Virus record (IMG/VR): IMGVR_UViG_3300025161_000004
Location: 182,769 to 246,768 of that record
Reading direction: 5' to 3' (one strand)
DNA length: 64,000 nucleotides
Part shown: piece after piece, positions 1 to 64,000 of the stretch
How positions within the stretch are numbered: the first letter of the stretch is position 1
How the letters are laid out: each line of letters begins with the position of its first letter
Translations under genes and position numbers: made by a program
The notes under the pieces: generated by a model
Told to the model about the DNA's origin: nothing
What the model saw: only the letters and a program-made list of their open reading frames with translations
Database searches by the model: none

Positions 1-653
1 TTTTTAACATCACCTCTCATTGGTTTATTGAGTGGTTTATTTTTTTTACTCTCAAAAACCTTAAGTGATGTTTGGTTTCTATTTTCCGATGCCCATTTTA
101 AATAGTCTGGATTATTTTTTGCAAAGTCCATTTCCATTTTTTGCATTTTTTTTTCAGCATCTTTTATCCATTCAAAACTACCATAGTATTTGTATATTTC
201 ATTAGCTAATACTTCACTATCTGACGAGATTTTTTTATATTCTTTTTCTGAAAAATCTCCACCTTTTGACTGATTATACTTCATTATATTTTGTTGAAAT
301 TCAAGATCAATCCATTTATCAATCAAAGTATTTGTTTCTTCTGACACATCATAATCCTCAACAATATCATATAATTCATATTTTTCATCTAAATAATTCG
401 ATAAATACTCATTAATAAACTTACCGTATCTAAACAATTTTTTAGATGCCTCTTCATCAAAGTCCAAAATTTTATATGAAGTAAATAAATTAGATAGTGG
501 TATACTTACTGGTAATGCTGCTTGTTTTCTCAGAGATTTAAATTTAATTTCCCTATTCTCACCTATCATCTCTTTAAGAAGAATTTCAGCCTCATTAAGT
601 ATTTCACCGATATTATTTAATCTACTACTTTGATTTTTTTGCATAAAACGCAT
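1..653 (-). CDS. Hypothetical acidic protein, runs off the window edge (partial)
   Basis: Read by hand from ATG 653: MRFMQKNQSSRLNNIGEILNEAEILLKEMIGE..., open to position 1; GTATTTAT motif upstream on the minus strand. Confidence 0.75.
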   Translation of the reverse strand, partial: MRFMQKNQSSRLNNIGEILNEAEILLKEMIGENREIKFKSLRKQAALPVSIPLSNLFTSYKILDFDEEASKKLFRYGKFINEYLSNYLDEKYELYDIVEDYDVSEETNTLIDKWIDLEFQQNIMKYNQSKGGDFSEKEYKKISSDSEVLANEIYKYYGSFEWIKDAEKKMQKMEMDFAKNNPDYLKWASENRNQTSLKVFESKKNKPLNKPMRGDVK

Positions 654-708
654 TTTTTATAAATACTTATAAAAGGACTATTAGTATTTATGTGAAACTA
701 ATATTTTA

Positions 709-2685
709 ATGGAATTAAAGTGTCTTAATGATATAATTCATAATGGTTTAGCGATTCACATTGATTTAACTAATTCAAAATCATGGGATCTCAATAATAA
801 ATTTACATTAATTAGTTTAAATCAATGGAAAAATGCTAAATCGGATAACATATTTTTATATGATTTTGGTTTAACGGCATTTGATAATGGTAGAGTTTCT
901 AATATGTATGATACTCTGTCACTAACTCCAAACGATACCAAAGTTAAACTTTATAGAGTAGGTTATAACACTGAAACTGGTGGTACTTTCTATGATGGTT
1001 ATGGTATAACTGGTGTGACAGAAAATGGATATATATATGGTTTAGAATTTACTGGTATTACTGCAAATACTACATTTACTGGCGATAGTTTTGTGGGTAG
1101 ACATTTAAACCTTAATGGTGGTTATTTACAAGGATTTTTTAAATTATATAATTATAACTATGAGTTATTTCCATCAAGATTAAATGGCATTACAATTGAA
1201 ACTGTTGTTAGAATTGATGAGAATTCATACTCTAATAATGGTATTTTGTTCATGATGGGAGCTAGATCAGAAGATAAATATAATGATCCATTTTCTGGTG
1301 AGACAATTCTTTTGTCCACCTATAAAACTAAAACAGAAAAGAATGGAATTATTGAGTATCTTGATTCATATAATTCATATTCGGGAATAACTACTGGTGA
1401 AGCTAATTACTTAGCAGCATATAAAACTGGAACTACGATACCTAATGGTGTTAAAAATTTGGATAATAAATATAATGAAATTTATATTAGACAGAAAAAA
1501 AATTCTATAAATGGTAATGTTATTGCTTTACAGTTAACTACAGATGGTTATCTTGGTTTTAAATATATCGATGACGATGGAATATTACATAACCAAATAT
1601 CATCGAATAAAATTAGTACTGGTTGGACTATAATCACATTAACATTTAAACCATATGAAATAATTACTAATCCAGATTTACTCGAATGTGCTGAAAAAAG
1701 AAAGGGAGATTTAGCTGTATATGTAAATGGTAGACTGTTCTGGAAAATTAAAGAGTTTGATGAATTCTATTTTAAAAATATTAAAAATCAAAAAGAAAAA
1801 CAATTGGGTGTTCCATATAATATTTCTTGGGGTGGTGGTAGTTTTGGATTGAGACACTCATATCATTGGGATGTGAACAAGAGAATATTATATAATGGGA
1901 ATGATCAGTCATATATTAACTCTAATTTTAAATTAGATCTAAACCCATTAGTGGACTACTCGTGCATTACTACTACTGGAATGACTGGTACTTCAGCAAC
2001 AACAGGAATACAACTTCTAATGAATGATACTCTATTCTATAGTATTGATATTTGTGATCCACAAATAGAACTACCAGTCACTGTATTGGAGATAAGAAAT
2101 CTTACTGGAGTTACTCCGACTAAATCGAAATATTATATTGAATTTATACCCTCATTTGAATTATTAAGTAATAGAGATTATGTTTTATCTGCTAAGATTT
2201 ATGATACTGGAATATTCAGAAACACGAATAACTCAACTCAATTACCAACAATGAATAAAATATCGTTAGTTGTTTATGGAACTACAGATATCAATGTACT
2301 TAATGAAGTGACTTATCGTGGTACAACCCCTAATAAATGGTCTGATTTAAGTTTAAAGTTTAGATTAAAAGATAATACTGGTTTACAAACAATTTTTGTT
2401 GGGATATACATCGAATCAGATGAACCATTAGTAGATGGTTTTAGGTTATATATTGATGATTATACTTTAACGGGATCAGATAAATTATCAAAAGATTTAT
2501 CCAAAAACGATTTACTAATAGAAAATAATTTTAGTAATTCATTTGTTGGTGGATTACAAAAATTAAGAATTTATGACTATGCATTTACATCGGAAGAAGC
2601 ATTACATAATGCATATTGGGAATCAAAAAAGAATCCAAATTTAAATTTAAATGTTGTTAAGGGAGGTAGAATAATATTTAGATAG
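709..2685 (+). CDS. Putative virion structural protein with LamG/ConA-like segments
   Basis: 658 aa, rich in Thr/Gly/Asn; WTIITLTF...VYVNG and LQKLRIYDYAFT are LamG-like. Confidence 0.55.
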   Translation: MELKCLNDIIHNGLAIHIDLTNSKSWDLNNKFTLISLNQWKNAKSDNIFLYDFGLTAFDNGRVSNMYDTLSLTPNDTKVKLYRVGYNTETGGTFYDGYGITGVTENGYIYGLEFTGITANTTFTGDSFVGRHLNLNGGYLQGFFKLYNYNYELFPSRLNGITIETVVRIDENSYSNNGILFMMGARSEDKYNDPFSGETILLSTYKTKTEKNGIIEYLDSYNSYSGITTGEANYLAAYKTGTTIPNGVKNLDNKYNEIYIRQKKNSINGNVIALQLTTDGYLGFKYIDDDGILHNQISSNKISTGWTIITLTFKPYEIITNPDLLECAEKRKGDLAVYVNGRLFWKIKEFDEFYFKNIKNQKEKQLGVPYNISWGGGSFGLRHSYHWDVNKRILYNGNDQSYINSNFKLDLNPLVDYSCITTTGMTGTSATTGIQLLMNDTLFYSIDICDPQIELPVTVLEIRNLTGVTPTKSKYYIEFIPSFELLSNRDYVLSAKIYDTGIFRNTNNSTQLPTMNKISLVVYGTTDINVLNEVTYRGTTPNKWSDLSLKFRLKDNTGLQTIFVGIYIESDEPLVDGFRLYIDDYTLTGSDKLSKDLSKNDLLIENNFSNSFVGGLQKLRIYDYAFTSEEALHNAYWESKKNPNLNLNVVKGGRIIFR

Positions 2686-2687
2686 TT

Positions 2688-2894
2688 ATGGCTGAACTAG
2701 AAGAAATATACTCGGGCTGGAAAAATTATATTTTCCCAAATAAAGAAACTGAAGAATTGGCTAAGAAAAGAATCAGTATATGCTTTTCTTGTACGAATTA
2801 TAAACAAAAAATAAATAGATGTAATATTTGTGGATGCTTTATGCCAGCAAAGGTTAGATCAATAAATTCATCATGTCCACTAAAAAAGTGGTAA
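2688..2894 (+). CDS. Small Cys-rich protein (DUF6171-like)
   Basis: KRISICFSC...RCNICGCFMPAK...CPLKKW. Confidence 0.65.
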   Translation: MAELEEIYSGWKNYIFPNKETEELAKKRISICFSCTNYKQKINRCNICGCFMPAKVRSINSSCPLKKW

Positions 2895-2895
2895 T

Positions 2896-3306
2896 TTATT
2901 GAGCAAATACCACTAAAAATGTATCTTCAAGAAATTCTATTGAATGTGTTGTGTATTTTTTTACCTTAAAGGTTTCAAATGAATTTATTATGGTAGATGA
3001 ATTTAAAAAATTTATCTTCATTTTTCCAAATAAACAAATGTATGATTCGTTAAATTCATGAACATGATTATCAATAACAGTGTCTTTTTTTATGTAGTAA
3101 ACTTTTACCCTATCATCTTTATTTGGCATGTCATTAATACATGTAAGATGAACTCCCTTATCCTTTAAAAAATCAAGTATTTTATGATATTCAGTCTCAT
3201 GAATAATACTAAGTGCATTATTAATTTGATTGATTAATAACGCTTCCTTTTTTTTTGATATTAATCTATTAGCCTTATCGATTGCTATCTCGAAAGACGG
3301 ACTCAT
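2896..3306 (-). CDS. Cupin-domain protein
   Basis: HVHEFNESYICLFG...HSIEFLEDT cupin motifs. Confidence 0.7.
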   Translation of the reverse strand: MSPSFEIAIDKANRLISKKKEALLINQINNALSIIHETEYHKILDFLKDKGVHLTCINDMPNKDDRVKVYYIKKDTVIDNHVHEFNESYICLFGKMKINFLNSSTIINSFETFKVKKYTTHSIEFLEDTFLVVFAQ

Positions 3307-3376
3307 TTTTTTTGTATTTTTTTATAAATACTATAAATACGTCAAAAAATGAAAAAAATCATACATGATAATTACA

Positions 3377-4027
3377 TCAACCATAATTTATTAGTAATTT
3401 CTTAATAAATTTTCTTTTAAATATTGGTTTTATCGTGAATTCGAAATTTTCTTTGGGTGGTGTTTCTACTATAAAGTAGTTTTTTTGATATCTATTTTTG
3501 AAAAAAGTATTCTCGGATATATCAGTTAATTCTAATACAAATAATTCATCTGAAGTAAGTTTTTTATTTAAAAAGTATTCATAATAATATTTTTTAATAT
3601 TATCTATAATTACAATATAACCTGAGTATAATGAAAAGTTGCTAACAATATTTCCATCAATATTGATTTTTGATTCAATTTCATCATATAATTTAGAATA
3701 CGATAAAAATAAACTATCGAATATTTCCTTTCCAAATTCTGCTGTTTCTACTATGTCATTTAATGATGAATCATTTATTAATGATCTATATATAATTTTT
3801 TGTTCGATTACATCTAAACCTATAATTTCTTTTTTTCCATTTTCGAAAACATAAATATTATCTAAAAAAATGTCGATATAATTTTTATTAGCAATAATAT
3901 CAATAAAATCAGGATAAAGTAATCTATGTCTGAATCGCTCTCTTTTCTCTTTTTCATAAGCAAGCAACAAATACTTCTTGTATTCAAAATCAATTGGGTT
4001 GTTTATAAGCCAACCTTTATTTAACAT
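3377..4027 (-). CDS. Hypothetical protein
   Basis: 216 aa ORF, ATG start, GTATTTAT motif upstream. Confidence 0.75.
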   Translation of the reverse strand: MLNKGWLINNPIDFEYKKYLLLAYEKEKRERFRHRLLYPDFIDIIANKNYIDIFLDNIYVFENGKKEIIGLDVIEQKIIYRSLINDSSLNDIVETAEFGKEIFDSLFLSYSKLYDEIESKINIDGNIVSNFSLYSGYIVIIDNIKKYYYEYFLNKKLTSDELFVLELTDISENTFFKNRYQKNYFIVETPPKENFEFTIKPIFKRKFIKKLLINYG

Positions 4028-4087
4028 AGATATAATTTAAATATAAATACTTGTTTGATATTTTTAAAGTATTTATTTTTGTTGTTT

Positions 4088-4576
4088 ATGGGTATAGTTA
4101 GGATTTTAATAATTACACTTATCTTAACCCTAATAACAAACATATCTTTCTCACAATCGATTTCGAAAATTGAAACACCGCAATCAATTCCATTAAAAAA
4201 TTATCAACACATGTATTATATTGAAGTTTTTATTAATGGTAAAAGAGGAAATCTAATTATAGATACTGGAGCATCATTCACATTATTTGATATCACTCAA
4301 TCAGAAGAATATGGTTTTAAACCAGTCTATAGTGATTTTGATTTAATTGGTCTTGGTGGCAGAAAAAAAAGATATCAACTAAAAAATTGTTATGTTGTTT
4401 ATAAAGACTTTCCATTATTACTTAAGGCATATGGTACAGATATGAGTGAATTAGTTAAATCATTTTCTGAACATGGTTTACATATTTTAGGTATAATTGG
4501 ATCAGATTACTTTACAATGGCAAATGCAATAATTGATTATAAAAACAAAAAATTATTATTAAATTGGAAAATGTAA
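4088..4576 (+). CDS. Retropepsin-like (clan AA) aspartic protease with N-terminal signal
   Basis: LIIDTGAS motif and GIIGSD; hydrophobic N-terminus; start moved to ATG 4088. Confidence 0.8.
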   Translation: MGIVRILIITLILTLITNISFSQSISKIETPQSIPLKNYQHMYYIEVFINGKRGNLIIDTGASFTLFDITQSEEYGFKPVYSDFDLIGLGGRKKRYQLKNCYVVYKDFPLLLKAYGTDMSELVKSFSEHGLHILGIIGSDYFTMANAIIDYKNKKLLLNWKM

Positions 4577-4673
4577 TTTATATTAATTACGTACGCATAA
4601 AAATGTTGGAGTTTTGTTTTTTTATGTAAAATTTTAATTATATTTGAAGCTACAAATTTTAATAAATTTAAAA

Positions 4674-4787
4674 ATGGCAAAGACACCACCGAAACCAACA
4701 GGTAATCGTATTATAGATTTAATTACTATTGTAAATAATTCAAGCTGGATTTCTAAAGTAAAAGCAGTTCTTCTATTAAAGAAATAG
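4674..4787 (+). CDS. 37 aa small protein
   Basis: MAKTPPKPTGNRIIDLITIVNNSSWISKVKAVLLLKK, TATATTTG promoter upstream. Confidence 0.45.
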   Translation: MAKTPPKPTGNRIIDLITIVNNSSWISKVKAVLLLKK

Positions 4788-4861
4788 TAATTCTGCTCAG
4801 ATTCGAACTGAGAACTTAACTTTCAGAGAGTTATGTGTTTGACCAATTACACCACAGAATA
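4788..4861 (-). tRNA. tRNA-Gln(CTG)
   Basis: Cloverleaf; anticodon arm TAACT-CTCTGAA-AGTTA; T loop TTCGAAT. Confidence 0.85.
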
Positions 4862-4869
4862 ATATAAAG

Positions 4870-4941
4870 GGTGAAAGGTCGGTTACGATCCGACGACTCC
4901 ATTTTCACAGAATGGTATGTTACCATTACACCACAATCACC
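4870..4941 (-). tRNA. tRNA-His(GTG) with encoded G-1 and C73
   Basis: CCATT-CTGTGAA-AATGG; T loop ATCGTAA (A54/T58 swap). Confidence 0.8.
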
Positions 4942-4945
4942 ATAT

Positions 4946-5020
4946 TGGATGTCGTGGATGGACTTGAACCATCACTTTCAGAGTCAAAGTCTGAAGTACT
5001 ATTCATTATACTACACGACA
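4946..5020 (-). tRNA. tRNA-Gln(TTG), CCA encoded
   Basis: TCAGA-CTTTGAC-TCTGA; acceptor TGTCGTG/CACGACA. Confidence 0.9.
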
Positions 5021-5091
5021 ATATAGCTTTCAAAAAAATAATTCATATTTATCACTTCTACTTAAAGATATAACTCACATAATAAGTATTG

Positions 5092-5166
5092 TCGAGTAGG
5101 CTGGATTCGAACCAGCGACCTCTTGCTCCCAAAGCAAGTGCGTTGACCTGACTACGCTACTACTCG
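5092..5166 (-). tRNA. tRNA-Pro(TGG)
   Basis: CTTGC-TTTGGGA-GCAAG; acceptor CGAGTAG/CTACTCG. Confidence 0.9.
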
Positions 5167-5208
5167 TTTTATCAAATCTCTATTGATTACACAAAATCAA
5201 TATTTGTG

Positions 5209-5284
5209 TCGGGTAAGCAGGATTTGAACCTGCGATCTCCTGAGTCCAAGTCAGGCGAGAACGACCAAACTTCTCCATTACCCG
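5209..5284 (-). tRNA. tRNA-Pro(TGG), second copy
   Basis: CCTGA-CTTGGAC-TCAGG; acceptor CGGGTAA/TTACCCG. Confidence 0.9.
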
Positions 5285-5314
5285 ATAAATATTCAAATTC
5301 CAGCATACCCTGTA

Positions 5315-5350
5315 AAATCAAAAACCCAAGCAAATTGCTTGGGTTTTCTT
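5315..5350 (-). terminator. Attenuator terminator of tRNA operon 1
   Basis: AAAACCCAAGC-AATTT-GCTTGGGTTTTTGATTTT on the minus strand. Confidence 0.85.
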
Positions 5351-5373
5351 ATAATATCCTAATTTGGATTACT

Positions 5374-5457
5374 TTAGGATATGTGTATAGTTTGCCCAAG
5401 CAACAGCTTTTGTAGCTGATGTTTGGGTTGTGGTACTATAAACACATCCATTTTCAT
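5374..5457 (-). CDS. Leader peptide 1 (Pro/Gln/His sensing), 27 aa
   Basis: MKMDVFIVPQPKHQLQKLLLGQTIHIS; contains TTGCTTGGG, complementary to the terminator 5' arm. Confidence 0.85.
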   Translation of the reverse strand: MKMDVFIVPQPKHQLQKLLLGQTIHIS

Positions 5458-5474
5458 TTCTTTAAAATTTTACA

Positions 5475-5504
5475 CAAAGTTATAACTAAATACGTTAATG
5501 TCAA
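5475..5504 (-). promoter_or_regulatory. Promoter of tRNA operon 1
   Basis: TTGACA...GTATTTA...TAACTTTG (Bacteroidota -7 TAnnTTTG). Confidence 0.7.
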
Positions 5505-5527
5505 GCAAATGGTTATAATTATTTTTT

Positions 5528-6532
5528 TTATTCTTCGAATGCTCTATCAATATCGTCGTTTCTGAGGTCATAAAAAACATCATCAGCTATTTCTTTTAAC
5601 TTCCTTCTATTTGGTTGACCAGTTAAAATACCATTAATTAAATTAACAAACTCATTATTTTCAGATGGTACTTTATAGAGTTCTTGAAGAAAATACAATA
5701 AAAAATCGGGATACCGATCCAAATATTGTTCAAAGTTATCAATAACATAATCACGTATTTTACTATAAATATCTCTACCGTTTATAATATCATCAAATTC
5801 ACTATCAATGGTATCGGTATATTTAACAAGTTCGGTGTTTTTTTCTTTATCTAATTCAAATCCTTCAATAGAGATAATTTCGAAAAGTGCTTTAGTTATT
5901 TCATGTACCAATACAGGAAATGTTTGTGCTCTCGCAATAATTCTATACACACCATTATTGTATGAGTACGTTGAAGAGCCCGCTGCCATTCCTTGCCTAT
6001 TACTCATAATAGCCATATTGGCTAGTTGATTTTTATCTGCCAAGTGATATATAATATCGTTCGACTTACCCAACTCATCATACATACTAATCAAATTAGG
6101 GTCTATGGCATCTAATCTATCCTTGAGCATGTGAAATATACCATGAGTTGACACTGCAGAACCCTGTGTAATTGCGTTAATTATTCTTCTTTTGTATGCA
6201 GGGTTTTTAAATTCATCAGGAAGGGTTTCTTTTGGTTTTCTTCTTTCGGGTGCATTTACTGTTACATTAGAGCTTAATTTTGCATCAATTTCAATACCAA
6301 ATTTCTCAATAATTGGAAATTGTTCTTTCACTAATTCGATAGCTAAATTTTCCAATTCTTCTTTATGCTGATTTTCTATCTGTTTAACTTGATGTAAATT
6401 TCTCATTACATTACTACCGAGTTGATGTAATGATTGACCTCTCGCAATTTCTTGACTTCTTCTTTTTAGATCTTGTAGATAGTTTGGATCTAAGAAGTCT
6501 TCGTAGTCAACTTCTTTTAATTGTTTTTTCAT
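5528..6532 (-). CDS. Hypothetical protein
   Basis: 334 aa ORF coupled to the upstream ORF. Confidence 0.85.
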   Translation of the reverse strand: MKKQLKEVDYEDFLDPNYLQDLKRRSQEIARGQSLHQLGSNVMRNLHQVKQIENQHKEELENLAIELVKEQFPIIEKFGIEIDAKLSSNVTVNAPERRKPKETLPDEFKNPAYKRRIINAITQGSAVSTHGIFHMLKDRLDAIDPNLISMYDELGKSNDIIYHLADKNQLANMAIMSNRQGMAAGSSTYSYNNGVYRIIARAQTFPVLVHEITKALFEIISIEGFELDKEKNTELVKYTDTIDSEFDDIINGRDIYSKIRDYVIDNFEQYLDRYPDFLLYFLQELYKVPSENNEFVNLINGILTGQPNRRKLKEIADDVFYDLRNDDIDRAFEE

Positions 6533-6789
6533 TACTTTAATTTATTAAACTTATCTGCAATTTTATTAGCGATTGACATTTCAGACGCTGTAGCAGGTTT
6601 TTTATGACCCTTAGGAGTTGGTTCAGGAGCTTTTTCTGGTGTAGGTAAACGTCTTCTAAGTGGTTTGACTTCCTTCTCTTTATCTGGAGAAGTCTCAACC
6701 TCCTTTTCCCTTTTAGGTTTTTCTGGTTTTGGATTAGTAAATTCTAATAGGGTTTCTTTCACCAATTTTTTTAATTCCTGTAATTTCAT
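6532..6789 (-). CDS. Small Lys/Pro/Glu-rich protein with shared N-terminal motif
   Basis: MKLQELKKLVKETLLE N-terminus. Confidence 0.75.
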   Translation of the reverse strand: MKLQELKKLVKETLLEFTNPKPEKPKREKEVETSPDKEKEVKPLRRRLPTPEKAPEPTPKGHKKPATASEMSIANKIADKFNKLK

Positions 6790-6892
6790 AATTAAAATAT
6801 ATTAAAGTATATTAGTAAATACTGCTTAAATATATAAAAAATTATACTTTAAGTTATCAAAAGGGTATTTATGTATAGTGTTTGTACGTAAT

Positions 6893-9412
6893 ATGTTAAA
6901 TATAAGAACATTATTATTCGAGGATGTCGCTAAATCGAAAAAAATCCTTAGAGAGTTAAATATACCTGAAAGTGACCCAAGATATCAAAAACTTAAGAAG
7001 TTATTAGAAAAAAATATTGGCTATCTGGGTTTGTTCACAACATTCATGTTCAAAAATAGAGTCGAATATGATGAATTGGTGAGTCTATACGATGAAATTA
7101 AGAGAGAACCTGCAAAATTTAAAAAATTACCTAAGCCACTGATTCAGTATAGTTCATATGTTGAATTACAAGATGCATTAACTGAAGTAGAGAAGGATAT
7201 TAAGTTTCAGAAAGCATATAAAATGCTTCCTAAAAATGTAAGAGAGTTAATCGACAATAATTTATCTAAAGATGTTAAAGATAAATTAATATCATTGTCA
7301 GATGACTTTATTAAAGCATATGATTTTCTTTCAAAATCACAAGGTAAATCTCCTGAACAAATTGAAAGTGATAAAAACGAATTAAATAAATTTTATTCTG
7401 GATTTGCAACTATTACTCGTAATCAAGGTGATGTTTCGGATATCTTGAACAAGATTGATCTTTTTGTGAAAAAATATGCAGACCAATTAAGTTTTGAAAA
7501 AAAAGTTGAGGAAATTAAAAACACTGATGGCGCAGAAATTATTACTGCAAATCCACAAACAAAAATTATTGTTGCAGCAATATACACATATAATGCATCA
7601 AAAAAACTAGGTAGCCCATATTGGTGTATTAGTTATTCTAATAGCCATTGGAATGAAAACACAAATGGTAGAATACAATTCTTTATTTGGAACTATAATT
7701 ACCCTGTATCAGATAAAAACAATCTTCTAGGCTTAACACTTAACACAGATTTTACACTAAATAGTTTTCAAAACTCATTAAATAAGCCAGTTAATGTTAA
7801 TAGTAGAGATGAATTAATTTCGTACTTAAGCCGCATAAATATTCCTGTCGAATTAATTCAAAATAAAATACAAAACTTTAATAGAGAAAGAAATAAATTT
7901 AGACTAGAAGAAATAGAAAGAAAAAATGTAAATGAGATAACACAACAAGATATATATTTTCTAATTCAGAATTATTATAGTACTCCAGAAGAGATAATTG
8001 ATTTCTTAGCTAAGAAATATGATAGAATGCCACGTTTTGCATTGCCGATTATTTTGGAAATGAGAACTGGTGATAAGAAAAAAATTATACCTGATATAAT
8101 TAGTAAGTTTAAAGGTAAATTTGTAGATGAGGATGACTTTTATTTCATGATTAATACTGATAATTTACGTAGAATCTATCCTGAAAGTGATCCTGAAAAA
8201 TTCAGAGATGCCATTATTGCAAAATTAACTAAAGAAAGAAATCCAAAAGATATCGATAAATCATTAGCGTTTTCATATATTATTCATAATTTAGGAAGAT
8301 TGTCGGATGCAATAAAGTATATTGGCGTAGATAAATTAAAACTATTCGATAATGATGAGATAATGTTGTTGCTTAATAGAGCAATAATTGCCGATGATAG
8401 TGAAACAATAAAATTACTTAATTCGGTCGGTAGATTACCAAATTTCAAACCAAAAGACATATTAGGATTAATATATAGTTTATATAATCAGGGATATAAG
8501 AATGCGTATCAGAAAATAGTATCGTTATTTGGTGATTCATTTGTTGATGAACTCGATAATAACGCACTATTTACAGTAATAATAAACTATCCTGATGAAA
8601 TCTTTATACCAATGTTTGAAAAAAATAGAGAAAAATTATTCGATAAATTAACTCCCTCACAAATACAAATAATTTTAAAATCAGAAAATGCCGAAAGACT
8701 TAAAAATTTTAAAGGGATAGAAAAAACTAATGAACCAGATCAGGAAGATGGTAGCGAATTTAAAGATGATAAGAGTAATTATCGAATATATAGTGAATTG
8801 ATAAGAGCCAGAACTAAAAGTGAAATAATTAGTATAATAAATAAGTATGGTAAAAGTGCCATACGTCAGTTAGAGCCTGCACAAGTAGTTAAGATACTAA
8901 AAAACACAACACAAAAAAAATTACTTGCAGATACTTTCGGCAAAGATTTAGTACAGAAAGCAATTAATGATCCAACAGGAGGATCAACACTTCAATTTTT
9001 ACTGAATAGAGAAAAATTATCAATAGATAATATTGCTGAAAGTAATCATGTGTTTGAATTATTTCCTACGCTAAAAAATAATGATCTTGATGATTTACTT
9101 AACAGCAAAGAATTTCAAGTTAACTTAGTTTATGATATAATAAATTTACGAAATATACATAATATAAACTATGAAAAATCAAGTCAAACAATAATTGATA
9201 AGTACGCTGATTATAGTTGGAATTCAAATGTTCAAGAATTCGAATTTGATTATGATTTTAATGGTAAAATAGTTTCTTTGAAAATATGGATTGACAATAA
9301 CGAACCAGTTTTTATGGATAGTACTGGTACAAGATTTAGAATGGACTGGTTGAATACAGAAAAGGGTTCATTCTATAAAAAGTTAATGTTATCAAAATTA
9401 AATTCAATATAA
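6893..9412 (+). CDS. Large hypothetical protein (possible virion internal protein)
   Basis: About 840 aa; start moved to ATG 6893 (MLNIRTLLFED); WCISY motif; GTATTTAT upstream. Confidence 0.8.
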   Translation: MLNIRTLLFEDVAKSKKILRELNIPESDPRYQKLKKLLEKNIGYLGLFTTFMFKNRVEYDELVSLYDEIKREPAKFKKLPKPLIQYSSYVELQDALTEVEKDIKFQKAYKMLPKNVRELIDNNLSKDVKDKLISLSDDFIKAYDFLSKSQGKSPEQIESDKNELNKFYSGFATITRNQGDVSDILNKIDLFVKKYADQLSFEKKVEEIKNTDGAEIITANPQTKIIVAAIYTYNASKKLGSPYWCISYSNSHWNENTNGRIQFFIWNYNYPVSDKNNLLGLTLNTDFTLNSFQNSLNKPVNVNSRDELISYLSRINIPVELIQNKIQNFNRERNKFRLEEIERKNVNEITQQDIYFLIQNYYSTPEEIIDFLAKKYDRMPRFALPIILEMRTGDKKKIIPDIISKFKGKFVDEDDFYFMINTDNLRRIYPESDPEKFRDAIIAKLTKERNPKDIDKSLAFSYIIHNLGRLSDAIKYIGVDKLKLFDNDEIMLLLNRAIIADDSETIKLLNSVGRLPNFKPKDILGLIYSLYNQGYKNAYQKIVSLFGDSFVDELDNNALFTVIINYPDEIFIPMFEKNREKLFDKLTPSQIQIILKSENAERLKNFKGIEKTNEPDQEDGSEFKDDKSNYRIYSELIRARTKSEIISIINKYGKSAIRQLEPAQVVKILKNTTQKKLLADTFGKDLVQKAINDPTGGSTLQFLLNREKLSIDNIAESNHVFELFPTLKNNDLDDLLNSKEFQVNLVYDIINLRNIHNINYEKSSQTIIDKYADYSWNSNVQEFEFDYDFNGKIVSLKIWIDNNEPVFMDSTGTRFRMDWLNTEKGSFYKKLMLSKLNSI

Positions 9413-9452
9413 AAATTTGTAGATACGAAAAAAACTCATATATTTGCTATTC

Positions 9453-9854
9453 ATGAAAAATCTGTTTCTAGACGATATTAGAACACCAAAAGATGTTTTT
9501 AGGTATACACATAATAGTGATTATCTAAAATTTGAATGGGATATTGTGAGGAATTATGATGACTTTGTTGAATATATCATAAAAAACGGTTTGCCCGACT
9601 TAATTTCTTTTGATCATGATCTTGCTGATGAACATTACGATGAAGCTATGTATAATGGTGATTTGTACAACAATCTATATGATAAATTTAAAGAGAAAAC
9701 TGGTTATGATTGTGCTAAATGGTTGATTGAATACTGTATGGACAATGATATTGATGTTCCAAAAATATATGTACACTCAATGAATCCTATTGGTGCTGAG
9801 AATATTAGAAAATTATTTATAAACTATATAAATCAACGGAAAAAGAATGCTTAA
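9453..9854 (+). CDS. Cyclic-phosphate processing receiver-domain protein
   Basis: LFLDD.R.P...ISFDHDL...TGYDCAKWL...VHSMNPIGAENI. Confidence 0.75.
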   Translation: MKNLFLDDIRTPKDVFRYTHNSDYLKFEWDIVRNYDDFVEYIIKNGLPDLISFDHDLADEHYDEAMYNGDLYNNLYDKFKEKTGYDCAKWLIEYCMDNDIDVPKIYVHSMNPIGAENIRKLFINYINQRKKNA

Positions 9855-10149
9855 ACGAGATATAAAAATATTGAATATATCAAAAGGGTTAGTATTTTCA
9901 ATCACATATGAGATGAGTGATAATTACTTAACAACACTACTACTCATTCATTCCAATAACTCATCAATTGAATTTGAGCAGAGGTCATTGAAAAACCCAT
10001 ATGATATACATGGATTTAATGTTACTTGGATGTTATGTGATGAGTTAGTTGATATTGGTATATTAGTTGAAGATTATGAGTCTTTTAATGTTCGTTATGT
10101 AATAACCCCATTAGGTTTACAAATAATAAATAAAATTAAAAAACTATGA
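9847..10149 (+). CDS. Hypothetical protein
   Basis: 100 aa ORF overlapping the upstream stop. Confidence 0.65.
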   Translation: MLKRDIKILNISKGLVFSITYEMSDNYLTTLLLIHSNNSSIEFEQRSLKNPYDIHGFNVTWMLCDELVDIGILVEDYESFNVRYVITPLGLQIINKIKKL

Positions 10150-10150
10150 A

Positions 10151-10555
10151 ATGAATTATTTAAAGGTAGTTTTAACTTTTTTTAAAAAAAATTTAGTTAA
10201 AATAATAACTAAAGTAGTATTATTATTATTGATAGTAATCCATATACATTACAGACATACAACTGGAAAAAAAATAGATCACCTTATAAATTTATACGGT
10301 AAAGTAAAATATGATATAAATAAGTTACCAAATGGACTTGTAATATATAAATCAGAAAAGGCACTAATAGATAAATCAACTGGTATGGTATTTTATGAGA
10401 TCGGAATTTGGGATTATATTAATGATTTTGTGCACTATGTAAGAGTTCCATATTATGCTCATAATCGTTTTAATGTTGGAATGGAAATTAGGGCTAAACA
10501 AAAACAGAAAAATTCAGAAAAGAAAAGAATAAGAAAATCGAAATCATTAATTTAA
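10151..10555 (+). CDS. Hypothetical membrane-anchored protein
   Basis: N-terminal hydrophobic stretch VVLLLLIVIHI. Confidence 0.65.
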   Translation: MNYLKVVLTFFKKNLVKIITKVVLLLLIVIHIHYRHTTGKKIDHLINLYGKVKYDINKLPNGLVIYKSEKALIDKSTGMVFYEIGIWDYINDFVHYVRVPYYAHNRFNVGMEIRAKQKQKNSEKKRIRKSKSLI

Positions 10556-10878
10556 ATAAAAAAATAAACCCTTACAGTAAGCCAATTTATGGTTAATAAC
10601 AGTCATGTTGATATTTTAAGACCCATTATTGATAAAATAAAAAGTTCTGTTAGACCAGAAGAAATTGAAGAAAAAAAACTTTTATTATCCAACCCGATTG
10701 AACTTTTTCAAAAATGGTTAATTTATAATCTAAGGCACTATCCATAGCACCATACATAGCACAAGCAGAATCAAAATGATGTGGAAGTGTACGTTCACTA
10801 TTTGATTGTATGTAAATCATAACTACATTTGCAATGTATTACACGTAAAAGTAGTCAAAAAAAATATTTAAAAAAACT

Positions 10879-10920
10879 TGATAATTAATTAAACCTTTTA
10901 TACTTTTGTAACGTATTTAA
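10879..10920 (+). promoter_or_regulatory. Promoter of tRNA operon 2
   Basis: TACTTTTG at 10901-10908, followed by ACGTATTTA. Confidence 0.7.
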
Positions 10921-10936
10921 GGAAAAACAGAAATTA

Positions 10937-11029
10937 ATGGAAAACTTAATATTAGATATGGCAGTCGTAGCAGAAGCGTTGGTTTTAGACGCTGAGTGGA
11001 ATTGTATTGGGTTTTCTATTAAGAGATAA
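10937..11029 (+). CDS. Leader peptide 2 (Glu/Leu/Asp/Met/Ala/Val/Trp sensing), 30 aa
   Basis: MENLILDMAVVAEALVLDAEWNCIGFSIKR; GGGTTTTCTATT antiterminator segment. Confidence 0.88.
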   Translation: MENLILDMAVVAEALVLDAEWNCIGFSIKR

Positions 11030-11053
11030 TTGAATTTAAAATTATACAAATAG

Positions 11054-11090
11054 AAAACCCGATCACAAAAAAGATCGGGTTTTTTGTTTT
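11054..11090 (+). terminator. Attenuator terminator of tRNA operon 2
   Basis: AAAACCCGATC-ACAAAAAA-GATCGGGTTTTTTGTTTT. Confidence 0.9.
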
Positions 11091-11189
11091 ATAGCTTTTG
11101 TAGATGACAAAAGCAATTTTGAGATATTTGATCTATAGTCACACCCATTTACATGTGCAAAATATGTTCTTTGAAATTTTGTAATATAC

Positions 11190-11261
11190 ACATCTATAGT
11201 TTAATTGGTAAAACGATAGTCTCCAAAACTATAAATTTCAGTTCGAGTCTGAATAGATGTG
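11190..11261 (+). tRNA. tRNA-Trp(CCA)
   Basis: ATAGT-CTCCAAA-ACTAT. Confidence 0.9.
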
Positions 11262-11267
11262 CGAAAT

Positions 11268-11339
11268 GCTCGGTTCGTCTAACGGTTAGGACACATGGTT
11301 TTCAACCATGGAATAGGGGTTCGATTCCCCTATCGAGTA
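11268..11339 (+). tRNA. tRNA-Glu(TTC)
   Basis: CATGG-TTTTCAA-CCATG. Confidence 0.9.
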
Positions 11340-11375
11340 CTTTAAATTCTTTTTTCCTGTTAGGAATTAAGATAT

Positions 11376-11450
11376 GTTGCCGTAGCCAAATGGAATAAGG
11401 CACAACACTTTCAATGTTGTAATGTGTGGGTTCGAGTCCCATCGGCAATA
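11376..11450 (+). tRNA. tRNA-Glu(TTC), second copy
   Basis: CAACA-CTTTCAA-TGTTG. Confidence 0.85.
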
Positions 11451-11464
11451 CGAAAAAAATAAAT

Positions 11465-11539
11465 GCCCTTGTAGCTCAGTAGGTTCAGAGCAACACTCTT
11501 ACAAAGTGAAGGTCATAGGTTCGATTCCTGTCAAGGGCA
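11465..11539 (+). tRNA. tRNA-Val(TAC)
   Basis: CACT-CTTACAA-AGTG; acceptor GCCCTTG/CAAGGGC. Confidence 0.9.
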
Positions 11540-11624
11540 CTTAAAAATATGTTTAAGTTATGAAGAACAATTACAGCTTGGACGCAAGAGAAAATTCTCA
11601 AAAAGATTCGATAGAAACTTTGAA

Positions 11625-11975
11625 TTGTTTTTGAGAATGTATAGAACACAATTAATTACATTCTGTGGTTCTGAAGTAAAAGTTGTGTTTGATGTAAATG
11701 GTCTTGATGGAAAGAATTGTTTCAATAATTATGAAAATGGTTTATATAAACATAAAGAAACAATTGTAACAAGACACCCAAACATTGTAAGAGCTGTAAT
11801 AACATCAAAAAGGGGTTGGGGTCTTTGGGTTGGTGAATGGAGTAGAGGAATTAGTGAAGGGTTATTTAGTAAAGATGACATACTAAATGAGTTTGAAATA
11901 AGAAATATTAAATTACCAGAGTTCTTATTAAAAGAGTTTGATAATTTAATACATAAAAAAAATATGGGGCTATAG
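11625..11975 (+). CDS. Hypothetical protein within the tRNA array
   Basis: 116 aa ORF; start uncertain, possibly frameshifted from ATG 11560; 3' end overlaps tRNA-Ala by 10 nt. Confidence 0.55.
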   Translation: MFLRMYRTQLITFCGSEVKVVFDVNGLDGKNCFNNYENGLYKHKETIVTRHPNIVRAVITSKRGWGLWVGEWSRGISEGLFSKDDILNEFEIRNIKLPEFLLKEFDNLIHKKNMGL

Positions 11976-12038
11976 TTTAATTGGCTAAAATTCCTGACTT
12001 GCACTCAGGGGATCAGGGTTCAAGTCCCTGTAGCTCCA
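11966..12038 (+). tRNA. tRNA-Ala(TGC)
   Basis: CCTGA-CTTGCAC-TCAGG; GGGGCTA/TAGCTCC with G3-U70. Confidence 0.92.
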
Positions 12039-12104
12039 CTGTTCTTTACCATAGGTAGGTAAAGTACAAAGGCTTTATAACGTTGTACCCACAACGTTTA
12101 TAAC

Positions 12105-12175
12105 GTGAATGTGGTGTAATGGATTGCATATGATACTGTCACTATCAAGGTTGGGGTTCGAGTCCCCCATTCACG
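12105..12175 (+). tRNA. tRNA-Asp(GTC), short or imperfect T stem
   Basis: TGATA-CTGTCAC-TATCA. Confidence 0.75.
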
Positions 12176-12272
12176 GCAAAAACTGGTACTAATACCGAAC
12201 TGACTGCAATCAAAGTAGGTAAAAGTAAAGGTTACTTTAATTGAAATCGTTGCAGCAATAGAAATTAAAGTT

Positions 12273-12340
12273 TAGCTATAGGTGTATTGGTGCATATTCT
12301 GCGTTGAGCTGAAATGGAAAGTTCGAATTTTTATAGCTAG
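12273..12340 (+). pseudogene. Degenerate tRNA-like element
   Basis: TAGCTAT/ATAGCTA acceptor and GTTCGAAT loop; anticodon arm mismatched, no U33. Confidence 0.45.
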
Positions 12341-12348
12341 CAAAATAT

Positions 12349-12422
12349 AGTGCGTTGGTGTAGTGGTCTAACATGCTTGCCTGTCACGCAAGAGATCATG
12401 AGTTCAAATCCCATACGCACTG
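12349..12422 (+). tRNA. tRNA-Asp(GTC)
   Basis: CTTGC-CTGTCAC-GCAAG. Confidence 0.9.
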
Positions 12423-12433
12423 CAAAAATTATT

Positions 12434-12508
12434 GGTCTATTGGGGTTATGGGTATGCTTCCAAACTGTCACTTTGGAGAAACGGGTTCGAGTCCCGTATA
12501 GACCGCCA
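12434..12508 (+). tRNA. tRNA-Asp(GTC), CCA encoded
   Basis: CCAAA-CTGTCAC-TTTGG. Confidence 0.85.
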
Positions 12509-12539
12509 AAAATTATTAATAGTAAAATGGGTGAATGTT

Positions 12540-12743
12540 ATGTATATCGAGATTGTAAGAAGTGTGGGGTTGAGATATATCCGTTTGTTTCCAAAATTGT
12601 TAAATCGTTATCACAGTGATAATGATATGACAATTATAAGACTAATTAGTAATGAGATTATTAATAATAAAGAAATCACTGGTGTAATTAATAAGAAAGA
12701 ATTAGAGAAAGAAATACAAAAAACATTAGAAATAAAGAAATGA
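12540..12743 (+). CDS. Small hypothetical protein
   Basis: ATG 12540, just after the tRNA, in the frame of the predicted ORF. Confidence 0.4.
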   Translation: MYIEIVRSVGLRYIRLFPKLLNRYHSDNDMTIIRLISNEIINNKEITGVINKKELEKEIQKTLEIKK

Positions 12744-12857
12744 GAAATCATAACATATATAGTGAACGATTATACTACCAATAGTAGCGATTAGTTACTG
12801 TCAACAATAGCTTTTAAATTTTGAAAGTCTTTACTGTTATAAAATAAATTAAAGTCA

Positions 12858-13012
12858 TAAAATATAAAATCACTAAAGAAAAATTAGAATTAGTTGTTGA
12901 AAAATCATTATTTTTTTCAGATATTTGTAAAGATTTAAATATTAGATTTGTTGGCATAAATTATAAAAGTGTTAAATCAAAATTAAAAGAATATAATATT
13001 AATACTGATTTA
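12858..13012 (+). pseudogene. Remnant resembling the N-terminus of an HNH endonuclease
   Basis: Frame KYKITKEKLELVVEKSLFFSDICKDLNIRFVGINYKSVKSKLKEYNINTD with no start; resemblance judged from memory. Confidence 0.35.
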
Positions 13013-13123
13013 ATACAGATCTATTGAATCATGGAAATAGATTTAGAACTTTCGGATTAAATAAATGAGAATCATTAAAAATTTATATTAGTGTTTATCT
13101 GAAAAAAAAAGAAAAGCATAAAT

Positions 13124-13209
13124 GCCTCTGTGGTGAAATCGGTAGACACGCTACACTTAAGATGTAGTTCTCATTAATGGGAGTACAGGTTCGAGTCCTG
13201 TCAGAGGTA
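13124..13209 (+). tRNA. tRNA-Leu(TAA)
   Basis: CTACA-CTTAAGA-TGTAG; long variable arm. Confidence 0.92.
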
Positions 13210-13327
13210 CAAACTAAATTAAAATGCCTTGTGAAAAAAGAAAGTTACATTGAATGAAAGATTGAAACATTAAGAAAAGAATTAACAAACATTAAATAGT
13301 GTAGTATTTATAAGAAATTATAATACT

Positions 13328-13558
13328 ATGAAAAAAGTGATTGAATTTGTATTAAATCCACTAAAAATGCTTGCTCTTTGCGGTGTTTGTTTTGGTGTGG
13401 CATTCGTTGATTCGTTGATTCATGATGCATCATCTATGGCTGATTTGTCAATTGTTGGTAAAATATTTACTGGTATATTTATGGTTGGCTTTACCATATT
13501 AGTTATTAGATATTTATTGTTACCATTATATTATTGGTTAATCAGTTTGGTTCAATAA
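13328..13558 (+). CDS. Small membrane protein
   Basis: Two hydrophobic segments. Confidence 0.65.
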   Translation: MKKVIEFVLNPLKMLALCGVCFGVAFVDSLIHDASSMADLSIVGKIFTGIFMVGFTILVIRYLLLPLYYWLISLVQ

Positions 13559-13567
13559 AAACCAGAA

Positions 13568-13649
13568 GCACCAATGATGGAACTGGTAGTCATGCTTGTC
13601 TCAAAAGCAAGTGTCGAAAGACGTGTAGGTTCGAGTCCTACTTGGGGTA
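13568..13649 (+). tRNA. tRNA-Leu(CAA)
   Basis: CTTGT-CTCAAAA-GCAAG; variable arm GTCGAAAGAC. Confidence 0.88.
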
Positions 13650-13702
13650 CTAAACAGCATTTGACAAACATATTTTAAATGCTTATTTTGAACACATCCT
13701 AA

Positions 13703-13984
13703 TTGCTTCGGTTGCAATTATGGATTATGAACTCTAATAGTAGAGAAAATGACAAAAGATGGGTAATTCCAAGTCTTGATGTAAGACTGCCTCAACCATC
13801 TCAAGTCATAAACCGAGAACCCATCCGTTACTGGATGGTCGAACTAACCCTTACGAGTGGTGATGTTCAGAATTTTTATGTGAAGGCAAAAACATCAATT
13901 GATGCATTGGTAAAAGCAAACGAACTAAAAAATCGTTTTGAAATACCAAGACTTCGAAAACGTAAATTAATCTTAGTTGATTAA
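13703..13984 (+). CDS. Hypothetical protein (start uncertain)
   Basis: ORF track; true start may be the later ATG (MVELTLTSG). Confidence 0.5.
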   Translation: MLRLQLWIMNSNSRENDKRWVIPSLDVRLPQPSQVINREPIRYWMVELTLTSGDVQNFYVKAKTSIDALVKANELKNRFEIPRLRKRKLILVD

Positions 13985-14021
13985 TTTCCCTTGCACAATT
14001 CCCTGTTTTAACAGGGAACAT

Positions 14022-14093
14022 GGCGATATAGTATAATGGGTATTACATCTCCCTCATAAAGAGAAGATTGCAGTTCGATTCTGCATGTCGCTA
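14022..14093 (+). tRNA. tRNA-Met(CAT), elongator; lysidine Ile2 not excluded
   Basis: TCTCC-CTCATAA-AGAGA. Confidence 0.8.
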
Positions 14094-14236
14094 CTAACTA
14101 CTAATTGGAAAGTTGAATACCATTCTATTTTAAACGCTATGTAACTAATTTTTATTTAGAAATCACTTGACAAGTATTTATTATTAAGCTATATTTATAG
14201 CTTAATAATAATATCTTATTCAAAATCTTAAATCAG

Positions 14237-15034
14237 ATGTCCAAAAAGAAGGTAACAAAAACAGTCACAACAACAATTACCGAAGAAATTGTTGAAAATC
14301 AATCAAACAAAACACATATCGTATGTATCCTTGATAGATCTGGATCAATGGGTTTAGTAGCACAAGATGCTATTGGTGGGTTCAACAGATTTTTAAAAGA
14401 TCAAAAAGAAACAGAAGGTGAAGCAACAATGAGCGTAACTTTATTTGATGATGAATATACTCCACTCTATGATGGTAAAGCTATCCCATTAAAAGAAGTT
14501 CCTGAGTTAGATGAGAAGACATTTATACCAAGAGGTGCTACTGCCCTGTATGATGCTATTGGTAGAACGATAGCAAGAACCAAAGAAGATTTTGATAAGA
14601 TGACACCTTCAGAAAAACCAGATAAGGTCTTAGTAGTTATTGTCACTGATGGTAAAGAAAATTCTTCTAAAGAATATAATCAAAATCAAATTAAAGATTT
14701 AATCACTGACTTGAAGAAAAAGAACTGGCAGTTTATTTTCTTGTGTTCGACTGAAGATGCATTAACAAGAGCGAATTCTATTGGAATTGGTTATGGAAAT
14801 GCATTTAAATTTACTAATACATCTGCTGGTAATAATGTTCTTTATACTAGTGTTATCAATAACGCAACTAAGTTATATAGAAGTTTGACTACAAATAATT
14901 CAGAATATGATGTAATATCTAATAATATTATTTCATATGCCATATCTAATGTTAGTCATGTTGATCATATCAACACAAATTCTGAGTCAAATGAATCAAC
15001 AACTAATACTTATAGTACTCCACAAAAAGTATAG
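14237..15034 (+). CDS. vWA-domain protein
   Basis: ILDRSGSM MIDAS motif; TALYDAIG; VIVTDGKEN. Confidence 0.9.
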   Translation: MSKKKVTKTVTTTITEEIVENQSNKTHIVCILDRSGSMGLVAQDAIGGFNRFLKDQKETEGEATMSVTLFDDEYTPLYDGKAIPLKEVPELDEKTFIPRGATALYDAIGRTIARTKEDFDKMTPSEKPDKVLVVIVTDGKENSSKEYNQNQIKDLITDLKKKNWQFIFLCSTEDALTRANSIGIGYGNAFKFTNTSAGNNVLYTSVINNATKLYRSLTTNNSEYDVISNNIISYAISNVSHVDHINTNSESNESTTNTYSTPQKV

Positions 15035-15066
15035 AAATAATATTTTTTGGTTTGGTGTTTTTGTTT

Positions 15067-15100
15067 AAAAGGTATGGGTAATACTATACCTTTTTTATTT
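15067..15100 (+). terminator. Intrinsic terminator
   Basis: AAAAGGTATG...TATACCTTTTTTATTT. Confidence 0.6.
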
Positions 15101-15121
15101 TAGATTAATAAATTTGTAATT

Positions 15122-15865
15122 ATGGGAAAAAAAAGAATTATTTCTATTGGTGATATTCACGGAAGAACCTTTTGGAAGTCCATTAACATCATTGAATATG
15201 ATTATATTATATTTGTTGGTGACTATGTAGATTCGACCATATATGGTAATGAGCAAATATTAACTAATTTACTTGACATTATTGAATTAAAGAAAACTTA
15301 CCTAGATAAGGTAATACTATTATTAGGTAATCACGATATCCAATACATGTTTTTGAATGAAGGTTATGAATGTAGCGGTTACAGACCATCAATGGCATCA
15401 ACACTGAATCATATATTTACAGATAATAAAGAACTATTTCAAATGGCATTTCAGATAAACAATTATATCTGGACACATGCTGGTATTTCTGAAAAGTGGT
15501 ATAACCTTAATAAGGATGAAATCGATATTTTTTCTGATAAATTTAATTGTAAGAATTTATCCGACATATTTAATAGGATGATGTATACTAAAGAAAATAA
15601 ATTATTGCATCAGGTCGGAAAATTGCGTGGTGGTCTTTATCCTGCTGGTGGTATTACTTGGGCAGATCGTAATGAAACAAAATATGCATATCTTGTGGGT
15701 TATCATCAGATAGTAGGTCATACATCAATAGATGGAATTGAAAGATTTGGTGATGATAATAGTTCAATAACATATATTGATTGTCAATATAAGCTAGAGA
15801 ATTTAGAAAATTTTGACGATATTCGATTAGAAGACTATTTTTTAGTACTTGATTTGGCTGAATAA
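15122..15865 (+). CDS. Calcineurin-like metallophosphoesterase
   Basis: GDIHG, GDYVD, GNHD, HAG and GHT motifs. Confidence 0.9.
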   Translation: MGKKRIISIGDIHGRTFWKSINIIEYDYIIFVGDYVDSTIYGNEQILTNLLDIIELKKTYLDKVILLLGNHDIQYMFLNEGYECSGYRPSMASTLNHIFTDNKELFQMAFQINNYIWTHAGISEKWYNLNKDEIDIFSDKFNCKNLSDIFNRMMYTKENKLLHQVGKLRGGLYPAGGITWADRNETKYAYLVGYHQIVGHTSIDGIERFGDDNSSITYIDCQYKLENLENFDDIRLEDYFLVLDLAE

Positions 15866-16058
15866 CTAAATCTAAATATATTTCGTATAATATTATTTAA
15901 AACCGTTTTTTTTTGTGTGTGATTTCGGATAAAATCATATTAGAATTGAATTTATTGTGGAAACTATTACTGATTTTAATCCGTAAAAATATAAAAAAAT
16001 TTAACTAGAAGAAAAGACATATATCATTATAGAAATTAAAATAAAAACTAGAGCAAAA

Positions 16059-17114
16059 GTGAAATTAAATAATGATATATTGAATAAATTGATTGATGAT
16101 GGTTATGTTATGGTTAATAATCATCCATCTCTACCTTTAAGAATTTATAATTATACTCGCAAAACTCAGTTTGAAAAATATTGGAACGAATATACATTAT
16201 TATGTCGTGGACTTATTCTTGATCATGATTTAAATGTTATCGCTAGACCTTTCATGAAGTTCTTCAATTATGAAGAACATAAACCAGAAGAAATTCCAAA
16301 TACAAATTTTGAAGTCTATGAAAAGGTAGATGGTTCATTGGGTATTATATTTAATTATGCAAATGAATGGCATATTGCCACCAGAGGTTCATTTGTATCA
16401 GAACAAGCTATTAGAGCTAAATCAATGCTTAGCAGATATAATATCGATGGTTTAGATTCTGAAAAGACTTATTTGGTTGAAATTATCTATCCAGAAAATC
16501 GTATTGTTGTTGATTATTTTGGTGAAGAAAAATTAGTGTTGTTAGCTGTTGTTGACATTAAAACAGGACATGATATGCCATATTCACATATGAAATATCA
16601 TACCTATATGCGTAAAATAGATTTCCCATTAATTAAATATTATGATGGTATTAATGATATTTTTGAATTAAGCAAACGTAACAATCAAAATGAAGAGGGT
16701 TACGTGTTAAGATATGAAAATGGATTTCGTGTAAAAATTAAATTTGAGAATTATTGTCGTCTACATGCAATCATTACCAATCTATCAACTAAAGATATTT
16801 GGAAATATTTACGTGATGGTAAAGATATTAATGAATTGCTTGATCGCACACCAGATGAATTTGATGATTGGGTAAGAAATGAAATGAAGTCATTAACTGA
16901 CAGGTATTTGGCAATTGAATCTGAAGCAAAATTAATATTTTCTAAAATTTATGTGGATGGTATGTCAAGAAAAGATTTTGCAATGAAAGCATTGAATGAA
17001 AATCATTCACCAATTTTATTTAAGATATTAGAAAATAAACCATATGATAGTATTATATGGAAAATGATTGAACCAAAATATTCAAAAGCATTCTTTAAAG
17101 AAGAAGGTAATTAG
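16059..17114 (+). CDS. rnlA: T4 Rnl1-like RNA ligase
   Basis: CRGLI, ARPFMKFFN, EKVDGS (motif I), ATRGSF, EGYV, RVKIK. Confidence 0.88.
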   Translation: MKLNNDILNKLIDDGYVMVNNHPSLPLRIYNYTRKTQFEKYWNEYTLLCRGLILDHDLNVIARPFMKFFNYEEHKPEEIPNTNFEVYEKVDGSLGIIFNYANEWHIATRGSFVSEQAIRAKSMLSRYNIDGLDSEKTYLVEIIYPENRIVVDYFGEEKLVLLAVVDIKTGHDMPYSHMKYHTYMRKIDFPLIKYYDGINDIFELSKRNNQNEEGYVLRYENGFRVKIKFENYCRLHAIITNLSTKDIWKYLRDGKDINELLDRTPDEFDDWVRNEMKSLTDRYLAIESEAKLIFSKIYVDGMSRKDFAMKALNENHSPILFKILENKPYDSIIWKMIEPKYSKAFFKEEGN

Positions 17115-17517
17115 TTGAAAAGTGTATGTAAAATCACACCTAAAAGCATAAAATTCACATTTAATATACAATGTGATTAATTAAACTATTTATATAGTTT
17201 CACAGTATTAATTAAAATTATGAAAAACAGAAATTTAGATTATAACTATAATTAGGTTGCCATAAAAGAATTTTATAATAAACTAAATACTGAGTCCGTT
17301 TTTTTTATTCAATCCTTGTCCTTTAAGGGAAAGGGAGACGATAAAAAATAACCAAATTTAAAATAGAATATATATTCTATTGTTGAGTTGTAAAAAATAT
17401 ATAAAAGTAGTTAAATGTGAAACTATAGTAACTATAGTCAATAGAATAACTCTAATGATTGGCTATGTATATGATGAAAATTTTAATTTTTTATATATTT
17501 ATATATAAAGAAAGGTA

Positions 17518-17733
17518 ATGGAATTGAGAAAACTTATAGAAACCACAATAAGAGAATATCTAAATGAAAACAAGATAACGAAAACAGTCTATAAATCAGG
17601 TTCTGATATGGGTAGTAATTATTTCAATATCACATTTTACACTGATTCAAAAGATGTTGCAAAAAAATATGTAGAAAAATTACAAGGAAATAATAAAATA
17701 TATAAAGAACTATATCCTTCAATAATCCATTAG
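17518..17733 (+). CDS. Short, probably truncated protein with shared N-terminal motif
   Basis: MELRKLIETTIREYLNE...FYTDSKDVAKKY. Confidence 0.55.
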   Translation: MELRKLIETTIREYLNENKITKTVYKSGSDMGSNYFNITFYTDSKDVAKKYVEKLQGNNKIYKELYPSIIH

Positions 17734-17837
17734 CTTTGATTAAAAGTCAAATTGGGCAAAGTAAATTATATAAAATAATGGTTATAATGGTATGATGGGT
17801 AAAGTCTTTTTTTTTACGGGATTGGAAATTTAAAACT

Positions 17838-18356
17838 ATGAAATTAAGAAAATTCATAAAAACAACTATACACGAATATTTGAATGAAGACTATTTAAAG
17901 CGTGCTATCAAAAATTATTTGATCGAAGGTAAATATCTTTTTCATTATACATTAACTGATTATTTAGATGATATCAAAACCGAAGGTCTAATACCCAGAA
18001 AGAACCCAAATTCTTATTATAAAGGTGGGTCAAAAGGCGTTTTCTTAACAACATCAAGCTCATTAAATAAAGCAAATTTACCACAATCATTGTATGATGT
18101 AATGGATGATTATTATGAGAATAAGGAAAATTATGATGTTAAACCAATAGTTAGATTATGGATTGATGTTACCAAATTAGATTTAGATAAATTAACATGG
18201 GATGATGATTATATCCTGAATAGATATGGTTGGAACAAAGCGAAAACTGACAAAGAAAAAATAATCGAAAGTTTAGATATATGGGGTTCTGTTGCGTATC
18301 TTGGGACTATACCAAGTAAATTTATAGTAAAATATGATTTTGATTATAAGAATTAA
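17838..18356 (+). CDS. ADP-ribosyltransferase-like fold protein with shared N-terminal motif
   Basis: LFHYT...IKTEGLIP...GVFLTT; MKLRKFIKTTIHEYLNE. Confidence 0.5.
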   Translation: MKLRKFIKTTIHEYLNEDYLKRAIKNYLIEGKYLFHYTLTDYLDDIKTEGLIPRKNPNSYYKGGSKGVFLTTSSSLNKANLPQSLYDVMDDYYENKENYDVKPIVRLWIDVTKLDLDKLTWDDDYILNRYGWNKAKTDKEKIIESLDIWGSVAYLGTIPSKFIVKYDFDYKN

Positions 18357-18502
18357 TTTGTCGAATTTATGTTTGGGTATTGAATTTTTTAAACCAAAAT
18401 CTCAACAACATGAATGAAGTAAGAATTTGATAGAGTATTTTGTAATATTACTTATAATGGTTTGGTTTACGAGAAGGTTTGTTTATAAAAATTTTAAGTA
18501 AT

Positions 18503-18799
18503 ATGATATTTAATAGAATAGTTTTGTTAGTGTTGTATATATATACTATTATATATCGTTATATATTCCCATATAAGACATGGATTAAATTGAGAGAAAA
18601 ATCTATCGACGAATATGGTGAAAAATTATGTTACTGTGGACATACATATAGATGTTCATGTGCTAATCCAGACAAGAAGTTATTTAAAGAAAGTGTAAAG
18701 TGTGGTAGTATAATTCTGTGGGATAAAAAAAAACGGCTGGAAAAATGGAATATGATTTATTGTATATTTATGTTAGTTTTTGTATATTATGAACATTAA
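18503..18799 (+). CDS. Hypothetical protein
   Basis: CYCGH..CSC motif; start at ATG 18503. Confidence 0.5.
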   Translation: MIFNRIVLLVLYIYTIIYRYIFPYKTWIKLREKSIDEYGEKLCYCGHTYRCSCANPDKKLFKESVKCGSIILWDKKKRLEKWNMIYCIFMLVFVYYEH

Positions 18800-18889
18800 A
18801 TCACTTACAAATATCAACCACAAAATTCACACGACTAGCTTGTTGTTGCTAAGGTTGTTTAAGAATATTCATAGTAAAAACAATATAAT

Positions 18890-19192
18890 ATGAAATACAT
18901 GGGTAGTAAAAACAGAATAGCTAAGGAAATACTACCAATAATGCTAAAAGAGCGAGGTGGGAGAATTTGGATAGAGCCATTTGTTGGTGGTGGAAACATC
19001 ATTGATAAAGTAGAAGGTGAAAGAATTGGTGCTGATATAAATCCTTATGTGATTGATGCATTAATTACTATTAGAGATTCTGTGATGGATTTACCAAAAA
19101 ATAATAAAGAATTTACTGAAGATGATTACAAACGATTAAGATATAGTGACGATTATAAATACAAAGGTTATGCTGGTTTTGCGTTTTCTTAA
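18890..19192 (+). pseudogene. Truncated Dam/D12-class adenine methyltransferase
   Basis: KYMGSK...IEPFVGGG...DIN present; stops at 100 aa, before the DPPY motif. Confidence 0.75.
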
Positions 19193-19445
19193 TGTAAATA
19201 AAATTGATAGTAAAACATTTTATCAAAAAACAAAACAATATTTTCCTTCTAAAGTTTTAAGTAAAAATCCAAATTCAGCATTGTGGGAATTAATACGTTT
19301 AGATTTTGATTGTGAAATAAAAAAAACATTTCAAAGTAGAGGTTTTGATGGATTGATTATTATTGAAAAGAAAAATAACGAATTATTTGAATGTTATGTG
19401 TTATTCAACACAAACCCAATTGTTGTGTTTTTAAACGGAGGTTAA
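19146..19445 (+). pseudogene. Headless C-terminal gene fragment joined to the Dam remnant
   Basis: Open frame without a good start, ...RGFDGLIII... Confidence 0.4.
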
Positions 19446-19467
19446 AAAATAAAACTAAAATATTATT

Positions 19468-20055
19468 ATGACAAAAGAAGAAATTGACCAATTAGTCAGA
19501 CAAATTTACGAGGAGTATATCTTTGGAGGGTCTGAAACACCTACTTACGGAGTAGATTTTGACAAGAAAGATATTTTGCAGGCACTTGAAATGGTGGTAC
19601 AAAAAACCAACGAATATTGGTCAGGAAAAAGTATTTCTCCAAAACCCCTGCTGACTGGCGGTAGCGGACAGTTACCATTACCTTCCGAAAGGTTTGATGC
19701 GGAGGAATGGCTTGGGGAACAGAAAGACATTTGGAATCATCCACAAGTTACAGATAGAAATAATAAAAATAGCTATGAGGTGGCTGATTTAATGGCTGAA
19801 TTTGCTAATTGGTACTATAACAACAGTAAAGTTACCTTTAACAGTTCTCAGATTGCTGTCGGAATCAACGTAGTAACACAGCAACAAACCAATGTTATGG
19901 GCAGTGTTTTTTTAGTTTATAATCCAAATGGGCACGTTATAGCTGTTTGCAGCAACTATAAAAAAGCAGAAGAAATATTTAGGTCGGAGTTCGGTGACCT
20001 TGATCCATCTATTGGGATTGAAGAAATGGATGTTGATGTTAAACATTGCCCATAA
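19468..20055 (+). CDS. Hypothetical protein, probably a fusion of cassette units
   Basis: Contains an internal GTTATGGGCA site and ends within TGCCCATAAC. Confidence 0.6.
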   Translation: MTKEEIDQLVRQIYEEYIFGGSETPTYGVDFDKKDILQALEMVVQKTNEYWSGKSISPKPLLTGGSGQLPLPSERFDAEEWLGEQKDIWNHPQVTDRNNKNSYEVADLMAEFANWYYNNSKVTFNSSQIAVGINVVTQQQTNVMGSVFLVYNPNGHVIAVCSNYKKAEEIFRSEFGDLDPSIGIEEMDVDVKHCP

Positions 20056-20113
20056 CGGTTACAGCTATATTTAGTGCCGGTTTTAAAAAAACAAAACTTA
20101 ATAAACAGGTAAA

Positions 20114-20398
20114 ATGAAAAACGAAGAACAAAACTCAAATACTCCACAGAACTCAGCATTGAATATAGTTGATGTTAGCGACAGTTTTAAACTTCCTAAC
20201 CAAACTGGAAAGCTAATGTTTAAATTTGATGATGATGAACCACAGGAATGTGCAACAATTTATGACTACGGAAAAGTTACGATAGAATTGCAACAACAAA
20301 AAGAGTTAGACAATAATTTACGGCAAACGACCAACTCAATCGAATTTACTTCCAAAGACGGAAAGAAGTTTAAACTGTTCATAGAGAATTGCCACTAA
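20114..20398 (+). CDS. Cassette-borne hypothetical protein
   Basis: Starts inside an attC-like site (MKNEEQNSNTPQNSALNIVDVSDS); stop lies in CACTAAC. Confidence 0.7.
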   Translation: MKNEEQNSNTPQNSALNIVDVSDSFKLPNQTGKLMFKFDDDEPQECATIYDYGKVTIELQQQKELDNNLRQTTNSIEFTSKDGKKFKLFIENCH

Positions 20399-20480
20399 CT
20401 TCTGTATTAACTCAGATACGATAAAGGATGTTATGAATTATTGAAGCTAACAGTTTTCAGATCTATGTTAGTATACAATT

Positions 20481-20774
20481 TTGTACAAACCTCAAAATTT
20501 AAAATCTATGAAAATTAATTTTTTAAAGACAATTCATCTCTTTGTGGGTAGGTTGTTTTTAACAGAAAAGCCACGTATCGGTAAGTTTCCTTTAGAATTT
20601 AAATTTTCATTCCGAAGAAATGAATGGTATTTATTCCCACAAGGATGGTCTCATTTGCACACAGCAAAAGACGAGGGTACAGATAGAAGATTTGAGTATC
20701 ACTATAAGTACAATTTTTCATGGCTTTTTATTGATCTCGAATGGACACAAAGATTGTGTAATGTTGATTTTTAA
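20481..20774 (+). CDS. Cassette-borne hypothetical protein
   Basis: ORF followed directly by TACCCACAAC. Confidence 0.55.
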   Translation: MYKPQNLKSMKINFLKTIHLFVGRLFLTEKPRIGKFPLEFKFSFRRNEWYLFPQGWSHLHTAKDEGTDRRFEYHYKYNFSWLFIDLEWTQRLCNVDF

Positions 20775-20905
20775 ACTTACCCACAACGGTTTTAAATATA
20801 AGAAGTAAATTTTACTCATAAAATTTGGATAAATGAAAATTTATTTATTATATTTGTTCTTATAATTTATTAAAAAATAATTATACAAATTTAAAAAATA
20901 AAATT

Positions 20906-21094
20906 ATGAAAACATTATTAAGTAGAGTAGAAGAAGAAAGTGTTAATTATCCAACAGCAGAACACGCAGCAATAGACCATTTGAAAATGGCATCTGCACA
21001 TTTATTTGAAGAAACAGAAGGTAGAGACATTGATAATTGTTTATCTGATATTGAAAAAATAATTAAAAAACTTGAAAATAGAATAAACTCATAA
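20906..21094 (+). CDS. Small hypothetical protein
   Basis: ATG after an A-rich leader; TATATTTG upstream. Confidence 0.65.
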   Translation: MKTLLSRVEEESVNYPTAEHAAIDHLKMASAHLFEETEGRDIDNCLSDIEKIIKKLENRINS

Positions 21095-21377
21095 TTTTTT
21101 TTTATTACTTATAACGGTTGGATGTATAAGTGGTCTAAGATTAGAAACGCTTAACTTCACTTAAGCACAACTGTTGATTAGAATTATAAACTTAAACAAC
21201 CAACTAAACATCAGATTACATATATACCATCTTATACACTTTTAAATTTTATATATTATGAGAATATAGGAAAAACTTTAAATCGAAACATTCAGGCTCG
21301 TAGCAGCATTTTGCCTACCTGCTGTTAGATGTCTGTGAAAAATAAATTTAGTGTTGGGCAATTAAACAAATTTTAAA

Positions 21378-21659
21378 ATGAAAGCAGAAAGAAAAAATTA
21401 TTTAACCCTAAAATGGGGAACATTGAAAGAGTATGATTTTAGTAATTCAAAAAAAGGACAAAAGTTGCTAAAAGAGTACAAACGAATTGGAGCATCTTTT
21501 AGTAGAATGTTACAAGAAGACACTCCGAGACAAAAGGAAATTATTTGTGAATTGATAGACCTTTGTGATGGGGATAAAATTTATTTAGAGTGGGATGGAA
21601 AATATGTGTCAAAACAAAAAGCAAAAGACTATGTCCTAAATTATGGTAAAGAAGACTGA
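21378..21659 (+). CDS. Cassette-borne hypothetical protein
   Basis: 93 aa, LTLKWGTLK N-terminal motif. Confidence 0.7.
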   Translation: MKAERKNYLTLKWGTLKEYDFSNSKKGQKLLKEYKRIGASFSRMLQEDTPRQKEIICELIDLCDGDKIYLEWDGKYVSKQKAKDYVLNYGKED

Positions 21660-21893
21660 TACTGTTGATGCGATAAGAAATTTATTTTTTTATTGTATCT
21701 AACGTACAGGTGCGGTGAAGTTCAGATAGAATTTAATTAGAACCACAGACAAAAACAAAAAAGAATATTACAATGAAACTTAATAAGAAGTGATAACGTA
21801 GTATTTCTTATAAAGGTTGATAAGAACTTTTTAAAAATATTTGGTGGGAAATTTAATTCTAAGTATTTATATATAATAAACTATTTATTCTAT

Positions 21894-22202
21894 ATGGAAA
21901 ACGATAAAAAAATAAGGGACTTAGTTAAAACTACTCTTAGAGAGGTTTTGAACGAAAACAAAGATATTGAACCATATTATAATGAAGATTTTAAAGATAA
22001 ATTAAAAAAATTATTAATTGAACTTGGTTATGAGGATATTGAATTTGAAGTGGATGGTGTGTCTTTTCATAATCCCTATGGGGATGATGTGTTAGTGAAT
22101 AAAAAAAGTTCGGTAATATATGATTTCATTGAGAATTATGGTTATGATCCGGATGATTTTATTATAGGAAATTTTAGAATATTTTATCCAACTAATTTTT
22201 AA
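21894..22202 (+). CDS. Acidic protein with shared N-terminal motif
   Basis: MENDKKIRDLVKTTLREVLNE; GTATTTAT upstream. Confidence 0.7.
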   Translation: MENDKKIRDLVKTTLREVLNENKDIEPYYNEDFKDKLKKLLIELGYEDIEFEVDGVSFHNPYGDDVLVNKKSSVIYDFIENYGYDPDDFIIGNFRIFYPTNF

Positions 22203-22328
22203 TTTTTTTTACGAAGAACTATAACTGTAACACGAATGTAGTATTGTGTATAACGGTTAGGGTATTGCTGCCGTGTGGTATTCCTTGCACGTCAGCCGAA
22301 TAAATTACTAATGTTAAATAGAAATACT

Positions 22329-22802
22329 ATGGATGAAAATTTAAGCGTCAGCCCACATGGAAGCAATACCATGTTAGCGGCTGTTACGGTGGGTAGAATT
22401 ACTCCCGAAAATATTACAAGCATTTCAGAAAATGAAGTATTTGTCTTTGGTAGTAATTTGTCTGGAAGGCACGGGAAAGGTGCTGCAAAAACTGCTTTAG
22501 GTTGGGGTGCAAAATGGGGTCAAGCCGCAGGAATACAAGGCAAAACCTACGGAATACCAACCAAAGATGCTTCGATAAAAAGAACGCTCCGAATTGATGA
22601 AATAAAGCCATTTGTAGATGATTTTATTGAATGGGCAAAGCATCACACAGGGAATACTTTTTATGTAACTGAAATAGGCTGTGGTTTGGCTGGATACAAG
22701 CCTAAAGATATTGCTCCACTATTTGCAGAATGTGTCAATTTGAAAAATGTCAAACTGCCACAAAGGTTCTGGCACGAGTTGGTTGGTAGTAATAGCCGCT
22801 AA
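22329..22802 (+). CDS. A1S_2505-family (macro-like) phage protein, cassette-borne
   Basis: VFVFGSNLSGRHGKGAA...TYGIPT...VTEIGCGLAG; start moved to ATG 22329. Confidence 0.8.
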   Translation: MDENLSVSPHGSNTMLAAVTVGRITPENITSISENEVFVFGSNLSGRHGKGAAKTALGWGAKWGQAAGIQGKTYGIPTKDASIKRTLRIDEIKPFVDDFIEWAKHHTGNTFYVTEIGCGLAGYKPKDIAPLFAECVNLKNVKLPQRFWHELVGSNSR

Positions 22803-22994
22803 CGGTTGCAAATATAAAACGTTGCAACATAAATGTTAATTAAATACGACAATTTTTAAAATTTAACATATAATAATAATTGAAACACGACAGCAACGTT
22901 TTTGTTGTTATAAGTTATATTGAAATTTATCTTGATACTAAGCTAAATTTATCCATCCGATAATCAATATATTATAAAATAATTTAAAATTTTC

Positions 22995-23035
22995 TTGACA
23001 AATCTGAATAATTCGTGTACTTTTGACACGAATTA
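22995..23035 (+). promoter_or_regulatory. NAD operon promoter overlapped by a candidate NrtR operator
   Basis: TTGACA at 22995; perfect palindrome TAATTCGTGT-ACTTTTG-ACACGAATTA (23009-23035) containing the TACTTTTG -7 box. Confidence 0.75.
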
Positions 23036-23048
23036 ATAGTATTTATAA

Positions 23049-23504
23049 GTGAATGGTAAAATAAAAACTGTTTTTTTTGACCAGATTAATTTGTGTATAA
23101 ATTACAATAATATGATGACATTTAGGGATATAGTTCAAATTATTGAAAACATAACCTATAAAAGGGGGTGGTCAATTTTAGTGAATGTGGATGGTCTTGA
23201 AAAAAGACCATATCTTCAAGTAGAATTTAATGCTGAAGATGCTGAAACTGGGAATGTGGAAAAGCAGAGATGTAGAAAATGGATGTTGTCATATCACATG
23301 ACCACTACTGAAATTGTGTATACCGCATTAAAAGCTATTCAAGCTGCAGAAGACCATGAAACAAGAGAATTCTTCAGATATAAGAATGTTCGTATTGTCA
23401 ATCCACACTTTTCGGTGGATGATATTGTTAAAATGGTGAATCAAAAGAAATTAAACGAAGAATCAAGAATCTTAATCCCTTCATGTGGGACTGATAAAAA
23501 TTAA
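23049..23504 (+). CDS. Hypothetical protein, first gene of the NAD operon
   Basis: RKWMLSYHMTTTEIV.TA...HE.RE.F; true start probably a later ATG. Confidence 0.7.
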   Translation: MNGKIKTVFFDQINLCINYNNMMTFRDIVQIIENITYKRGWSILVNVDGLEKRPYLQVEFNAEDAETGNVEKQRCRKWMLSYHMTTTEIVYTALKAIQAAEDHETREFFRYKNVRIVNPHFSVDDIVKMVNQKKLNEESRILIPSCGTDKN

Positions 23505-23533
23505 ACTTTTATGAATAAAAAATCACAGATAAT

Positions 23534-24466
23534 ATGGAGGAAGTTAAAAAAAAATATGATATAGGGGTAATCATAGGACGTTTTCAAGTTCACGAATTAC
23601 ACGATGCACATAAGGGAATGATAGAAGAGGTTCTATCAAGACATGAAAAGGTAATTTTGTTTTTAGGGGTATCTCCTACACTTTCTACAAAAAGAAATCC
23701 ACTTGATTTCTTATCAAGAAAAGTAATGTTTGAAGAAGAATATGGTAATCGCATTTCTGTGATCTTACCATTATACGATAAAAAATCTGACTATGTTTGG
23801 TCTAAACAAGTCGATACTAAAATTCGTGAAGTATTTCCGCTTGGCTCTGTTGTTCTTTATGGGTCAAGAGATTCGTTTATCCCACATTATAAGGGAGAAT
23901 TTGATGTGATTGAATTAGTACCAAGTTCTTTAGTATCCGCAACTGAAATCAGAGAATCTGTATCTAAAAGAGTTGAGCGTAAAAAAGAATTTCGTGCAGG
24001 TGTTATTTATGCATGTTATAATACATTTGATTTGGTTCATCCTGTAGTCGATGTTGCAATTATGAATGATGATGAAACAATGGTTCTTCTTGGTAGAAAG
24101 AAAGATGAAACAGAATTTCGATTTATTGGTGGATTTGTTGATGTTACAGATGAATCTTTGGAACAGACAGTAAGACGTGAAGTATATGAGGAAACTGGAT
24201 TAGAAATTGACAATATTCAATACATCGCATCAATAAAGGTAAATGATTGGAGATATCGTTTAGATAAAGAACGTTCTGTTATGACATCATTTTTTAAGGC
24301 AAAGAAGATTTTTGGTGGTGGTTCTGAACAAGCCAAAGATGATATTGCTGAAGTAAAATGGTTTGACATTAATAAAATTAATGGAACTCAAATTGTTAGT
24401 GAGCATTTGAAACTACTCAACATCCTAAAAAATTTACTAAAAACCCAAAAGCTAAATAATTCTTAA
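23534..24466 (+). CDS. nadM: Bifunctional NMN adenylyltransferase / Nudix ADP-ribose pyrophosphatase
   Basis: GRFQVHELHDAH...RNPL...SAT, then Nudix box GG...EQTVRREVYEETG. Confidence 0.9.
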   Translation: MEEVKKKYDIGVIIGRFQVHELHDAHKGMIEEVLSRHEKVILFLGVSPTLSTKRNPLDFLSRKVMFEEEYGNRISVILPLYDKKSDYVWSKQVDTKIREVFPLGSVVLYGSRDSFIPHYKGEFDVIELVPSSLVSATEIRESVSKRVERKKEFRAGVIYACYNTFDLVHPVVDVAIMNDDETMVLLGRKKDETEFRFIGGFVDVTDESLEQTVRREVYEETGLEIDNIQYIASIKVNDWRYRLDKERSVMTSFFKAKKIFGGGSEQAKDDIAEVKWFDINKINGTQIVSEHLKLLNILKNLLKTQKLNNS

Positions 24467-24483
24467 CTAAAAATTATTAATTT

Positions 24484-25941
24484 ATGAAAACAATTAATTT
24501 AATCCCGAATTTAATTCTAAGAACTGATAGCTATAAACTTAGTCACTGGAAACAATATCCGAAAGGTATGACTAAAGTATATTCATATCTTGAAAGTAGA
24601 GGTGGTGCATATCCTGCAACACTATTCTTTGGATTGCAATATTTCTTAAAGCAATTAGAGGGTGTTGTGATTACCATGAAAGACGTTGAAGACGCTGATA
24701 AATTTTCAAAAGCACACTTTGGGAGTGATATCTTTAATAAAGAAGGTTGGAAATATATTGTTAAAGTACATGGTGGCAAACTCCCAATTCGTATTAAAGC
24801 GGTGAAAGAGGGTACATTAGTACCAACACGTAATGTTTTGATGACTATTGAAAATACTGATGAAAATTGTTTCTGGTTAACTAATGCAATGGAAACAATG
24901 CTAATGCGTATTTGGTATCCGATTACAATTGCAACAAATAGTTTTTATGCAAAACAAATGATAGCAAAATATTTAAAAACCAGTGCAAATGATTTAAATT
25001 CATTACCTTTTAAACTTCATGATTTCGGATATCGTGGTGTGTCAAGTGAAGAAAGTGCTGGTGTTGGTGGTATGGCTCACTTGGTAAATTTCATGGGTAC
25101 AGATACTCTTGCAGCAATTGTATATTCTAATGAATATTATAATGCTGGTGGTGTAAATGCATTTTCAGTTCCTGCATCTGAACACTCTGTGGCTTGTTCA
25201 TTTGGAAAAGAAAATGAAGAAGAATATTTCTTGAACATGCTTAATCAGTATCCTACAGGTATTGTATCGATAGTATCTGACACATATGATGTATTCAATT
25301 TTGTTGATTCTATGTCGAAGAAACATAAAAAGAAAATTCTTGAACGTCAAGGTACTACAGTATTTCGTCCTGATTCTGGGGATCCGATTGATGTTAATGT
25401 TAAATTAATCAACATCCTTTGGAATGTGTTTGGTGATGTAGGTTCTATTACTAAAACAGGACATAAATTATTACCACCACAAGTACGACTTATTCAAGGT
25501 GATGGTATTGATTTGAAAACATTAGATCAAATTCTTAAAACTGTTACTGACTTAGGATTCTCAGCTGAAAATTGGGTGTTCGGTTCTGGTGGTGGGCTTC
25601 TTCAAAAATTTGATCGTGATACATTGAAGTTTGCGATTAAAGCATCCTATGGTGAGAGAATAGTTGATGGAAATCGTCTAGAATTTGATATTCAGAAAGA
25701 CCCTATCACTTCATCTGGTAAGAAAAGTAAAGCAGGTAAATTGAAATTGGTAAAATCTCAATTAGATGGTGAGTTTTTCACTGTAACAAGTGAGCACCCA
25801 CATTTCGAAAAATTTAAAGATGAATTAGAGGTTGTATTTGAAAACGGTGAGATTAAGAGAACTCAGCAATTCGAAGAGATAAGAGTTCTTGCAAATTCAT
25901 TTATAAAAATTAATTCAGATGTAGAATATCAGAATCACTGA
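24484..25941 (+). CDS. nadV: Nicotinamide phosphoribosyltransferase
   Basis: TDSYKLSHW, LHDFGYRG, PASEHS, VSDTYD, RPDSG, QGDG, GSGGGLLQ. Confidence 0.95.
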   Translation: MKTINLIPNLILRTDSYKLSHWKQYPKGMTKVYSYLESRGGAYPATLFFGLQYFLKQLEGVVITMKDVEDADKFSKAHFGSDIFNKEGWKYIVKVHGGKLPIRIKAVKEGTLVPTRNVLMTIENTDENCFWLTNAMETMLMRIWYPITIATNSFYAKQMIAKYLKTSANDLNSLPFKLHDFGYRGVSSEESAGVGGMAHLVNFMGTDTLAAIVYSNEYYNAGGVNAFSVPASEHSVACSFGKENEEEYFLNMLNQYPTGIVSIVSDTYDVFNFVDSMSKKHKKKILERQGTTVFRPDSGDPIDVNVKLINILWNVFGDVGSITKTGHKLLPPQVRLIQGDGIDLKTLDQILKTVTDLGFSAENWVFGSGGGLLQKFDRDTLKFAIKASYGERIVDGNRLEFDIQKDPITSSGKKSKAGKLKLVKSQLDGEFFTVTSEHPHFEKFKDELEVVFENGEIKRTQQFEEIRVLANSFIKINSDVEYQNH

Positions 25942-25994
25942 ATTATAAAATAAGATAGTTCAATACTTAAATTTACAATATTAATAGAAGCAAT

Positions 25995-26924
25995 ATGATA
26001 AAAATTTTCCCACAATCGAATAGTCTTAAATTTACTGAGCAACTGGTAAATTCTAATTCTGTATTGGAAACTGGTAGAGCAAATTACTATAGTTTGGGTA
26101 AAATACATAAGACCAAATTTGCTAATGGTGAGATTACTGTTGTATTTGAAGAATCGGTTCGAAATGAATCGATTGTGATTGTATCACAACCAAAAACATA
26201 TGAAGATATTTTCGAACTTCTTGAGACAATTGATGCAGCAAGAAGATCTTCAGCGAAAGAAATCATCGGAGTGATACCATCATTACCACATTCAAGACAA
26301 GAAAGAAGAGAGAATGGTGTAAGAACAACAATCTCGGCAAGATTAATTGCTGATATATTACAAGTTGCTGGTCTTGACAGATTAATAACTATGGATGTTC
26401 ATACTACCGCCATTGAAGGATTTTATAAAATACCATTTGATAATATTGATCCTTTTGATAGTATTCTAAAAAAAATAAAAACATTGAATTTGCAAAACCC
26501 TACAATTGTATCACCAGATTTTGGCGGTATGAAACGAGCAAAAAAATATGCTAATAAGTTAGGGTATAATATAGCATTCATTAGTAAGGAAAGATTAAAA
26601 GCAAATGAAGTTGAAAGTATGACATTAATTGGATCAGTAAAAGATTCGGATGTCATTATTGTTGATGATATGATTGATACTGGTGCTACTATATTGAAAG
26701 GGCTTGATTTGCTTAAAGAGAATGGTGCAAAGAACTTTTATGTATTTGCTACACATGGTGTATTTTCTAATGACGCTATTAATAAGTTTGCAACTAATCA
26801 TAATTTTCCACATGTTTACATAACAAATACAATACCTGTAGATAATCATAGTAATTTTGTTAACATTAAAGAAATTAATGTTATTTCCGAATTTGATAAG
26901 GCATTAAGAAAAATTTTTATATAA
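25995..26924 (+). CDS. prs: Ribose-phosphate pyrophosphokinase family protein
   Basis: FANGE, SRQERR, DVH, SPDFGG, IVDDMIDTGAT, THGVFS. Confidence 0.9.
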   Translation: MIKIFPQSNSLKFTEQLVNSNSVLETGRANYYSLGKIHKTKFANGEITVVFEESVRNESIVIVSQPKTYEDIFELLETIDAARRSSAKEIIGVIPSLPHSRQERRENGVRTTISARLIADILQVAGLDRLITMDVHTTAIEGFYKIPFDNIDPFDSILKKIKTLNLQNPTIVSPDFGGMKRAKKYANKLGYNIAFISKERLKANEVESMTLIGSVKDSDVIIVDDMIDTGATILKGLDLLKENGAKNFYVFATHGVFSNDAINKFATNHNFPHVYITNTIPVDNHSNFVNIKEINVISEFDKALRKIFI

Positions 26925-27337
26925 TGTGCATAATAAAAGCAATCGATAAAGCACTAAAAAATAAAGAAAAAAAGGGTTGGGATAAGATTTATTTTTATTT
27001 TGACATTCATGAGACAATTCTTTATCCCGATTATAATAATGAAGAACCTTTAAAATTTTACAAACACGCTAAAGAAGTTTTACAATATCTTTCTAATAGA
27101 AGTGATATTGAATTGGGTTTATTTACTTGTTCGTATCCACAAGAAATAAAGCGTTATAGAAAATTTTTTATGGATAATGGTATTATTTTTAGGTATGCAA
27201 ATAAAAATCCTGATGTTGAAGATACTGCATATGGATATTATGAAGATAAACCCTATTTTAATGTATTATTTGAAGATAAAGCAGGTTTTGATGCTGAAAA
27301 TGATTGGATATTAGTAAAAAATTATTTTGGTATTTAA
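26924..27337 (+). CDS. Hypothetical HAD-like protein
   Basis: FDIHETI...KPYFNVLFEDKAGFD. Confidence 0.6.
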   Translation: MCIIKAIDKALKNKEKKGWDKIYFYFDIHETILYPDYNNEEPLKFYKHAKEVLQYLSNRSDIELGLFTCSYPQEIKRYRKFFMDNGIIFRYANKNPDVEDTAYGYYEDKPYFNVLFEDKAGFDAENDWILVKNYFGI

Positions 27338-27358
27338 TTTTTTTATTATATTTGTGAT

Positions 27359-27973
27359 ATGAGAAAAAAGTACATAACAACAATTTTGTTAGTTACGACT
27401 CTCGTATCAACAGCTAACAATAAAAAAATAGATTTACATGCCCTTAATGATTCTTCAAAAAAGGGTATGATTAATTCTAATTTAATACTTGAAGAACCTA
27501 AAGTGGTATGTCCTGAAGATATTGTTATTAGGGATTTTCACGTATTACATCCAGCTTTTAGAAATAAAGTAGTATTATTATTTATTGAAGCTAAAAAACA
27601 GGGTATTGATTTAGTTATTTCGGAAACATATAGAACACCTGAAAGGCAAAATATGTTATATAATAAAAAATTAACTAAAGTTAAGTCAGGTAAATCAAAA
27701 CATCAATATGGTTTAGCAATTGATCTTATACCAGTGATAAATAATAAATCACAGGCAAATAATGATGAAGTATTAAAACGTGTTGGAATTATTGGTGAAA
27801 AATTAGGATTAAAATGGGGTGGTAGATGGAAATTCTATGATCCTGTCCATTTTGAATATAAATGGAATATTAATGATGCATTGAGTGGTAGATTACCTGA
27901 AATACCCGATACATTAATTATTCCAGATACTGATTTTTTCTACAAAAATATTAAAAGAACAAATATAGAATAA
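27359..27973 (+). CDS. M15-family peptidoglycan peptidase with N-terminal signal
   Basis: ETYRTPERQ...SKHQYGLAIDL...WGG.W...D..HFE. Confidence 0.85.
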   Translation: MRKKYITTILLVTTLVSTANNKKIDLHALNDSSKKGMINSNLILEEPKVVCPEDIVIRDFHVLHPAFRNKVVLLFIEAKKQGIDLVISETYRTPERQNMLYNKKLTKVKSGKSKHQYGLAIDLIPVINNKSQANNDEVLKRVGIIGEKLGLKWGGRWKFYDPVHFEYKWNINDALSGRLPEIPDTLIIPDTDFFYKNIKRTNIE

Positions 27974-28437
27974 TGATTGAGTATAAACCACCATACGACA
28001 TTCGCACCATTAATTTATCCAATAAATCAGTATTTCTTGCAGGCACAATTGAAATGGGTAAATCAATTGATTGGCAAAGAGAAATTGTTGAATTGTTAAA
28101 AGATGAAGATATAATTGTTTTAAATCCAAGAAGAGATGATTGGGATTCATCATGGGTTCAAAGTATCGAGAACCCGCAATTTAAAGAACAAGTTGAATGG
28201 GAATTGTATGGTATAGAAAATGTAACGAAGGTAATAATGTGTTTTATGCCTAATACATTATCACCAATATCTATGCTTGAATTGGGATTATGTTTGAAAA
28301 GGGGTAATGTCATAGTTTATTGTCCAAAAGATTTTTGGAGAAAGGGAAATATAGATGTAACTTGCTCAGTGTATGGTATTCCAGTGTTTGATGACTTCGA
28401 TCTTTTTAAAGATAAGATTAAATCAATTTTAAAATAA
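27973..28437 (+). CDS. Nucleoside 2-deoxyribosyltransferase-like protein
   Basis: VFLAGTIEMG...WQ...NPRRDDW...QVEWEL...SPISMLELG. Confidence 0.85.
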   Translation: MIEYKPPYDIRTINLSNKSVFLAGTIEMGKSIDWQREIVELLKDEDIIVLNPRRDDWDSSWVQSIENPQFKEQVEWELYGIENVTKVIMCFMPNTLSPISMLELGLCLKRGNVIVYCPKDFWRKGNIDVTCSVYGIPVFDDFDLFKDKIKSILK

Positions 28438-28442
28438 CAAAT

Positions 28443-29111
28443 ATGAAAGTTGCTGTTGATGCAGTGGTATTTGCTTATATTAATAAAGAATTGAATATTC
28501 TTCTTATTGAAAGAGCATTTGAACCATTTAAGGGTAAATTATCTTTGGCTGGTGGTTTTATTAATGAAAATGAGACTGCAGATCAGGCAGTTATTAGAAA
28601 ATTAAAAGAAGAAACTAATGTGAAATTGAACTATCTTGAACAACTATTTACATTCACAGACGTGGATCGTGATCCAAGAGAGAGAATTATATCTATAGCA
28701 TATTATGCTTTAATTAATCCAACAAATCATAATTTAGAAGCTAATATTCATGCTAAAGACGTTAACTGGTATCCAGTTAGTAAACTGGAATATTTACCAA
28801 TAGCTTTTGATCACTATAAGATTATAAACTATGGGATAACACGTTTAAAGAATAAGGTGATTTATGAACCAATAGGGTTTGAATTATTACCAAAATATTT
28901 TTCAATGAGTGATTTGTATGATTTATACTGTGCAATACTTGGTAATAATTTAGATAGAAGAAATTTTATTAAAAAAATAACCAGTTTTGGTTTATTAAAA
29001 AAAACTAAATTTAAAACAAAAGGTCATATAGGTAGACGTGCTCAGTTATTTGAGTTCGATCAAAAAAAATATGAAAAACTTAAACTGAATGGATTTAAGT
29101 TTGATATTTGA
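28443..29111 (+). CDS. nrtR: NrtR-family Nudix/wHTH regulator
   Basis: VAVDAVVF...LAGGF...EETN...RDPRER...AFDH; C-terminal LDRRNF...GRRAQLF wHTH. Confidence 0.9.
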   Translation: MKVAVDAVVFAYINKELNILLIERAFEPFKGKLSLAGGFINENETADQAVIRKLKEETNVKLNYLEQLFTFTDVDRDPRERIISIAYYALINPTNHNLEANIHAKDVNWYPVSKLEYLPIAFDHYKIINYGITRLKNKVIYEPIGFELLPKYFSMSDLYDLYCAILGNNLDRRNFIKKITSFGLLKKTKFKTKGHIGRRAQLFEFDQKKYEKLKLNGFKFDI

Positions 29112-29393
29112 TATGTAAAAACTGATTGAGATATCACATATTTATTAGGGAATGATAAATCAAATCATCATATACATTGTGAACATGATTGTTTGTTAAT
29201 TTTGAAATATTAATCCATTAATCCATATAATGTGTCAGAAGAAGACGTGAAGAAACTTGATAAGTTAGGGTTCTTCATTGGAGAAGATTTTAAATTATAT
29301 AAATGTTGTTTTATAATGGAAATAAAGAACGAATATCATCGAAAATGAGAAATGTGAATAACTAAAATATCTGATATATCGTATACTATAATA

Positions 29394-30308
29394 ATGGAAA
29401 ATTTAAAAATTATATTAACAATAGGGATACCAGCGTCAGGTAAATCTACATGGTCAAAAGAATTTGTACGCATAAACAATAACTATGTCCGTGTTTGCCG
29501 TGATGATTATCGTTTAATGTTAGCTCAATCTAATATGCTCAATCCTAAGGGCGAAAAATTAGTTAGCCGATTAGTTAAGAGTGCTATTTCTAATGCAATC
29601 GATTCTAAATATAATGTTATTGTTGATCAAACAAATGTTAATATTAAATATTTGGATGAGTTGGTTGATTTTTGTCAAAAATTGGCTGATGTTGAGTTTA
29701 AAATATTTGATATACCAATAGAATTAGCTATCGAAAGAGATAAGAAAAGAGGTTCTGCTATGGTTGGTGAGGAAATTATAAGAAAAATGTATAAAAATTA
29801 TTTAGATTTATGTTATTCTTTTAATTATGATTTTTCTTATAGGAAGAAAAAATCAAGAATCGTCACAAACATTGATTGGAAACCAAAAAATGAATTACCT
29901 AATGCTGTTATTTTTGATATTGATGGTACTCTTGCACATATAAATGGTAGAAGGGATTACTTTGATTGGGATCAAGTCGATAAAGATTTAGTTGATGAAC
30001 GTGTCCGTCAAACATTAGATGTACATAGATATGCTGGTTACCATATTATTATCGTAACTGGACGTGATGGTTCTTGTGAGAAATTAACTAAGATGTGGTT
30101 AGCAAAAAATAAAATACACTATAATCATTTCTTTATTAGACCTGCAGGTGATTTTCGTAAAGACACTGTCATTAAAAAAGAAATATTCGATAAGTATATT
30201 AATGGAAAATTTAACGTGCTTAGTGTTTATGAAGACAGAGATCGAGTAGTTTCTATGTGGAGAGAAATGGGATTAAAGTGTTTTCAAGTTATTGATGGTA
30301 ATTATTAA
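29394..30308 (+). CDS. pseT: Polynucleotide kinase/3'-phosphatase (T4 Pnkp-like)
   Basis: GIPASGKST P-loop, RDD; HAD DIDGT, TGR, D.VIKKE, EDR. Confidence 0.92.
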   Translation: MENLKIILTIGIPASGKSTWSKEFVRINNNYVRVCRDDYRLMLAQSNMLNPKGEKLVSRLVKSAISNAIDSKYNVIVDQTNVNIKYLDELVDFCQKLADVEFKIFDIPIELAIERDKKRGSAMVGEEIIRKMYKNYLDLCYSFNYDFSYRKKKSRIVTNIDWKPKNELPNAVIFDIDGTLAHINGRRDYFDWDQVDKDLVDERVRQTLDVHRYAGYHIIIVTGRDGSCEKLTKMWLAKNKIHYNHFFIRPAGDFRKDTVIKKEIFDKYINGKFNVLSVYEDRDRVVSMWREMGLKCFQVIDGNY

Positions 30309-30309
30309 C

Positions 30310-30642
30310 ATGAAATTCTATAGATATACATTAGTACAATATGCCGTTAAAGATATAGATGGTGAATATGTTCGTTCCGAACATCCAAGTCCAACATTAA
30401 CTTTATATGAATATGATATAATATCCGAAACTCCTAAAGGGTATTGGATTGGTATGTCAGGTCTAAAAATCAAATGGATATCAAAGAAATCTAAAAACTG
30501 TTTTGCATATCCTACAAAAAGAGAGGCATTACTGGACTTAATAAAAAGAACTGAAAAGAGAGTGAGAATACTTGATTATCAATTAAGATTCTGTAAAATT
30601 GGATTAGGTATACTTAAATCTAAGCAAAATAAAGAATCATAA
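30310..30642 (+). CDS. Hypothetical protein
   Basis: ATG 30310; ETPKGYWI motif. Confidence 0.7.
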   Translation: MKFYRYTLVQYAVKDIDGEYVRSEHPSPTLTLYEYDIISETPKGYWIGMSGLKIKWISKKSKNCFAYPTKREALLDLIKRTEKRVRILDYQLRFCKIGLGILKSKQNKES

Positions 30643-30762
30643 ATTATCCTAATATAATTATTGTTTTTTTATAATTTATTTTGCTATCATATCTATTGAA
30701 TACCCAACCTTCTATTTTTAAAGGTAAATTTCTAATTTCAGTTCTGATGATTTTATTTTAAA

Positions 30763-31959
30763 TTATTTATGTTTTGATTTATCAATCATTCTTATTAATT
30801 TATCTTTGCCTCTCTCAGCAGACATTTTTTTTAATTCTTCTTTAACTGTCGGATCATCAATGTACTTTTCCATCGAAATCGGTGATTCAATTGTTTCATC
30901 TATAGAACCTCTCATTAATAGTTTTGACATAACATCACCAATCCTATCCATCATCCCCTCTATCATTGGTATATTAGGTGTAGAACCTCTGTATTTTAAT
31001 ACATCAATTATGAATTTTGGATCGCTGAAAAATGCATTTTTCAACATTATAGTATGAGTAGTTAGTTGTCCACCATCCATCACTTCCTTTATCGCTTTAG
31101 TGATGATTTTTTTATACTTAGCTAAGTATTCTGGATTACTATCAATTACATCCATCATATCAGAAAAATCATCCATCTTTTTATTTATACCTTTAATACG
31201 AAGAATACTTTCTATAATATATGATTTTTCTTTATTGTGTGATATTGATTCATTTTGTTCTGTTTCTAATTCGGATGATTGCTCATCATTACGCATAACA
31301 GCTACCATACCTTTTGTCAATGAATGATAAACATCATCACCAAATCTTTCTTTAATTCTATTTTTTTCTCTCATGTCAAATAATTCACCACCTGTTAAAA
31401 ACGCCAGTACGTTACCAAGATTTATATTTCTAAAACTTTCTTTTGCAGCCAAATCATCACTACCAAGTTCCCTTTTTTTCTTAATAAAAACATTAGTATC
31501 GTATACATTTAATAAATTGTTGTTTTTTAACATGTTTATTTGAGCATCTGTTTTGGGTGCATCACTTTTTTTATAAGATTTTAGATTTCTTCTAAAAGCC
31601 ATGTGTCTAACTGTACCATCCTTTTTTACAAATGCTACACTAATAGTAATATTCTTATAAAAATTATTTTTAACTTTTTCAGGTAATTGATCAAATGTTA
31701 ATAAACCCTTCATATCATTAGATTCATCCACGTGAGATAAACCAAGATCTTCTTTACATGCTGCAATTGCTTCTTTTAATGAACCATATTGGAAATATAT
31801 TTCTTCAATAATTTGTGCTATATCACCATGACCCATGTCTTCAGCATGTGTCCATGCAGCATCTGGATCAGACAATTTAACTAATTCAATAGCCTCAACT
31901 ACCTTTTTTGGGTCATGCCCTAACCATTTAGCAAATTGTTGTACAGTTAATTTAGCCAT
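30763..31959 (-). CDS. Multidomain hypothetical protein with SH3-like (WYL_2/DUF2693-like) segment
   Basis: VAFVKKDGTVRHM...YD...FRNINL; start moved to ATG 31959. Confidence 0.65.
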   Translation of the reverse strand: MAKLTVQQFAKWLGHDPKKVVEAIELVKLSDPDAAWTHAEDMGHGDIAQIIEEIYFQYGSLKEAIAACKEDLGLSHVDESNDMKGLLTFDQLPEKVKNNFYKNITISVAFVKKDGTVRHMAFRRNLKSYKKSDAPKTDAQINMLKNNNLLNVYDTNVFIKKKRELGSDDLAAKESFRNINLGNVLAFLTGGELFDMREKNRIKERFGDDVYHSLTKGMVAVMRNDEQSSELETEQNESISHNKEKSYIIESILRIKGINKKMDDFSDMMDVIDSNPEYLAKYKKIITKAIKEVMDGGQLTTHTIMLKNAFFSDPKFIIDVLKYRGSTPNIPMIEGMMDRIGDVMSKLLMRGSIDETIESPISMEKYIDDPTVKEELKKMSAERGKDKLIRMIDKSKHK

Positions 31960-32026
31960 ATATTGTTTTTTTTTATATAAATACATTTTTTTTTGTATTT
32001 ATATAAAGTAAACACAAAAAAATATC

Positions 32027-32527
32027 ATGAAAAATCATGGTAAAAAAAGATTATTTGAAATGATGGGTAGATTAAACCCCGATTTTAAGAGAGATAATTA
32101 TCATGAAAATGATGGTACTTATTTTAAGCCTAAATTGAAGGATATTATTAAAATGGCAACCGAAATTGATTCCATGTTAAAGAATTCTGATGATCTTGAT
32201 GCTTGGATACAAGATAAGCTAAGTATTTCTTACCATAATATGGATGCCGTTTTGGGATATTTTAAAAGAAAAATGGATAATGATTTTGTGAAAAAAACTA
32301 ATTTGATTACTGGCGGTAGAGCAGATAAACTAACAGTGGATGATATCGCCAAAAAACATAATGTATCTGTCGATTTAATTAAGCATCAGTTAGAGAAAGG
32401 TAAGAGAGTTGAGATGGAACACACTAATAATATTGAAATGGCTGAAGAAATTGCCATGGATCATCTTTATGAAATACCAGATTATTATGAACGATTAGCT
32501 AAGATTGAAAAAGATACTAAAAAATAA
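32027..32527 (+). CDS. DUF5661-like protein
   Basis: GGRAD...IAKKH...G..VEMEHT...AEEIAMDHL.E.PDYY..L. Confidence 0.75.
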   Translation: MKNHGKKRLFEMMGRLNPDFKRDNYHENDGTYFKPKLKDIIKMATEIDSMLKNSDDLDAWIQDKLSISYHNMDAVLGYFKRKMDNDFVKKTNLITGGRADKLTVDDIAKKHNVSVDLIKHQLEKGKRVEMEHTNNIEMAEEIAMDHLYEIPDYYERLAKIEKDTKK

Positions 32528-32565
32528 TTTTTTAAAAAAAAAATAAGTTTTTTTTGATTTAAAAG

Positions 32566-32583
32566 TATTTAGTACTATATTTG
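32566..32583 (+). promoter_or_regulatory. Promoter of tRNA operon 3
   Basis: GTATTTA, then TATATTTG at 32576-32583. Confidence 0.7.
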
Positions 32584-32599
32584 CAAAATATTTAAGGGA

Positions 32600-32668
32600 A
32601 TGATAACTATTAAGAAATATTATTATAAAAAGTCTTCAAAAGTGAAGATCAGTAATACTATATCTTAA
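32600..32668 (+). CDS. Leader peptide 3 (Lys/Tyr sensing), 22 aa
   Basis: MITIKKYYYKKSSKVKISNTIS; GTGAAGATCAG antiterminator segment. Confidence 0.9.
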   Translation: MITIKKYYYKKSSKVKISNTIS

Positions 32669-32685
32669 CAGTAATATAAAAAAAT

Positions 32686-32728
32686 AAAAACCCTGATCTT
32701 CACAAAAAGATCAGGGTTTTTATTTTTT
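32686..32728 (+). terminator. Attenuator terminator of tRNA operon 3
   Basis: AAAAACCCTGATCTT-CACAAA-AAGATCAGGGTTTTTATTTTTT, abutting tRNA-Tyr. Confidence 0.92.
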
Positions 32729-32812
32729 GGGAGTGCGCTAACGTTGGAGTGTTAGGCTTGTCTGTAAAACAAGTGCCTGTTGGCTTAGTAGGTTCGAATC
32801 CTACCACTCCCA
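32729..32812 (+). tRNA. tRNA-Tyr(GTA)
   Basis: CTTGT-CTGTAAA-ACAAG; long variable arm. Confidence 0.9.
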
Positions 32813-32833
32813 CAATAAACCATATAGAAAAAA

Positions 32834-32866
32834 ATGAAAGCTAAACAAAGTAAACGAAAACACTAA
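32834..32866 (+). CDS. Lys-rich mini-ORF before tRNA-Lys, 10 aa
   Basis: MKAKQSKRKH with four AAA codons. Confidence 0.55.
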   Translation: MKAKQSKRKH

Positions 32867-32869
32867 TTT

Positions 32870-32899
32870 AATCACACCTCATGACTAAGAGGTGTGATT
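32870..32899 (+). other. 11-bp hairpin between the mini-ORF and tRNA-Lys
   Basis: AATCACACCTC-ATGACTAA-GAGGTGTGATT, no U tract. Confidence 0.75.
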
Positions 32900-32906
32900 G
32901 GTCAAT

Positions 32907-32993
32907 CCCCTCTTAGCTCTAATTGGCGAGTCGAAAGACGAGAGCTTCTGACTTTTAATCAGAAGGTTGCTGGTTCGAATCCAGCAGAGGGGA
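32907..32993 (+). tRNA. tRNA-Lys(TTT) with expanded D loop
   Basis: TCTGA-CTTTTAA-TCAGA; 22-nt D loop containing a GTC-GAAA-GAC hairpin. Confidence 0.85.
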
Positions 32994-33404
32994 CAAAAAA
33001 AATATTTTTTATTATAATTATCTTTGATAACCATTGTAAGACATATAGTATTTTATACCAGTTCTTATTTACGTAAAAGTTATATAGTATTGAATATTAT
33101 TCAAATTAATGTGTTTTAGTGTTTAGCTTTTTTATTTATATTTGTACTTATAGAAATAAGTTATTATGAATAAAGTGATTGAAAAAGCAAAAACGATAAT
33201 TATATCATTAATTTCATATGAGGTTGCAAGTAAAAAATTTGGTTTTAGATTATATTCTAAAAAGTTTATCGATAATCAAGTTAATCGATACACCCATATC
33301 TAAAGGGATGATTATATTATTTTTTTCGTGTCTTGAATTATCTAATATATTCAATTGACAAATTGAAACTACTGATATATATTTGTTTTTTTAGTTTAAA
33401 ATCT

Positions 33405-33680
33405 ATGTCAAAGAAAAAAAATATATCTAAATACTACTTGCTTTACAATAATGAATATCAAGAAAAATTACTTACAACAGCTTCATCTGAAGAAATGCTA
33501 TTAGAAGAAACTTCCTACTACTCTGGCGGTACTTGGTTCGAATATGATGTTGTAAGTGGCTCAAGTATTTTATTCAATGAAAAAATAAAAACAGGAATTA
33601 AATTCCCAAAACAACCAAAAGAAAGAGAAAGTTTTAAAAGTTCTTCTTTATCTAATGAAAAAAAATTTTGGTTGAAGTAA
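33405..33680 (+). CDS. Hypothetical protein
   Basis: ATG 33405 in the frame of the predicted ORF. Confidence 0.65.
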   Translation: MSKKKNISKYYLLYNNEYQEKLLTTASSEEMLLEETSYYSGGTWFEYDVVSGSSILFNEKIKTGIKFPKQPKERESFKSSSLSNEKKFWLK

Positions 33681-33849
33681 CTGATAATCATTACTATTTT
33701 TTTAGGATAAAAATATTTATCTATTTTTTTTTGATATTGGTTGACGATATTAGTATTTATCCATAAGATTGTAAAAAATATTCAAAAAATATTCTGATGC
33801 TGTCAGTATCAGAAACAAATTATTTTATTAAAAAATTATATAATCAAAA

Positions 33850-36432
33850 ATGGAAACACTATCGTTGGAAGATTCAAAAAAACAAGAAAAAACTATTTTA
33901 AAACGTTACACGAGAGATGAGGTTTATAAATCGACGTTAGATTATTTTAAAGGTGACACATTAGCTACAGAGGTATGGATTAACAAATATTGTTTGAAAG
34001 ATTCTAGTGGTAATCTGTATGAGTTAAATCCCAATGATATGCATTGGAGGTTAGCTAATGAACTTGCAAGAATTGAAGCTAAGTATCCAAATCCACTTAC
34101 AGCACAAGAAATTTACGACAAGATTAAATATTTTGAAAAGATAGTTCCACAAGGATCACCAATGGCTGGTATCGGTAATAACTTTCAAACTATTTCGATT
34201 TCAAATTGCTTTGTGATTGGTAATGATCAAGATGCGGACTCATATGGTGGTATTTTTAAATTAGATCAGGAGATTGCTCAATTACAAAAAAGGCGAGCTG
34301 GTGTTGGTGTTGACTTATCATTTATCAGACCACAAGGTTTACCAGTAAAAAACTCAGCACTAACCTCTACTGGAGTTGTTCCTTTTATGGAACGTTTTTC
34401 AAATACAACAAGAGAAGTTGCACAGGACGGGAGAAGAGGTGCATTAATGGAATCAATATCTATCAAGCATCCTGATTCAGAGTCATTTATTGATGCTAAA
34501 ATGACTATGGGTAAAGTAACTGGTGCTAATGTGTCGGTTCGTATTGATGACGCATTTATGGAGGCAGCAATAAATAATAAATCATATACTACTCAATATC
34601 CTGTAGAATCGAAAAACCCAATTTATACTAAAGAAATTAATGCAAATAAATTATGGAAAAAAATAATCCATAATGCATGGAAATCTGCAGAGCCTGGTAT
34701 CTTATTTTGGGATACTATTATACGTGAATCAATTCCAGATTGCTATGCTGATTTAGGCTTTAAAACTATTTCGACAAATCCATGTGGCGAAATTACTCTT
34801 TGTGCTAATGATTCTTGTCGTTTATTAGCCATAAATCTGTATGGTTATGTCGTGAATCCTTTTACTAAAGAAGCATATTTTGACTGGGATGCATTTAAAA
34901 AGGATGTGATTATTGCAGAAAGATTAATGGATGATATTGTTGATCTTGAATTAGAAAAAATCGATAAAATTCTTGATAAAATTAATAGTGATCCAGAAAA
35001 TGACGATATCAAAAGAGTAGAAAGACAGCTTTGGATAAATATAAAAGATAAAGCAATTAGAGGTAGAAGAACAGGATTAGGCGTAACTGCAGAAGGTGAT
35101 ATGCTTGCAGCACTTGGATTGAAATATGGTACTGATGAAGCCAATGATTTTTCGGAAGAAGTTCATAAAGTACTAAAACTCGAAGCGTATCGTTCATCGG
35201 TAATAATGGCAAAAGAACGTGGCGCATTTCCAATATATGACCATAAGCGTGAAGTAAATAATCCATTCATTCAAAGAATTAAGGCTGAAGACCCTGAATT
35301 ATATGAGGAGATGATTAAGTACGGTAGAAGAAACCTTGCATTACTAACCATTGCTCCAACTGGTTCAGTATCTATTATGACACAAACATCTTCAGGTATT
35401 GAATGTGTATTTTTAGTCTATTATACTCGTAGAAGAAAAATTAATCCTAATGATAAAAATGTTAGAATAGATTTTACTGATGAACTTGGTGATCATTGGA
35501 TGGAGTATCCAGTATTTCATCATAAATTTGAAACTTGGTTAGCTGTTAATGGTTATGATGTTGAAAATATAAAACAAAATTATACGAAGGAACAAATTAA
35601 TGAACTTGTAAAACTTTCACCATACTACGGAGCAACATCTAATGATGTTGATTGGGTAAAAAAGGTTGAAATGCAAGGTCGTATACAAAAACACGTAGAT
35701 CATTCTATTTCTGTTACAGTAAATTTACCAAACGAAATTAGTGAAGAAATGGTAGGTAAGGTTTATGAAACTGGATGGAGAACAGGCTGCAAAGGTATTA
35801 CTGTTTATCGTGATGGTTCTCGTTCTGGTGTTTTGATTTCAGATACCGATAAGAAGAAAATGGAGAAGGAAGAACTTTTCAAAGATAATCATGCACCAAA
35901 GAGACCAAAGAGATTAAAGGGTGAGATTATTCGTTTCCAAAACAATCTTGAAAAATGGATTGCTGTTGTTGGATTACTTGATGGGAGACCTTACGAAATT
36001 TTTACTGGAAAACTAGAGAACGGTTTAAGTGAATTACCCACTACTATCACTGAGTGTGAGATAGTTAAAAAGAAGTATGAAGATGGTACTAAACGTTATG
36101 ATATTGAATATATAGATGCTAACGGTGAGAAAAAAATTCATACTGGTTTAAATCACACTTTTAATCCAGAATTTTGGAATTACGCTAAGCTGATTTCGTC
36201 CGTATTACGACATGGTATGCCAATAGTATATGTATTGAATTTAGTGCAGTCACTTAATTTAAATGACGATCATCTTAATACGTGGAAAAATGGTGTTGCG
36301 AGAGTGATTAAGAGATATATTCGAGACGGTGAAAAGGGTAATGGTAAATGTCCTAGTTGTGGGAGTGAAAATCTCGAATATAAGGAAGGTTGTTTAACAT
36401 GTATTTCTTGTGGTAATTCGAAATGCGGTTAA
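33850..36432 (+). CDS. nrdJ: Class II (B12-dependent) ribonucleotide reductase
   Basis: SNCFV, TNPCGE, CRLLAINL, TIAPTG, KGITVYRDG, C-terminal TSCP region and Zn ribbon; no nrdB nearby. Confidence 0.93.
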   Translation: METLSLEDSKKQEKTILKRYTRDEVYKSTLDYFKGDTLATEVWINKYCLKDSSGNLYELNPNDMHWRLANELARIEAKYPNPLTAQEIYDKIKYFEKIVPQGSPMAGIGNNFQTISISNCFVIGNDQDADSYGGIFKLDQEIAQLQKRRAGVGVDLSFIRPQGLPVKNSALTSTGVVPFMERFSNTTREVAQDGRRGALMESISIKHPDSESFIDAKMTMGKVTGANVSVRIDDAFMEAAINNKSYTTQYPVESKNPIYTKEINANKLWKKIIHNAWKSAEPGILFWDTIIRESIPDCYADLGFKTISTNPCGEITLCANDSCRLLAINLYGYVVNPFTKEAYFDWDAFKKDVIIAERLMDDIVDLELEKIDKILDKINSDPENDDIKRVERQLWINIKDKAIRGRRTGLGVTAEGDMLAALGLKYGTDEANDFSEEVHKVLKLEAYRSSVIMAKERGAFPIYDHKREVNNPFIQRIKAEDPELYEEMIKYGRRNLALLTIAPTGSVSIMTQTSSGIECVFLVYYTRRRKINPNDKNVRIDFTDELGDHWMEYPVFHHKFETWLAVNGYDVENIKQNYTKEQINELVKLSPYYGATSNDVDWVKKVEMQGRIQKHVDHSISVTVNLPNEISEEMVGKVYETGWRTGCKGITVYRDGSRSGVLISDTDKKKMEKEELFKDNHAPKRPKRLKGEIIRFQNNLEKWIAVVGLLDGRPYEIFTGKLENGLSELPTTITECEIVKKKYEDGTKRYDIEYIDANGEKKIHTGLNHTFNPEFWNYAKLISSVLRHGMPIVYVLNLVQSLNLNDDHLNTWKNGVARVIKRYIRDGEKGNGKCPSCGSENLEYKEGCLTCISCGNSKCG

Positions 36433-36623
36433 TATATATTAATAAAGAGATTTATTGTCAGATATGTGACATACTTGATCATAAGTATGTCACATTATTT
36501 GACTATGAAGAAAATCTTCTAGATATCATTAGAAGAGAAATTAATTCAAAAAAATTTACTGTATTAGACGGAAATATTATATTGGATGATAATAACAATA
36601 AATATAAATTAATATTAATATAA
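36423..36623 (+). CDS. Small hypothetical protein
   Basis: Overlaps the nrdJ stop. Confidence 0.4.
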   Translation: MRLIYINKEIYCQICDILDHKYVTLFDYEENLLDIIRREINSKKFTVLDGNIILDDNNNKYKLILI

Positions 36624-36671
36624 TGTATACTTATTTAGGAATCGAATGTTGGGTTTATACTCAATTTATTT

Positions 36672-37547
36672 ATGAAACAAGAAAGATTTAAGACTTACAC
36701 TAAAGACCATTGTTGGCAATACGATATTAGATTAAATAATTTTGAAGAAGATTTGAAATTATCAGGTCTAGATATTAACACAGTTAAAAATTTGAAATGT
36801 AGTGACTTTACATTTCAACATGAGGAAAAATCATCGGTCTATTCGGAAGTTAAATCATTTATCGAAAGACATGAATGGCTTGGGAAAATGTCTTTATATC
36901 CAACACATATCTTTACTGCAAGATATAATGGTATATTAGCTGGTGTTGTTATAATGGATATGCCCAATTCTTTTAGTAAGATGTTAGGTGAAGACACAAG
37001 AAAAATAGAGCGATTAATAAGTAGAGGTGCTTGCATATCTTGGAGTCCAAAAAATTTAGCAAGTAGTTTACTTTCTTTTGCAATAAGATGGATGGTAAAG
37101 AATACACAATATCGTTTATTTGTAGCGTACAGTGATACTGAAGCAAAAGAGCTCGGAACTATTTATCAGGCATGTAATTTTTATTATTTGGGTAAAAAAT
37201 CTGGTGCGACCTTTCAATATAAAATAGAAAATGGTAAATGGGTATCTGATAGATACTTTAGAAGTAGAAGTGTTTATAAAAGACTTGCATTGAAAGACGG
37301 TATTATTTGGAAGGATGAATGGCAAAAAGGAGATAGAGTTCTTTTTGATTTGATGCCTAAAGATATTGCTGATAGAATAAAAGAATTATCTAAAAATTAT
37401 ATGAACTCATGTGAAAAAAGAAGAATAAACCCAAAACATAAATATGCTTATGTTTTAAGTCACAATAAATATGATACAAAAAGACTAAGAAGCATATTTT
37501 TAGCTAATAATAAAATTTATCCATATCCAAAAGAAAGAGGTAACTAA
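36672..37547 (+). CDS. Mom-like (GNAT-fold) DNA modification protein
   Basis: FIERHEWLG...LISRGAC..WSPKNLAS.L...AYSD....GTIYQACNFYYLG. Confidence 0.75.
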   Translation: MKQERFKTYTKDHCWQYDIRLNNFEEDLKLSGLDINTVKNLKCSDFTFQHEEKSSVYSEVKSFIERHEWLGKMSLYPTHIFTARYNGILAGVVIMDMPNSFSKMLGEDTRKIERLISRGACISWSPKNLASSLLSFAIRWMVKNTQYRLFVAYSDTEAKELGTIYQACNFYYLGKKSGATFQYKIENGKWVSDRYFRSRSVYKRLALKDGIIWKDEWQKGDRVLFDLMPKDIADRIKELSKNYMNSCEKRRINPKHKYAYVLSHNKYDTKRLRSIFLANNKIYPYPKERGN

Positions 37548-37548
37548 T

Positions 37549-38109
37549 ATGCGTAAAATATTAATGATTGAGAAAGGTAAGAGATTTGGTAAATGGACAG
37601 TAATTGATACTTTGCCACGAAGAAAAAATAAACAAACATATTGGCTATGTAAATGTGATTGTGGTTGTGTTTTGGAAGTTAAATCTAATTCACTAATGAA
37701 TGGTAAATCAACACAATGTTCTAATTGTGCTAAAAAACTAATTGGATTAAAAAATAGAAAGGGATTTGGAGAAATATCTGGTGATATGTGGGCACAAATA
37801 AAAAGAAATGCTATAAAGAAAAAAATTGTATTTGATATTAGAATAGAAGAGGCATGGAATTTATTTATCTTACAAAATAAAAAGTGTGCATTAAGTGGTA
37901 TGGATTTAAAATTCTCTGCATATCCATATGATCCAGCAAATACAACTGCAACACTTGATTTGATAAATCCCGAATTTGGTTATGTAATTAATAATATACA
38001 ATGGATACATAAAGAAATATCAATTAGTAAGAAATCGATGTCAAATACACAATATATAAGATTATGTTCTTTAGTATCAAATTATTGTATTCACAATGGC
38101 AAAAAATAA
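37549..38109 (+). CDS. HNH-type endonuclease-like protein
   Basis: GKRFGKWTV...WLCKCDCG N-terminus; CALSG...TLD..N...GY...NIQWIHK. Confidence 0.75.
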   Translation: MRKILMIEKGKRFGKWTVIDTLPRRKNKQTYWLCKCDCGCVLEVKSNSLMNGKSTQCSNCAKKLIGLKNRKGFGEISGDMWAQIKRNAIKKKIVFDIRIEEAWNLFILQNKKCALSGMDLKFSAYPYDPANTTATLDLINPEFGYVINNIQWIHKEISISKKSMSNTQYIRLCSLVSNYCIHNGKK

Positions 38110-38258
38110 TTTAATTGTAGGTATTGATTATGTTATTGAGTCAGGTAAAATTGTTTTTACTAAAACATATCATTTAAAAAGAGGATATTGTTGTAAAAAT
38201 AAATGCAAAAACTGTCCATATAAAAAATAGACTGAAAAAATATAAATTAATTGATAAC

Positions 38259-38540
38259 TTATTTTATTTTGATAGCTTTATTACCCTTTACAATATATTC
38301 AACCTTCGGCGGTAAAGATTTGTATAGCGTATCAATACATCTTTTTTTAACTCTATCATAAAAAGCATTATATTCTTTTGGGTAGTTCATTCTCCATTCA
38401 AGACATTCTCTTTTCATGTTATCATCATCTAAATAGAAACAAGGATTTGTATTATAGATGCCTCTATTCGATACGATACAAGAGTCTACTGATATTAATA
38501 TAATTAACGTTGATATAATTTTAATTAATTTTTTCTTCAT
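38259..38540 (-). CDS. Putative lipoprotein or secreted protein
   Basis: MKKKLIKIISTLIILISVDSC; start moved to ATG 38540. Confidence 0.6.
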   Translation of the reverse strand: MKKKLIKIISTLIILISVDSCIVSNRGIYNTNPCFYLDDDNMKRECLEWRMNYPKEYNAFYDRVKKRCIDTLYKSLPPKVEYIVKGNKAIKIK

Positions 38541-38634
38541 CCGAATATAAATACATTTTTTATGTATATAAAATTTTATAATCGTATTGATTATTATCAA
38601 TTATTATTTAAATTTGTTTTTTAAAAAAAAATTT

Positions 38635-39330
38635 ATGGATATTAATAAAGAATTTAGAAATTATGCAGTTAAACACATAGGTATTTCATCGTTATCATTA
38701 CATAGATATGATAATGCATTAATTAATCATGGTGTTACCAATATGACTCGTTCAATTATAGAAGAAAGGCAAGTTAACTTCAGAGAAATCGACGTTTTCT
38801 CAAGATTAATGCAAGATAGAATCATATTTTTAGGTATGCCCATTGATGATATTGTATGTAATATTGTGACTGCACAATTATTATTTCTTGATAATCTCGA
38901 TCCAAGTAAAGAAATCACAATGTACATAAACTCCCCTGGTGGTTCAGTTTATGATGGTTATGGGATTAGAGATGTTATGCAATATGTTACACCAGAAGTA
39001 TCAACCGTTGCAATATCATTAGCAGCATCAATGGCGGCTATTCTTTTAACTTCTGGTGCTGCAGGCAAAAGATACTCACTTCCTTACTCTCGTATTATGT
39101 TACATCAACCATTAGGTGCTATGCAAGGTCAAGCATCTGATATGGAAATTAGCTATAAGCAAATTTCAATAATAAAGAAAGAACTTTATGAAATTATTCA
39201 AATGCACTTACCAGACAATAAAAAGAAATCACTTGAGCAGATTGAAAAAGATTGTGATAGAGATTATTGGATGAATGGTAAAGAAGCTGTTGAATACGGC
39301 ATTATTGATGAAGTAATAGAAAGAAGATAA
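38635..39330 (+). CDS. clpP: ClpP protease subunit
   Basis: FSRLMQDRIIFLG, YINSPGG, AASMAA, MLHQP, DRDYWM; Bacteroidota-style N-terminus. Confidence 0.95.
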   Translation: MDINKEFRNYAVKHIGISSLSLHRYDNALINHGVTNMTRSIIEERQVNFREIDVFSRLMQDRIIFLGMPIDDIVCNIVTAQLLFLDNLDPSKEITMYINSPGGSVYDGYGIRDVMQYVTPEVSTVAISLAASMAAILLTSGAAGKRYSLPYSRIMLHQPLGAMQGQASDMEISYKQISIIKKELYEIIQMHLPDNKKKSLEQIEKDCDRDYWMNGKEAVEYGIIDEVIERR

Positions 39331-39387
39331 ATAAAAATGAACTTTTTCTAAAAAAGAATGTATTTAATAATATATTACGATAAAACT

Positions 39388-39465
39388 ATGAAAAATATAA
39401 TCACAATTACCCAAATTACAAGGATAAGAGGTACAAAAACCTCAAGTAATGGGTTTATTGTGTGA
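39388..39465 (+). CDS. Leader peptide 4 (Ile/Thr/Arg sensing), 25 aa
   Basis: MKNIITITQITRIRGTKTSSNGFIV; GGGTTTATTGTGT antiterminator segment. Confidence 0.88.
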   Translation: MKNIITITQITRIRGTKTSSNGFIV

Positions 39466-39493
39466 AATTTTTTAGTTAATATCTTTAACACAT

Positions 39494-39524
39494 AAACCCG
39501 ATAAAAAATCGGGTTTTTTTGTTT
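39494..39524 (+). terminator. Attenuator terminator of tRNA operon 4
   Basis: AAACCCGAT-AAAAA-ATCGGGTTTTTTTGTTT. Confidence 0.88.
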
Positions 39525-39631
39525 ATATATCTTGATGATATGGAGTAAATTATGTTTATTTGCCATAATAAAATCTAAATTCCATTTTTAGTCAAGGTAT
39601 AGAGATTGTTATTTGATATATTGGGTTTTAT

Positions 39632-39716
39632 GCTTGGGTCGCATAGAGGTCGATTGCGCCTGACTTGTAATCAGGAGAGTTTATACTCCACGTGGGTTCG
39701 AATCCCACCTCAAGCT
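39632..39716 (+). tRNA. tRNA-Thr(TGT) with long variable arm
   Basis: CCTGA-CTTGTAA-TCAGG; 16-nt variable region. Confidence 0.85.
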
Positions 39717-39721
39717 CATTT

Positions 39722-39793
39722 GCCTCTGTAGTTCAATGGATAGAACATTTGACTTCTAATCAAAAGATACAGGTTCGACTCCTGTCAGGGGTA
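39722..39793 (+). tRNA. tRNA-Arg(TCT)
   Basis: TTTGA-CTTCTAA-TCAAA. Confidence 0.92.
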
Positions 39794-39887
39794 CTAAAAC
39801 TTAGTTCAGTATTTTTTTTTAAATAAGCAATAATTTTAATTTAAAAATATTTTATTTTAGATAAATGGTTTTCAGGTTAAAGTTTAT

Positions 39888-39960
39888 ATCTCCATAGTTT
39901 AATTGGACAAAATAGATGACTACGAATCATCAGTTATAGGTTCGAATCCTATTGGAGATA
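39888..39960 (+). tRNA. tRNA-Arg(ACG)
   Basis: GATGA-CTACGAA-TCATC. Confidence 0.9.
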
Positions 39961-39964
39961 CAAA

Positions 39965-40088
39965 GAAGTGTGTTTAGCTTAAAATGTCCATTAGTAATGA
40001 TAGAGAGAGTTACTAATGCTTAAATGATAGAGTCCCTCGCTCTCTGTAAGAGGTGGATGTAGAAATTGACTAACTACAACACACTTCA
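39965..40088 (+). ncRNA. Structured tRNA-like element of unclear identity
   Basis: 10-bp closing stem GAAGTGTGTT/AACACACTTC; internal 9-bp hairpin CATTAGTAA/TTACTAATG. Confidence 0.4.
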
Positions 40089-40112
40089 TATGATATTACT
40101 ATATATCTTAAT

Positions 40113-40171
40113 TAGTTAAGGTATGAAGTCGATACTTACGAGATTACGGGTTCAAATTCAGTCTTGACTAC
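40113..40171 (+). pseudogene. tRNA remnant lacking the anticodon arm
   Basis: TAGTTAAG/CTTGACTA acceptor, GTAT/ATAC D stem, GGTTCAAAT loop. Confidence 0.4.
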
Positions 40172-40202
40172 TAAGTGGGTTATGTGGAATTTCTTTCAAC
40201 AT

Positions 40203-40277
40203 TGTCGGATAGCTCAGTTTGGTTAGAGCACAAAGCTGATACCTTTGGGGTCGCTGGTTCGAATCCAGTTCCGACAA
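40203..40277 (+). tRNA. tRNA-Ile(GAT)
   Basis: CAAAG-CTGATAC-CTTTG. Confidence 0.9.
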
Positions 40278-40291
40278 CATTATTTTTTTTT

Positions 40292-40753
40292 ATGGAAAAG
40301 CAAATACGATTAACAATTGAATTAGTGCCAAGTACATGTTGGTATACTAATGTACGTAGTCATGTATCAGAATTTACTTGGGATATAATAAGAAAAAAAT
40401 GCTATAGACTTGCTAATCATAAATGTGAAATATGTGGTTCTACGGGTAAAGAGCAAGGATATAATCACAATGTTGAATGTCATGAAATATGGTATTATGA
40501 TGATGTAAATCACAAACAAATCCTTACGGGATTAATTGCGTTATGTCCTTATTGTCACAAAACTAAACACGTTGGTTTAGCTCAAATTAATGGTGAAAAA
40601 GAAATTGTTATTAATCAATTAATGAAGGTTAATGGTATGTCTAGAGAAGAAGCAATAAAATACATAACGGAATCATTTTCGATTTGGAAAAAAAGAAGTG
40701 AATTTAAATGGGAAACCGATATTACCTATATAAAAAAATATATCAATGATTAA
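40292..40753 (+). CDS. HNH endonuclease-family protein
   Basis: CEICG...ECHEIW...LCPYCHKTKH; start moved past the tRNA to ATG 40292. Confidence 0.85.
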   Translation: MEKQIRLTIELVPSTCWYTNVRSHVSEFTWDIIRKKCYRLANHKCEICGSTGKEQGYNHNVECHEIWYYDDVNHKQILTGLIALCPYCHKTKHVGLAQINGEKEIVINQLMKVNGMSREEAIKYITESFSIWKKRSEFKWETDITYIKKYIND

Positions 40754-41033
40754 TAGAAAAAATAAAATAGTATTTTATGATTATCAATTAACTAAAGATA
40801 TTGATAAGTTTGGTTTGGATGCTCATCCTAAATTAGGATTTGAAAATCAAAGAAACGTAATTAAATATATCGAAGATAATTTTGATAAATCTGATTTATC
40901 AAATAGCACACTAGAGATTATGATTTACAAAGTAGAAGTAATTAAAACAATTAGAGTAGGAATTGATAAAAATAATAGTATTATCATAAAAAAATCACAT
41001 AACCAAAATTTGAATAAATTATTGACGGCATAG
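40746..41033 (+). CDS. Hypothetical protein
   Basis: 95 aa, coupled to the upstream gene. Confidence 0.65.
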   Translation: MINRKNKIVFYDYQLTKDIDKFGLDAHPKLGFENQRNVIKYIEDNFDKSDLSNSTLEIMIYKVEVIKTIRVGIDKNNSIIIKKSHNQNLNKLLTA

Positions 41034-41163
41034 TATCGGTTTTAAAACAATTTTTTAGATAAAAATTATTTACTAAATCCCATATTTTTTTCATTACTAA
41101 AATAACCGAATTATAAAATTTATCGTATAATATATTTATACTTAATATTTAATTTATTCTATT

Positions 41164-41433
41164 ATGAATTTTGGTTTAAAAGAAAAAATCATTGAATTGC
41201 GCAAACAAAAATTAACTTACAATCAGATAGCCGAAAGGCTGAATTGTGCCAAATCTACTATTTCATATCATTGTCAAAAAGAGGGTTTAGATGACATCGG
41301 ATTAAAACTTAATCCTGTCGAAAAAAATGTCGTGAAACAAATTAAGAGCTTTACTCGTAATAATTCTTTAAATGCTGCTGTCAAACATTTTGGATTGTCA
41401 AAAACGACAATTATAAAATATAAGAAATTATAA
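41164..41433 (+). CDS. Double-HTH small protein (possibly a truncated homing endonuclease)
   Basis: TYNQIAERLNCAKSTISYH; AVKHFGLSKTTI. Confidence 0.6.
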   Translation: MNFGLKEKIIELRKQKLTYNQIAERLNCAKSTISYHCQKEGLDDIGLKLNPVEKNVVKQIKSFTRNNSLNAAVKHFGLSKTTIIKYKKL

Positions 41434-41434
41434 A

Positions 41435-41881
41435 ATGCTTGTGGAAAGTATAGGTGGTGAGTGTCCATGCTGTAACTATGATAAAATGTTACAACGACAT
41501 GGCTCATCGGAGTACTATCTTTTGGATGGCTGTCCAAATTGTGGTTTTGGATATGGTACTAATCATCATGATTTACATAATTTCGGTATTGATGCTTGGA
41601 TTGATTACGGTAGACATGTGTTAGCATCCATATTCTCTCATTCTATTGATGGTGAGTTTTATTTAGTAGATGATAGTAAATTTGAGCATGATGATATACG
41701 ATATTATTTGTTGAATAATGATTTAAAAAAGTTGGATAAAGATGTTCTCAGAAAAAGAATATTTGATTGGATGGAAACACAAGATATAAAGTCTGACAGT
41801 ATCACCGTATTTCGATATAATCGTGTTGATGTTGAAAGATGGTTATCTACTAATCCAATGATATTTAAAAAAATTGATTGA
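41435..41881 (+). CDS. Zn-finger hypothetical protein
   Basis: CPCC...CPNCG. Confidence 0.65.
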   Translation: MLVESIGGECPCCNYDKMLQRHGSSEYYLLDGCPNCGFGYGTNHHDLHNFGIDAWIDYGRHVLASIFSHSIDGEFYLVDDSKFEHDDIRYYLLNNDLKKLDKDVLRKRIFDWMETQDIKSDSITVFRYNRVDVERWLSTNPMIFKKID

Positions 41882-42050
41882 TGATTAAGGAAAAAAAATA
41901 TCAAACACAATTTTGTAAAATAAGGTAGTGAAAGAAGAAATCTATAAGAAACATTACAATGGAATGATTGAATGTTTTAAATTATCTGAATTACCTACAA
42001 ATCTAGAACCTGACGATTTAATTGTATTCCATTAAATTATATGATTAATT

Positions 42051-42278
42051 ATGATTTGGATTGACGCTAATGTAGAACTCCCAGATGAATTTATACATGT
42101 ATATGTTAAAATTCGCAGAAGAAAAAGAATTATAAAGGAGGTTGCTTTTTATTCCGCAGAAAGAAAAGAATTTTTTACTAAGTCAGGTGATACGTTTAAA
42201 ACAAAATATGTTCAATGGCTAAAAGATAACGACTACTTAAAAGAATCAAGTAAAATGAAAAAAATAATCAAAAAATAA
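42051..42278 (+). CDS. Small hypothetical protein
   Basis: MIWIDANVELP N-terminus. Confidence 0.6.
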   Translation: MIWIDANVELPDEFIHVYVKIRRRKRIIKEVAFYSAERKEFFTKSGDTFKTKYVQWLKDNDYLKESSKMKKIIKK

Positions 42279-42299
42279 TAAACCTTTTCTTGGCAAGAA

Positions 42300-42319
42300 C
42301 GTATTTATGTGTATATTTG
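42300..42319 (+). promoter_or_regulatory. Promoter of tRNA operon 5
   Basis: CGTATTTAT, then TATATTTG at 42312-42319. Confidence 0.7.
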
Positions 42320-42338
42320 CAGAAAAATAAGAAGAAAA

Positions 42339-42458
42339 ATGAAATTTTTAAATCTAAATAATAATCCTTCGAACCTGAATAGTAATTTTATATCAGGGAA
42401 TATTTTTCTTGGTACTTGTCAAGAGAAGTCGGGTTATTCTTTAGATTTTGGTGGATGA
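42339..42458 (+). CDS. Leader peptide 5 (Phe/Leu/Asn/Ser/Ile/Gly/Cys sensing), 39 aa
   Basis: MKFLNLNNNPSNLNSNFISGNIFLGTCQEKSGYSLDFGG; GTCGGGTTATTCTT antiterminator segment. Confidence 0.88.
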   Translation: MKFLNLNNNPSNLNSNFISGNIFLGTCQEKSGYSLDFGG

Positions 42459-42485
42459 TAAACTAAAACAACTAAAGAAATCAAG

Positions 42486-42516
42486 AAAACCCGACACAAA
42501 AGTCGGGTTTTTTATT
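42486..42516 (+). terminator. Attenuator terminator of tRNA operon 5
   Basis: AAAACCCGAC-ACAAAA-GTCGGGTTTTTTATT. Confidence 0.9.
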
Positions 42517-42595
42517 ATAAGTATATGACATGGAGATGAGGTTATTGATTATTATCAAAAAAGTATGGTTTTGATTCATATCAAATTTACAATAT

Positions 42596-42668
42596 GTGGT
42601 AGTTACCGAGTAGGTCAAGGTGACGGTCTGAAAAACCGTTAATGTGGGTTCGATTCCCACCTACCACA
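42596..42668 (+). tRNA. tRNA-Phe(GAA)
   Basis: ACGGT-CTGAAAA-ACCGT. Confidence 0.9.
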
Positions 42669-42738
42669 CAGTTTAATATGAAAACTAAAGATCTTTGACA
42701 GATTGATATTTTTTTTCTACCTTTATGTGTAGGTTTAT

Positions 42739-42811
42739 GCTCATGTGGCGCAATGGTTAGCGCAGGATGCTTATATCATCAAGGTTGCAGGTTCGAGTCC
42801 TGCCATGAGTA
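42739..42811 (+). tRNA. tRNA-Ile(TAT)
   Basis: GATG-CTTATAT-CATC; canonical D and T arms. Confidence 0.8.
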
Positions 42812-42814
42812 CAT

Positions 42815-42904
42815 AGAGAGTTGGCAGAGTTGGTTTATTGCACTTGTTTGCTAAACAAGCAGTCGAGATAACTTGACTCAAGGGTTCGAATCCCTTACTC
42901 TCTA
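42815..42904 (+). tRNA. tRNA-Ser(GCT)
   Basis: CTTGT-TTGCTAA-ACAAG; long variable arm. Confidence 0.9.
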
Positions 42905-42912
42905 CTTATTAT

Positions 42913-42985
42913 GCAGTAATAGCTCATTTGGTAGAGCATTGCATTGCCAATGCAAGGGCGGCGGGTTCGAATCCCGTTTACTGCA
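42913..42985 (+). tRNA. tRNA-Gly(GCC)
   Basis: TTGCA-TTGCCAA-TGCAA. Confidence 0.9.
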
Positions 42986-43039
42986 CAATAGACTTGGAAA
43001 AACCTCTTATCTTGTTAAAGATAAAGTAACCAAGTTGTT

Positions 43040-43110
43040 GCCCGAATGGTGTAAATAGTAGCATACTTGCTACGCAGCAAGAGGTGTTGGTTCAAGTCCA
43101 ACTTCGGGCC
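43040..43110 (+). pseudogene. Atypical tRNA with a 6-nt anticodon loop (Arg ACG-like)
   Basis: CTTGC-TACGCA-GCAAG; D loop lacks GG; acceptor and T stems intact. Confidence 0.5.
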
Positions 43111-43239
43111 TAATAACATATTACTACTGAAGTAGATTAATATGTGTGAATAGAATATAGAAATGTGATTATAGAGATAAAAATAGAAACAAAAAAAACT
43201 ATTTTTATTATGGATTTAAAACCTACTGACACAGTAATT

Positions 43240-43311
43240 GCGATATAGGTGTTGATGGTTACATAGCAGACTTCCAATCTGCAGTAGCGGGTTCGAGCCC
43301 CGCATATCGCT
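43240..43311 (+). tRNA. tRNA-Gly(TCC)
   Basis: GCAGA-CTTCCAA-TCTGC; U73. Confidence 0.88.
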
Positions 43312-43369
43312 CATAACTATATTTGGTTAGTATAATTAATATAATAAATATTTTATTATAAAATAATAC

Positions 43370-43454
43370 AGAGAGTTGGCAGAGCGGTCGAATGCACCTG
43401 TCTTGAAAACAGGAATCCTTTCGGGGATCGGGGGTTCGAATCCCTCACTCTCTG
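43370..43454 (+). tRNA. tRNA-Ser(TGA)
   Basis: CCTGT-CTTGAAA-ACAGG; long variable arm; G73. Confidence 0.93.
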
Positions 43455-43573
43455 CAAACAAATTAAATTGATATTTTAATTCAGTTAGTGCATATTTTAG
43501 CTTTACCAATAATATGTTGATATTTTAATAGACAAAATAATGATATATTTATATAATTAATATAGAATTTTAT

Positions 43574-43664
43574 TCTGGTGTAGCTGATGTGGTTTTAGCT
43601 GCGGACTGTTAATCCGTGAATGAAATATATTGAAATAAAGTAGGTTCGAGTCCTACCACCAGAG
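43574..43664 (+). tRNA. tRNA-Asn(GTT) with a 22-nt variable region
   Basis: GCGGA-CTGTTAA-TCCGT; G73. Confidence 0.82.
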
Positions 43665-43665
43665 C

Positions 43666-44079
43666 ATGGAAATTAAGAAGCAATTTAGAGTTATCGTTGC
43701 AGGTAGCAGAAACTTTAATGATTATGATTTCTTAAAAGAAAAACTTGATCGTTTATTAATTAATAAAATTAAAGATTCTGAAATCATAATAGTATCTGGT
43801 ACTGCATATGGTGCTGATAAATTGGGAGAAAAATATGCAAAAGAAAGGGGATTCAAAATCCATAGATATCCAGCTGATTGGGGAAAATTTGGTAAAGCAG
43901 CTGGATATATAAGAAATATTGAAATGTTAGAAAATGCTGACGCATGTATTGTTTTTAGGGTAAATAATTCGAAAGGTTCAACACACATGATAGATATTGC
44001 AAAAGAGAAAAATATCCCACTGAGATACTATGATATATACGACACACGCTCCAATGATGGAATTGGTAGACATGCCTGA
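43666..44079 (+). CDS. SLOG/DUF2493-family protein
   Basis: IVAGSRNF...VSGTAYGAD...YPADW...GKAAG.IRN.EM...SKGS; 3' end overlaps tRNA-Leu. Confidence 0.85.
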   Translation: MEIKKQFRVIVAGSRNFNDYDFLKEKLDRLLINKIKDSEIIIVSGTAYGADKLGEKYAKERGFKIHRYPADWGKFGKAAGYIRNIEMLENADACIVFRVNNSKGSTHMIDIAKEKNIPLRYYDIYDTRSNDGIGRHA

Positions 44080-44135
44080 TTTAGAATCAGGTGCGAACTA
44101 ATAGTAGCGTGTAGGTTCGAATCCTACTTGGAGTA
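44048..44135 (+). tRNA. tRNA-Leu(TAG)
   Basis: CCTGA-TTTAGAA-TCAGG; long variable arm. Confidence 0.9.
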
Positions 44136-44207
44136 CAAAAGGTATGGTTAATGATTGGTGTTCTATCAATTATAAATCTCAATTTATTAATTAAACAATA
44201 CTAAAAT

Positions 44208-44289
44208 GCCCTTATGGTGGAAATGGTAGTCACGCTGGTCTAAGAAGCCTGTGTCGAAAGACGTGTAGGTTCGAATCCTACTAAGGGCA
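44208..44289 (+). tRNA. tRNA-Leu(AAG)
   Basis: CTGGT-CTAAGAA-GCCTG (one mismatch); variable arm GTCGAAAGAC. Confidence 0.8.
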
Positions 44290-44297
44290 CTTAGTAT

Positions 44298-44374
44298 GTG
44301 GGAGTCGCCAAGTGGTTCAAGGCGCAAGTCTGCAAAACTTGTATATGTCGTGGGTTCGAATCCCACCTCCCACT
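44298..44374 (+). tRNA. tRNA-Cys(GCA)
   Basis: CAAGT-CTGCAAA-ACTTG; U73. Confidence 0.9.
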
Positions 44375-44583
44375 CGAATAAAATTTAGTAATACGGATTG
44401 ACTTTTTTATTATACTTTCTATTTTTACAATCCATACCAAAACAAATTAAATAAAACATATTATCAATTTAATTAAGTGATAATATTTTTATGCTTATTA
44501 TTACCAATTTAAATTGTATTGTTTTCTTAGATAAAAAAATTTATTCTCAAAATTTTTCATGTAATTTAAATTAAACAGAAATA

Positions 44584-45714
44584 ATGAATATATTCCATAA
44601 CTTCATTCATAGTAATGAAATATTTGTTAAACCTAATGACTGGATTTCCATAAAAGAAAATTACAGTCAGGAATTTATTATTAAACAATTATCAGATGCC
44701 ATTGTTGAATATAATATAAAATTACCATATCAAATAATCACACATCAAGATATGGTTGACAGCTATAATGATCTTATGAATTTCGATTCTCTAACTCTAA
44801 TTAAAAATGGGAAATGGGTAAGTAAATTTGAATATAAATATCACTTTAACGAAATCTATATTGATCTGAGTTCTGTTGGTGCTAAAGCATCTAACTATTT
44901 TCATCAAGTTGAGAGATGGAAGTGTGATGCAACAGGTTATCCTTCACCGCAAAAAACATGGGAAAAAGAACGATTCAGAATTACACTATTGAAAGCGTTA
45001 TTTTCATTGAAAGTTTCAGAGATAAACCCTCATATTTTACGTAATATTATTTCTCTTAGAAAATATATAGCACCTCAATTTAGACCAAGTGCAGCGAAAG
45101 CAATATATGATTACTTTAAGGCTGAAAGAGTTCTTGATTTTAGTATGGGTTGGGGTGATAGATTATTAGCGGCACATACTTCGAAATATGTGAAGAAATA
45201 TATCGGATTTGACCCTAATAAAAACCTTTATAGTGGTTATTTAAGTCAAATTGAGGAGTATAATAAATTAAATCTGTTAAAAAAAGAATTTGTTCTATAT
45301 CCACTTTGTGCTGAAGATGAGAATATTGATTTGTCTAATGAACAATTTGATTTAATATTCACATCACCACCATATTTTGATAAAGAAAAGTATGATCAAT
45401 CGGATAGACAATCATATAAGAGATATAAAAAGTTTGATGATTGGTTGAATAATTTTTTATGTAAGACTATTGAGTTAAGAATTAAGAATTTAAAAGTTGG
45501 TGGATATTTAGTAATCAATATAAGTGATATTTATACCAGAAAAAAACTTTATAAGATATGCGATGGTATGAATAATTTTATTCATAATAACTTACCTGAT
45601 ATGAAATATATTGGTGCTATAGGATATAGAATGCCTAAAAGACCACAGAGTATTTCAAGTGATCAAGTAGGTATATATGGTGAACCTATGTGGGTTTATC
45701 AAAAAATATCATGA
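44584..45714 (+). CDS. Amino-DNA methyltransferase (N4C/N6A)
   Basis: VLDFSMGWGDRL SAM motif, then FTSPPYF. Confidence 0.85.
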   Translation: MNIFHNFIHSNEIFVKPNDWISIKENYSQEFIIKQLSDAIVEYNIKLPYQIITHQDMVDSYNDLMNFDSLTLIKNGKWVSKFEYKYHFNEIYIDLSSVGAKASNYFHQVERWKCDATGYPSPQKTWEKERFRITLLKALFSLKVSEINPHILRNIISLRKYIAPQFRPSAAKAIYDYFKAERVLDFSMGWGDRLLAAHTSKYVKKYIGFDPNKNLYSGYLSQIEEYNKLNLLKKEFVLYPLCAEDENIDLSNEQFDLIFTSPPYFDKEKYDQSDRQSYKRYKKFDDWLNNFLCKTIELRIKNLKVGGYLVINISDIYTRKKLYKICDGMNNFIHNNLPDMKYIGAIGYRMPKRPQSISSDQVGIYGEPMWVYQKIS

Positions 45715-45980
45715 GCAAATTTACTTTATTAAAAAGAACATACCCAACATCTAAAGTCGATAGAGAATGTGATGGTTATAAATATATTATGGAGTCATTT
45801 ACTAAAGAACAAAGAGATGCTGCAGGTATTGACGAAAGTAAATTAAAAAAGATAATATATTCTGGTGAGACATATATGTATCAAGTAGGAAAAGAAGATG
45901 GCGAATTTAAAACGAAATATATCTCATTAGAAAACTTTGAAATTATAAGAATGAAATTTTTTGGTAACCAAGATGATTAA
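45711..45980 (+). CDS. Hypothetical protein
   Basis: ATG overlaps the upstream TGA; ends NQDD. Confidence 0.65.
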   Translation: MSKFTLLKRTYPTSKVDRECDGYKYIMESFTKEQRDAAGIDESKLKKIIYSGETYMYQVGKEDGEFKTKYISLENFEIIRMKFFGNQDD

Positions 45981-46036
45981 TTTTTCGTATTATCTACATA
46001 TACGATATATTAACATAGTGGTTAATACTGGACTCT
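45964..46036 (+). repeat. Diverged copy of 47691-47764, including the 5' half of the suppressor tRNA
   Basis: GTAACCAAGATGATTAA.TTTTCGTAT...CATAGTGGTTAAT...GGACTCT occurs at both places. Confidence 0.85.
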
Positions 46037-46040
46037 ATAA

Positions 46041-47328
<1,288 letters not shown>

Positions 47329-47352
47329 TGCCACACCAAATTCCCAAATTAA

Positions 47353-47565
47353 ATGAGAAACAAAATTTTCATAAGCCATGCTGCACCTGATGACAACGAT
47401 TTTACTAAATGGTTGGCATTAAAGCTAATTGCCTTGGGTTATGAGGTATGGTGTGATGTTTTATTCTTAGATAGAGGAGTTCACAGTAAACTTATGTATG
47501 AGTTGACAGTAAATTTCTGTAAAATAGCCAATAGCGGCAACATTCCAAATGTTATTATGTTTTAA
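47353..47565 (+). pseudogene. 3'-truncated TIR-domain gene
   Basis: KIFISHAAPDDNDFTKWLALKLIALGYEVWCD, then diverges and stops at 70 aa. Confidence 0.75.
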
Positions 47566-47690
47566 GACATCGTCTTATAACAAGACAGTTTGTAAGTTTT
47601 GATGTTAAACCACCATTAATGGACTTCAAAATATTAAATTTAGCTATATGAAATTATCTTGGGACAAACTTGATGTGTTAGCAAAAAAGT

Positions 47691-47764
47691 GTAACCAAGA
47701 TGATTAAATTTTCGTATAATACAACAAATACGATCCATTAGCATAGTGGTTAATGTAGGACTCT
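47691..47764 (+). repeat. Second copy of the direct repeat (intact tRNA 5' half)
   Basis: See 45964-46036. Confidence 0.85.
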
Positions 47765-47803
47765 CTAAAAGTCTTGAGGTGGGTTCGATTCCCACATGGA
47801 TCA
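47732..47803 (+). tRNA. Amber suppressor tRNA(CTA)
   Basis: GATCCAT/ATGGATC acceptor; GGACT-CTCTAAA-AGTCT; GTGGG-TTCGATT-CCCAC. Confidence 0.88.
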
Positions 47804-47932
47804 CAAAAATTTATTAAATATGATCTTAAAGATATATCACAACACCAATCGGAAGGTTGAATATGAACTGTGGGCTGTGGTGTTTTTATTTAAAAATCAT
47901 AAAAAATAACTTAACAATTTGAAACTTTTTAA

Positions 47933-47950
47933 TAACTTTGTACGTATATA
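47933..47950 (+). promoter_or_regulatory. Promoter of the amber-gated unit
   Basis: TAACTTTG at 47933-47940, then ACGTATATA. Confidence 0.65.
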
Positions 47951-47970
47951 TAAAAAAAAACAGCACAACA

Positions 47971-48324
47971 ATGAAAAGGTAGATATCTAAACTAATTACT
48001 ATAACCAGACAGGATTTACCTATTGGTTATCAAATTGCACAATGCTGCCATTCTGTTGCAGATTTTGCGTACTATCAACCAGAATTATTTAAATATTGGA
48101 GAGAAAATTCTAACTATAAAATATGTCTCTCTGTTAAAGACGAACAATCTCTAATCAAACTTCATAAAAAACTTATTGATAAAGGCGCACAAGTTGTCGC
48201 ATTTATTGAACCTGATTTACAAAATCAAATGACGGCAATTACCTTCTATGGTACTCCTGAGTATCAGAAAGTAACATCATATCTACCACTTGCAGGCAAA
48301 CAATTAAACCATAATATACTATGA
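47971..48324 (+). CDS. Pth2-like peptidyl-tRNA hydrolase with in-frame TAG at codon 4 (missed by the ORF track)
   Basis: ATG AAA AGG TAG ATA...; readthrough gives 117 aa with TRQDL..GYQIAQ..HS...W...K..LSVKDE..L...F.EPDL.NQ.TAI...YLPL. Confidence 0.8.
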
Positions 48325-48578
48325 AATAGATAGTCGATTCAAATCAGAAAGAAGTGATTGTATTCCACTTTAACAAGAAACATTTGGAGGATCCAAATAT
48401 TCCTATGTGGACAATCAAACATAAAGGTAAAACCTATTATGTACATCACTTAACAAGCTATATTGGATTTTCGACAAAAGAAACTCCAGATAATGAGCAT
48501 ACTAAAGGTAGTTTAAAATTTAAAGGTAAATTAAAGATATATGAAAAAGATAATCAGATACTTGCAGAGATAAGCTAA
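48321..48578 (+). CDS. Hypothetical protein with in-frame TAG at codon 3
   Basis: ATG overlaps the upstream TGA (ATGA); ATG AAA TAG ATA GTC... is in frame with ORF 48354-48578. Confidence 0.7.
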
Positions 48579-48586
48579 TATCTAAA

Positions 48587-48659
48587 GCAGGGATAGCCAA
48601 GAGGTAAGGCATGACACAGCAAATGTCACATTCAGGTGGTTCGAGTCCCCTTCCCTGCT
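48587..48659 (+). tRNA. tRNA-Cys(GCA)-like with A33
   Basis: TGACA-CAGCAAA-TGTCA; U73. Confidence 0.65.
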
Positions 48660-48665
48660 CGATAA

Positions 48666-48736
48666 GTCGATGTGGCTGAGTGGTTAGGCATAGGATCGCA
48701 AGTCCTATTAGATTGGTTCGATTCCAGTCATCGACT
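48666..48736 (+). tRNA. tRNA-Cys(GCA)-like with C33
   Basis: TAGGA-TCGCAAG-TCCTA; U73. Confidence 0.65.
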
Positions 48737-48880
48737 CTTTAATTAATAAAGGTATGAATTACAAGTAGGTAACAGCAAGACCACCATAATTGGTGTATTA
48801 TATCATCTTATATATGTTGTATGTAGCTCTGATGATATGAAACATGATCAATAATAAATTTAAGTTAAAAAAAAACAATT

Positions 48881-49321
48881 ATGGAAACAAAAAAAATTAA
48901 TCACATTCACGTTAGTGAATTAAATGCTGGATTAGTATATCTAACAATCGAGAACATCGAAAAATTCGCAAATAGAAATCTATATCAACTTAAAGATTGG
49001 AATAATGTAACAAACATTATCCCTACACAAATCAACACTGGTATTATAAACTTGAGCAAGAAAAAGAAGAAGAAATTGGCATCAATAATAAAAAGTATTG
49101 AAGTATCACCCACATTAAAGAAGGTGAATATCTTTCTTCATTTCTTGGTAAAGAATGTGCTTGGTTCTGATTTAACTGCTAAGGTTGTTTTAAGTGAAAA
49201 AGAAATTGCTATTCAAAAGAAAAGAGCAGAATATAAAGCATTACTTGAAAAATTGAAGCAAGTATATTCTGAATATAAGGCTGAGAAGGGTAATTTTTAT
49301 AAATTGAGATTGGGTGGATAA
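48881..49321 (+). CDS. Basic hypothetical protein
   Basis: 146 aa, Lys-rich, C-terminal coiled coil. Confidence 0.75.
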   Translation: METKKINHIHVSELNAGLVYLTIENIEKFANRNLYQLKDWNNVTNIIPTQINTGIINLSKKKKKKLASIIKSIEVSPTLKKVNIFLHFLVKNVLGSDLTAKVVLSEKEIAIQKKRAEYKALLEKLKQVYSEYKAEKGNFYKLRLGG

Positions 49322-49477
49322 TTAAACTTACGAGGATAAAAAATTTATAAAATACCACAAAAAAGTTGATCCTTCTGGTAAGTTTGTGTAATGAATAAAT
49401 GATGTTGGATTTTGTCCTGAGACAGGAAAGAGGGTGGAGAATTAGTTAATACTAAAATAGTATAAATCTTAATTATG

Positions 49478-49511
49478 AAAAGGTTAATAGAAATATTAAC
49501 CTTTTTTGTTT
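49478..49511 (+). terminator. Intrinsic terminator
   Basis: AAAAGGTTAATA-GAAA-TATTAACCTTTTTTGTTTT. Confidence 0.75.
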
Positions 49512-49563
49512 TACTTGACACATTTGTTATTATTGGTTAAATTTGTTAAAAAAATATTTGTTT

Positions 49564-49848
49564 ATGGACAAAAACGATAAACCATTAGACAATCCAGAAT
49601 TTTTAGTGGAAAATGAACCACATAAAAATGAGTTAACTAAAGAAGAAAAAGATGGTCGTATTAATGACGATAAATTAACTGAGAAAGATAGTCAAAATTT
49701 ATATGAGTCACTTGAAAAGCATGCAGAAATACTGCCACGTTATTATTTGAGTAAACCGATAAGAAATATTTCATTTAAAGAAAGAAAAATTAAAAAGAAG
49801 AAAAGAAGAATGACAAACGCATCCCGTAAAAAAAATAGAAAAAGATAA
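49564..49848 (+). CDS. Hypothetical protein with basic tail
   Basis: ATG 49564. Confidence 0.65.
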   Translation: MDKNDKPLDNPEFLVENEPHKNELTKEEKDGRINDDKLTEKDSQNLYESLEKHAEILPRYYLSKPIRNISFKERKIKKKKRRMTNASRKKNRKR

Positions 49849-49853
49849 ATTAT

Positions 49854-50216
49854 ATGGGAAAAGAGGAAGCAATAAAAGAATTTTATTGGGAAAGAATTAG
49901 AGGATTTATATCCGAAAATGATATTGATGCTCGTTGGATTCTTCGTAAATATACAGACAATAAAGCTCATGGTTCATTACGTATTGTAAGTCATCCAGAT
50001 TTGAAACCTGGGTATTTACGTGCATTCTGGACTGTTGTTACTAAGCGTAGTCCTAAAACACAACAAGAAATTCTTGAAACAATTGAAAAATATAAAATGG
50101 ATATAAAAGAACTTGAGTTGTATTCTGTTGATGAAAATATCGAAACAACTTCAAGAATAATAGAAGAACCGCTAAAAAAAATTGAAGAATTATTTGGAGT
50201 AAAAATTTTTGAATGA
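49854..50216 (+). CDS. Hypothetical protein
   Basis: 120 aa ORF in operon. Confidence 0.75.
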   Translation: MGKEEAIKEFYWERIRGFISENDIDARWILRKYTDNKAHGSLRIVSHPDLKPGYLRAFWTVVTKRSPKTQQEILETIEKYKMDIKELELYSVDENIETTSRIIEEPLKKIEELFGVKIFE

Positions 50217-50479
50217 AAATGGAAGAGAAAAATTTAACACAAGAAGAATACGATTATATTAGACCTCAACATTATAAAGAGAAAGATGGTCGTGAAACTT
50301 GGGAAGTAATGGTTGAATTATTTGGTGCTGAAAGAGTGGCAGATTGGTGCGAATTAACTGCATACAAATACAAAGCACGCATGGGTAAGAAGCCTAATGA
50401 AAGTATTGAACGTGAACAAGCTAAAATTGAATGGTATGAAAATAAAGCAAGAGAAATTAGAGAATCACTTAAAAAGTAA
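50213..50479 (+). CDS. DUF3310-family protein
   Basis: P.HY...ETWE.M......C...AYKY..R.GKK. Confidence 0.8.
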   Translation: MKMEEKNLTQEEYDYIRPQHYKEKDGRETWEVMVELFGAERVADWCELTAYKYKARMGKKPNESIEREQAKIEWYENKAREIRESLKK

Positions 50480-50513
50480 TATTTCTGATATTGTGACTAA
50501 AACAATTGATGTT

Positions 50514-51353
50514 ATGAACAGTCAATCAGAAAATGAGGATACTAAAGCTCTTAGATATAATAAAGGGAAGAACCGTCATGACTTACTTCATCCTCAAGCA
50601 ATAGAAGATTTAGTTAAAGTTCTTACGATTGGTGCTAATAAATATGCAGATCGTAATTGGGAAATGGGTATGTCGTGGTCATCCGTGCTTGCCTCACTTA
50701 AAAGACATTTAAATGAATTTGAAAAATCAAAAGATTATGATGCGGAAAGTGGGCTACTTCATATTGCACATGTTGCGGCTAATGCGCATTTTTTAAATGC
50801 ATACTATTATCTCTATCCACAAGGTGATGATAGACCTAAAAGATGGCTTGAATTACCAAGAATAGGTTTGGATATTGACGAAGTATTAGCTGATTGGTTA
50901 AATCCTTGGAGAGAGAAATTTAACATAACTAACGTTCCAAATTCATGGTATTTCGACAGAGAAATACGTCATAGATTTGAAGCACTTAGAGATCGAAATG
51001 AACTTGATGATTTTTATTTGAGTCTTAAACCATTGATAGACGCTAAAGATTTACCTTTTGAACCACATTGCTACATTACGTCAAGACCAATAGCCACTGA
51101 AACAACCATCAAATGGTTAGATCATCATGGCTTTCCTGCAAGACCAGTATTTACTGTTAACGTTGGAGAATCTAAAGTAGATGTTGCAAAGAAAGCTGGT
51201 GTGGAAATATTTATTGATGATTCATTTGATAACTTCAGGGATTTCAATAAAAATAAAATCTTTTGCTATCTATATGATAAACCACATAATAGAAGATACG
51301 ATGTTGGACATATGAGAATAAAATCGTTACATGATTTACCAATATTGAAATGA
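50514..51353 (+). CDS. dATP/dGTP diphosphohydrolase (DUF5664) fused to a HAD 5'-nucleotidase-like domain
   Basis: RYNKGK...GANKYADRNW.MG...SLKRH...D.ESGL.H.AH.AAN; GLDIDEV...FIDD. Confidence 0.82.
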   Translation: MNSQSENEDTKALRYNKGKNRHDLLHPQAIEDLVKVLTIGANKYADRNWEMGMSWSSVLASLKRHLNEFEKSKDYDAESGLLHIAHVAANAHFLNAYYYLYPQGDDRPKRWLELPRIGLDIDEVLADWLNPWREKFNITNVPNSWYFDREIRHRFEALRDRNELDDFYLSLKPLIDAKDLPFEPHCYITSRPIATETTIKWLDHHGFPARPVFTVNVGESKVDVAKKAGVEIFIDDSFDNFRDFNKNKIFCYLYDKPHNRRYDVGHMRIKSLHDLPILK

Positions 51354-51410
51354 ACTAAAAATTAATTGAATAATGAAACATTAATACAAAGATTAAAAAA
51401 AAATATAATT

Positions 51411-51752
51411 ATGGAAGACCAAATTTTAACAAAATTAAATGAAATTAATTCTCAGTTACAAGCATTGAGACAAGAAATTGAATCATTGAAGCTATCAATA
51501 TTGTATATTAAACAAGCACCCTTACCTCAAGACCCTAATGCTTGTATTGATGGATTTGGTCATGATTATCCAAGTCCTTGGTTTGGTACTATACCACCTA
51601 GGTGTAAAAAATGTGGTAAAGAATCAACTTATACAATTATTTCATATAGAAAAAGTGGAACTGGTGATGCTCCAGATTTTAATCTATTTGGTGGTAATAT
51701 GATGTATACAAATATTAATACTACACAATATGTTATTGATAATGGAAAATGA
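51411..51752 (+). CDS. Hypothetical protein
   Basis: Coiled N-terminus, C..GH...CKKCG. Confidence 0.6.
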   Translation: MEDQILTKLNEINSQLQALRQEIESLKLSILYIKQAPLPQDPNACIDGFGHDYPSPWFGTIPPRCKKCGKESTYTIISYRKSGTGDAPDFNLFGGNMMYTNINTTQYVIDNGK

Positions 51753-51769
51753 TTTAATAGCAAGAAGTT

Positions 51770-52771
51770 ATGGGAGGTAATGCATTAAAATCTGTATCCA
51801 CCAGAAGATATCAAAAAGATGAATATGAAGAAATAAAAAACGAAGTCTTATATAAATTAAATAAAAAAAATATAATCTGTCAATCGACAATCTCATATAA
51901 ATCTAAAGATTCCTTTGGCGATCTTGACATTCTTGTTCTAAAAAGGATGGATATGGATGAATTTATACCCATAGCAAGGGATATATTTCAACCCAAAGAA
52001 GAGTATCGTAACGGTAATTGTTTTACAATCAATTACAAAGAACTTCAAGTAGATTTTATTTTGATTAAACCAGAGGAATGGGATACCTCTATTGTATATT
52101 ACTCATATAATGAACTAAGTAATTTCATGGGTAGGATTGCACGTAAACTTGGATTCAGATATGGTAATTATGGATTAGCGTATACATTTCCAGAAGGTGA
52201 ACGTGTTATTGTGAGCAGAAATGTAAAAAAAATATTTACTTTCCTTGGTTTTAATCATGATAGATATCTACAGGGATTTAATACACTTGAGGATATTTTT
52301 AATTATGTTATAGATTCAGAATACTACAATAAAGAATTATTTCTCTTCAAAAATCTAAACCATCCTACTAGAGCTAGAAATATGAAAAGAAAATCATATA
52401 TACAATTTGTAGAGTATATACAAACTAAAAAAATTACTAAGGAGGATTATTCGTTTAATAATAAAGAATTTTATTTAACAATGGCATTCAATTTCTTTGA
52501 TGAGGAAGCCTTTAAGGTTAGATATGATGAAATTGTAAGCATTAAAAATCTAAAAATGAAAGCCAAAGAATTCTTCAATGGTAATTTAATAAGTCTTTAT
52601 TATCCAAATGTAGATCATAAAGAATACAGTTTTTTAATTTCAAATTATAGAAGAGCTATTGAGAAGATAATTAATTCTGATGATGAACTATGTTTTGAAA
52701 AGTATCTTATCAATATTGGCGATCCAGAACTCATTATGAATGAGTTTGGGTATATTAATAATCTGAATTAA
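51770..52771 (+). CDS. Pol-beta-superfamily nucleotidyltransferase
   Basis: MGGNA...SFGDLDILV...QVDFI. Confidence 0.75.
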   Translation: MGGNALKSVSTRRYQKDEYEEIKNEVLYKLNKKNIICQSTISYKSKDSFGDLDILVLKRMDMDEFIPIARDIFQPKEEYRNGNCFTINYKELQVDFILIKPEEWDTSIVYYSYNELSNFMGRIARKLGFRYGNYGLAYTFPEGERVIVSRNVKKIFTFLGFNHDRYLQGFNTLEDIFNYVIDSEYYNKELFLFKNLNHPTRARNMKRKSYIQFVEYIQTKKITKEDYSFNNKEFYLTMAFNFFDEEAFKVRYDEIVSIKNLKMKAKEFFNGNLISLYYPNVDHKEYSFLISNYRRAIEKIINSDDELCFEKYLINIGDPELIMNEFGYINNLN

Positions 52772-52919
52772 AGACACAAAAAAATAGAAAATGAGTTTAA
52801 GTAAAATTTTAATGAAAAAAATCCTTTAATAAAAGGGTTATACTCAACATGGATTTAACTATGCACTAATAACTAAAATCATGTCATTTTCGTATATTAT
52901 ATGAAATTAAGGAATAGAT

Positions 52920-53294
52920 ATGATAACTAAATTAATGTATTATTTTGCGATATTTGGGAAGATAGTTGTTTTTTTATTTATTTTGATGGTTATGCTAACT
53001 GCAATAATTAATCATGGTAAACCTAAGATTTCGGTACATGATAAGTTATTTGCAAGCATAATACTGCATTTGATATTAATAACATTCTATGCGATAAATG
53101 GAATATTAAATAATTTAACAATAGGTCTTATATGTGTTGCATTATTTCATCTCGTTGATATTGTTGAGACAATCCGTAAAAATGGATATGTCGAATTTAC
53201 AATATTCAATGCATATAAATCAGTACCTACTATGATATTTTATTTTATGTCATTATATTTGACTAATTTTTGGAGTCCAGTGCTCGTTTTTTAG
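52920..53294 (+). CDS. Membrane protein
   Basis: Three to four hydrophobic segments. Confidence 0.7.
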   Translation: MITKLMYYFAIFGKIVVFLFILMVMLTAIINHGKPKISVHDKLFASIILHLILITFYAINGILNNLTIGLICVALFHLVDIVETIRKNGYVEFTIFNAYKSVPTMIFYFMSLYLTNFWSPVLVF

Positions 53295-53314
53295 TGTAAT
53301 ATAACTAATCTATG

Positions 53315-53350
53315 AAACGGCACTTAATTTAAAAAGTGCCGTTTTTTTTT
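53315..53350 (+). terminator. Intrinsic terminator
   Basis: AAACGGCACT...AGTGCCGTTTTTTTTT. Confidence 0.8.
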
Positions 53351-53362
53351 ACTTCGTAAACT

Positions 53363-54223
53363 ATGCCACAGATATTAAGGAAAGGTAGTAAAAATTTGGG
53401 TATAGAAAACTGGAAGGTATATCATCCGAACGGTAAACATATGTTTACTTGTAGTGAAAGAAAAGCTGAATGGTATCTTAAAAGAAATCTTGCAGAAATT
53501 ATTGGTGAAAAGGAGATACAATTAACATTCATACCGAAAGGATATGGTTTCAGTGCTGATGAGACATTTGGTCTTTCAGGTAGAAATATTATATGTGTGG
53601 TGACAGGTAGCAAAGATGACCTTCAAAGACATCATATAGTACCGTATTGTTATAGAAAGCATTTTAAAGAAGAATATAAAAGTAAAAATCATCATGATGT
53701 GGTTTTGGTTACTTATTCTGTTCACCAGTACTATGAAACATTGGCAACTAAATTTAAAGATGAATTAGCGATTAAATATGGGGTCAGAAATCTTAATGAA
53801 GCAAACAGTATGTTCACTAAAGAAATGTCTGAATTTGCTAAAGAAAAAGTCAAATCATTAAGCGGACTACATTCAATATTCAAAGCATATGGTAAATTAC
53901 CTCAAGACAAGATAAATCAAATATTAAAGTTAGTTGCAAATACATCAGGAATGGACTTGGAGTATATAAAAAAACTTAACTATATTCAACTTTACAAGTT
54001 ATATCAAATCCTCAAAGATAGGTATAATGAGGAATTTAAAAATTTTAAAGCAAAAAAATCACTTGAATACGATCATGGATATCAAATAGTGAAACAACTA
54101 GATACTCATGAGAAAATTGAGGATTTTATAAAGATGTGGAGAAAACACTTTATTGAAACTATGAATCCACTTTATATGCCAGAAGGTTGGTCTATTGATT
54201 TTAGATGTAGAGTGGAATTATGA
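53363..54223 (+). CDS. HNH-domain protein
   Basis: KAEWYL.RNLA...CVVTG...RHHIVPYCYR...HHDVV. Confidence 0.75.
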   Translation: MPQILRKGSKNLGIENWKVYHPNGKHMFTCSERKAEWYLKRNLAEIIGEKEIQLTFIPKGYGFSADETFGLSGRNIICVVTGSKDDLQRHHIVPYCYRKHFKEEYKSKNHHDVVLVTYSVHQYYETLATKFKDELAIKYGVRNLNEANSMFTKEMSEFAKEKVKSLSGLHSIFKAYGKLPQDKINQILKLVANTSGMDLEYIKKLNYIQLYKLYQILKDRYNEEFKNFKAKKSLEYDHGYQIVKQLDTHEKIEDFIKMWRKHFIETMNPLYMPEGWSIDFRCRVEL

Positions 54224-54286
54224 TATAATTGACTTGACATCATAATTCTTGCTTAATATATTTGTATATTATTATTCATTACTGGT

Positions 54287-54718
54287 ATGAAACTATATCA
54301 AGCTCTTAAAGAAAAAAATAAAATCATTAATAAAATTAATGAATTAACCATTATAATTCAAAATAAAAATTCGACTCTTAAAACTAACCCTTCAAATTTT
54401 AATCTACATGAGATATTGGCTGAGTTAGATTCTCAAAGAGAGTTGCTTGTGTCATTAAAGACCCGTATCTACAAAACCAATATGCCTATTCAGCATAAAA
54501 TTTTTAAACTTGCAGAATTAAAAGCGGAAATTAAATTTTGGTCATCTTTGAATACTAAAGAAGGTGTTGAATTTGAACGTTTTTCAAAAGAAAAATTTGA
54601 ATATACTGCTCATTTCAACGATGTTTTTGTTCGTAATAAAAAAGAAGAACTTCAAAAGGAAATAGAAAAAATACAAGAAGAACTTGATTATTTTAATCAC
54701 GTTACCGATCTAATCTAA
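54287..54718 (+). CDS. Coiled-coil protein (DIP1984-like)
   Basis: MKLYQALKEKN...LKTRIYKTN...IQEELDYFN. Confidence 0.6.
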   Translation: MKLYQALKEKNKIINKINELTIIIQNKNSTLKTNPSNFNLHEILAELDSQRELLVSLKTRIYKTNMPIQHKIFKLAELKAEIKFWSSLNTKEGVEFERFSKEKFEYTAHFNDVFVRNKKEELQKEIEKIQEELDYFNHVTDLI

Positions 54719-54724
54719 AGGTAT

Positions 54725-54918
54725 AATTGGGTATGATGTGATAATTAGTAATTTTAAGTCGATTTCAAACACACATATATAACTATACTAAATTGATAGC
54801 CGTAGTTGGTATTAAGGTCAAAATGTAAATTTTAAGTATTCAAGATTTAAAAATAAAACTTCAAAACGCAACTATTGGAATCAGATTATTAAAATGAACG
54901 TTATCCATCAACCCAATT
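54725..54918 (+). ncRNA. Candidate structured RNA between the coiled-coil gene and thg1
   Basis: Ends pair: AATTGGGTATGATG / CATCAACCCAATT; repeated TCAA motifs inside. Confidence 0.35.
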
Positions 54919-54933
54919 TAATCATGAATTTTT

Positions 54934-55662
54934 ATGGGAAAAAATGATAGTCTTAGTGACAGGATGAAGCGTTATGAGGATACGTCACGCATATTCCTTT
55001 TAAGAAGGATGTATACCATAATACGTATTGATGGTAAGGCATTTCACACATACACTAAAGAATTAAAGAAACCGTTCGACCATGACTTAATTTATGATCT
55101 GGACGAAACAGCAAAATTCCTTTGTAGAAATATTCAGGGTTGTAAATTGGCGTATATGCAATCGGATGAAATTTCATTGGTTCTCACTGATTTTGATGAA
55201 TTAAATACTTCTGCTTGGTTTGATAATAACATTCAAAAAATTGTATCAGTGTCTGCAAGTATGGCTACATCAAAATTTAATCAAATGAGAGTGCTGAGAA
55301 ATAAAGAATTTTTAAATAAACTAGCATTTTTCGATGCAAGAGCATTTCAAGTCCCAACTAAAACTGAGGTAATTAATTATTTGATTTGGAGACAAAATGA
55401 TGCGATAAGAAATAGTGTACTATCAGTAGCACAATCATTTTACTCACATGAAGAGTTACAAGGTAAAAACATAAATCAGATGTTAAATATGATTTCCAAG
55501 ATAGGTCTTAACTGGGATAATTTACCATCTGGATTGAAAAGAGGTAGATTAATCTATAAAAGACAAGAGAATAAACGTAGTTTTTGGGATTTATTGTCAG
55601 TTACTCCATCACTAAAAGAGGATAAAGAACTAGTTAATAAAATATTACCAAATAATTTTTGA
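54934..55662 (+). CDS. thg1: tRNA-His guanylyltransferase / Thg1-like protein
   Basis: RMKRYE...IRIDGKAFH...QSDEIS...QKIVSVSAS...FDAR...WRQNDA.RNS. Confidence 0.93.
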   Translation: MGKNDSLSDRMKRYEDTSRIFLLRRMYTIIRIDGKAFHTYTKELKKPFDHDLIYDLDETAKFLCRNIQGCKLAYMQSDEISLVLTDFDELNTSAWFDNNIQKIVSVSASMATSKFNQMRVLRNKEFLNKLAFFDARAFQVPTKTEVINYLIWRQNDAIRNSVLSVAQSFYSHEELQGKNINQMLNMISKIGLNWDNLPSGLKRGRLIYKRQENKRSFWDLLSVTPSLKEDKELVNKILPNNF

Positions 55663-55665
55663 TCT

Positions 55666-56694
55666 ATGAATTTTAAGATTGACTTTGATGATTTAATTAT
55701 TGTTCCTAATATATTAACCGATATCAAATCAAGAAAAACAGTTAACCCCTATGATAAATATGGTTATTTACCATTATTTACTGCACCTATGAGTACTGTA
55801 GTTAATAGTAGTAATGCTCAACAATTCACATCCAATAATATCCATGTCGTTTTACCAAGAACAGAAAAATATAAATTCAATCAAAACTATTTTAATTCAT
55901 TTAGTTTAAATGAATTCGAAAGAGAGTTCTTAATTAAAAAATATGATGGTGATGATATAAAAATTTTAATTGATATTGCTAATGGACACATGCAAGACAT
56001 AATTAGATTAGCTAAAGAAGCGAAAAGTAAATATCTTAAAGCAAATCAAACATCTAAATTAACTATTATGGCTGGTAATATCGCTTCACCCGAAACATAT
56101 GAGCTATATTGTAAATCTGGAGCAATAGATTACGTAAGATTGGGAATAGGTAACGGTAATGGTTGTCTTACGACCCAACAGACAGGTATTGGATATCCCA
56201 TTGCTTCACTAATTATTGAGTGTAATCAAATCAAAAATAAATTTAAAAATCCCACTAAAATAGTTGCTGATGGTGGAATGAAAAAATATGCTGATATTAT
56301 AAAAGCATTGGCTTTGGGTGCTGATTATGTAATGGTAGGTTCATTGTTTAATAAAGCATTAGAAAGTGCATCACCTAACTATTGGTATAATTTTAAATTA
56401 CCTAATATTCTCGCAGAATACTTATATAAAAATGGTTATAGTATCTATAAAGAGTTTTATGGAATGAGCACCAAAAAGGCACAAAAGGAAATGGGTAATA
56501 CTCAACTAAAAACAAGTGAGGGAGTTATACGTAAACAAAAAGTAGAATATACATTGTATCAATGGAAGGATAATTTTGAATCTTATTTGAGAAGTGCCAT
56601 GAGTTATACAAATTCCCATAATTTGACTGAATTTATCGGGTCAGTAAATTATGTTCTAATCACTGAAAATTCTTTTTTAAGATATAATAAATAA
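55666..56694 (+). CDS. GMP reductase / IMPDH-family protein
   Basis: FDDLIIVP, APM, DIANGH, GIGNG.GC.T, ADGG...KALALGAD.VM.GS, LRSAMSY. Confidence 0.85.
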   Translation: MNFKIDFDDLIIVPNILTDIKSRKTVNPYDKYGYLPLFTAPMSTVVNSSNAQQFTSNNIHVVLPRTEKYKFNQNYFNSFSLNEFEREFLIKKYDGDDIKILIDIANGHMQDIIRLAKEAKSKYLKANQTSKLTIMAGNIASPETYELYCKSGAIDYVRLGIGNGNGCLTTQQTGIGYPIASLIIECNQIKNKFKNPTKIVADGGMKKYADIIKALALGADYVMVGSLFNKALESASPNYWYNFKLPNILAEYLYKNGYSIYKEFYGMSTKKAQKEMGNTQLKTSEGVIRKQKVEYTLYQWKDNFESYLRSAMSYTNSHNLTEFIGSVNYVLITENSFLRYNK

Positions 56695-56821
56695 TGTTAA
56701 TAATATAATTAATATATAATATGGAAAAAGTTGATAAAGAAGTATTAAATTTTTCTATGGTACTAACAATATTACTTGTTGTAATAATGTTGGGATGTTG
56801 GATATTTACACTTCTAAAATA

Positions 56822-57022
56822 ATGAGAAAAAATAAAATTGTTGTTATCAGTAGCTGTGAGCAATGCCCATTTTATGATTACGATGATACTTTCCACGTGC
56901 ATAAATGGGGTAGACATTGGTGTAATAAATTAGATATTGATTTAGGTAGTAATGTGGACATTATTCCAGAAGTTTGCCCATTACCAGATGAAAATGGACA
57001 AGAAAATGAGAGAAATAACTAA
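56822..57022 (+). CDS. Small Cys-rich protein
   Basis: SCEQCPFY...WC...CPL. Confidence 0.6.
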   Translation: MRKNKIVVISSCEQCPFYDYDDTFHVHKWGRHWCNKLDIDLGSNVDIIPEVCPLPDENGQENERNN

Positions 57023-57280
57023 ACTTAATATTATTATATTCAAATAATGTCGAATCAACTAAACATAATATTTAATCTACATCAAATAAATTAATAATCA
57101 ATTTAAATGTAATGATTTGGATTTTATATAATTTTGGATTTTATTGGCTATGTATTGAAAATAATACTGTATATAAGAGTTGAAATGGAAATGAACATTC
57201 TATAATATTGGATGCAATGTTGACACTATAAGTAAAATTTTAAAAAAACGCAAACCAAAATTTATTATATATTTATCACA

Positions 57281-57694
57281 ATGAATACTAATTTTGATTA
57301 TTTAGTTGAAAGTCTTGACGACTTAACGGAAGATGAAAAGGCTAGGTTAGTAACCTATTTTAAAGAATCGATAACATACATTAATTCAAATTATAAACAT
57401 GAAGAGTTGTATAAAAAACAACTTGTTGTATGGATGATAAGAAACCTTATAAATGAAATTAAATTAAATGAAGTGCAATCATTTATTGATGACTGGTTTA
57501 AACGTACCAACATAAACAGTGATGAAATAATTAAATTAAAGGGGTGTTATTATTATTATGAGGATAATGATCAACTCTATTTAGGTATTGCTGAAAAAAT
57601 AATGCAAGAAAGAAGAAATAATGGATCATTATCTGGATTATTAAATTTAGTAATATCTTTATTCACTTTACAATGTTTCAAAATATTTCATTGA
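57281..57694 (+). CDS. Hypothetical protein
   Basis: 137 aa ORF. Confidence 0.65.
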   Translation: MNTNFDYLVESLDDLTEDEKARLVTYFKESITYINSNYKHEELYKKQLVVWMIRNLINEIKLNEVQSFIDDWFKRTNINSDEIIKLKGCYYYYEDNDQLYLGIAEKIMQERRNNGSLSGLLNLVISLFTLQCFKIFH

Positions 57695-57990
57695 GAACCA
57701 ATATAAAAATATTACCCAATAGCTCAACCATACTTAGTTTTTTTATGTTAAATGGGATTTTGCATGAAAAATCGAGTACTCATTTATTAGTTAATTATAG
57801 TTTCTTTAAGAGAAATAATTCTGATGAATCGACACCAAAATATGAGGGTGAGGTGCTACTATATCCTTTTAATCGCACACATACTTATTATAAATTAATC
57901 GATAAGACAATTCATTATTCAAAAATAAATAGAGCTAAAAAGAAATATAGGACAGAATTTCTAAACTTAATTAGAAATGAAAGTTTTTAA
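57673..57990 (+). CDS. Hypothetical protein
   Basis: 105 aa ORF; start uncertain. Confidence 0.5.
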   Translation: MFQNISLRTNIKILPNSSTILSFFMLNGILHEKSSTHLLVNYSFFKRNNSDESTPKYEGEVLLYPFNRTHTYYKLIDKTIHYSKINRAKKKYRTEFLNLIRNESF

Positions 57991-58323
57991 AAATACTATT
58001 TGATTCAAATTTGTTTAATAAGACCGTAACATCTTGATTTCAATATTCTGCGTTTACCAATAAAAGATATATTAATGGAGAAGACTAAACTATTCTCTAT
58101 ACCATTCCAGATGGTGTTAAAAAATTAAAAATTGCTGGTATTTATTATATTCTTAATAAATCACATGAAAAATCTCATTAAATCAAAACAAGAGCTATTT
58201 TTGAACTAAAGAAGATAAGTAAACAAAAGTATTATCTAAATAAGATGGTAAATCTAATTGGGATAAATCACATAAAAAATTTACAAAAAAAGAAAAGCCT
58301 AAAAATACATGTATTTATTAAAT

Positions 58324-59361
58324 ATGGCAAGTAAACAACGTCTTTTCGAGATTTTTCAATACGTAACAAAAGCCAAAATAAATGAAGCTAATAGCCATGA
58401 TATAATAATTAAAAAGGGTACTGAATTATTCCATGGTACAATAGAACAATTCAAAAAAGAAAAGGCTGGTGTTGGTGGATATGATAATATATTTTGGACA
58501 ACAGATTCACCTGCTATAGCTCAAACATATATCCCTGTTGCAAGTAAATACCATATTAAGAGTGAACATCTTGCAATGCCAACGAATAATAAAATAATAC
58601 AAGACTTTCAAAAAAGCATAGGTATAGATTATGATTATACTCAGGTAGAATTTGATGGTAATAGATTGATATCCTATAAAGAAGCACCAATATTTAGGGA
58701 TTATTCCAATAAAGTAAATGAATTAAATTATGCTGTTGTTCGTGCCTATACCAAATTGAATGACATGCATAAGAAATTTCTTGAAATGTATAAAGCCGAC
58801 CAAGATGTTCCAGATGATTTTCTTGAAGAATATAAGAGGGTTGAAGATGAATATCATAGATTAGAAACAGAAAATAAAAAATATAATCTTGAAAAATATA
58901 AAAACGATTATGTAAATCAGCAATTAGCTAAGTTAGGGTACACCCCAATAAATATAGGTAGTAACGGTAATCATAGTTGGGAATTATTATATGATAATAA
59001 TAAAATTCAACCTGCAAATTATAGAGCTAAGGGTAGACTCCTAATAGTTACTCCTAAACGTGATCTTAGAATTTATGATAATACTTTGGGTGGCAGCACC
59101 GAAGGAGATTTAACCGATCCTGAATATCATAAATTAGATTTATTCAAAATTGTCGAAAAACAAGGCTACGATGGTATTAAAATTAATGATTTTGCCCAAA
59201 GTAGTGATTGGGGTAACGTTAACCACACATCAATAGGACTTTTTAAAAAAACCCTAAAAGATCTTAATTTTGAAGAAATTGAGGCAATTCACCACGATTT
59301 ATCTGATGTGTCTAAAGACTGGAAAACGCCTGAATACAAAAAATTCAAAGGTTTAGCATAA
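58324..59361 (+). CDS. Protein with a split ADP-ribosyltransferase-like fold and shared N-terminal motif
   Basis: LFHGT...FWTTDSPAIAQTY...GYDGIKIND; MASKQRLFE; GTATTTAT upstream. Confidence 0.55.
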   Translation: MASKQRLFEIFQYVTKAKINEANSHDIIIKKGTELFHGTIEQFKKEKAGVGGYDNIFWTTDSPAIAQTYIPVASKYHIKSEHLAMPTNNKIIQDFQKSIGIDYDYTQVEFDGNRLISYKEAPIFRDYSNKVNELNYAVVRAYTKLNDMHKKFLEMYKADQDVPDDFLEEYKRVEDEYHRLETENKKYNLEKYKNDYVNQQLAKLGYTPINIGSNGNHSWELLYDNNKIQPANYRAKGRLLIVTPKRDLRIYDNTLGGSTEGDLTDPEYHKLDLFKIVEKQGYDGIKINDFAQSSDWGNVNHTSIGLFKKTLKDLNFEEIEAIHHDLSDVSKDWKTPEYKKFKGLA

Positions 59362-59547
59362 TTACTTATTTTTGTGTATATTTGAATTTAATGATGAATT
59401 CCAATGCTTCTGGTAAATAACCAGAAGCAAGTTTGTTTCATTGATAATGAGATTTTTAATCATGAATTTAAAATTATTTTTTAGATTAAAATTAGATGGT
59501 AAAAAAATACTATATTGATATTGATTACAAACTAAAATAAATATCAT

Positions 59548-59754
59548 ATGGAAAATAAAAGAAAAAAATATTTATCCCACATAACATCAAATAACGGAGA
59601 GTTTGTATCCTGTTTAATAATAATTGATAATTTACGATATAATTTGGAAGGTGGGGCTATAACCTATAATGAACCCATACCCGAATATCATTTAGATAAA
59701 TATAATGCATCTAAAAGTTATCTTACTACAACGACTTTAACACCGATAGATTAG
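59548..59754 (+). CDS. Small hypothetical protein
   Basis: 68 aa ORF. Confidence 0.5.
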   Translation: MENKRKKYLSHITSNNGEFVSCLIIIDNLRYNLEGGAITYNEPIPEYHLDKYNASKSYLTTTTLTPID

Positions 59755-59777
59755 GATTAAATTTAAAACACTTTATC

Positions 59778-60269
59778 GTGAATAAAAAGATGGTGACACC
59801 ATATATAAATCAATATAAAAATCTATATACTTCTCAGCATAATAAATTGATTATGGAATATGAAAAACAATTAGATGCACAAATGGCTGAATTAGATATG
59901 CATTTTTCTATGCTGATGAAGCGACTTTATTTTTCAGATAATGAATTCGAAAGAATTACTATGTTAGTTTATTATGACCAAAAACTAATTATAAAATATG
60001 GTCTTAGAGTTGATTTTTATTTTTCGAGACATGACCGAGATGGTGAACATATATACTACACCTATACAATAAAGACTCAAGAACAACTCAAAGCCTTAGT
60101 TAATTACATCCTACTTAATAATCAAAATAGCATTCAAACAATTTTCAATACCTTTTATAACTATGAAAATAGTTCACAGAAAAAATGGAAATTGAAAATA
60201 AATAAATTAGGATTCTATATTAGATCATTCTTATTTCCAAAGAAATGGATATCAGAACATATGAATTAA
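59778..60269 (+). CDS. Hypothetical protein
   Basis: 163 aa ORF. Confidence 0.6.
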   Translation: MNKKMVTPYINQYKNLYTSQHNKLIMEYEKQLDAQMAELDMHFSMLMKRLYFSDNEFERITMLVYYDQKLIIKYGLRVDFYFSRHDRDGEHIYYTYTIKTQEQLKALVNYILLNNQNSIQTIFNTFYNYENSSQKKWKLKINKLGFYIRSFLFPKKWISEHMN

Positions 60270-60343
60270 TATTTGCAGATCATTAAATAATTGAATTTAG
60301 ATTTTTTTATTTAGCAAATAGGATAATTTCCTATTATAGTGTT

Positions 60344-61375
60344 TTAATTTGTATATCCTTTCATTTTCTTAAGTAACTTCTGATTTTTTATTGCTTGTGT
60401 ATTTAAACCAGATTTCTTTGGCTGTTTACCGTGTAATAGTAAAGCAAAATTTTTATCGGAATTATAAGCTAAACTATCATCTACATCGATAGGTAGTTTC
60501 AATTCCTTTGCTTCTTCTGGGCTAGTCACTATTTGTGAATATCTTAAATTATATTTATCAATCAAGTGATCATATTTTCCGCCCTTGCTAGCAATTAATT
60601 TAAGATTAGGTGGTATCTGTCCTAATCTGGCAACCCAATATGGTAATGCTTTTGTGTAGGTATAAAACTTAATATTCGGATTATTTTTTGCAACCTCCAA
60701 CCAAGCATCAAAGTATTCCTGACTAAAAAAATCACCCGATTCATGTATTCTGAATAATGAGAAGTTCTTACCAGCATATTCCAATGATTTTTCAATCAAT
60801 TCAGCCATTCCCTTCACGTCACCCTTGAATTTTTGTAATAAGTCAAAATTTCTCCATCTTGAATTTTGTACATTTGGATAGATTAATTCTGTGGATGCAG
60901 CATAGCAACGAATATCACCAGTATCCATAATCTTCATGCCCGAGGATTTAAATTTGCTTCTATCTTTTTTGACGAATGATTTGCAAACATTAGCAAATGG
61001 ACATGTATTTCCTGCAGGTAATGAGAAATATGGATGATTCAGTTTAGCATTACCACCCATAGAAATAGATAATACACAATCATTCTTTTCATCTATCTTA
61101 TCTGTTTTTACTAAATGAGCAAATGGATCGAAATTATCATTTTCTAGTAGTAAAGAGAATTCCTTTAGATAGGCTACATCTTCTCTTAAATTACCAGTTA
61201 ATTTATTATGGGCAGAAAAATGCTCTACTAAATTATGATATAATTCAGTATAATGACCTTCATTTAATTTTTTTAAGTATGAGTTCTTTGCAGCTTGTTC
61301 CAGTAAAGAACCCTTTTTTATACAACCCTTATTATATATAAATAGCTCCAGTAATCTTAATGAATTATCTTTCAT
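60344..61375 (-). CDS. Gp88-like (radical-SAM-related) phage protein
   Basis: FSLPAG.TCP.A..C...CYA...FRIHESGDFFSQEY..AW...FY.YTK. Confidence 0.8.
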   Translation of the reverse strand: MKDNSLRLLELFIYNKGCIKKGSLLEQAAKNSYLKKLNEGHYTELYHNLVEHFSAHNKLTGNLREDVAYLKEFSLLLENDNFDPFAHLVKTDKIDEKNDCVLSISMGGNAKLNHPYFSLPAGNTCPFANVCKSFVKKDRSKFKSSGMKIMDTGDIRCYAASTELIYPNVQNSRWRNFDLLQKFKGDVKGMAELIEKSLEYAGKNFSLFRIHESGDFFSQEYFDAWLEVAKNNPNIKFYTYTKALPYWVARLGQIPPNLKLIASKGGKYDHLIDKYNLRYSQIVTSPEEAKELKLPIDVDDSLAYNSDKNFALLLHGKQPKKSGLNTQAIKNQKLLKKMKGYTN

Positions 61376-61845
61376 ATTTTTTATAAATACTTAATTGATT
61401 CTAATTCGTAAGAACACTTAACATACTCAAATAATTATGAATCAAATATTTAAATTCATATCTGATTCGTATCTGGATAAAATGACTATATAATTATTTC
61501 ATTCGATAAAGATATTATACACTAATATAACTTACACAAAAGAATCTCATGGCAATGAGCGAGGTCCCGAACTCGGAAAATTTAATTTATAATCTAAAAT
61601 ACTTTATCAGACATATTAATTTATAATCTAAAATACTTTATCAGACACATAATATTTATCCCTTAAACCAAATGTATATCAGATATTACCATATTACCAT
61701 GTAACTACCACCAACAAAACACTACAATTTTAAAAATGATGCAAAAAAGGGAAACAGAATTGACATTTCAATTATTAGTGCCATTTTAAATAATGACAAA
61801 AATGAATATATTTACAACCCATACTTTAAAAATGGATAACATCTA

Positions 61846-62079
61846 TTGAAACCCATGAAAAATAAAATTGAAGTTGAGAATGTGATATTTATAACGAATC
61901 TTTCTGATATTGTTTATTGTGCCAATATTAAGGGTGATACATTTAATCCTGAAGGTGAGTTTATTATATATGAAGACATATGCTTTTATGAAAAAAAATC
62001 ACCAGAATCTATGATTCAACCATATCAAATCAACAAGAATAAAAAAACTATGATATTTGTGGAAAATCCACAGACATAA
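61846..62079 (+). CDS. Small hypothetical protein
   Basis: 77 aa ORF. Confidence 0.45.
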   Translation: MKPMKNKIEVENVIFITNLSDIVYCANIKGDTFNPEGEFIIYEDICFYEKKSPESMIQPYQINKNKKTMIFVENPQT

Positions 62080-62313
62080 AAATTACATTTAAATTGAATA
62101 TCATGTGTATCATAGGTTATTATTGAAGTCAGATGTTTTATTCATCATCATAATTCTTTTTAACGATTACTCCATTAACAGTTTTGAATATTCTTTTTGA
62201 AGTCCCATCCACTATTAGCTATATATTCTACATATTTTTTTATATTGATTAAAATTCACCTAAACCTAAGATGGAAAGTTCATCATATAAAACATCATAC
62301 TCTTATCAGGAAT

Positions 62314-62434
62314 TTTTTATAAAAAATTATAAAATTCTATATGTAAATTTTTAGATACAAAAAAAATGAAAGTACATCATATGAAAATATGATTCGCTTA
62401 ATAAGGTTTTTATAAAAAATTATAAAATTCTATA
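62314..62434 (+). repeat. Two direct copies of an approximately 27-bp AT-rich unit
   Basis: TTTTTATAAAAAATTATAAAATTCTATA near 62314 and 62407. Confidence 0.75.
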
Positions 62435-62496
62435 GCTAAATTTTTGGATCCCCAAAAAAATTTTTTTTATCTGGGATATAGGATTTCTAAAACCCA

Positions 62497-62605
62497 TATA
62501 AAACTGAAATTTCCTAAAAAAAAATATAAAACTGAAATTTCCTAAAAAAAAATATAAAACTGAAATTTCCTAAAAAAAAATATAAAACTGAAATTTCCTA
62601 AAAAA
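62497..62605 (+). repeat. Tandem repeat, 28 bp x about 3.9
   Basis: TATAAAACTGAAATTTCCTAAAAAAAAA at 62497, 62525, 62553 and 62581 (partial). Confidence 0.95.
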
Positions 62606-62619
62606 TTTTTTTCATGTAA

Positions 62620-62700
62620 GACCCCACCATACGGGTGGTGGGCCTGGACGGGGGTAGGGCCAAGGGGGGGATATGGTAATAGGTAGGGGGGGTATGGTAA
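62620..62700 (+). other. G-rich tract with G-quadruplex potential
   Basis: GGGTGGTGGGCCTGGACGGGGGTAGGGCCAAGGGGGGG...GGGGGGG in an AT-rich background. Confidence 0.7.
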
Positions 62701-62750
62701 GTAATTCCTATATATGCAAGGAAAATCAGATATATATTTAAACCTGAAAA

Positions 62751-62783
62751 AAAGAAAAGGGCTTTTCATGCCCTTTTCTTTCG
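62751..62783 (-). terminator. Bidirectional-looking terminator after the DUF932-like gene
   Basis: AAAGAAAAGGGC-TTTTCAT-GCCCTTTTCTTT. Confidence 0.75.
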
Positions 62784-62796
62784 TTTTAAACCTACT

Positions 62797-63615
62797 TTAA
62801 TTAAGTAGGTATTTCATGATATTTAAATCTAATTGTGCCCTCTTATCAGGCGTAAGACGGTTTAAATCGTTATTGTAAACGTAGCCCTCATTGAAAGCGT
62901 TGTAAATATCCCATCTATTGTTGGCATACAATGCACGCTCTAAAACTGCTCTTTTGTTTTTACCATCCTTACCGTATCCATTACTTATTTTTGTTGCGCT
63001 CATTACTTTTTCAACAAGTTCTGATGGCTTGTCAACTTTGGTTATTAACAAGGTTTCGATAGCCTTTGTTATCTCTTCTTTGTGTTTAATAATTTGTTCG
63101 ACGGTATCAAAAAAATCTATACTTGCCCTTAACGATTTTTTTGTGTGTTTACCGCCTTTTAAAAAGTCTTGGTCCACTACTGGAATTGACTTTCTGTACT
63201 CGGGCTTATCCCTCCCTATTAAGCCCGCAAAGAAAGAATATGTTAGCCAGCCATCATAGGAATGAATAACCGAAATCGTCAGAGACAAGTTTATATGCCG
63301 AATATCAAACGTTTCGGTGAACAATCTGTATTCGGCATAAAACTTAGAATAGTTAATGTGTGTATAAATCGAATCAAAGGGTATGTTTTTTTCTTTCAGG
63401 CTTGCCTCAATCACAGGAAATATTTCCGAATTGGGTATAAGGCAATAGACATCACTACACGACTGCAATTTGCGTTTGACGTTATTAATAGTTGCGACAA
63501 CATCGAATGCGCAATCAGGATTGCTTTCAGGGTACGGAGTCGGTACAATTTCAACAGGAAATAAAAAATCTTTCATTGTTGCTTTGTAGTACTTGTTTTT
63601 TGCTGTGTTTTTCAT
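62797..63615 (-). CDS. DUF932/DUF945-like protein
   Basis: CSDVYCLIPNSEIF...HSYDG...KHT...WD.YNAFN; CATATTTG promoter upstream. Confidence 0.7.
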   Translation of the reverse strand: MKNTAKNKYYKATMKDFLFPVEIVPTPYPESNPDCAFDVVATINNVKRKLQSCSDVYCLIPNSEIFPVIEASLKEKNIPFDSIYTHINYSKFYAEYRLFTETFDIRHINLSLTISVIHSYDGWLTYSFFAGLIGRDKPEYRKSIPVVDQDFLKGGKHTKKSLRASIDFFDTVEQIIKHKEEITKAIETLLITKVDKPSELVEKVMSATKISNGYGKDGKNKRAVLERALYANNRWDIYNAFNEGYVYNNDLNRLTPDKRAQLDLNIMKYLLN

Positions 63616-64000
63616 AGTTGCTGTATTTAAGTGTTTGTGTTTAACTGATGCAAATATGAAGAGTATTTTTTAATTACAAAATATTTTTTTAATTTTTTTT
63701 TTTCAAAAAAATGAAATTTAGAATTGTTCTAAATAATACAGAATGTAGGGTAGGTTGGAGTACACTCGGTACTGCATTATGATGCATTACAGGTACAAAG
63801 GTTTTAATAAAAAATGAGAATTCCAAATTTTTAACTAAAAAAATTTTACGGTGAAATTTAATAATTTGCCGTAAAAATTTGGATAATTCGAACCTTTGTT
63901 CTATATTTGTTTTATCGGTTCGAGTATTGCCGATGGTGGGGCGTTAATGCACTACCGCATCATCAAGGTACAAATGTAAATAGTAGTGCAAATTGTTCAA

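Follow-up and report, generated by a model that had tools for sequence, protein, structure and literature searches.

The window, i.e., the whole stretch of 64,000 nucleotides that was analyzed and that comes from a huge phage, contains a clpP-like protease gene (38635-39330) that matches annotated phage clpP and has its ATG 18 nt downstream of a promoter of the Bacteroidota type, TTG-N19-TAAATTTG (38587-38616), detected by a regular expression scan. Directly downstream of clpP, and on the plus strand like all other features of this locus, lies a small ORF (39388-39465), the putative sensor and leader of what we call unit A4. It is followed by an intrinsic terminator, AAACCCGAT-AAAAA-ATCGGGTTT plus a run of seven T (39494-39520, stem at 39494-39516), which was also called independently as such. 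Next come four genes that score as good tRNAs: tRNA-Thr(TGT) (39632-39717, 86 nt with a long variable arm), tRNA-Arg(TCT) (39722-39794), tRNA-Arg(ACG) (39888-39961) and tRNA-Ile(GAT) (40203-40278). The spacer of 116 nt between the terminator and the first tRNA is a decayed tRNA-Thr(GGT) (39524-39600), recognized by alignment and intact in the relative phage L002; neither ARAGORN nor Rfam called this remnant. It is possible, and cannot be excluded, that this spacer harbors an unrecognized promoter in front of tRNA-Thr(TGT). No significant structure was found in the other spacer, at 39960-40200 (z = -0.96).

The leader encodes a peptide of 25 codons, MKNIITITQITRIRGTKTSSNGFIV, and is conserved as an ORF in L002. 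Its codons 1-13 are ATG AAA AAT ATA ATC ACA ATT ACC CAA ATT ACA AGG ATA, and codons 14-26 are AGA GGT ACA AAA ACC TCA AGT AAT GGG TTT ATT GTG TGA, the stop being located at 39463-39465. An earlier note on this DNA had placed the start at the ATG at 39358. This part failed and has been corrected to the conserved ATG at 39388, because the former is not conserved (it is ACG in L002) and falls inside a promoter-like motif, AATGTATTTA. Numbered from ATG 39388, the note's count of 12 Ile, Thr or Arg codons within codons 4-18 held (12/15), with five Ile, five Thr and two Arg (ACA three times, ACC twice, AGG and AGA). Altogether, these amino acids account for 13 of the 24 residues, compared with a background of 0.177 (binomial P 6e-5), and among the 298 small ORFs of the window only the A4 leader reaches this fraction. 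For Thr, Ile and Arg, the phage uses ACA, ATT and AGA most often, and these three codons are decoded by tRNAs of the A4 operon. At the codon level the match is imperfect, since the Arg(ACG) tRNA is present and no CGN codon is found in the leader, as had also been claimed (the relative L002 does have CGA and CGT). In addition, the decoding of both ATA codons falls to Ile(UAU), a tRNA of another operon, and the cognate GGT tRNA of both ACC codons has been lost. A global recoding of TAG was considered for this window and rejected.

The RNA of this region can adopt alternative pairings. Segment 1 (39402-39419, codons 5-11, ITITQIT) pairs with 39446-39462 both in the minimum free energy (MFE) fold and in the consensus fold with L002. 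Segment 2 (39446-39463), which can pair with either segment 1 or segment 3, overlaps the last leader codons and the stop, with the TGA abutting it. Segment 3, ACACATAAACCC (39488-39499), is the 3' strand of the antiterminator and overlaps the 5' arm of the terminator. The pairing proposed in the earlier note, GGGTTTATTGTGT (39451-39463) with ACACATAAACCC and a single bulge, held, the bulge being one T. The sequence AAACCC is common to the antiterminator and the terminator 5' arm, and therefore the two structures are mutually exclusive. A small hairpin within the leader (GAGGU...ACCUC, 39428-39443), present in the MFE fold and supported by a compensatory change in L002, is possibly a pause or spacer hairpin. 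The fold of the region has a z of -4.3 and none of 200 shuffles was as stable. Free RNA is predicted to fold as 1:2 plus 3:4. When the leader is masked as by a stalled ribosome and the 3' arm of the terminator is still unmade, 2:3 forms in the folding at -13.4 kcal/mol. The duplex of segments 2 and 3 reaches -15.8 kcal/mol vs. -5.3 +/- 1.9 in shuffled leaders (z = -5.7, 0/500 reach it). Hence, at the sequence level, all four segments expected of a classical ribosome-mediated attenuator are present in A4, the switching between them being inferred.

How A4 is transcribed is less straightforward. Four sibling units in the window (see below) carry the composite motif GTATTTA-N4-TAnnTTTG. At A4 only a decayed remnant, GTATTTAATAATATATTAC (39360-39378), is found, with two mismatches that are both in the -7 box. 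This agrees with the claim that a GTATTTA motif is present and the TAnnTTTG box missing, since the remnant fails in the last box only. Where L002 has CTTGAC...TATATTTG, the window has CTAAAA...TATATTAC with 9 nt deleted, i.e., the -33 TTG and the -7 TTTG are both intact in L002 and both mutated in the A4 of the window. Boxes of the Bacteroidota type are more frequent in the window than in shuffles (25 vs. 9.2 +/- 3.3, regular expression scan). AACGTATTTA alone was not over-represented (14 vs. 12.8 expected), unlike the composite motif, which is. Between a phage-type promoter and read-through from clpP, the two options that the earlier note had offered, the latter is favored because the A4 boxes are mutated, the clpP box is canonical and no terminator was found in the interval between clpP and the leader. 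Its own promoter having been lost, the A4 of the window is probably co-transcribed with clpP, although there are no RNA data; lacking promoter boxes of its own, its activity would therefore depend on clpP read-through.

The comparison with L002, whose ClpP is 85% identical, provides evidence of conservation. The leader is kept (peptide MKNLIKITRITRKRRTTSSNGFIV), as are the ORF, the stop position and the hairpins, and the homologue has a dedicated promoter of the Bacteroidota type. The end of its terminator is only 11-12 nt before the first tRNA. Two base pairs have changed in a compensatory manner between the window and L002, one from A-U to G-C at 39413/39450 (segments 1:2), and another from G-C to C-G at 39430/39441, in which GGT>CGT is matched by a synonymous ACC>ACG. 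In both cases L002 has an additional Arg codon through a non-synonymous change, which is accompanied by a synonymous change in the pairing partner. This covariation is based on two sequences only. Arg tRNAs and Arg leader codons amount to four and four in L002 (CGA and CGT included) and to two and two in the window. Further homologues of A4 were not found: an exact-pattern scan of IMG/VR matched only the contig of the window and L002, and a scan of the genome_contigs set gave 96 chance matches, none with a terminator plus tRNAs. Searching metagenomes with ClpP retrieved loci of ca. 55% identity, which we take to be bacterial (their taxonomy was not identified), with a neighboring tRNA-Leu without recognizable attenuator; a few of them carry an unrelated hairpin and ORF. 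Contigs from four DNA runs also place the phage of the window in metagenomes of hot springs, sediment and soil. Contigs from several metagenomes provided no informative variants in A4, and none in the leader at a threshold of >=10%.

A4 is one of five attenuator-like units in the window (A1-A5), each located before a tRNA operon. Unit A1 (5316-5504, minus strand) comprises a promoter (5504-5475), a leader (5457-5374, MKMDVFIVPQPKHQLQKLLLGQTIHIS) and a terminator (5347-5321) followed by Pro, Pro, Gln, His and Gln tRNAs, and it is likewise conserved in another relative, L251. The remaining three are on the plus strand. A2 (10878-11090) has a promoter, a leader (10937-11029, MENLILDMAVVAEALVLDAEWNCIGFSIKR) and a terminator (11054-11083) ahead of tRNAs for Trp, Glu (two), Val, Ala, Asp (three), Leu (two) and Met. 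In A3 (32554-32725) a promoter, a leader (32600-32668, MITIKKYYYKKSSKVKISNTIS) and a terminator (32688-32719) precede tRNA-Tyr(GTA) and tRNA-Lys(TTT); no tRNAs were found near relatives of the protein encoded upstream of this unit. Finally, A5 (42290-42517), which has a homologue in L002, consists of a promoter, a leader (42339-42458, MKFLNLNNNPSNLNSNFISGNIFLGTCQEKSGYSLDFGG) and a terminator (42486-42511), with Phe, Ile, Ser, Gly, one unassigned, Gly, Ser, Asn, Leu, Leu and Cys tRNAs behind. Jointly, the tRNAs of the five operons span all 20 amino acids. The AAACCC..GGGTTTTT terminators of the window lie just upstream of tRNA operons in five of five cases, and apart from the terminator the leaders have no sequence in common. 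In each leader, the amino acids of the operon behind it are over-represented (binomial P 5e-4 to 4e-6), the true assignment of leaders to operons is the best of the 120 permutations, and in all five units the antiterminator is significant (z from -4.6 to -7.5) and the stop codon is on or just after segment 2.

The same design was found in the published Mahaphage genomes LR756501, LR745206 and LR756502 (634-735 kb) and in several families of IMG/VR contigs. These genomes have been public since 2020, without annotation of the attenuator elements. We compared leaders and operons with every leader family represented by a single unit (n = 14), without phylogenetic correction and without a complete survey of tRNA arrays. 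Amino acids of the operon were present in the leader in 71/73 cases vs. 108/207 for the others (OR 32, P 2.6e-14), and the link persisted when the window units were removed (OR 20, P 1.5e-8). The match between leader and tRNAs was better in frame than in both other frames in 14/14 families, and in split codon boxes the leader codons prefer the box with a tRNA in the operon by 35 to 12. Many units have no space for a promoter of the tRNAs alone, with just 6-15 nt between the end of the terminator and the first tRNA. In some of the families outside the window the antiterminator was not significant by a simple duplex test. Searches of GenBank phages with the leaders of LR756501, L095 and L126 gave matches at the tRNA level only, and the flanks of the LR756501 region (308-358 kb and 374-424 kb) had no tRNAs. 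Arrays of 10 to about 30 tRNA genes are also carried by the cultured phages Melville (T4-like), Thalassa (T5-like), Catera (Bxz1-like), EFDG1 and RBC8 (phiCbK-like), whose hosts belong to other phyla. Their 13 tRNA clusters differ in that no terminator or leader was found within 140 nt upstream, and the tRNAs are apparently transcribed with neighboring genes.

These units share with thrL, ilvL, hisL and trpL of Escherichia coli an ORF with regulatory codons, the 1:2, 2:3 and 3:4 hairpins, an intrinsic terminator and a stop near segment 2. The leader peptide thrL is rich in Thr and Ile, and the Ile/Thr-rich peptide of A4 resembles it. The Rfam model Thr_leader (RF00506) aligns in its full length at 39386-39523 with 21.7 bits, below the cut-off of 55, and Trp_leader (RF00513) gives 25.1 bits against a curated cut-off of 41, so that neither was matched at gathering thresholds. 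The differences from the leaders of biosynthetic operons are that A4 is phage-encoded and would regulate tRNAs instead of enzymes, and that, where those contain runs of one or two amino acids, the phage leaders sample many (up to ca. 12). Closer in purpose are the attenuators of synthetase genes such as E. coli pheST, or those preceding the aminoacyl-tRNA synthetase genes leuS, trpS, alaS and thrS in Streptomyces (PMC8079986), which likewise control a translation component for the amino acid that is sensed. However, their target is the charging enzyme and each leader deals with one amino acid, whereas the phage units would act on the tRNA itself, the very product that is decoded where the ribosome stalls. 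T-box riboswitches also respond to tRNA status by a terminator/antiterminator switch upstream of translation-related genes, but they bind uncharged tRNA directly without need of translation, while the phage signal is specific to the reading frame. The T-box model had no match in the A4 region, either at the gathering threshold or at E <= 1.

A short enriched ORF, a terminator, an exclusive antiterminator, the 1:2 pairing with its stop placement and related target genes are the sequence-level criteria of the class, and A4 meets them all; the functional criterion, i.e., read-through that rises when cognate charged tRNA is limiting and that depends on translation of the leader, is inferred. The ORF, its codon bias, the alternative pairings, the terminator, the conservation, the compensatory changes and the statistical link between leaders and tRNAs are shown. 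The claim of an attenuator over Thr, Arg, Arg and Ile tRNAs is supported, with every sequence-level expectation met. Thus, A4 is probably a ribosome-mediated leader-peptide transcription attenuator gating a phage tRNA operon; that it is transcribed, that the leader is translated, that ribosomes stall and that read-through is conditional are inferred. In the mechanism that we propose, RNA polymerase would transcribe the 25-codon leader, most likely from the clpP promoter (from the dedicated one in L002). With charged Ile-, Thr- and Arg-tRNA plentiful, the ribosome would reach the TGA and occlude segment 2, keeping it unpaired because the stop overlaps it. Segment 3 would then be free, the terminator with its seven T would form and transcription would end before the tRNA genes. 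The outcome would be the same if the leader were not translated, with segment 1 pairing to segment 2. If any of these tRNAs became scarce, the ribosome would stall on codons 4-18 over segment 1, segment 2 would pair with segment 3, no terminator would form and tRNA-Thr(UGU), Arg(UCU), Arg(ACG) and Ile(GAU) would be made. The product tRNA would relieve the stall, so that the supply of tRNA would be under a negative feedback driven by demand. The window would hold five such loops, covering among them tRNAs for every amino acid. The model assumes tight coupling of transcription and translation in the presumed Bacteroidota host, which is uncultured.

Among the other explanations, one is that the attenuator is real and its signal is amino acid starvation, i.e., uncharged tRNA, tied to host nutrition. 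The characterized leader attenuators (trp, his, thr) do read charged tRNA and depend on amino acid supply, and the two signals are inseparable from sequence alone. Furthermore, a stall reports charged tRNA, so starvation would likewise trigger read-through, a situation in which extra tRNA is unhelpful. We consider this unlikely as the main signal: extra tRNA gives no relief from starvation, the regulated genes are tRNAs, and the leaders sample nearly all operon tRNAs (71/73) with preference for matching codon boxes. Besides, the Arg codons of the L002 leader rise with the number of Arg tRNA genes. Codon sampling and this rise therefore fit the sensing of the operon's own products. It is similarly improbable that the A4 of the window is a decaying relic, no longer regulatory, of a class that functions elsewhere. 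In favor of decay are the mutated promoter boxes, the 9-nt deletion, the lost tRNA-Thr(GGT) and the missing CGN codon. Against it, the leader ORF is intact, as are the terminator and each of the four segments, contigs from several metagenomes carry the stretch with no leader variants listed at >=10%, and there are a clpP promoter upstream without an intervening terminator and four good tRNAs downstream.

About as improbable is that the hairpin is just a constitutive terminator of clpP, the small ORF a product of chance and the tRNAs expressed from their own downstream promoter. In favor of this, the terminator is 164 nt past the clpP stop, the leader of the window lacks its own promoter, the gap between terminator and first tRNA amounts to 116 nt and AT-rich DNA gives many small ORFs. 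However, chance cannot account for the in-frame Ile/Thr/Arg bias, L002 has kept the ORF with compensatory changes and its own promoter, and the four siblings and the family-wide link would be left unexplained. The long gap of the window is a decayed tRNA copy, and in L002 it shrinks to 11-12 nt. Finally, direct sensing of tRNA by the leader RNA (T-box-like) or binding of a phage protein, without need of translation, is very unlikely: the alternative hairpins would suit a riboswitch too and the conserved AACGTATTTA motif near promoters might be a protein site, but there is no match to a T-box or other riboswitch even at E <= 1, the signal is best in frame in every family, starts and stops are conserved with the stop on or just after segment 2 in each window unit, and no leader sequence is shared except the terminator.

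Why phages carry tRNAs, and how these are controlled, is an open question, and to our knowledge there has been little work on the regulation of phage tRNA genes. No prior description of leader-peptide control of tRNA genes was found in the full-text literature searched, and the tRNA-targeting form of ribosome-mediated attenuation is probably new. It would widen the targets of attenuation from enzymes and synthetases to tRNAs themselves, and the units suggest that ribosome stalling at particular codons feeds back directly on the transcription of tRNA genes. A bolder reading, towards which we lean only slightly, is that Mahaphages and other tRNA-rich phages run their whole tRNA complement via "sampler" leaders, each containing roughly one codon or more per tRNA for almost all tRNAs of its operon; the other phages concerned probably infect Bacteroidota. 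If true, the phage would gauge the decoding capacity of the host codon by codon, each operon being switched on only when one of its tRNAs is limiting. The circuit would also activate by itself upon depletion or cleavage of host tRNAs, for example by host shut-off or anticodon-nuclease defenses, and would explain the balance among 30 or more phage tRNA genes. As compact and modular multi-codon sensors of decoding, the leaders are possible parts for synthetic biology. For the biology of these phages, they may represent a sequence-readable report of the codons whose limitation in the host the phage "expects", and they provide a testable hypothesis of how megaphages would buffer translation against the loss of host tRNAs.

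The leader ORF of A4, the attenuator unit lying 3' of clpP, runs from the ATG at 39388 to the TGA at 39465 (product MKNIITITQITRIRGTKTSSNGFIV). An earlier note had begun it at the ATG at 39358, but this triplet falls inside a promoter-type motif and is ACG in L002, a relative whose ClpP is 85% identical; that start was therefore rejected in favor of 39388. All its other sequence-level statements about A4 held: 12 of codons 4-18 encode Ile, Thr or Arg, there is neither a CGN codon in the leader nor a TAnnTTTG box at the unit, and GGGTTTATTGTGT (39451-63) and ACACATAAACCC (39488-99) form a duplex interrupted by a single bulge. The Ile/Thr/Arg composition (P 6e-5; among 298 small ORFs in the window, no other reaches that fraction), the fold of the region (z = -4.3) and the duplex between pairing segments seg2 and seg3 (-15.8 kcal/mol vs -5.3 +/- 1.9 in shuffles) are all well above chance expectation.

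The terminator (39494-39520) has a 9-bp stem followed by seven T's. In the predicted fold of the free RNA, seg1 (39402-19, codons ITITQIT) is paired with seg2 (39446-62), with a small inner hairpin at 39428-43, and the terminator stem forms at 39494-39516. When the stalled-ribosome state was modelled by masking the 5' part and leaving the 3' arm of the terminator untranscribed, seg2 paired with seg3 (the antiterminator), using up the AAACCC of the terminator. Since the stop codon adjoins seg2, a ribosome completing the leader would block the antiterminator. This is the textbook layout of the trp, his and thr attenuators. The Rfam models Thr_leader (21.7 bits vs 55) and Trp_leader (25.1 bits vs 41) match exactly at A4, both below threshold, which represents likeness and not family membership.

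A terminator scan of the window, which is AT-rich (29% GC) and has 35 tRNA genes called by ARAGORN, gave five terminators of the form AAACCC...GGGTTTTT, all directly upstream of tRNA operons and each preceded by a small ORF. These leaders are MKMDVFIVPQPKHQLQKLLLGQTIHIS (A1, before Pro, Pro, Gln, His and Gln tRNAs), MENLILDMAVVAEALVLDAEWNCIGFSIKR (A2, before Trp, Glu, Glu, Val, Ala, Asp x3, Leu x2 and Met), MITIKKYYYKKSSKVKISNTIS (A3, before Tyr and Lys), that of A4 (Thr, Arg, Arg and Ile) and MKFLNLNNNPSNLNSNFISGNIFLGTCQEKSGYSLDFGG (A5, before Phe, Ile, Ser, Gly, Gly, Ser, Asn, Leu, Leu and Cys); between them, the five operons supply tRNAs for every one of the 20 amino acids. The actual leader-operon pairing ranks best among 120 permutations, the enrichment is significant leader by leader (P 5e-4 to 4e-6) and so is the antiterminator, highly, in every unit (z -4.6 to -7.5). 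Even the Leu codons are partitioned, TTR in 4/4 cases in A2 (Leu-UAA and Leu-CAA tRNAs) and mostly CTN in A5 (Leu-UAG and Leu-AAG). A motif, AA(C/A/T)GTATTTA, is also conserved at all five leaders (5487-5496(-), 10910-10919, 32562-32571, 39357-39366 and 42298-42307), within the promoter spacer 4 nt 5' of the -7 box in four units and 3' of this box in A2; it could bind a regulator or extend the promoter.

L002 preserves the clpP-leader-terminator-tRNA order, with leader MKNLIKITRITRKRRTTSSNGFIV, an intact promoter (TTGAC...TATATTTG) and Thr(GGT), Thr(TGT), four Arg and two Ile tRNAs; A5 and A1 are conserved there too. Two non-synonymous changes from the window leader, CAA>CGA and GGT>CGT, each add an Arg codon, and the partner changes (AAT>AAC and ACC>ACG) are synonymous, maintaining pairs in seg1:seg2 and the inner hairpin. 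Arg codons go from 2 to 4, as do Arg tRNA genes.

The same design is present in published Mahaphage genomes: LR756501 (leader MLFNSNISVKFTPAPAVAFRRGTGTGTGTCVPAGCGFEGMNG, then Arg x3, Thr x3, Val x2 and Ala, with Gly and Pro further downstream), LR745206 (MTTNSTHKNFSKSHKWFSNQSFGTESVLSLN, then His, Phe, Trp, Lys x4, Arg and Ser) and LR756502 (two units, before Phe/His/Lys and before Arg/Ser). Several more leader families came from IMG/VR, scanned for a conserved pattern in the anticodon arm of tRNA-Thr. When each of the 14 families was represented by a single unit, the leader matched its own tRNA set better in frame than in either other frame in 14/14 (Wilcoxon P 6e-5), and 71/73 operon amino acids appeared in the leader, vs 108/207 other amino acids (OR 32, P 2.6e-14; OR 20, P 1.5e-8 without the window units). 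In many units only 6-15 nt separate terminator and first tRNA, so that the tRNAs are reachable solely via read-through. Five cultured phages whose hosts are from other phyla have no comparable leader or terminator at any of their 13 tRNA clusters, and nor does the tRNA-Leu adjoining ~55%-identical ClpP loci, which we take to be bacterial (without taxonomic identification). As a separate observation, two IMG/VR loci, L132 and L095, have homologous leaders (MKNTLKHMVNCLPSIQWSFGYITQNQ... and MKNTLRHMVICNKPSNQWSFSYITRNQ...) before different tRNA sets; 5/7 classified substitutions track tRNA gain or loss (Arg, Asn and Lys codons lost, Leu and Gly gained).

The window copy of A4 has its peculiarities. 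Relative to L002, where both promoter boxes are intact, it carries mutations in each box and a 9-nt deletion. Since clpP has a canonical promoter box (38587-38616) and no terminator intervenes before the leader, A4 is probably fed by clpP transcription, supporting the clpP readthrough suggested in the earlier note, and the attenuator probably serves as clpP terminator as well. Between the terminator and tRNA-Thr(TGT) lie 116 nt that represent what is left of the tRNA-Thr(GGT) gene still intact in L002 (pseudogene at 39524-39600); the leader retains two ACC codons despite this decay. The Arg(ACG) tRNA has no CGN codon to sense it, and the tRNA for the two ATA codons, Ile(TAT), is encoded in operon A5. 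A Cys/His-rich ORF of 153 aa (40294-40753) starts 16 nt 3' of tRNA-Ile without an intervening terminator, and the attenuated transcript may therefore extend into protein-coding genes.

The best explanation for A4, and a likely one, is demand-driven attenuation, with transcription, leader translation, stalling and conditional read-through being inferred. When charged tRNA for Ile, Thr or Arg is scarce, the ribosome would stall over seg1, seg2:seg3 would form and the terminator would be bypassed; the operon tRNAs then made would relieve the stall. A constitutive clpP terminator accompanied by a chance ORF is improbable; the compensatory changes, and a codon content specific to both frame and operon, speak against it. 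We also consider it unlikely that starvation is sensed instead of tRNA. Nor does A4 appear to be a decaying relic; its imperfections lower confidence in the full function of this copy and have no bearing on the class. Direct sensing by RNA or protein, without translation, is opposed by the same codon content and compensatory changes and is very improbable.

Several tRNA genes are themselves unusual. That with the Thr anticodon (TGT) is 86-88 nt long with a long variable arm (window 39632-39717; L002 7000-7086; 8004-8091 in L087, another comparison locus). In bacteria, such a type-II shape is normally that of Leu, Ser and Tyr tRNAs. The gene has been conserved, with an invariant anticodon arm, in the window, L002 and LR756501, and the Thr label rests on the anticodon only. 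ARAGORN missed or miscalled two genes in A3 (32729-32812 and 32907-32994): tRNA-Tyr(GTA) was detected only by Rfam, and the Leu(gag) call was rejected, as the gene reads as tRNA-Lys(UUU) with an enlarged D-loop bearing a GUC-GAAA-GAC mini-hairpin. One tRNA-like gene has an abnormal anticodon loop (43040-43110; ARAGORN 'tRNA-??? (cg)', Rfam tRNA 49.7 bits) and is conserved at the equivalent place in L002 (10912-10983). There is also an amber-suppressor-type tRNA (47732-47804, anticodon CTA, labelled Pyl by ARAGORN), and shortly 3' of it ORFs at 47970-48330 contain TAG in frame as their third or fourth codon (ATGAAAAGGTAG..., ATGAAATAG...). Reading TAG as sense barely lengthens ORFs across the window; global recoding was therefore rejected, and any recoding would be local.

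At 100% protein identity, the window corresponds to the 246,768-bp IMG/VR contig IMGVR_UViG_3300025161_000004. Its nearest GenBank relatives are 'uncultured phage' genomes of 634-735 kb (LR7565xx and LR745206) from the Mahaphage clade, with Bacteroidetes as predicted hosts (Al-Shayeb et al., 2020; PMC7162821). Bacteroidota-type promoter-like boxes (TTG-N17-21-TAnnTTTG) are enriched, 25 in the window vs 9.2 +/- 3.3 in shuffles. Metagenomes of sediment, hot springs and soil from separate studies (runs X1-X6) contain contigs near-identical to parts of 38700-44400, one hot-spring run covering this stretch entirely, and for this reason the phage may be widespread. Leader-peptide attenuation is known to control biosynthetic operons and the genes of transporters and aminoacyl-tRNA synthetases (PMC8079986). 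In the literature searched, we found no phage or bacterial tRNA genes described as being under such control, and neither attenuators nor leaders are mentioned by Al-Shayeb et al. (2020); subscription journals were mostly uncovered and a prior report cannot be excluded. The mechanism itself would be classical, and what is probably new is its target (tRNA operons), the phage setting and the multi-amino-acid 'sampler' leaders.

What the first reader, a model, noticed from the sequence alone, without database searches (positions are those of the whole stretch)
47732..48324. Amber suppressor tRNA next to a Pth2-like gene locked by an in-frame TAG at codon 4
Seen: an intact tRNA with anticodon CTA (47765-47767). 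About 170 nt downstream is a promoter and ATG AAA AGG TAG ATA..., which continues open to 48324 as a Pth2-like hydrolase that the ORF track missed. TAG is a normal stop elsewhere in the window (2685, 15034, 17114, 41033), so the genome is not globally recoded. Established: Pth recycles dropped-off peptidyl-tRNA, and very short minigenes (lambda bar) provoke drop-off. Inference: a stop-codon counterpart of the attenuators. Pth would be made only when suppressor readthrough beats RF1, for example when termination is impaired or late in infection.
Basis: partly seen in the sequence, partly recalled or inferred. Interest (0 to 1): 0.9.

Follow-up and report, generated by a model that had tools for sequence, protein, structure and literature searches.

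The report
Amber-gated hydrolase gene beside its suppressor tRNA
A giant phage keeps a stop codon at the fourth codon of a peptidyl-tRNA-hydrolase-like gene, right beside a tRNA that can read that stop, and about fifty related phage lineages share the arrangement, so it looks like a built-in translational switch rather than a mutation.

Summary
The window has an intact tRNA(CUA) at 47732-47804. A PTH2-fold gene lies 166 nt downstream and reads ATG AAA AGG TAG, then 113 open codons with no usable start.

It is not a nonsense mutation. I collected 131 related phage loci, which fall into 69 clusters at 90% identity.
- 50 clusters carry an ATG, then 0-9 sense codons, then an in-frame stop just before the first strand of the domain. 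The stop is TAG in 49 and TAA in 1.
- 34 of the 50 have a suppressor tRNA in the DNA fetched. All 69 suppressors found lie on the same strand as the gene.
- The one TAA gate sits with a tRNA(UUA).
- Three lineages have a second TAG inside the domain.
- dN/dS after the stop is about 0.1.
- Shine-Dalgarno sites serve the ATG upstream of the stop.
- Neither the window nor the flanks of the low-G+C (gated) relatives show general TAG recoding.

A second window gene (48321-48578) and an HD-domain gene in relatives carry the same gate.

Best reading: a suppressor-dependent translational gate, in effect a small suppressor regulon in standard-code huge phages.

What is not shown: readthrough itself, the inserted residue and the enzyme's activity. 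The usual catalytic Lys and Asp positions hold Tyr and Glu. One large clade has the gate but no canonical tRNA(CUA). I found no published description.

The parts
47732..47804 (+). Amber suppressor tRNA, anticodon CUA at 47765-47767, short variable arm, discriminator A
   Evidence: ARAGORN. Rfam tRNA 63.7 bits, full length. Homologous position to the same-strand suppressor tRNAs next to the gene in relatives.
47971..47979 (+). Three-codon leader ATG AAA AGG (Met-Lys-Arg) after an A-rich untranslated leader with no Shine-Dalgarno site
   Evidence: Sequence. In relatives that use Shine-Dalgarno sites, GGAG lies 6-9 nt before this ATG, not before a codon after the stop.
47980..47982 (+). In-frame amber codon (the gate), followed by A
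   Evidence: The equivalent stop is present in 50 of 69 clusters of relatives (49 TAG, 1 TAA). It always lies a few codons (0-7 where listed) before the first beta strand and is always followed by a purine.
47983..48324 (+). PTH2-fold hydrolase-like coding region, 113 codons plus TGA
   Evidence: Pfam PTH2 E 3.5e-9. A profile of 31 relatives hits solved Pth2 structures (2zv3, E 1.9e-8). AlphaFold2 pLDDT 93.9. Foldseek best matches are archaeal Pth2 and human Bit1, TM 0.69-0.76. dN/dS about 0.1 in relatives.
48321..48329 (+). Second gate: ATG AAA TAG. The ATG overlaps the TGA of the hydrolase gene (ATGA).
   Evidence: Homologues in L012 and L013 start Met-Asn-Lys-Val-Ile after a strong Shine-Dalgarno site. 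The window's TAG aligns with their Lys codon.
48330..48578 (+). Small conserved gene of unknown function (82 codons after the TAG)
   Evidence: tblastn finds homologues directly downstream of the hydrolase gene in L012 and L013, 58-62% identity from the first residue after the TAG. No Pfam, PHROG or NCBIfam match.
48587..48737 (+). Two tRNA-Cys(GCA) genes that close the module (context)
   Evidence: ARAGORN and Rfam.

Best explanation
**Setting.** The window is the last 64 kb of a 246.8-kb phage contig. It has 28.8% G+C, 35 tRNA genes and standard stop-codon use.

**The module.** On one strand it carries an amber suppressor tRNA(CUA), a PTH2-fold hydrolase-like gene whose fourth codon is TAG, and a small gene whose third codon is TAG.

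**Proposed mechanism.** Ribosomes start at the ATG at 47971 and meet UAG after three codons. If release factor 1 wins, only a tripeptide is made. If the phage's charged tRNA(CUA) wins, the full protein is made.

The gate therefore ties these proteins to the presence and activity of the suppressor. It works as a translational AND gate or timer. The early position makes failure cheap. It puts the inserted residue in a tolerant N-terminal tail. The purine after UAG favours suppression.

**Shown.**
- The anatomy.
- Conservation of the stop.
- Linkage to suppressor tRNAs, and the match between stop codon and anticodon.
- Purifying selection downstream of the stop.
- Placement of the ribosome-binding site on the upstream ATG.

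**Inferred.**
- That readthrough happens.
- Which residue is inserted.
- That the purpose is to supply a peptidyl-tRNA-handling enzyme in step with suppressor activity.
For: 1. **The stop is conserved.** All five closest relatives in huge uncultured phage genomes of 460-735 kb have ATG, 1-2 codons, then TAG ATT before the domain. Across 131 loci in 69 clusters, 50 clusters are gated: 49 with TAG and 1 with TAA. 48 of the 50 have no ATG/GTG/TTG between the stop and the first strand.
2. **Suppressors are linked.** 34 of 50 gated clusters have a suppressor tRNA in the DNA fetched, against 3 of 19 ungated clusters (Fisher p 1.2e-4, not corrected for phylogeny). All 69 suppressors are on the gene's strand. 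The median distance from the start of the domain to the nearest suppressor is about 1.1 kb, range 0.26-5.7 kb.
3. **Stop codon and anticodon match.** The TAA gate in L062 sits with tRNA(UUA) and no CUA tRNA. L130 has a TAG gate with tRNA(UUA), which can also read UAG by wobble.
4. **Internal in-frame stops.** A second in-frame stop lies inside the domain in L005 and L035 (both TAG) and in L014 (codon not read). Each locus has a CUA tRNA nearby. A downstream start cannot explain these.
5. **The start is upstream of the stop.** GGAG lies 6-9 nt before the ATG that precedes the stop in ten lineages.
6. **The codon after the stop is often not a possible start.** It is GTT, GTA, ACA, AGC, AAC, AAA or GGT in 14 of 50 clusters, and begins with a purine in 50 of 50.
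7. **The protein is under selection.** dN/dS after the stop is 0.07-0.17 in six groups.
8. **No general recoding.** No TAG joins two long open frames in the window. In the low-G+C flanks such TAGs are no more frequent than TAA or TGA.
9. **Other gated genes.** The gate recurs in the window's next gene and in all 13 copies of a neighbouring HD-domain gene in relatives.
Against: - There is no direct evidence of readthrough.
- One large clade (L001, L003, L007, L009, L010 and about 26 metagenome loci) has the gate on both the hydrolase and HD genes. It has no suppressor in the flanks.
- The complete 634,780-bp genome LR745206 has about 59 tRNAs and no canonical tRNA(CUA). The only candidate there is an unusual GC-rich tRNA-like element with a CUA loop.
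- In that clade the stop is always followed by ATT, a weak start codon.
- Three ungated clusters also sit next to suppressors, so linkage does not require a gate.
- Only 64 kb of the 246.8-kb contig was examined, so other TAG-containing genes may exist elsewhere.
- The loci were collected with a peptide pattern (PGYQAVQ), which biases the sample. The association test is not corrected for phylogeny and is limited by flank length.
Confidence: 0.72

Rival explanations
1. The ATG-to-TAG stretch is a separate mini-ORF. The hydrolase is translated by re-initiation at the ATA or ATT just after the stop, or at another non-canonical start, with no suppressor needed.
For: The codon after the stop is ATT, ATA or ATC in 35 of 50 gated clusters. 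It is always ATT in the clade that lacks a canonical tRNA(CUA).
Against: - In 14 of 50 clusters the codon after the stop (GTT, GTA, ACA, AGC, AAC, AAA, GGT) is not a recognised start.
- Three lineages have further in-frame stops inside the domain; those in L005 and L035 are TAG.
- A plain upstream ORF should mostly end in TAA, which ends 49 of the window's 75 long open frames against 8 for TAG. Yet 49 of 50 gates use TAG.
- The one TAA gate has a UUA tRNA beside it.
- Shine-Dalgarno spacing fits the upstream ATG.
Confidence: 0.1
2. The phage recodes TAG generally in a subset of genes (code-15 style, late genes). The hydrolase gene is just one recoded gene among many, with nothing special about it.
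For: These phages carry suppressor tRNAs. Recoding limited to part of a genome is documented in phages (bioRxiv 10.1101/2021.08.26.457843, read). Some relatives have two in-frame stops in the gene. 183 kb of this contig was not seen.
Against: - No other gene in the 64-kb window is interrupted by TAG, and several real genes end in TAG.
- The 3-6 kb flanks of the low-G+C gated relatives show no excess of TAGs joining long open frames.
- The stop keeps the same position across relatives that share only about 40% identity. Scattered recoding would not do that.
Confidence: 0.1
3. The gate senses release factor 1 activity rather than a dedicated suppressor. UAG is read by near-cognate tRNAs when RF1 is scarce or inhibited during infection.
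For: TAG is the only stop read by RF1 alone (established knowledge). The clade without a canonical tRNA(CUA) keeps TAG strictly.
Against: In the window and in 34 gated clusters a cognate suppressor lies next to the gene. The TAA gate with its UUA tRNA fits tRNA decoding and does not fit RF1 specificity.
Confidence: 0.06
4. Nonsense mutation, pseudogene or sequencing error.
For: A single stop at codon 4 in one contig could be an error if seen alone.
Against: The same feature appears in 50 clusters from many samples. dN/dS downstream is about 0.1 and the PTH2 fold is intact.
Confidence: 0.01

Closest known systems
Stop-codon recoding with phage-encoded suppressor tRNAs (crAss-like, Lak and other code-15 or code-4 phages; Ivanova 2014; Borges et al., preprint read)
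   Same: A phage-encoded tRNA(CUA) reads in-frame TAG in phage genes while the host uses the standard code. It has been proposed to time gene expression.
   Different: In those phages many structural and lysis genes carry scattered in-frame stops. Here the genome region reads as standard code. The stop is a single conserved site at the N-terminus of one or two translation-related genes that lie beside the tRNA. Neither the preprint nor the huge-phage paper mentions a hydrolase target.
prfB (release factor 2) autoregulation through an early in-frame UGA (own knowledge)
   Same: An early in-frame stop in a translation-factor gene acts as a sensor of decoding and termination capacity.
   Different: prfB escapes by a +1 frameshift and senses its own product. 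Here escape would be by a cognate suppressor tRNA, no frameshift is needed, and feedback on the enzyme itself is unproven.
Synthetic amber-gated AND gates (T7 RNA polymerase with amber codons plus the supD tRNA; own knowledge)
   Same: The logic is the same. The output protein appears only when both its mRNA and a suppressor tRNA are present.
   Different: That is an engineered circuit. This would be a natural, evolutionarily conserved one.
Archaeal and eukaryotic Pth2 (PF01981; PDB 2zv3, 3erj, 1q7s, 1wn2, 1xty)
   Same: The fold and length match. Profile E is 1.9e-8 and TM 0.69-0.76.
   Different: The GKGK and DAG motif positions read PGYQ and EPD. Scores fall below the NCBIfam equivalog cutoffs. 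The family is essentially confined to phages: only four hits in 185,579 species genomes, all MAG contigs, one of them a 425-kb contig also listed in the viral collection.
Lambda bar minigenes and host pth (own knowledge)
   Same: Very short ORFs next to a link with peptidyl-tRNA hydrolase biology.
   Different: bar minigenes are free-standing toxic mini-ORFs. Here the mini-leader is in frame with a conserved protein, its length varies from 0 to 9 or more codons, and its stop matches a linked tRNA anticodon.
Orphan suppressor tRNAs of cultured jumbo phages (XacN1; PMC5852040)
   Same: A standard-code giant phage has tRNA(CUA) genes whose targets the authors could not find.
   Different: The Pth of XacN1 (ORF295) is a canonical PTH2 with an ordinary ATG. 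The gene before its suppressors is a membrane protein. It is not an instance of this module.

Membership tests
PTH2 peptidyl-tRNA hydrolase family (PF01981) | Sequence match above Pfam's gathering score | tested here: met
   37.3 bits against 23, E 3.5e-9, covering residues 3-76. A profile of 31 relatives hits solved Pth2 chains over the full length.
PTH2 peptidyl-tRNA hydrolase family (PF01981) | PTH2 alpha/beta fold | tested here: met
   AlphaFold2 pLDDT 93.9, pTM 0.87. The Foldseek top 12 are all Pth2, Bit1 or a structural homologue (Ta0108), TM 0.69-0.76.
PTH2 peptidyl-tRNA hydrolase family (PF01981) | Equivalog-level match to archaeal Pth2 (TIGR00283, NF003314) | tested here: not met
   29.4 bits against a cutoff of 82, and 24.5 against 126. 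It is a divergent subfamily. PHROG 1866 lists it as 'unknown function'.
PTH2 peptidyl-tRNA hydrolase family (PF01981) | Catalytic Lys (GKGK motif) and Asp (DAG motif) as reported for archaeal Pth2 (own knowledge) | tested here: not met
   In the profile alignment to 2zv3 these positions hold Tyr (PGYQ) and Glu (EPD). His23, Glu76, Pro77 and Asp78 are invariant within the family. An altered active site is possible.
PTH2 peptidyl-tRNA hydrolase family (PF01981) | Hydrolysis of peptidyl-tRNA | not testable with these tools
   Needs an enzyme assay or complementation of a pth(ts) strain.
Amber suppressor tRNA | Canonical cloverleaf above the tRNA model threshold, with anticodon CUA flanked by U33 and a purine at position 37 | tested here: met
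Amber suppressor tRNA | Aminoacylation and decoding of UAG in vivo | not testable with these tools
   Similarity to other tRNAs gave no identity; best matches are about 70%. Weak hints only: internal TAGs align mostly with Glu, and the TAG of the window's second gene aligns with Lys.
Code-15 (TAG-recoded) phage | Many conserved genes interrupted by in-frame TAG, with better coding density when TAG is read as sense | tested here: not met
   No TAG in the window joins two open stretches of 60 or more codons. Reading TAG as sense gains less open frame than reading TGA as sense. Only 64 kb of 246.8 kb was seen.
Programmed stop-codon readthrough site | The stop is conserved at the same site in diverged homologues, with purifying selection downstream | tested here: met
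   50 of 69 clusters. dN/dS 0.07-0.17.
Programmed stop-codon readthrough site | Stop identity changes together with the decoding tRNA | tested here: inconclusive
   One TAA gate with tRNA(UUA) (L062), and one TAG gate with tRNA(UUA) that is compatible by wobble (L130). No TGA/UCA case was found. The direction is right but the number is tiny.
Lambda bar-type minigene | Free-standing 2-3 codon ORF whose expression is toxic when Pth is limiting | not tested
   The leader is in frame with the gene. Its length varies from 0 to 9 codons and reaches 10 or 14 codons (two in-frame ATGs) in L117. Toxicity cannot be tested here.

The most novel reading that the evidence does not exclude
Standard-code huge phages carry a dedicated, self-contained 'suppressor regulon'. 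A private suppressor tRNA has only a handful of targets, each with an N-terminal stop codon: a PTH2-fold hydrolase, an HD phosphohydrolase, small neighbouring genes, and homing endonucleases that copied the gated 5' end. In one clade the tRNA may be a structurally non-canonical tRNA-like RNA with a 6-bp D stem. The PTH2-fold enzyme may act on products of suppression, or on the suppressor's own ester. That would close a feedback loop that sets how much readthrough the infected cell experiences.
Probability: 0.2. Interest if true: 0.92.

Novelty: new variant of a known kind. Interest (0 to 1): 0.82.

Why it matters
**A target for orphan suppressors.** Suppressor tRNAs are common in giant phages that otherwise use the standard code, and their targets have been an open question. 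The XacN1 authors, for example, searched for targets and found none (PMC5852040).

This finding offers a concrete, conserved target class. Gene callers cannot see these genes, because no canonical start follows the stop.

**A natural logic gate.** It would be a natural counterpart of the engineered amber-codon-plus-suppressor logic gate. It may also represent the earliest stage on the proposed path from 'standard code plus suppressor' to full stop-codon recoding.

**Easy to test.** A leader-TAG reporter with or without the tRNA would do it.

**Annotation.** These genes and their HD-domain neighbours are systematically missing or truncated in phage protein sets.

Tried and rejected
- **DNA similarity.** blastn of the region against phage records found nothing.
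- **Six-sequence alignment.** It was too divergent for the locus finder. The window protein alone found only its own contig. A three-sequence alignment worked.
- **XacN1 as a cultured example.** Rejected. Its Pth is a canonical, ungated PTH2, and the ORF next to its suppressors is a membrane protein.
- **Amino-acid identity of the suppressors.** Similarity to other tRNAs was uninformative, at about 70% to many types.
- **Canonical tRNA(CUA) in the complete genome LR745206.** None found. Relaxed ARAGORN calls with long introns lie in coding-like sequence and were dismissed.
- **More copies of the unusual tRNA-like element.** Exact-pattern searches of the viral collection found none.
- **Its fold.** The minimum-free-energy fold did not give a cloverleaf. 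The hand-drawn cloverleaf is supported only by two sequences.
- **Promoter claim.** Not supported.
- **Backup stops after TAG-terminated genes.** They are no closer than after TAA or TGA.
- **Same-frame ORF pair joined by TGA (54934-56694).** Two ordinary genes, Thg1 and an IMPDH-like gene.
- **HD protein.** No solved relative by sequence.
- **Literature.** Four searches found no paper linking Pth2 with suppressor tRNAs or N-terminal stops in phages. The library is incomplete.

Full report
**1. What is in the window**

The window has 28.8% G+C and 35 tRNA genes. Most genes are on the + strand. It is the last 64 kb of IMG/VR contig IMGVR_UViG_3300025161_000004, which is 246,768 bp long.

- **tRNA.** At 47732-47804 ARAGORN and Rfam agree on a canonical 73-nt tRNA with anticodon CUA. 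Rfam gives 63.7 bits against a gathering score of 29.
- **Gene.** 166 nt downstream the sequence reads ATG AAA AGG TAG ATA. It then stays open for 113 codons to TGA at 48322-48324.
- **No downstream start.** No ATG, GTG or TTG occurs in frame until codon 82 after the TAG. This explains why ORF lists miss the gene.
- **PTH2 fold.** The piece after the TAG is a PTH2-fold protein.
  - Pfam PF01981 gives E 3.5e-9.
  - A profile of 31 relatives hits solved Pth2 structures (2zv3, E 1.9e-8).
  - The AlphaFold2 model has pLDDT 93.9.
  - The best PDB matches are archaeal Pth2 and human Bit1, TM 0.69-0.76.
- **Standard code.** TAG ends 8 of 75 long open frames. No TAG in the window joins two open stretches of 60 or more codons. 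This part of the genome reads as standard code.

**2. The stop is conserved, not an accident**

tblastn against phage records found the closest relatives in huge uncultured phage genomes: LR745206, LR756500, LR756501/3, LR756502 and LR756504, 460-735 kb. All five loci have ATG, one or two codons, then TAG ATT just before the domain.

I then collected further loci:
- 57 from the viral collection;
- 80 from metagenomes;
- 4 from the species-genome collection. All four are MAG contigs. One is a 425-kb contig also present in the viral collection, filed under an archaeal MAG.

In a uniform tally, 131 loci fall into 69 clusters at 90% identity.
- 50 clusters are gated: 49 with TAG and 1 with TAA.
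- The leader between ATG and the stop has 0-9 sense codons, mostly 1-2.
- 48 of 50 have no canonical start between the stop and the first beta strand.
- The base after the stop is a purine in all 50. The next codon is ATT in 28, ATA in 6, GTT in 6, GTA in 3, and others once each.

The stop always lies a few codons (0-7 where listed) before the conserved Lys-Leu-(Ile/Val)-x-Ile-Thr-Arg strand, whatever the leader length.

The coding sequence after the stop is under purifying selection. dN/dS is 0.07-0.17 in six groups.

**3. The stop is tied to a suppressor tRNA**

- **Position and strand.** ARAGORN finds suppressor tRNAs in the fetched DNA of 34 of 50 gated clusters and 3 of 19 ungated clusters. 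Fisher p is 1.2e-4, not corrected for phylogeny and limited by flank length. All 69 suppressors are on the gene's strand. They usually lie just downstream; the median distance from the domain start is about 1.1 kb. In the window the tRNA lies upstream.
- **Diversity.** The suppressors are very diverse (37 unique of 45) and all have short variable arms.
- **Matching anticodon.** The single TAA gate (L062) has a tRNA(UUA) and no CUA tRNA. Its gene is intact apart from a one-base indel. L130 has a TAG gate with tRNA(UUA), which can also read UAG by wobble.
- **Negative controls.** Relatives inside large tRNA arrays with no suppressor (L019, L034) are ungated.
- **Internal stops.** L005 and L035 carry a second in-frame TAG inside the domain, and L014 a second in-frame stop whose codon I did not read. 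Each has a CUA tRNA nearby. Only decoding of the stop can explain these.
- **Ribosome-binding sites.** Where Shine-Dalgarno sites are used, GGAG sits 6-9 nt before the ATG that precedes the stop.
- **Flanks.** The flanks of the low-G+C gated loci show no excess of TAGs joining long open frames.

**4. More than one gated gene**

- **In the window.** The next gene begins ATG AAA TAG ATA at 48321, overlapping the hydrolase stop. Its homologues in L012 and L013 sit in the same place but start Met-Asn-Lys-Val-Ile after a strong Shine-Dalgarno site. The window's TAG aligns with their Lys codon.
- **In relatives.** A roughly 190-residue HD-domain protein lies next to the hydrolase gene in 13 loci. 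The Pfam HD match is weak, and it belongs to PHROG 14850. All 13 copies have ATG, 1-3 codons, then TAG.
- **Homing endonucleases.** In L051 and L063 an HNH endonuclease ORF is fused to a duplicated 5' end of the hydrolase gene, gate included.

The suppressor therefore seems to serve a small set of neighbouring genes.

**5. The main difficulty**

One large, mostly freshwater clade keeps ATG-x-x-TAG-ATT on both the hydrolase and HD genes. It comprises L001, L003, L007, L009, L010 and about 26 metagenome loci. It has no suppressor in its flanks.

I fetched the complete genome LR745206 in 13 pieces. It has about 59 tRNAs and no canonical tRNA(CUA).

The only candidate is a GC-rich element (59% G+C in a genome region of about 28%) at about 507,340.
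- It has a GGTTCGA T loop and a UUCUAAC loop.
- It has a 78%-identical homologue in LR756502.
- A cloverleaf with a 6-bp D stem pairs fully in both copies. It has four compensatory double changes, against 45-63% pairing in shifted controls.
- It rests on only two sequences. It scores below the Rfam threshold and was not found elsewhere.

So for this clade either a non-canonical suppressor, a host factor, RF1 sensing or ATT re-initiation remains possible.

The strict use of TAG argues for a TAG-specific mechanism there too. TAA is six times commoner than TAG as a stop in the window.

**6. How it most likely works**

Initiation is at the upstream ATG. UAG is reached within a few codons, and RF1 and the charged suppressor compete. 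Only suppression yields the protein.

- The conserved N-terminal position keeps the inserted residue outside the fold and makes failed attempts cheap (inference).
- A purine after UAG is the context known to favour amber suppressors in E. coli (own knowledge of Bossi, and of Miller and Albertini, 1983).
- The gate therefore couples these proteins to suppressor activity. It could act as a delay timer after tRNA maturation. It could also deliver a peptidyl-tRNA-handling enzyme in proportion to suppression (inference).

Whether the enzyme is a true peptidyl-tRNA hydrolase is open. The positions aligned with the archaeal GKGK and DAG motifs read PGYQ and EPD, and the equivalog cutoffs are not met.

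**7. Comparison and novelty**

The nearest known phenomenon is suppressor-tRNA-driven stop-codon recoding in phages. That involves many scattered stops in late genes. Neither the main recoding preprint nor the huge-phage paper mentions a hydrolase target or N-terminal gates. A 2026 jumbo-phage survey does not either.

The logic resembles prfB's early in-frame stop and synthetic amber-codon AND gates (own knowledge). Four literature searches found no description of this module.

I rate it a new variant of a known kind, of high interest. It gives orphan phage suppressor tRNAs a conserved target, and it is simple to test.

Noticed in passing
L001:3989-4576; L007:6963-7544; L009:7023-7607; L020:5394-5987; also L025, L030, L041, L042, L049, L052-L054: A roughly 190-residue HD-domain protein next to the hydrolase gene carries the same ATG, 1-3 codons, TAG gate in all 13 copies. 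It is PHROG 14850, function unknown. It is absent from the window.
   Followed up: partly
L076:19640-19721 (LR745206 about 507,340) and L159:301-385 (LR756502): A GC-rich, non-canonical tRNA-like element with a UUCUAAC loop (anticodon CUA), a 6-bp D stem and a 9-nt linker after the acceptor stem. Four compensatory changes separate the two copies. It is a candidate suppressor in genomes that lack a canonical tRNA(CUA).
   Followed up: partly
L051:1927-2700 and L063:5989-6735: An HNH homing-endonuclease ORF is fused to a duplicated 5' end of the hydrolase gene, including the ATG-TAG gate. A complete gated copy of the gene follows.
   Followed up: no
window 47353-47565: A 70-codon ORF matches only the first third of a TIR domain (TIR_2, E 1.2e-5, below cutoff). 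It looks like a truncated gene just upstream of the suppressor tRNA.
   Followed up: no
L023:6737, L024:6332, L036:5950 and 6026, L044:7306 and 7384, L045:1537, L046:7494, L048:7421 and 7957, L058:7445, L059:7933: High-G+C, ungated relatives have tRNAs downstream of the hydrolase gene, in the place where gated loci have suppressors. ARAGORN gives these tRNAs odd anticodon loops ('tc', 'ttca', or Glu UUC). They are among the closest matches of several CUA suppressors (72-78%).
   Followed up: partly
window 43040-43110: ARAGORN reports a tRNA with a two-base 'anticodon' (cg), that is, an abnormal anticodon loop, inside the tRNA array.
   Followed up: no
L022:5940-6010: The hydrolase gene has no start in frame. 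A mini-ORF ATG AAG CGG ATC TAA lies one base out of frame just upstream, right after a tRNA-Gly. It may be an indel or a decayed gate.
   Followed up: no
L018:2170-2583: The gated hydrolase ORF reads on through the whole downstream tRNA(CUA) gene (2499-2570) before reaching a stop.
   Followed up: no
window 54934-56694: Two ORFs in the same frame separated only by TGA are separate ordinary genes: Thg1-type tRNA-His guanylyltransferase and an IMPDH/GMP-reductase-like protein.
   Followed up: yes
L161 (JBBACR010000001.1, 425,361 bp): A contig with the same length as the viral contig of L039, and carrying the same gated gene, is filed in the species-genome collection as a Pacearchaeota MAG. This looks like a mis-binned phage genome. 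Three other gated loci are binned with Bacteroidota MAGs.
   Followed up: no
PHROG 14850: The hydrolase piece weakly matches the first 74 positions of the 270-position profile whose remainder is the HD protein. This hints at fused or merged hydrolase-HD gene models in some phages.
   Followed up: no

What the first reader, a model, noticed from the sequence alone, without database searches (positions are those of the whole stretch)
48321..48578. Second coupled gene carries the same early amber context (ATG AAA TAG ATA)
Seen: its ATG overlaps the Pth-like stop (ATGA), codon 3 is TAG, and the frame continues into the annotated 74 aa ORF. Both genes have TAG followed by ATA within 4 codons of the start, and independent nonsense mutations in the same context are unlikely. 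Inference: a double amber gate, in which this unknown protein needs two readthrough events and is probably a translation-related effector.
Basis: partly seen in the sequence, partly recalled or inferred. Interest (0 to 1): 0.75.

Follow-up and report, generated by a model that had tools for sequence, protein, structure and literature searches.

The report
Suppressor-tRNA-gated phage tRNA-hydrolase genes
Two neighbouring phage genes each carry a stop codon (TAG) just after their start, next to a phage tRNA that reads TAG. The same layout recurs in well over a hundred unrelated phages, so it looks like a built-in switch that lets these proteins be made only when the phage's own suppressor tRNA is working.

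Summary
ATG 48321 overlaps the TGA of the upstream gene, codon 3 is TAG (48327-29), and the frame runs into the 74-aa ORF. On its own this is not above chance in this genome. Comparison with other phages makes it significant.

- **Window layout:** a phage amber-suppressor tRNA (anticodon CUA, 47732-47804) lies 167 nt upstream of the pair.
- **Small-protein family:** 44 of 67 distinct homologous contexts have ATG, 1-5 codons, then TAG. In 43 of these there is no canonical start between the TAG and the conserved block. The closest relative (92% identical) has GCA where the window has GTG 48354.
- **PTH2-like family:** 65 of 67 contexts are gated in the same way.
- **tRNA linkage:** a tRNA-CUA lies within 3 kb in most loci.
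- **Covariation:** Atu_ph07, whose only suppressor tRNA is opal (UCA), has TGA at the homologous place.
- **Initiation site:** Shine-Dalgarno spacing fits the ATG before the TAG.
- **Termination context:** the base after a gate TAG is never T (0 of 109).
- **Functional link:** the two proteins are fused into one ORF in some phages.

Best reading: a conserved translational gate that depends on the suppressor tRNA, placed on a tRNA-related module. Its purpose is inferred, not shown. I found no paper describing it. It gives the first plausible targets for the 'orphan' suppressor tRNAs of standard-code jumbo phages such as XacN1 and RsoM2USA.

The parts
47732..47804 (+). Amber suppressor tRNA (anticodon CUA). 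It is an elongator type: G1-C72 is paired and there is no run of three G:C pairs in the anticodon stem. It has no encoded CCA.
   Evidence: ARAGORN, (labelled 'Pyl' only because of the anticodon). Sequence read. It is the only suppressor among 36 tRNAs of the 246.8-kb record.
47805..47970 (+). Spacer between the tRNA and the first gated gene. It contains a motif, TTTGTACGTATATATA (47937-47952), that is also present upstream of the homologous gene in L156 and, with changes, in L155. No function is shown.
   Evidence: The motif is not repeated in the window beyond chance. No sigma-70-like promoter on the + strand.
47971..48324 (+). PTH2-like gene: ATG AAA AGG TAG(47980-47982) ATA..., ending at TGA 48322-48324. 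The 113 aa after the TAG form a Pth2 fold.
   Evidence: Pfam PF01981, 37.3 bits against a cut-off of 23. AF2 model pLDDT 94; the top 15 PDB matches are all Pth2. No canonical start for 82 codons after the TAG. 65 of 67 homolog contexts are gated.
47980..47982 (+). Gate codon 1: in-frame TAG at codon 4, followed by A.
   Evidence: Also present in an independent soil-metagenome contig.
48321..48578 (+). Small all-beta protein gene (FHFNK...TKETPDN.HTKGSLKF family, no Pfam or PHROG): ATG AAA TAG(48327-48329) ATA..., stop TAA 48576-48578. 85 codons including the TAG.
   Evidence: 44 of 67 homolog contexts are gated. L156 has the same ATG AAA TAG ATA with no GTG.
48327..48329 (+). Gate codon 2: in-frame TAG at codon 3, followed by A.
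48354..48356 (+). GTG, a possible alternative (ungated) start. It aligns with Val or Ala codons (GTT, GCA) in relatives.
   Evidence: The window is the only one of 44 gated contexts with a canonical start after the TAG.
48587..48737 (+). Two tRNA-Cys(GCA) genes directly downstream. A tRNA-Cys next to the module recurs in many loci.
48782..48795 (+). Weak terminator-like hairpin after the tRNA-Cys pair. A possible end of the unit, not established.

Best explanation
The window carries a three-part module on one strand: an amber-suppressor tRNA(CUA), a PTH2-like (peptidyl-tRNA-hydrolase-fold) gene, and a small beta-protein gene. They sit inside a phage tRNA cluster.

Mechanism proposed: translation of each protein gene starts at an ordinary ATG and meets UAG after 2-3 sense codons. 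It continues only if the phage's own tRNA(CUA) decodes that UAG before release factor 1 ends the chain.

Why it looks built for this: the UAG sits in a weak-termination context (next base A or G, never U). It is so close to the start that a failed attempt costs only a di- or tripeptide.

Consequence: the stop works as a gate, in the manner of a feed-forward AND gate. The two proteins are made only when, and in proportion as, the suppressor tRNA is expressed, matured, charged and competitive.

Shown: the anatomy; its conservation; the linkage with the tRNA; the covariation of gate codon with anticodon; the Pth2 fold.

Inferred: that readthrough really happens; which amino acid is inserted; and the purpose. 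My best guess for the purpose is that the PTH2-like enzyme and its partner domain handle peptidyl-tRNA or N-blocked aminoacyl-tRNA, or rescue ribosomes. Those needs rise with suppressor activity or with host attack on tRNAs, so their supply is tied to the tRNA.
For: 1. **tRNA-CUA next to the genes.** It lies 167 nt upstream, on the same strand.
2. **The PTH2-like gene needs readthrough.** The Pfam PTH2 profile starts 2 residues after the TAG, and there is no canonical start for 82 codons.
3. **PTH2-like family.** 65 of 67 distinct contexts, from viral contigs of 25-49% GC, have ATG, 1-9 codons, then TAG, with no ATG/GTG/TTG before the conserved block. 70 of the 80 loci found with profile A3 have a tRNA-CUA within 3 kb on the same strand. 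One of the two plain-start contexts, L149, has no tRNA-CUA within 3 kb; the other, L009, has one.
4. **Small family.** 44 of 67 contexts are gated, 43 of them with no canonical start after the TAG. The closest relative, L156 (92% identical), reads ATG AAA TAG ATA ATC GAT TCA ... GAA GCA ATT GTA TTC, so the window's GTG is GCA there. RHph_I1_18 has the gate, with a tRNA-CUA directly downstream.
5. **Control.** The pattern 'ATG, up to 8 codons, stop, ORF of 70 or more codons' forms one homologous cluster of 111 for TAG. For TAA and TGA the largest cluster has 3 members.
6. **Covariation.** The Atu_ph07 PTH gene has TGA at the place where 13 relatives have TAG, and its only suppressor tRNA is UCA (PMC6102473). 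Phosso, RsoM2USA, XacN1, Alice and Myrna have TAG and a tRNA-CUA (PMC5852040; PMC8504454).
7. **Initiation at the upstream ATG.** In 25 of 26 contexts with a GGAG/GAGG Shine-Dalgarno sequence, it lies 5-9 nt before the pre-TAG ATG and 14-31 nt before the post-TAG codon. The leader M[LI]TNSFL is conserved through synonymous changes.
8. **Weak-termination context.** The base after a gate TAG is A 82, G 23, C 4, T 0. T follows 97 of 199 true stops in this genome.
9. **The two proteins belong together.** They are fused in frame behind one ATG AAA TAG in L070-72. They are neighbours in about 30 loci.
10. **Not a recoded genome.** Only these two genes look gated.
Against: - There are no expression data: no peptide spanning the UAG, no ribosome profiling, no reporter. 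Readthrough is inferred.
- In this window a GTG (48354) follows the TAG, and one homolog (P0060) starts right at MIFHFNK. An ungated short form is therefore possible here.
- In mycobacteriophages Alice and Myrna the codon after the TAG is GTG, with ideal Shine-Dalgarno spacing. There the gate may be bypassed.
- 86% of post-TAG codons are Ile or Val (ATT most often). A pure gate does not explain this, and it could point to reinitiation.
- The canonical GKGK loop of Pth2 (which carries the catalytic Lys, from memory) is replaced by GY/AY/PT, so hydrolase activity is not assured.
- A third of the small-gene homologs have plain ATG starts, so the gate is dispensable for that protein.
- The opal covariation rests on a single phage.
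Confidence: 0.78

Rival explanations
1. For the window's small gene only: translation starts at GTG 48354 and the upstream ATG AAA TAG is irrelevant. This is the annotated 74-aa ORF.
For: - GTG 48354 is in frame and preceded by a purine-rich AGAAAGAA.
- Homolog P0060 begins MIFHFNK, so the N-terminal extension is not needed for the fold.
- An ATG shortly upstream of a bounding stop is common by chance, about 10%.
Against: - L156 (92% identical) keeps ATG AAA TAG ATA but has GCA for the GTG.
- 43 of 44 gated contexts have no canonical start after the TAG.
- The residues between TAG and GTG (IVDSNQKE) are conserved: IIDSDQRE in L156, IVDSDKRE in L155, IVNCEKKD in L008.
- This host group shows no Shine-Dalgarno use, so the purine run is weak evidence.
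Confidence: 0.1
2. The ATG-(1-8 codons)-TAG is a mini upstream ORF. The ribosome terminates at UAG and reinitiates at the adjacent AUU/AUA/AUC/GUN codon, so the protein starts after the TAG without suppression. The UAG makes the event sensitive to RF1.
For: - 94 of 109 post-TAG codons are Ile or Val, with ATT dominant. AUU is a known rare start codon (from memory: infC).
- Alice and Myrna have start-TAG-GTG, with the Shine-Dalgarno sequence 7 nt before the GTG.
Against: - The stop is TAG in 65 of 65 and 44 of 44 gated contexts, although TAA is by far the commonest stop in these AT-rich genomes.
- A tRNA-CUA is linked in most loci.
- TGA appears exactly in the phage whose suppressor is UCA.
- Post-TAG codons AAC, AAT, CAA, GAA, CAC, ACA, GTA and GTT are not start codons.
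Confidence: 0.08
3. The UAG is not a regulatory gate. It is a site for a particular, perhaps unusual, amino acid carried by the tRNA-CUA. A Cys-related pathway is one possibility, given the tRNA-Cys genes next to it and the CysRS and SerRS genes near it in Phosso.
For: - tRNA-Cys(GCA) flanks the module in the window and in many loci.
- In Phosso, 'cysteinyl-tRNA synthetase' and 'serine-tRNA synthetase' CDSs flank the tRNA-CUA.
Against: - The TAG position varies: codon 2 to 10 from the start, and 0 to 11 residues before the conserved block. It lies outside the folded core.
- About a third of small-gene homologs lack it.
- One clade member uses TGA with a different tRNA.
- The suppressor tRNAs are very diverse in their acceptor stems.
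Confidence: 0.04
4. The TAGs are nonsense mutations, pseudogenes or assembly errors, or the genome uses code 15 throughout.
For: None beyond the bare presence of in-frame stops. The public gene call for the window skipped to an internal ATG (P0007, 57 aa).
Against: - The gate is conserved in more than 100 distinct contexts, with varying flanking codons.
- An independent contig confirms the TAG at 47980.
- Reading TAG as sense adds almost no coding length on the + strand, and no other gene needs it.
- 20 of 199 long ORFs end in TAG.
Confidence: 0.01

Closest known systems
Stop-codon recoding in phages (TAG to Gln, code 15; Lak, crAss-like, 'Agate/Jade' phages), proposed to delay late and lytic genes until a suppressor tRNA is made (bioRxiv 10.1101/2021.08.26.457843)
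   Same: A phage-encoded suppressor tRNA makes translation of phage genes with in-frame stops conditional on the tRNA. The regulatory logic (gate, timer) is the same.
   Different: - Recoding there is genome-wide or in blocks: dozens of genes, many stops per gene at any position, and low coding density in code 11.
- Here the genome uses the standard code. TAG still ends about 10% of genes.
- Only two or three specific tRNA-related gene families carry one stop each, always within the first 2-10 codons, and next to the tRNA gene.
Synthetic amber-suppressor feed-forward 'leak dampener' circuits (PMC7969014)
   Same: An early amber codon in a target gene plus a co-regulated suppressor tRNA gives an AND gate that removes leaky expression.
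   Different: That circuit is engineered. This would be a natural and widespread counterpart.
Lambda bar minigenes and peptidyl-tRNA drop-off (from memory: two- to three-codon ORFs such as AUG AUA UAA that poison Pth-deficient cells)
   Same: When not suppressed, the gate is a 2-9-codon minigene ending in a stop, at the head of a gene for a Pth-type enzyme. Both link very short ORFs with peptidyl-tRNA hydrolase.
   Different: bar minigenes are not followed in frame by a protein and have no dedicated suppressor tRNA. No drop-off has been shown here.
Archaeal/eukaryotic peptidyl-tRNA hydrolase Pth2 (PF01981), already noted in jumbo phages (PMC7824862)
   Same: Same fold (TM 0.70-0.76 to 2zv3, 3erj, 1q7s, 1xty). 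Pfam score above the cut-off.
   Different: This is a divergent subfamily (phrog_1866, 'unknown function') lacking the GKGK loop. Canonical phage Pth2 genes (XacN1 ORF295, phiM12, SCTP-2, RsoM2USA_157) have plain starts.
Pth as detoxifier of tRNA-acetylating toxins (TacT/TacA; PMC9241777)
   Same: A peptidyl-tRNA hydrolase undoing damage to charged tRNAs is a possible anti-defence role for a phage PTH.
   Different: This is only an analogy. No toxin link was tested here.

Membership tests
Pth2 peptidyl-tRNA hydrolase (PF01981) | Sequence match to the family profile above the curated cut-off | tested here: met
   37.3 bits against a cut-off of 23, E 3.5e-9, profile positions 2-81 of 115. The fusion protein in L070 and the XacN1 gene also pass.
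Pth2 peptidyl-tRNA hydrolase (PF01981) | Pth2 alpha/beta fold | tested here: met
   AF2 model pLDDT 94.2. The 15 best PDB matches are all Pth2 proteins, probability 1.00, TM 0.58-0.76.
Pth2 peptidyl-tRNA hydrolase (PF01981) | Catalytic residues (Lys in the GKGK loop and an Asp; numbering recalled from S. solfataricus Pth2, from memory) | tested here: inconclusive
   In the alignment to Bit1, the GKGK loop is replaced by 'GY' in the window and by AY/PT/GA in relatives. An invariant E-P-D (D78) and H23 are present. No residue-level structural superposition was done.
Pth2 peptidyl-tRNA hydrolase (PF01981) | Hydrolysis of peptidyl-tRNA | not testable with these tools
   Needs an enzyme assay.
Alternative genetic code 15 (TAG-recoded phage) | Many genes with in-frame TAG, and a clear gain in coding density when TAG is read as sense | tested here: not met
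   Total ORF length on the + strand is 13649 aa in the standard code and 14746 aa with TAG as sense. Only two genes need readthrough. 20 of 199 long ORFs end in TAG.
Alternative genetic code 15 (TAG-recoded phage) | Phage-encoded tRNA with CUA anticodon | tested here: met
   47732-47804.
Initiator-type amber tRNA (UAG used as a start codon) | Mismatch at positions 1:72 and three G:C pairs at the foot of the anticodon stem | tested here: not met
   The sequence read shows G1-C72 paired and an anticodon stem GGACU/AGUCU. In addition, an in-frame ATG with a correctly spaced Shine-Dalgarno sequence precedes the TAG in relatives.
Readthrough stimulated by a cis RNA structure | Stable conserved hairpin or pseudoknot just downstream of the stop | tested here: not met
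   The 91-nt windows around both TAGs fold no better than shuffles: z -1.27 and +0.42.
Known protein family for the small beta protein | Match to Pfam, PHROGs or PDB sequence, or to a solved fold | tested here: not met
   No Pfam or PHROG hit. PDB profile search gave nothing below E 0.02. Foldseek against PDB gave E >= 0.17. VIA-align gave a best Z of 4.0. AFDB and ESM-atlas neighbours are uncharacterised, mostly viral. All 357 sequence homologs are 'hypothetical'.

The most novel reading that the evidence does not exclude
Standard-code phages of many lineages carry a self-contained circuit. Hosts range from Mycobacterium to Rhizobium, Xanthomonas, Ralstonia and unknown AT-rich bacteria. A suppressor tRNA (amber, or opal in Atu_ph07) has dedicated natural targets: two or three tRNA-related genes (a PTH2-like hydrolase, a new small beta domain, and a third unknown domain). 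Each is locked by one matching stop codon within the first ten codons.

This would explain why 'orphan' suppressor tRNAs exist in phages that do not recode their genomes. It would also be a natural translational AND gate, or a sensor of tRNA and RF1 status. It might be part of a defence against host tRNA-targeting systems.
Probability: 0.55. Interest if true: 0.88.

Novelty: new variant of a known kind. Interest (0 to 1): 0.82.

Why it matters
- **An open question gets candidate answers.** Papers on jumbo phages report suppressor tRNAs whose targets could not be found (XacN1, PMC5852040), or guess that 'several genes' are targeted (RsoM2USA, PMC8504454; Atu_ph07, PMC6102473). This finding names specific, conserved targets. 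It also explains why they were missed: the stop lies at the very 5' end, so gene callers start at a later codon, skip the gene, or silently translate TAG as Q.
- **It is directly testable.** Cultured phages in easy hosts are available, for example cluster C mycobacteriophages in M. smegmatis.
- **It corrects GenBank annotations.** The Phosso and Atu_ph07 PTH starts are wrong, a RHph_I1_18 gene is missing, and a Myrna tRNA is mislabelled.
- **It defines a new small protein domain** that partners with PTH2-like enzymes.
- **It offers natural parts** (leader plus tRNA pairs, amber and opal) for tight translational switches.
- **It suggests an evolutionary intermediate.** A suppressor tRNA with only a few gated genes could be a stepping stone towards full stop-codon recoding.

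Tried and rejected
- **Whole-genome TAG recoding.** Rejected.
- **Other gated genes in the 246.8-kb record.** Eleven more ATG..TAG candidates were inspected. None is convincing: each has a normal ATG a few codons after the TAG, or a low-complexity frame.
- **Function of the small protein by sequence or fold.** Pfam, PHROGs, PDB sequence profile, Foldseek (PDB, AFDB clusters), VIA-align wide and the ESM atlas all gave nothing usable.
- **Amino-acid identity of the suppressor tRNA.** It has no close paralog among the phage's 35 other tRNAs. The 36 distinct suppressor sequences from related loci are too diverse to assign.
- **A readthrough-promoting RNA structure.** None.
- **A repeated promoter motif upstream of the module.** Not above chance. 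No sigma-70-like site on the + strand.
- **DNA-level relatives among deposited phages.** None.
- **XacN1's annotated PTH (ORF295) as a target.** It has a plain start. The gated gene is a second, divergent PTH2-like gene.
- **An error of my own, corrected.** I first took P0002 ('MKNQIVDS...') for a plain-start homolog. Its contig shows that the Q is a TAG translated under code 15.
- I repeated it without them.
- **Literature.** Five searches found no description of early-stop-gated PTH genes. The library lacks most subscription journals.
Full report
**1. What is in the window.** The window is the last 64 kb of a 246,768-bp IMG/VR virus record (CheckV 79% complete, 28.6% GC). It holds 35 of the record's 36 tRNA genes. 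Its contigs recur in sediment, hot-spring and soil metagenomes.

At 47732-47804 (+) lies a tRNA with anticodon CUA, an amber suppressor. ARAGORN calls it 'Pyl' only because of the anticodon. Next, 167 nt downstream, comes ATG(47971) AAA AGG TAG ATA TCT AAA CTA..., which runs to TGA 48322-24. The 113 residues after the TAG match Pfam PTH2 (37.3 bits, cut-off 23), with profile position 2 aligned two residues after the TAG. No ATG, GTG or TTG occurs in that frame for 82 codons.

The second gene begins at ATG 48321, overlapping that TGA. It reads ATG AAA TAG ATA GTC GAT TCA AAT CAG AAA GAA GTG(48354)... and ends at TAA 48576-78. Two tRNA-Cys genes follow (48587-48737).

**2. Is it more than chance?** Not from this genome alone. 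An in-frame ATG within 11 codons upstream of the stop that opens a long ORF is seen for 12% of TAG-, 8.5% of TAA- and 8.5% of TGA-bounded ORFs. The genome is also not TAG-recoded. Treating TAG as sense adds little coding length, no other gene needs it, and 20 of 199 long ORFs end in TAG. The case rests on comparison.

**3. The small protein family.** A scan of viral contigs gave 65 loci. In most, the invariant block (V)VFHFNK is preceded 4-11 codons upstream by an in-frame TAG, and an ATG lies 1-5 codons before that TAG. Examples are 'MQ*IEYACKDVVFHFNK', 'ML*NCKEVVFHFNK' and 'MAM*VENLRECVFHFNK', in contigs of 30-57% GC.

Counting distinct 60-nt contexts over all loci, 44 of 67 are gated. Of these, 43 have no ATG/GTG/TTG between the TAG and the conserved block. 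The window is the single exception, with its GTG. The other 23 have plain ATG starts.

The closest relative, L156 (protein 92% identical), reads T ATG AAA TAG ATA ATC GAT TCA GAC CAG AGA GAA GCA ATT GTA TTC CAC. The context is the same, the extension is the same, and GCA stands where the window has GTG. In L155 the gene reads ATG AAA AAC TAG ATC GTT GAT TCA. The public protein P0002 ('MKNQIVDS...') is this gene with TAG translated as Q.

The homologs have the extension, so that half fails; where translation starts remains untested. The cultured Rhizobium phage RHph_I1_18 has the gene unannotated: a Shine-Dalgarno sequence, ATG AGT GAG TTC ATG TAG AAC GAA..., with the first canonical start only inside the conserved block and a tRNA-CUA directly downstream.

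**4. The PTH2-like family.** A profile of ten such genes found 80 more viral loci. 79 of them have an in-frame TAG right before the domain, with an ATG 1-9 codons upstream. 70 have a tRNA-CUA within 3 kb on the same strand. The one plain-start locus among these 80 (L149) has none within 3 kb. By distinct context, 65 of 67 are gated and none of the 65 has a canonical start after the TAG. The second plain-start context, L009, does have a tRNA-CUA in its locus.

For five gated loci of the small-protein family without a nearby tRNA-CUA, four have one elsewhere in the record. The fifth record is only 33% complete.

As a control, I searched all fetched loci for 'ATG, up to 8 codons, stop, ORF of 70 or more codons'. 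For TAG this gives one homologous cluster of 111 proteins. For TAA and TGA no cluster exceeds 3.

**5. Where translation starts, and what happens at the stop.** In the 26 distinct gated contexts with a clear GGAG/GAGG Shine-Dalgarno sequence, it lies 5-9 nt before the pre-TAG ATG in 25. The post-TAG codon is 14-31 nt away.

In the Atu_ph07/Phosso clade the seven-codon leader M[LI]TNSFL is conserved through synonymous changes, so it is translated in frame.

The base after a gate TAG is A 82, G 23, C 4 and T 0 of 109. In contrast, T follows 97 of 199 genuine stops in this genome. From established work on E. coli (from memory), U after the stop favours termination and a purine favours suppression.

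No RNA structure is predicted at either gate. The tRNA is an elongator, not an initiator: G1-C72 is paired and there is no G:C triplet in the anticodon stem.

**6. Covariation of gate codon and anticodon.**
- **Phosso:** AGGAG N7 ATG AAG TAT TAG GTT..., with a tRNA-CUA 4.6 kb upstream that the record annotates as 'tRNA-Undet'.
- **Its 13 metagenomic relatives:** all TAG.
- **Atu_ph07:** GAAAGG N7 ATG ATT GGC GAA CAC TTT TGA ATT... Its only suppressor tRNA has anticodon UCA (PMC6102473).
- **RsoM2USA:** one tRNA-CUA (PMC8504454), and AAGGAG N7 ATG TTG TAG ATT..., with no alternative start.
- **XacN1:** two tRNA-CUA whose targets its authors could not find (PMC5852040). It has AGAGGA N8 ATG AAG TAG ACC... 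heading a 283-aa protein whose C-terminal half is PTH2-like.
- **Cluster C mycobacteriophages:** Alice has GAAGG C ATG TAG GTG and Myrna has GGAGG C GTG TAG GTG, each with a tRNA-CUA just downstream. Here the post-TAG GTG has the ideal Shine-Dalgarno spacing, so the gate may be bypassed.
- **Canonical GKGK-type Pth2 genes** of XacN1, Xoo-sp13, RsoM2USA, SCTP-2 and phiM12 have plain starts. The gate therefore marks particular subfamilies, not every phage PTH.

**7. What the proteins are.** The PTH2-like protein models with pLDDT 94. Its 15 best PDB matches are all Pth2 enzymes, with TM up to 0.76. However, the GKGK loop is replaced by GY/AY/PT, so activity is not assured.

The small protein models as an all-beta domain (pLDDT 94). 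It has no convincing relative in Pfam, PHROGs, PDB, AFDB or the ESM atlas. Its invariant residues are H13, N15, K16, P25, W27, K30, G33, Y37, T49, N55, T58 and G60.

In L070-72 the two proteins are one ORF behind a single ATG AAA TAG. In Atu_ph07 and Phosso the small domain is the C-terminus of a 173-176-aa protein two genes after the PTH. In other phages the small domain carries an extra C-terminal domain of about 100 aa, and some of those loci also hold a phage tmRNA.

A third gated family is the N-terminal domain of the XacN1 protein. It occurs alone in L083 behind ATG AAG TAG ATA, and it is absent from this record.

**8. Explanation.** The best-supported reading is a suppressor-tRNA-dependent translational gate. 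Initiation occurs at the ATG. The ribosome pauses at an early UAG in a weak-termination context. Translation continues only if the phage tRNA(CUA) wins against RF1. The early position makes failure cheap.

The purpose is inferred. My best guess is that supply of a tRNA-hydrolase or rescue module is tied to the activity of the suppressor, or more generally to the state of the phage tRNA pool. Possible substrates are peptidyl-tRNA, N-blocked aminoacyl-tRNA (compare Pth against TacT, PMC9241777), or stalled ribosomes.

Rival readings and their weights are given in the rival-explanations section. They are GTG initiation in this window, uORF termination and reinitiation at the post-TAG Ile/Val codon, and a special amino acid at UAG. 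The strong Ile/Val preference after the TAG remains unexplained by the simple gate.

**9. Novelty.** Gating by recoded stops has been proposed for genome-wide recoded phages (bioRxiv 10.1101/2021.08.26.457843) and built synthetically (PMC7969014). A gene-specific, 5'-terminal, codon-matched gate on tRNA-related genes in standard-code phages was not found in five literature searches. I rate it a new variant of a known kind and of high interest. No expression evidence exists yet.

Noticed in passing
window 48587-48737; L008, L012, L017, L021, L025, L044, L063, L098-L118, L153; L167:1-2143: tRNA-Cys(GCA) genes sit directly beside the tRNA-CUA/PTH2-like/small-gene module in the window and in many unrelated loci. 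In Phosso the tRNA-CUA is flanked by CDSs annotated as cysteinyl-tRNA synthetase and serine-tRNA synthetase. This could hint at which amino acid the suppressor carries, or at a shared origin.
   Followed up: partly
window 43040-43110; L070:4400-4474; L009:3515-3597; L010:2858-2951: tRNA-like genes with abnormal anticodon loops. ARAGORN reports a 2-base 'cg', a 4-base 'cgca', and 'gc' and 'ta'. They lie in the tRNA clusters, in L070 right before the tRNA-CUA. They may be intron-bearing, frameshift-type or decayed tRNAs.
   Followed up: no
window 47353-47565: A 70-aa ORF whose first 40 residues match the start of a TIR domain (PF13676, 26.2 bits, just under the cut-off of 28) and which then stops. 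It looks like a truncated or split TIR-domain gene just upstream of the tRNA-CUA.
   Followed up: no
L156:2840-2915; L155:545-615: In the two closest relatives the tRNA-CUA lies between the PTH2-like gene and the small gene, and the PTH2-like reading frame runs on into the tRNA sequence. In the window the tRNA lies upstream and the two genes overlap by ATGA. The module has been rearranged while both gates were kept.
   Followed up: partly
L083:4147-4722; L178:940-1800 (XacN1); L177 (Xoo-sp13): A third gene family with the same early amber (ATG AAG TAG ATA...). It is an unknown domain of about 180 aa containing a WHDIGKP motif. It stands alone in L083 and is fused N-terminally to the PTH2-like domain in XacN1 and Xoo-sp13. 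It has no Pfam match.
   Followed up: partly
L020, L030, L031, L033, L034, L036, L037, L046: Phage-encoded tmRNA genes lie within 0.5-1.5 kb of the long-form small-protein gene and the tRNA-CUA. This is another ribosome-rescue element in the same neighbourhood.
   Followed up: no
L002:534-866 (Phosso XYS97424.1); L001:540-872 (Atu_ph07 AUZ95035.1); L154:1963-2034 (Myrna gene 86); L003:1465-1713 (RHph_I1_18): Likely annotation errors in GenBank records. The Phosso and Atu_ph07 PTH CDSs start at an internal Met, after the conserved KLRIYSIIRGDL strand. Myrna 'tRNA-Ser' (gene 86) has anticodon CUA. The RHph_I1_18 small gene is not annotated at all.
   Followed up: yes
P0002 / L155:652-918 and L155:153-641: Some gene calls in the public protein collection translate these TAGs as Q (code 15) on short contigs. 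Protein-level searches therefore hide the gate, and the 'Q' near the N-terminus of many listed homologs may be a TAG.
   Followed up: partly
window 44584-45714 and 46375-47328: Two DNA methyltransferase-like genes lie just upstream of the module. One matches N6_N4_Mtase (PF01555, E 7.6e-55). The other is a 376-aa ORF containing an SPPY motif.
   Followed up: no
window 50397-51353 overlapping 50213-50479: A 318-aa ORF overlaps the preceding 88-aa ORF by about 80 nt in another frame. Its real start may be further downstream.
   Followed up: no
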